From Escherichia coli (lineage in GTDB: Bacteria; Pseudomonadota; Gammaproteobacteria; Enterobacterales; Enterobacteriaceae), in NCBI RefSeq assembly GCF_036507355.1, contig NZ_AP027880.1: a DNA stretch of 10,032 nucleotides, one strand, 5' to 3'. Numbering within the stretch: the first letter of the stretch is position 1; each line of letters begins with the position of its first letter. A program made the translations under genes and the position numbers. The notes below the pieces were generated by a model. The model saw only the letters and a list, made by a program, of their open reading frames with translations. It was not told where the DNA came from and did no database searches. Positions 1 through 10,032 of this stretch are shown here, one piece after another.

Positions 1-270
1 GACCAACAGGGATACAGCTCTGCCACTGCCGTGAGCGCGGACGGCAGCACGGTCGTGGGGGGGGCTGATTACGATCTCACGGCAGGCGGGACGGGCAGGC
101 ATGCATTTCGCTGGACCAGTGCGGGCGGCATGCAGGATTTGGGCGACTTTACGTCCGACCAACAGGGATCCAGCTCTGCCACTGCCGTGAGCGCGGATGG
201 CAGCGTGGTGGCGGGAATCGCAAGCAATGACGCAGGAGAAATGCGTGCATTTATTTACAAAGCGCCTCAG
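1..270 (+). repeat. Continuation of the 156-bp array: unit 7 (1..156) and degenerate unit 8 (157..about 270).
   Basis: The next expected GACTTxAC phase point is 10021+156-10032 = 145, and GACTTTAC is found at exactly 145. Unit 8 keeps DQQGSSSATAVSADGSVVAG and then diverges (RAFIY). Confidence 0.9.
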
Positions 271-1245
271 TCGCCAACAGACCCTAATCTACCGATCCAA
301 GACTACGAGAATGTCCTCAAGTCGTTTCCTAAGTTGGCCGCCGACAAAGAGTTGGCTGCTGCGCAGCAGCAGCTAGGTATGCAGCGCTTGTTGACTTCGC
401 AATGTTCAGCAGGGCAAGCGGAGCAAAGCTGCTTGGTGGTCTCTGGCTCGTTGGATACGGCAGGCTCTGACGGCCCAATTGGTCGCCGTCAGCAAACAGC
501 GGGGACTGTCACACTAGGGCGAGGTCTTGATGAGCGCTGGACGGTGGGGGCAAGCTTGTCGCTGGCGCACTCGAGCTTGCACCACAACGCAGTAAATCCT
601 AAGAATGCTTATGGCGTAAGTGGCTGGGTGAACTACAGCGAGCATGGCTTGTCCGGTCTTGGCTGGCAGATGGATGCAGCCATTGGTTATGCGAAGAACA
701 AGAGCACCATCACCCGTGGTCAGGGCCTTGAGCATGTTCACCTGGTGCAGGGCACAAGCAATTTAGACACAGTGGCAGCTCGTATTGCCTTGGGGTTTGG
801 CATCCAGCAGCGTCATGGATGGACTTTGACGCCAGCAGTGTCTGTGACACAGCAAAACAGCAAGTTTGCAGCTTACAGTGAGTCGCCTTCAGCCTTTACT
901 GCGTCGTACGATAAATCGGAGCTTAAAACGACTGTGTTGGGAGTGGATCTGAGTGCCAAGAAGTCTTTGAGCGACAAGTCGCAGCTGCGTTTAGCGGTAG
1001 GCGTTGAGCAAGACCTTAAAACGGATCGTATGAAGCTGGCTGGCGTCTCTGATGTTCCAGGAGCGCAGCGATTTAACTTAGAGAGTGCTTTAGAGCGCAA
1101 GAAACTGCGTCCTTATGCCTCTGTGGGATACCGCTATCAAGTCAGTGCACAGGGGGCTGTGTTTGTGAACACAGGCGTGATGCGGGATATGTTCTCGAAC
1201 AAACCCAACGTGGGTGTGCAGGTCGGTTATAGCGCACGGTTTTAA
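1..1245 (+). CDS. Type Va autotransporter, C-terminal portion: HAF-type repeat units 7-8, linker and beta-barrel translocator. The 5-prime part of the same gene is 9010..10032 if the window is circular.
   Basis: The frame is open from nt 1; the ORF track starts it at an internal GTG at 31. Repeat units DQQGYSSATAVSADGSTVVGGADYDLTAGGTGRHAFRWTSAGGMQDLGDFTS and a degenerate last unit (RAFIY) are present. The last ~270 aa show an alternating beta-strand pattern ending ...VGVQVGYSARF, the aromatic terminus typical of outer-membrane barrels. Stop TAA at 1243..1245, followed by an intrinsic terminator. Confidence 0.85.
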   Translation, partial: DQQGYSSATAVSADGSTVVGGADYDLTAGGTGRHAFRWTSAGGMQDLGDFTSDQQGSSSATAVSADGSVVAGIASNDAGEMRAFIYKAPQSPTDPNLPIQDYENVLKSFPKLAADKELAAAQQQLGMQRLLTSQCSAGQAEQSCLVVSGSLDTAGSDGPIGRRQQTAGTVTLGRGLDERWTVGASLSLAHSSLHHNAVNPKNAYGVSGWVNYSEHGLSGLGWQMDAAIGYAKNKSTITRGQGLEHVHLVQGTSNLDTVAARIALGFGIQQRHGWTLTPAVSVTQQNSKFAAYSESPSAFTASYDKSELKTTVLGVDLSAKKSLSDKSQLRLAVGVEQDLKTDRMKLAGVSDVPGAQRFNLESALERKKLRPYASVGYRYQVSAQGAVFVNTGVMRDMFSNKPNVGVQVGYSARF

Positions 1246-1304
1246 CGCGACATAGCGTTCAAACATTTCCTCAGCTCACGGTAAATCCTGCTTATCGATG
1301 GCAA

Positions 1305-1332
1305 CAAAAAAGGCGCTCAAAGCGCCTTTTTT
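1305..1332 (+). terminator. Rho-independent terminator downstream of the autotransporter; looks bidirectional (A-run / hairpin / T-run).
   Basis: AAAAAAGGCGCT-CAA-AGCGCCTTTTTT: stem GGCGCT (1312..1317) pairs with AGCGCC (1321..1326), followed by a T6 run at 1327..1332. Confidence 0.8.
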
Positions 1333-1383
1333 GCGTCTGGTGCTACCATGCGAGCTACATGTATCTCAAAAGGAGTTGATGCC

Positions 1384-1527
1384 ATGTCTGTATCTCTTCG
1401 CCTACCCCCAGAACTGAACCAGCGTCTGAGCAACTTGGCCGAGCGTGAGCTGGAAGCGGTGCGTGCCGGTAAATCCAAGGCCGTGCCTTTGGAAGACGTT
1501 ATGAAGCAGTATGGCTTGGCAGATTGA
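1384..1527 (+). CDS. Short ribbon-helix-helix (CopG/RelB-type) antitoxin remnant, 47 aa, probably carrying an in-frame internal deletion.
   Basis: AGGAG at 1371..1375 lies 8 nt before the ATG at 1384. Product: MSVSLRLPPELNQRLSNLAERELEAVRAGKSKAVPLEDVMKQYGLAD. The N-terminal beta-strand/helix and the C-terminal ...RAGKS...LGLAD tail resemble RelE-partner RHH antitoxins, but the middle is missing. It overlaps the toxin start by 17 nt. Confidence 0.6.
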   Translation: MSVSLRLPPELNQRLSNLAERELEAVRAGKSKAVPLEDVMKQYGLAD

Positions 1528-1711
1528 ACTGTCCGAAGGTGCTGTCAAAAACCTCAAGCAGCTCGACCACCAACACGCCCGACGCATCCTGAGCTTTTTG
1601 CACGGTCGCGTGGCGCAACTTGATGACCCGCGCAGCATTGGCGAGGCACTCAAAGGCTCCAAGCTGGGGGAGCTTTGGAAGTACTGCGTGGGGGACTACC
1701 GAATCATATGA
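1511..1711 (+). pseudogene. RelE/ParE-family toxin, C-terminally truncated (66 aa).
   Basis: MAWQIELSEGAVKNLKQLDHQHARRILSFLHGRVAQLDDPRSIGEALKGSKLGELWKYCVGDYRII matches the canonical RelE/ParE N-terminal two-thirds (...DPR..G..L.G....W.YRVGDYRII). It stops where the family normally continues for ~20-25 aa more. The stop TGA (1709..1711) overlaps the next ATG. Confidence 0.75.
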
Positions 1712-1947
1712 CACAAGATAAGTGGCTGGCCGAACGGCTGGCATACCTGCGCGGCTTGAAGGCTCCCAGCGATCAACAGCGCCTGCTGCTGATGCTGGCC
1801 GACAAGCCCGACCGCACCGCCGACGCCGTCCGCATCATCAACGCCGAGAAGGCCGCCGAGAGGAAGGCCCGTCCGACGATCTGCCGACCCGCATCACCCT
1901 GCCCAAGTAAGGCCGTAGCCGCTTCGCGGTGCCTTCGGCAGCCTTGA
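1708..1947 (+). CDS. Small conserved hypothetical protein (79 aa as written). It is the full-length high-GC copy of the fragment at 8793..8903, possibly a relaxosome/oriT-associated accessory gene. The tail may be frameshifted, with an alternative end at 1910.
   Basis: ATG at 1708 overlaps the relE remnant stop in an ATGA arrangement. Strong GC3 bias holds up to ~1866. Product starts MTQDKWLAERLAYLRGLKAPSDQQRLLLMLADKPDRTADAVRIINAEKAAERKA... The N-terminal 23 aa are 18/23 identical to the ORF at 8793. Confidence 0.55.
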   Translation: MTQDKWLAERLAYLRGLKAPSDQQRLLLMLADKPDRTADAVRIINAEKAAERKARPTICRPASPCPSKAVAASRCLRQP

Positions 1948-2023
1948 CCCTTCCCCTACGCTCAAAACGCGCTGTAGGCCCTTCTACGGGCCTTGGCGAC
2001 CCCTTCCCTTCCTGATTGCCGAA

Positions 2024-2078
2024 GCCGGAGGGGGAGCCGCCGCCGCAGGCGGTGGGGGAACCCCGCAGGGGTGCCCCA
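2024..2078. repeat. Copy 1 of a 55-bp GC-rich element with two GCA-loop hairpins; identical to 6089..6143.
   Basis: GCCGGAGGGGGAGCCGCCGCCGCAGGCGGTGGGGGAACCCCGCAGGGGTGCCCCA. Hairpins: CCGCC-GCA-GGCGG (2040..2052) and ACCCC-GCA-GGGGT (2060..2072). Confidence 0.9.
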
Positions 2079-2097
2079 TGTCCTTGTCGCAGCAGCG

Positions 2098-2414
2098 TTT
2101 TCCACAGGTTGTGGCGGCCAATTACAGGTTTAGATTTATAGGATTCTTTTTTTAAAGGCTTAACCTATCGGTTTAGGGGGGGTCCGATTTAACGGGAAAA
2201 AGGGGGTCCGATTTAACGTGGATAAGTACCCTTGGGGGGGTCCGATTTATCGAGGTGGGGGGGTCCGATTTAACGTGGATAAGTGGCGCTATCGACAGGG
2301 TTGTGCACCGTTTTGGTCCCGCTGGGGTTTTCGGACACTTCCAGAGACATAAAACCCCGGAGATTCAATGCGTTGCACACGAATCGCCGGGGTCTAGGGG
2401 GGGCCGATCTAACG
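2098..2414. other. oriV of the RepA replicon: DnaA-box-like site, AT-rich region, four direct iterons plus one degenerate spaced iteron.
   Basis: TTTTCCACA at 2098..2106 (one mismatch to TTATCCACA). AT-rich 2120..2175 (ATTACAGGTTTAGATTTATAGGATTCTTTTTTTAAAGG...). Iterons follow (next feature), with a degenerate GGGGGGGCCGATCTAACG at 2397..2414. The region lies immediately downstream of repA. Confidence 0.75.
2176..2284 (+). repeat. Four direct iterons, consensus GGGGGGTCCGATTTAACG. Iterons 2 and 4 are extended by GTGGATAAGT, the complement of a DnaA box.
   Basis: Copies at 2176..2194, 2202..2220, 2234..2252 (TTATCG variant) and 2257..2277. The TCCGATTTA cores at 2183, 2207, 2241 and 2264 are spaced 24, 34 and 23 bp. 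ACTTATCCACG is on the minus strand at 2217..2227 and 2274..2284. Confidence 0.85.
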
Positions 2415-2446
2415 ACACGTTTGTCGGACACTTCAAGGGGTTAGCG

Positions 2447-3442
2447 TTACTCGGTCGGACCGCCCTTGTAAGAGATCGGCGGCGGGGAACCGAGCAGCAG
2501 GACGCCGCCCGTGACCGGCTTCACCTTGGCCTGCGGATAGACGGCCAGAACCTTCTTGAGGGCCGGCACAAACTTCTTCTTGAAGTCCTTGTCAGCATCC
2601 TTGCCGGTGTACTCCTGCGCGAACTGCTCGCGCAGAGACTTCCAGTGCAAAGTGACGCCGCGTCCCTCGATGCGATGCAGCCGGTGGGCCAGCCAAGCGT
2701 AGACATCGAGCGCCAGCGCCGAACCTTTCAGGGCCATCAGGGCGCGGTTGTCGAGCGGTACGGCGCTTTGCATCAGTGACGTGAAATAGCCCTCGGACAA
2801 CACCATCGTGCCCGGCCATAGCGCCCGCTGCTTGGTGTCGCGGTTCGCCATCCATGCGTCGAACTGCTCGACCGGCTGTCCATTGAAGGTGCGGCCCTTG
2901 AAGCCAAGTTGCAGACGGCAGGCGGCCAGCGCGTGCATCTGCTTGCGCAGGGTCGCATAGCGCGCCCCTTGGTCGTCCAAGCCCATCAGGCTAAGGAACT
3001 CGGCCGCGCTATCACCGATCTTGATTTCGCGCTCCTTGTTGCGCACGGCAAAGGTGGACACCCACGCCAGCGCCAGCCGGGGCATGACGCCATAGGGGAT
3101 CGGTTGCAGCACCGGCCCGTTGCCTTCGTCCAGATAACCGGCCTGCACGTTCACCCACGCGGCCCCGGACTGGCGCATGAACTCGCGCCCCTCGACCTTG
3201 GCGCGGGGCAAGCCGACCTGACAAAGCACGGCGTGAGTAAACGCCATGTCCTCGCCGCTCGGCGGGTTCGTGGCGATTTCGGCGGCCGCGTCGATCAGGT
3301 TTATCTTTTGGCGACTGATGAATGACAGGCTCTTATTGCTCTGCCCTTTAGATGCCGTAGCGTCGGCCGCCCGCTTAACCTCGCGCGGCACAATGTTGCC
3401 AAGCAGCGAACCGATGGGCTGGGGGCCGTTAGATTTGCTCAT
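2447..3442 (-). CDS. repA: Plasmid replication initiator RepA (replication initiator protein A / RPA family, pVS1-RepA-like class).
   Basis: 331-aa ORF. Motifs FTHAVLCQVGLPR...FMRQSG, PYGVMPRLALAWVST and a C-terminal winged-helix-like region are typical of this initiator family. GGAGA lies 8 nt upstream of the ATG (3442). It sits adjacent to the iterons and downstream of parA/parG. Confidence 0.8.
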   Translation of the reverse strand: MSKSNGPQPIGSLLGNIVPREVKRAADATASKGQSNKSLSFISRQKINLIDAAAEIATNPPSGEDMAFTHAVLCQVGLPRAKVEGREFMRQSGAAWVNVQAGYLDEGNGPVLQPIPYGVMPRLALAWVSTFAVRNKEREIKIGDSAAEFLSLMGLDDQGARYATLRKQMHALAACRLQLGFKGRTFNGQPVEQFDAWMANRDTKQRALWPGTMVLSEGYFTSLMQSAVPLDNRALMALKGSALALDVYAWLAHRLHRIEGRGVTLHWKSLREQFAQEYTGKDADKDFKKKFVPALKKVLAVYPQAKVKPVTGGVLLLGSPPPISYKGGPTE

Positions 3443-3469
3443 AAGGCGATCTCCACCGGCATGGCCGGG

Positions 3470-3727
3470 CTAGTTATTGTGGCGCTGCTCGTATTCATCG
3501 AAGGCCAGCCGCAACAGCTCGTTTAGCTTGAGGTCGTGGGCCGCTGCGAACATGCGGAAACGTCGACGCAGCTCGGCCGACACGCGGAAATTGAGCGGCA
3601 CATTGTTCGCCGAGGCCTCGGCCTCGGCCTTCACCTTGGGGGTGCAGGTCGGCATGTCGGCAACCGGCGCGGCGCTGCCCTTCGTGGCAACAAGGCCGGT
3701 CAAATCAGCGGGCTTCTTGGTAGCCAT
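3470..3727 (-). CDS. Small ribbon-helix-helix partition / centromere-binding protein (ParG-like).
   Basis: 85 aa with a disordered N-terminus, then NFRVSAELRRRFRMFAAAHDLKLNELLRLAFDEYEQ (RHH fold pattern). Its start is 1 nt after the parA stop (TAA-t-ATG), the arrangement typical of a type Ib par operon. Confidence 0.7.
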   Translation of the reverse strand: MATKKPADLTGLVATKGSAAPVADMPTCTPKVKAEAEASANNVPLNFRVSAELRRRFRMFAAAHDLKLNELLRLAFDEYEQRHNN

Positions 3728-3728
3728 A

Positions 3729-4379
3729 TTAAACGGTTTCCTTCTTTTTGGTTATCTTCTTAGCGTTCATGCGTTCTTGCACGAAAGCTAAAAGCTGGGA
3801 GATTTCCTCGGCGCTGCGGCTCTTGGGGTCGCTCTCGCCTACGGTGCGGCCGTCCACCATCGAGGCGGCATAGTCCACGCGGTCATGCACGATGGCTGGG
3901 GCTACAGCCCCATGCGCGGACAAGGCGGCCACGGCCTGAACGGTAAGCCGCGCGGTCGGCTTGGCCTGCGTCACGGCGAAGGCGAAAGGCCGGCCGGTTT
4001 CCTGCGCAATGTCCACGGTGCTGCCTACGGCCCGCAGGTCGTGCGGGCTGGGCCGGGTCGGGATCAACACAAGGTCGGCCAGCTTCACCACGTCGCGGAT
4101 AGCCTCGGTGATGGCCGGCGGGGTGTCGATCACGGCCAGCTTGAAACCAGCCTCGGCCAGCGCCCGCAGCTTGGCGGGCAGCTCGGCCAGCGAGGCGGCG
4201 GCCAGTGCCGGGGTGTCGTCCTCGCGGGAGTTCCACCACGCCGAAAGTGACCCTTGCGGGTCAGTGTCGAGCAGGACCGCCGGGCCGGCTCCTGCCTGTT
4301 CGGCGGCAACCGCAAGGTGCGCCGCTAGGGTGGTTTTCCCGGCTCCCCCCTTCTGGCTTGCTAGAACAAGGATTTTCAC
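3729..4379 (-). CDS. parA: ParA-family partition ATPase (small type Ib).
   Basis: 216 aa, GTG start. Deviant Walker A in MKILVLASQKGGAGKTTLAAHLA; also DTDPQGS and VIDTPP motifs. Confidence 0.9.
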   Translation of the reverse strand: MKILVLASQKGGAGKTTLAAHLAVAAEQAGAGPAVLLDTDPQGSLSAWWNSREDDTPALAAASLAELPAKLRALAEAGFKLAVIDTPPAITEAIRDVVKLADLVLIPTRPSPHDLRAVGSTVDIAQETGRPFAFAVTQAKPTARLTVQAVAALSAHGAVAPAIVHDRVDYAASMVDGRTVGESDPKSRSAEEISQLLAFVQERMNAKKITKKKETV

Positions 4380-4412
4380 ATGCGCCCTCTTGATTCGTGT
4401 TGGGACGCTTTA

Positions 4413-4474
4413 ATGATAGCCAAAAAGCACGCATCTTGCAGAGTCTATTGAACAAAAGCACGCTTGCGTGCTTT
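4413..4474 (-). promoter_or_regulatory. Putative parA promoter with operator/centromere-like AAGCACGC sites.
   Basis: On the minus strand: CTGCAA (4436..4441), 17-nt spacer, TATCAT (4413..4418). Perfect palindrome AAAGCACGC-TT-GCGTGCTTT at 4455..4474, plus a third half-site AAAAGCACGC at 4423..4432 inside the spacer. Confidence 0.4.
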
Positions 4475-4476
4475 CT

Positions 4477-4526
4477 GGATTGTGCAATCCAAAAGCCGGG
4501 GCGGCCGGCGCGTGTAATCGCAAACG
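4477..4526. repeat. Left copy of a perfect 50-bp inverted repeat flanking the recombinase cassette.
   Basis: GGATTGTGCAATCCAAAAGCCGGGGCGGCCGGCGCGTGTAATCGCAAACG is the exact reverse complement of 5576..5625. The outer end forms the dyad GCTTTCTGGATTG-TG-CAATCCAAAAGCCG (4470..4498). Confidence 0.95.
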
Positions 4527-4557
4527 GGTAGGGAAGGGGAGGCCGGTTTCTGATGCC

Positions 4558-5190
4558 CTATGCCGCCGGAATCTGCCGGCGGGAGGCCCATATTCGTTTG
4601 ACCTGGCTCTCGCTGCATCCGGCCAGCCGGGCGGTTTCCGCGATGCTCGATCCGCCCTCACGCAAGGCCACGACGCGAGCGTGTAGCGCCCGGTTTGGTT
4701 TCCTACCTCTGTAGCGGCCGGCGGCCTTGGCAAGCTCTATGCCCTGCCGCTGCCGCTCGCGGCGGTCCTCGTAGTCGTCACGCGCCATCTGCAGGGCGAG
4801 GCGCAAGAGCATGTCTTGCACCGATTGCAGGACGATGCGGGCCACGCCCTCGGCCGTCTCGGTCAACTCTGACAGGTCCACCACGCCGGGCACGGCGAGC
4901 CGCGCGCCCTTGTCGCGGATCGCCTGCACAAGCTGCTCGGCCTCGGGCAAGGGCAGGCGGCTAATGCGGTCCATCTTCTCGGCAATGACAACCTCGCCGG
5001 CCTGCAAGTCCGCGATCATGCGCAACAGCTCGGGCCGGTCGGCGCGCGCGCCGGATGCCTTCTCACGATAGACGGCGGCCACGTAGTAGCCGGCCGCCTT
5101 CGCGCTCTCGATGATGGATTCTTGCCGGCGCACGTCCTGCTCGTCGGTGCTGACGCGGATATAGACCCGTGCGACCTTGGACGCTGCCAT
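4558..5190 (-). CDS. Serine recombinase (resolvase/invertase family), 210 aa.
   Basis: Start chosen at ATG 5190, preceded by AGGAGG; the track start at 5310 would overlap the upstream gene. Motifs: MAASKVARVYIRVSTDEQD (catalytic Ser), GARADRPEL, DRISRL, and C-terminal HTH GGSSIAETARLAGCSESQVKRIW. Confidence 0.9.
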   Translation of the reverse strand: MAASKVARVYIRVSTDEQDVRRQESIIESAKAAGYYVAAVYREKASGARADRPELLRMIADLQAGEVVIAEKMDRISRLPLPEAEQLVQAIRDKGARLAVPGVVDLSELTETAEGVARIVLQSVQDMLLRLALQMARDDYEDRRERQRQGIELAKAAGRYRGRKPNRALHARVVALREGGSSIAETARLAGCSESQVKRIWASRRQIPAA

Positions 5191-5201
5191 TTTGGTGCCT
5201 C

Positions 5202-5456
5202 CTACCGGATGCTCGGCATTCCGGTGCCCCGGAACATGGCTTTCTGCTGGGCCGCCATCGCGTTCTTGCAATTGGGCGTGTCGGCCAGCTCGCCGGGGTT
5301 GTTCCGGCATTCCGCGATCTGCGCCTTACGCTCGTCGGGATGGTCGAGGAAATAGGCCACGTCATGCACGGGGCGGGCGTCGGCCGCTTCGTCGCTGCTG
5401 GCAGGATTGCAGGCCGTCAGCACGGCCACGGCGGCGAGCGTCATCACAAGGCGCAT
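5202..5456 (-). CDS. Small lipoprotein, EexN/TrbK-like (entry-exclusion-type) family.
   Basis: MRLVMTLAAVAVLTAC carries a lipobox (LTAC). The mature part YFLDHPDERKAQIAECRNNPGELADTPNCKNA matches my recollection of the conserved core of EexN-family entry-exclusion lipoproteins. AAAGGAG RBS is present. The stop lies 11 nt before the recombinase start, suggesting an operon. Confidence 0.55.
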   Translation of the reverse strand: MRLVMTLAAVAVLTACNPASSDEAADARPVHDVAYFLDHPDERKAQIAECRNNPGELADTPNCKNAMAAQQKAMFRGTGMPSIR

Positions 5457-5487
5457 AGTTTCTCCTTTGGCGCAGTTGGGTATTCCT

Positions 5488-5526
5488 AAATGCGCCCAGC
5501 ATAGCAGCTAGGGCGCATTTGGTGAA
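5488..5526 (-). promoter_or_regulatory. Putative promoter of the lipoprotein-recombinase operon, overlapped by a 10-bp-arm inverted repeat (operator or res-subsite-like).
   Basis: On the minus strand: TTCACC (5521..5526), 17-nt spacer, TATGCT (5498..5503). AAATGCGCCC (5488..5497) and GGGCGCATTT (5511..5520) are separated by 13 bp and span the -10 and the spacer. Confidence 0.45.
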
Positions 5527-5575
5527 TCCGCGATGCTATTGCGCTAGGCTCGCAAAGCCGATCCATCTGCGCCAG

Positions 5576-5625
5576 CGTTTGCGATTACACGCGCCGGCCG
5601 CCCCGGCTTTTGGATTGCACAATCC
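5576..5625. repeat. Right copy of the perfect 50-bp inverted repeat.
   Basis: CGTTTGCGATTACACGCGCCGGCCGCCCCGGCTTTTGGATTGCACAATCC. The outer end forms the perfect dyad CGGCTTTTGGATTG-CA-CAATCCAAAAGCCG (5604..5633). Confidence 0.95.
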
Positions 5626-5634
5626 AAAAGCCGT

Positions 5635-5678
5635 GTTCGCGCTTCGCCGGGCCATCCTCGACGCGGCGAAGCGCGAAC
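5635..5678. repeat. Perfect 14-bp-arm inverted repeat / long hairpin immediately outside the right inverted repeat.
   Basis: GTTCGCGCTTCGCC (5635..5648) and GGCGAAGCGCGAAC (5665..5678) are exact reverse complements. Confidence 0.85.

Positions 5679-10032: not shown

Follow-up and report, generated by a model that had tools for sequence, protein, structure and literature searches.

A GC-rich sequence of 55 bp occurs twice, letter for letter, in a 10,032-bp stretch of plasmid DNA from Escherichia coli (contig NZ_AP027880.1; hereafter the window), raising the questions of what the sequence does and why this plasmid carries it in duplicate. Copy 1 (2024–2078) and copy 2 (6089–6143) are both on the + strand, and the 55-mer was matched by chance in none of 200 shuffles. 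A preliminary description had reported this direct repeat, and its full extent proved slightly greater, at 56 bp (2023–2078 versus 6088–6143). A covariance model of the element scored 60.4 bits for each copy and 12.4 bits for the next match, so the window holds no further copy. The supposed relatedness of the left flanks fared less well: they have only CGCT(A)CAAAACGC in common, and 49 of 1000 shuffles aligned as well, which leaves the resemblance marginal.

Relatives of the element, 81–94% identical, were found in 73 plasmids of the PLSDB database, pBBR1 included, and searches yielded 120 genome and 120 metagenome loci, giving 159 unique contexts in total. Among 5,426 complete E. coli genomes it had no chromosomal place, all 36 places being plasmid-borne, which speaks against a common genomic repeat of the host; a phage collection held no match. 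Elsewhere the element lies beside both RPA and Rep_3 replicons, among other initiator families. We found no description of it in the searchable literature on the pBBR1 origin, GC-rich origin regions or RK2. Comparison across pBBR1 and at least 150 further contexts in broad-host-range plasmids identifies the 55-mer as a private variant of a GC-rich module with several hairpins, widespread at the outer border of iteron-type origins.

The module comprises a 5′ block, GGAGGGGGAGCC, a variable hairpin 1 and a near-invariant hairpin 2, GGGGAACCCC-GNA-GGGGTGCCCC. A further hairpin, hairpin 0, usually lies upstream, separated from the block by a spacer of 10–11 nt, and hairpin 2 is followed by a DnaA box, an AT-rich region and iterons, in that order. 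In copy 1 of the window the 5′ block spans 2027–2038, hairpin 1 (CCGCCGCC-GCA-GGCGGTGG) 2037–2055 and hairpin 2 (GGGGAACCCC-GCA-GGGGTGCCCC) 2055–2077; the same parts of copy 2 are found at 6092–6103, 6102–6120 and 6120–6142. Both of the GCA-loop hairpins originally noted are present, with longer stems than had been given: hairpin 1 has 8 bp including one G.T pair, and hairpin 2 has 10 positions including one A.G mismatch.

The pairing of the hairpins is kept among the variants. Hairpin 1 has a stem of 4–8 bp whose sequence and length vary freely while pairing is kept: across 29 variants 98.7% of positions were paired, with changes on both sides at four of the eight pairs, and only 40–66% were paired in slid controls. 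The covariation score of 0.128 (versus 0.051 for shuffled sequences) was reached by none of 500 shuffles, and 45 of 47 distinct hairpin-1 inserts paired over their full span, compared with 26% of shuffled inserts. Hairpin 2 showed two compensatory changes at its loop-closing pair. Of 135 upstream contexts, 117 had a perfect hairpin 0 of at least 5 bp, compared with 15% of shuffles. The arms took 35 distinct forms, and the hairpin ended 10–11 nt before the 5′ block in 96 contexts. The features are also asymmetric between the strands. GNA loops close hairpin 1 in 26 of 32 plasmid-type variants (29 of 45 paired inserts in the larger set), and a G.T wobble occupies a fixed hairpin-1 position in 18 variants; the opposite strand would show TNC loops and A.C mismatches in their place. 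Folding energy was no better than that of shuffled GC-rich sequence on either strand (z between −0.1 and −1.3), and thermodynamic folding was therefore dropped as evidence. A G-quadruplex reading was set aside, as there are only three long G-runs and the hairpin covariation accounts for the data.

The position of the module in plasmid origins is similarly constrained. It has one orientation in all contexts and elsewhere occurs once per plasmid at a fixed place in the origin, and in 118 of 119 contexts it adjoins the DnaA box and AT-rich side in a fixed orientation. Maximum AT content was 0.73 downstream and 0.54 upstream, the downstream value being the higher in 114 of the 119, and a DnaA box (at most one mismatch, within 350 nt downstream of the element) was found in 88. 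The neighbouring initiators are RepA_C, RPA (a family that we take to include the PromA RepA proteins), TrfA, Rep_3, pBBR1 Rep and one unclassified family. As read from sequence, the layout thus holds beside at least five initiator families, whichever of them serves the origin.

Among the functions first proposed, the one favoured by these comparative data is a single-strand initiation signal, which would be placed like ssiB of IncQ plasmids; we put this tentative reading at somewhat below an even chance. Once the AT-rich region has melted, the helicase would leave the initiator-bound iterons and the + strand, which for that fork would be the leading-strand template, could fold. The fold would consist of very stable GNA-loop mini-hairpins, poorly covered by SSB, that might mark the start point for a host priming enzyme on the strand leaving the origin, and the geometry would be that of IncQ ssiB. 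GNA mini-hairpins combine extraordinary stability with poor binding of SSB and are found at the G4 and RSF1010 ssiA priming sites (PMC13037366), and helicase exposes ssiA and ssiB, hairpin signals of 40 nt, at the origin (PMC8567376). Pfam scans of the window ORFs revealed no plasmid primase domain, so that a host enzyme has to be assumed, and the sequence 3′ of hairpin 2 showed no conserved start triplet for a primase. Host-read ssi sites, of the G4 type for primase and the phiX174 type for PriA, are clusters of single-stranded DNA hairpins that avoid coverage by SSB and bring in priming proteins of the host, and the G4 site carries GNA or GNNA mini-hairpins (PMC13037366). The element resembles them in being a hairpin cluster selected on one strand, as judged by covariation, wobble and GNA loops, from which priming is predicted.

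The closest parallel is with the IncQ sites, whose layout we read from an IncQ1 plasmid in place of the RSF1010 record. The ssi domain is reportedly a separable module of the IncQ origin, as Honda et al. are said to have described in 1991. As in the element, the hairpins of ssiA and ssiB are GC-rich and have triloops of GAA or GCA; each is preceded by a conserved single-stranded 5′ block and situated in the origin beyond the AT-rich region. The likeness to ssiB goes further: it adjoins the AT-rich region, its hairpin strand runs 5′ to 3′ toward that region and the iterons, and it is on the predicted transferred strand. Hairpin 1 has the form expected from IncQ, a GNA-loop hairpin of about 21 nt in the origin beside the AT-rich region, and some variants of the element have stretches of 15–17 nt in common with the IncQ sites (CCCGAAGGGTGGGGG for ssiA, GCCGCGCAGCGGTGGGG for ssiB). 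There are also clear differences. The IncQ sites form an inverted pair on opposite strands, whereas the element has a single orientation and the window copies are direct repeats; they are recognised by the plasmid primase RepB′, which binds the 5′ block CCTTTC, while the block of the element is GGAGGGGGAGCC and the window encodes no primase domain; and the element consists of two or three tandem hairpins. The covariance model did not recognise RSF1010 ssiA (6.5 bits, E about 7.5), so the link to the IncQ sites is one of analogy and not of family membership. ssiA and ssiB have been described as exclusive to IncQ-like plasmids (PMC8567376).

A similar placement is seen in the GC-rich regions of RK2 (IncP-1), pMOL98 (PromA) and RSF1010, which, like the element, lie on the flank of the AT-rich region opposite the iterons. 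Read by eye in the direction of the AT-rich region, the RK2 block resolves into successive mini-hairpins, of which two have GCA loops, and begins CCGGGAGGG. Its sequence is not alignable to the element: the covariance-model match falls at the expected place and strand but reaches only 11 bits (E about 0.9). As far as we know, the GC-rich blocks of iteron origins have been given neither a function nor a discrete conserved motif, and we found neither in the literature on them. One possibility is that such blocks act at the level of the duplex, as clamps that limit unwinding of the origin or position the unwinding element with no need of folding. The element, at 84% GC, abuts the DnaA box and AT-rich side, comparable blocks have been reported beside the AT-rich region of pMOL98 and are visible in RK2 and RSF1010, and a folding energy no better than that of shuffles is in keeping with the idea. 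A clamp, however, needs base composition only, whereas hairpins 0 and 1 keep their pairing through compensatory changes; GNA loops, a strand-specific wobble and the base-by-base conservation of hairpin 2 likewise count against it, and we regard it as rather unlikely.

The single-strand initiation reading gains a second aspect from the transfer functions of the plasmid. A MOBQ-type oriT at 8671–8705 (+ strand) consists of the inverted repeat GTTTCTCGG-CTTG-CCGAGAAAC followed by AACTAAGCGCGCC, as compared with the RSF1010 oriT, and the relaxase gene detected by Pfam scan occupies 7079–8599 on the − strand. From this arrangement, the + strand is the predicted transferred strand; the hairpins of the element pair best on it and both window copies lie on it, so the signal could also start the complementary strand in the recipient, like the IncQ ssi sites. 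In all 24 MOBQ loci the relaxase gene lies on the strand opposite to the hairpins, although these loci are not phylogenetically independent and the pattern could reflect co-orientation of genes with a unidirectional fork. The element itself was rejected as an oriT or HUH-enzyme nick site, the true oriT being that at 8671–8705; it lacks the MOBQ nick motif TAAG(T/C)GCGCC. The strand agreement, found in the 24 loci and in the window, is what would be expected if the module served conjugation only, starting the complementary strand in the recipient with no vegetative role. Such a role does not require that the element keep the fixed place and orientation beside the DnaA box and AT-rich region that it has in 118 of the 119 contexts, and 17 of the 73 PLSDB plasmids with the element are typed as non-mobilizable, which makes an exclusive function in transfer quite unlikely.

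Between alpha-, beta- and gammaproteobacterial hosts the 5′ block and hairpin 2 hardly change, which would fit sequence-specific protein binding as well as single-strand initiation. The module may accordingly be seen as a double-stranded site for a nucleoid protein, gyrase or a regulator common to both replicons. E. coli REP elements bind gyrase, IHF and Pol I, and the REP-like relatives of the element in other phyla recall them. Against this, the plasmids have no common protein, the ORFs of pBBR1 encoding Rep and Mob only; hairpin 1 is free in sequence and length while its pairing is kept; and the asymmetry of the G.T and A.G features speaks for a folded single strand. We consider a duplex binding site improbable. 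The narrower suggestion of a shared regulator coupling the two replicons of the window is not supported, as the element is found beside RepA_C, RPA, TrfA, Rep_3 and pBBR1 Rep, and copy 2 has no origin.

Copy 1 appears, from the sequence around it, to border a working RepA_C origin. A DnaA-box-like sequence, TTTTCCACA, lies at 2098–2106 (+ strand), 19 nt past the end of the copy and much as had been described (about 20 bp). It is followed by an AT-rich region at 2120–2165 (maximum AT 0.78 in 40 nt), the presumed unwinding element, and by four iterons, GGGGGGGTCCGATTTAACG, on the + strand at 2176–2290, with a further diverged copy near 2395–2412. The initiator gene repA (2447–3442, − strand), whose 3′ end is toward the origin, had been taken for an RPA gene, and Pfam assigns its product to RepA_C (PF04796). 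Homology to Agrobacterium pAt2 (88.8%) begins exactly at 2024 and extends through the origin and repA, and the iteron layout is the same in pAt2 and other RepA_C plasmids. Upstream of copy 1 there is a hairpin-0-like sequence, GGCCC-TTCTAC-GGGCC (1977–1992, + strand), at a non-canonical spacing of 34 nt in place of the usual 10–11 nt. A traD-like gene in the window points into copy 1.

The surroundings of copy 2 are different. A canonical hairpin 0 (CGGCCG-CTTG-CGGCCG, 6065–6080, + strand) lies 11 nt ahead of the 5′ block, and two more GC hairpins were seen upstream of it, at about 6013–6050. Copy 2 ends 45 nt ahead of an ATG at 6189, in agreement with the preliminary description; the RefSeq start of the Rep_3 gene lies further downstream. 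The gene (6189–6986, + strand) is intact, with Rep3_N and Rep3_C domains, and is 94% identical to rep of Paracoccus aminovorans plasmid III. The claim that both copies sit beside replication modules needs qualifying, in that an origin cannot be recognised in the second of them: downstream of copy 2 we found neither a DnaA box nor an AT-rich region nor iterons, and a search for Paracoccus-type Rep_3 iterons across the whole window found none. Copy 2 is the sole context of 119 in which downstream AT (40-nt window) stays below a maximum of 0.6, and the only origin-less copy of the element found. The place held in relatives with the Paracoccus layout by the DnaA box, AT-rich region and iterons is occupied here by a GC-rich spacer of 45 bp (6144–6188, + strand), which carries a GGGCC-GCA-GGCCC mini-hairpin and a GGAGG ribosome-binding motif and resembles the Achromobacter-type extension GCGGAGGGCCGAAGGCCCGGAGGG.

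Why, then, are there two copies? The canonical upstream half of the module, with hairpin 0, is at copy 2, the canonical downstream half, with the origin, is at copy 1, and the homology breakpoints coincide with the element; this division fits a single crossover at the element. From the sequence we infer that the element was doubled by fusion of two plasmids at this site. A 4,065-bp RepA_C/ParA/resolvase mini-replicon (2024–6088) would have recombined with a Rep_3/MOBQ plasmid, so that each junction kept one copy of the element, in direct orientation. Copy 1 would then serve the active origin, and copy 2 would be a relic that later lost the DnaA box, AT-rich region and iterons once belonging to it. 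Both copies contain the hairpin-1 insert GCCGCCGCAGGCGGTG, absent from all others of the 159 contexts, which marks them as recent paralogues or recombination products. A crossover of different parents alone would not yield two identical copies of a unique variant, so the fusion needs either gene conversion or parents that were already identical at the element. It follows that the perfect identity of the copies, from which function had been argued, is no evidence of it, both copies sharing a private variant while other plasmids are 81–94% identical; what does stand is that the element looks functional and is tied to replication origins. Among PLSDB plasmids, two copies were found only in this plasmid and its sister; a second contig with two copies was rejected as a concatemer assembly of a 4,894-bp plasmid. 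The direct repeats could, as had been suggested, excise the 4-kb repA-par-res segment, and the short conserved homology of the element may more generally be a site where unrelated plasmids fuse.

Beyond the Proteobacteria, dispersed chromosomal repeats of a related motif occur in some Actinomycetes MAGs and one Clostridia MAG. They comprise the hairpin-2 core and CCGGAGGGG, without hairpin 1, in many copies; in the Clostridia MAG, 8 of 18 copies lie outside any ORF of at least 110 aa, amid clusters of other GAA-loop hairpins. In being dispersed and numerous these relatives are like REP/BIME repeats, in contrast to the full element in Proteobacteria, which is single-copy, plasmid-borne and origin-bound. 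Their existence counts against the priming reading. It also raises the possibility of a selfish or neutral REP- or MITE-like repeat that is a recombination hotspot and accumulates at mosaic junctions of plasmids, as the element marks points where homology between unrelated plasmids begins or ends and the duplication in the window is itself a recombination product. A repeat of this kind is very improbable given one copy per plasmid at a fixed origin place and orientation, two copies only in this plasmid and its sister, and absence from 5,426 E. coli chromosomes and from phages. An element acting as RNA, either as a small regulatory RNA or as a terminator or insulator that protects the origin against transcription from outside, is highly improbable: G.U wobbles are tolerated in RNA, the traD-like gene points into copy 1 and TTCTTT follows hairpin 2 in pBBR1, but the U-tract is absent in most variants, the upstream gene points away from the element in many plasmids, an Rfam scan of the window gave chance matches only, none at the element, and promoter and terminator scans at both copies found nothing.

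Single-strand initiation can also be framed more broadly. The module might be a universal start signal on single-stranded DNA, read by a host factor independently of the initiator. Broad-host-range plasmids from six or more replicon families, among them the pBBR1 vectors, would use it twice, for the first leading strand at the origin and for the complementary strand after conjugative entry. Its core, the hairpin GGGGAACCCC-GNA-GGGGTGCCCC with CCGGAGGGG ahead of it, would be read by replication machinery conserved over a wide enough range for relatives to have spread as REP-like chromosomal repeats in Actinomycetes and a Clostridia-binned genome. We consider this wider proposal unlikely.

Maps of iteron origins have for decades shown a GC-rich region that, to our knowledge, has no assigned function. 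A strand-specific module common to unrelated initiator families would give it a testable role, as the site where the first primer is laid down, and would suggest the manner in which this happens. It would also help to explain the modularity of these origins, in which the hairpins, DnaA box and AT-rich region form a host-facing half that looks exchangeable among Rep-specific halves. In unannotated plasmids the module could be used as a sequence marker for finding an origin and its orientation, and it is carried at the border of pBBR1-type origins, which are among the most used broad-host-range vector parts. Going by their accessions, many of the matches are presumably carbapenemase plasmids (GES, KPC and VIM).

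The 55-mer that defines the element occurs exactly twice in the window, at 2024-2078 (copy 1) and 6089-6143 (copy 2), both on the + strand (matches in shuffles, 0/200). The identity of the two copies extends to 56 bp, one base beyond the 55-mer, confirming the direct repeat reported in the preliminary description. A covariance model scan of the window recovered only these two copies, at 60.4 bits each, with a next-best match of 12.4 bits. The window covers nearly all of plasmid p2017.17.01CC_2 (NZ_AP027824.1, 10,103 bp), from E. coli in human faeces in Viet Nam; the sole other two-copy record in PLSDB is a sister plasmid with an error-ridden assembly.

By BLAST, the 55-mer recurs in 73 PLSDB plasmids at 81–94% identity, with alpha-, beta- and gammaproteobacterial hosts. 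These include pBBR1 (NC_025015.1, 1493-1543), Paracoccus aminovorans plasmid III, Agrobacterium pAt2, Xanthomonas plasmids and many small plasmids of clinical isolates, such as the pG5A4Y413 group, whose accessions we take to be carbapenemase plasmids. In most matches, similarity between plasmids starts and stops at the element. The preliminary description had raised the possibility of a common host genomic repeat, which the distribution argues against: all 36 places found in 5,426 complete E. coli genomes were on plasmids, with none chromosomal. No match was found in the phage collection searched. Exact-core scans of contigs gave at least 120 genome loci and at least 120 metagenome loci. One metagenome contig (L138, JGI12104J13512_1002980), considered as a second case of a duplicated element, proved to be a 4,894-bp plasmid assembled as a head-to-tail concatemer.

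The element comprises hairpin 0, a 5′ block and hairpins 1 and 2. In 117/135 upstream contexts, compared with 15% of shuffles, hairpin 0 has a perfectly paired stem of 5 bp or more; 35 distinct arms occur, and in 96 of the 117 contexts it ends 10–11 nt before the 5′ block. The 5′ block, GGAGGGGGAGCC, is nearly invariant. Hairpin 1 has a stem of 4–8 bp that varies in sequence and length; full-span pairing was present in 45/47 distinct inserts, against 26% of shuffled inserts. In a 29-sequence alignment it was 98.7% paired, with changes on both sides at 4/8 pairs and a covariation score of 0.128 (0.051 in shuffles, reached by 0/500), whereas slid controls gave pairing of only 40–66%. Hairpin 2, GGGGAACCCC-GNA-GGGGTGCCCC, spans ten positions and includes a conserved A.G mismatch. 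When scanned with its inner part unconstrained, the exact sequence was found in 105 of about 122 matches, the unconstrained loop N being C (50), T (20), A (18) or G (17); in two rare variants the loop-closing pair is altered on both sides (CCCG/CGGG and CCCT/AGGG). The loop of hairpin 1 is GNA in 26/32 plasmid-type variants and in 29/45 paired inserts of the larger set, and 18 variants have a G.T wobble, always at the same position. Read on the opposite strand, hairpin 1 would instead have TNC loops and A.C mismatches; selection therefore appears, from sequence comparison, to act on the structure of the + strand. Folding energies were no better than those of shuffles, so the evidence for structure is comparative rather than thermodynamic.

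Related structures were seen elsewhere. Many RepA_C- or RPA-type origins (L007, L008, L010, L025, L054 and other loci) carry two to four extra GNA-loop mini-hairpins, such as GCC-GAA-GGC and GGGCC-GAA-GGCCC, 0–130 nt past the element and before the DnaA box; the 45-bp spacer behind copy 2 is similar to part of this extension. The hairpin-2 core with a 5′ CCGGAGGGG, lacking hairpin 1, is dispersed in Actinomycetes MAGs (L015, L029, L036, L085, L095 and others) and in the Clostridia-binned MAG Lapin-025 bin54 (L022, L033, L131 and others), on several contigs per MAG, with 1–4 copies per 8 kb and covariance-model scores of 25–52 bits. In the Clostridia MAG, 8/18 copies lie outside ORFs of at least 110 aa, among clusters of other GAA-loop mini-hairpins, and resemble REP/BIME elements.

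Among the matches listed, 119 unique contexts extended 300 nt or more to either side of the element and were used to assess its surroundings. The most AT-rich 40-nt window had a mean AT content of 0.73 downstream and 0.54 upstream of the element, the downstream maximum being higher in 114/119 contexts, and a DnaA box with at most 1 mismatch lay downstream in 88/119. In the contexts read at sequence level, iterons and an initiator gene came next. Copy 1 is arranged in this way, with a DnaA-box-like TTTTCCACA at 2098-2106, an AT-rich stretch at about 2120-2165, iterons at 2176-2290 and repA at 2447-3442 on the − strand, whose product belongs to Pfam RepA_C and not to RPA as first described. Initiators beside the element include RepA_C, RPA, TrfA-like, Rep_3 and pBBR1 Rep families and at least one unclassified family, encoded on one strand or the other; the element always points the same way with respect to the DnaA box, AT-rich region and iterons, and so belongs to the host-facing half of the origin, independent of the initiator. 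We are confident that the element is a conserved module at the origin border.

What we take to be the RK2 origin sequence has a 100% match in PLSDB. Read toward the AT-rich region, its GC-rich block, which starts with CCGGGAGGG, is also a row of mini-hairpins, including GAAGGGGGG-GCA-CCCCCCTTC and AGGGC-GCA-GCCCT. In an IncQ1 plasmid, the single-strand initiation (ssi) site ssiA is CCTTTCCCCCTACCC-GAA-GGGTGGGGGCGCGTGTGCAGCC and ssiB, on the other strand, begins CCTTTCCCCCTGCCGC-GCA-GCGGTGGGGCGG. ssiB adjoins the AT-rich region with its hairpin strand running 5′ to 3′ toward the iterons, exactly the geometry of the element, and the IncQ sites have 15–17-nt stretches in common with element variants of pG5A4Y413 and a Nitrotoga plasmid. 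The covariance model recognised neither ssiA (6.5 bits) nor the RK2 block (11 bits, E about 0.9), which are therefore analogues rather than members of the same sequence family. At IncQ origins the helicase exposes ssiA and ssiB, and RepB′ binds the single-stranded block on their 5′ side and primes there (PMC8567376). Mini-hairpins with GNA loops have extraordinary stability and low affinity for SSB, and are found at the G4 and ssiA priming sites (PMC13037366).

It is plausible, if somewhat short of probable, that the element acts as a single-stranded DNA hairpin priming signal at the origin, with priming by the host; no primase gene is encoded in the window. The initiator and DnaA would open the AT-rich region, and a helicase leaving the initiator-bound iterons behind would unwind the hairpin module, the + strand being that fork's leading-strand template. 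The + strand could then fold into SSB-resistant GNA mini-hairpins marking the first-primer site for the host priming system. After conjugation, the same signal could initiate complementary-strand synthesis on the incoming strand, as reported for the ssi sites of R1162.

The oriT (8671-8705) reads GTTTCTCGG-CTTG-CCGAGAAAC then AACTAAGCGCGCC on the + strand, just upstream of the MobA/MobL relaxase gene (7079-8599, − strand), the same layout as the RSF1010 strand CCAGTTTCTC-GAA-GAGAAACCGG-TAAGTGCGCC. In RSF1010 that strand is nicked and transferred, the relaxase gene being the last part to reach the recipient. The relaxase gene lies opposite the hairpin strand in 24/24 loci with the element and a MobA/MobL relaxase (31–97% identity), so the hairpin strand is the predicted transferred strand. 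Genes co-oriented with a unidirectional fork could produce the same bias, and the 24 loci are not independent lineages; we therefore treat this result as supportive only. The preliminary interpretation is supported in part: among the options first offered for a functional element, the ssi signal fits best; a regulator site coupling two replicons and a small structured RNA both lack support.

Signals of the ssi type are a known kind of element, and the RK2 and RSF1010 origins have a GC-rich block beside the AT-rich region. To our knowledge, the GC-rich blocks of iteron origins have so far been without a function. Such a block beside the AT-rich region is a known feature of iteron origins (pMOL98). 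In the literature that could be searched, from which most subscription papers are missing (among them the studies that first described the pBBR1 and pMOL98 origins), no description was found of a discrete, strand-specific, initiator-independent three-hairpin module.

Both copies carry the hairpin-1 insert GCCGCCGCAGGCGGTG, present in no other context among the matches listed. They are therefore recent paralogues whose identity is uninformative on constraint, and the earlier argument from perfect identity to function is invalid. Homology to pAt2 (88.8%) begins exactly at 2024 and continues across the origin and repA; the Paracoccus plasmid is homologous over traD (1708-1908), the element, rep (6189-6979, 94%) and mob-oriT. 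Paracoccus and other Rep_3 relatives have the order element, TTATCCACA, AT-rich region, iterons TGTGCCTTTTTTCCGGT and rep; on the Rep_3 side of the window, 45 GC-rich bases stand in place of TTATCCACA, AT-rich region and iterons. The Paracoccus-type iteron was not found anywhere in the window, and copy 2 is the sole context without a downstream AT-rich region (1/119, among the matches listed). At copy 2, a canonical hairpin 0 precedes the 5′ block by eleven nt; copy 1 has just a hairpin-0-like structure, 34 nt away. The canonical unit is thus divided, its upstream half at copy 2 and its downstream half at copy 1, the hallmark of one crossover at the element. Circularising 2024-6088 (4,065 bp) restores a canonical RepA_C/Par/resolvase plasmid, and repeat–repeat recombination would release this mini-replicon; the rest of the window would be a Rep_3/MOBQ backbone that lost its own origin afterwards. 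The crossover account has a weakness: for a variant found nowhere else to be present in two identical copies, there must have been gene conversion, or the parents must already have been identical. The Rep_3 gene (6189-6986) is intact and shares 94% identity with rep of Paracoccus plasmid III; its start is uncertain, with candidates at 6189, at 6213 and, as in RefSeq, near 6292. A search upstream of the gene, from 6144, found neither a DnaA box nor an AT-rich region, iterons or a promoter-like site, making it an apparent orphan initiator; of the two replication modules initially described, only one has an origin.

On the − strand beyond repA lie genes for a ribbon-helix-helix protein (3470-3727), ParA (3729-4379), a resolvase (4558-5190) and an EexN lipoprotein (5202-5456). 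The last two are flanked by a 54-nt inverted repeat (4473-4526 and 5576-5629, 98% complementary) that includes the palindrome GGATTGTGCAATCC, with its left arm within the parA upstream region and a third, partial copy at 5891-5925; it could represent duplicated res or operator sites, or bound an invertible segment. The traD-like 5′ end at 1708-1908 has 95% identity to Paracoccus traD and two internal deletions; another, at 8803-8851 (86%), adjoins oriT and is cut off by the autotransporter/toxin–antitoxin insert. The backbone is thus mosaic, drawn from two MOBQ plasmids that are related to each other. PLSDB lists the plasmid as non-mobilizable and its replicon as ColRNAI; the oriT is clearly MOBQ-type and the relaxase intact, and both labels look wrong. 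What looks like the remnant of a toxin–antitoxin pair lies at 1384-1711, where a small antitoxin-like ORF accompanies a ParE-family toxin ORF cut short at 66 aa. The autotransporter gene, low-GC cargo in a GC-rich backbone, spans the window ends, with its C-terminal beta-domain at 31-1245 and long near-identical tandem repeats of ~147 nt in the passenger part (1-230 and 9079-10032).
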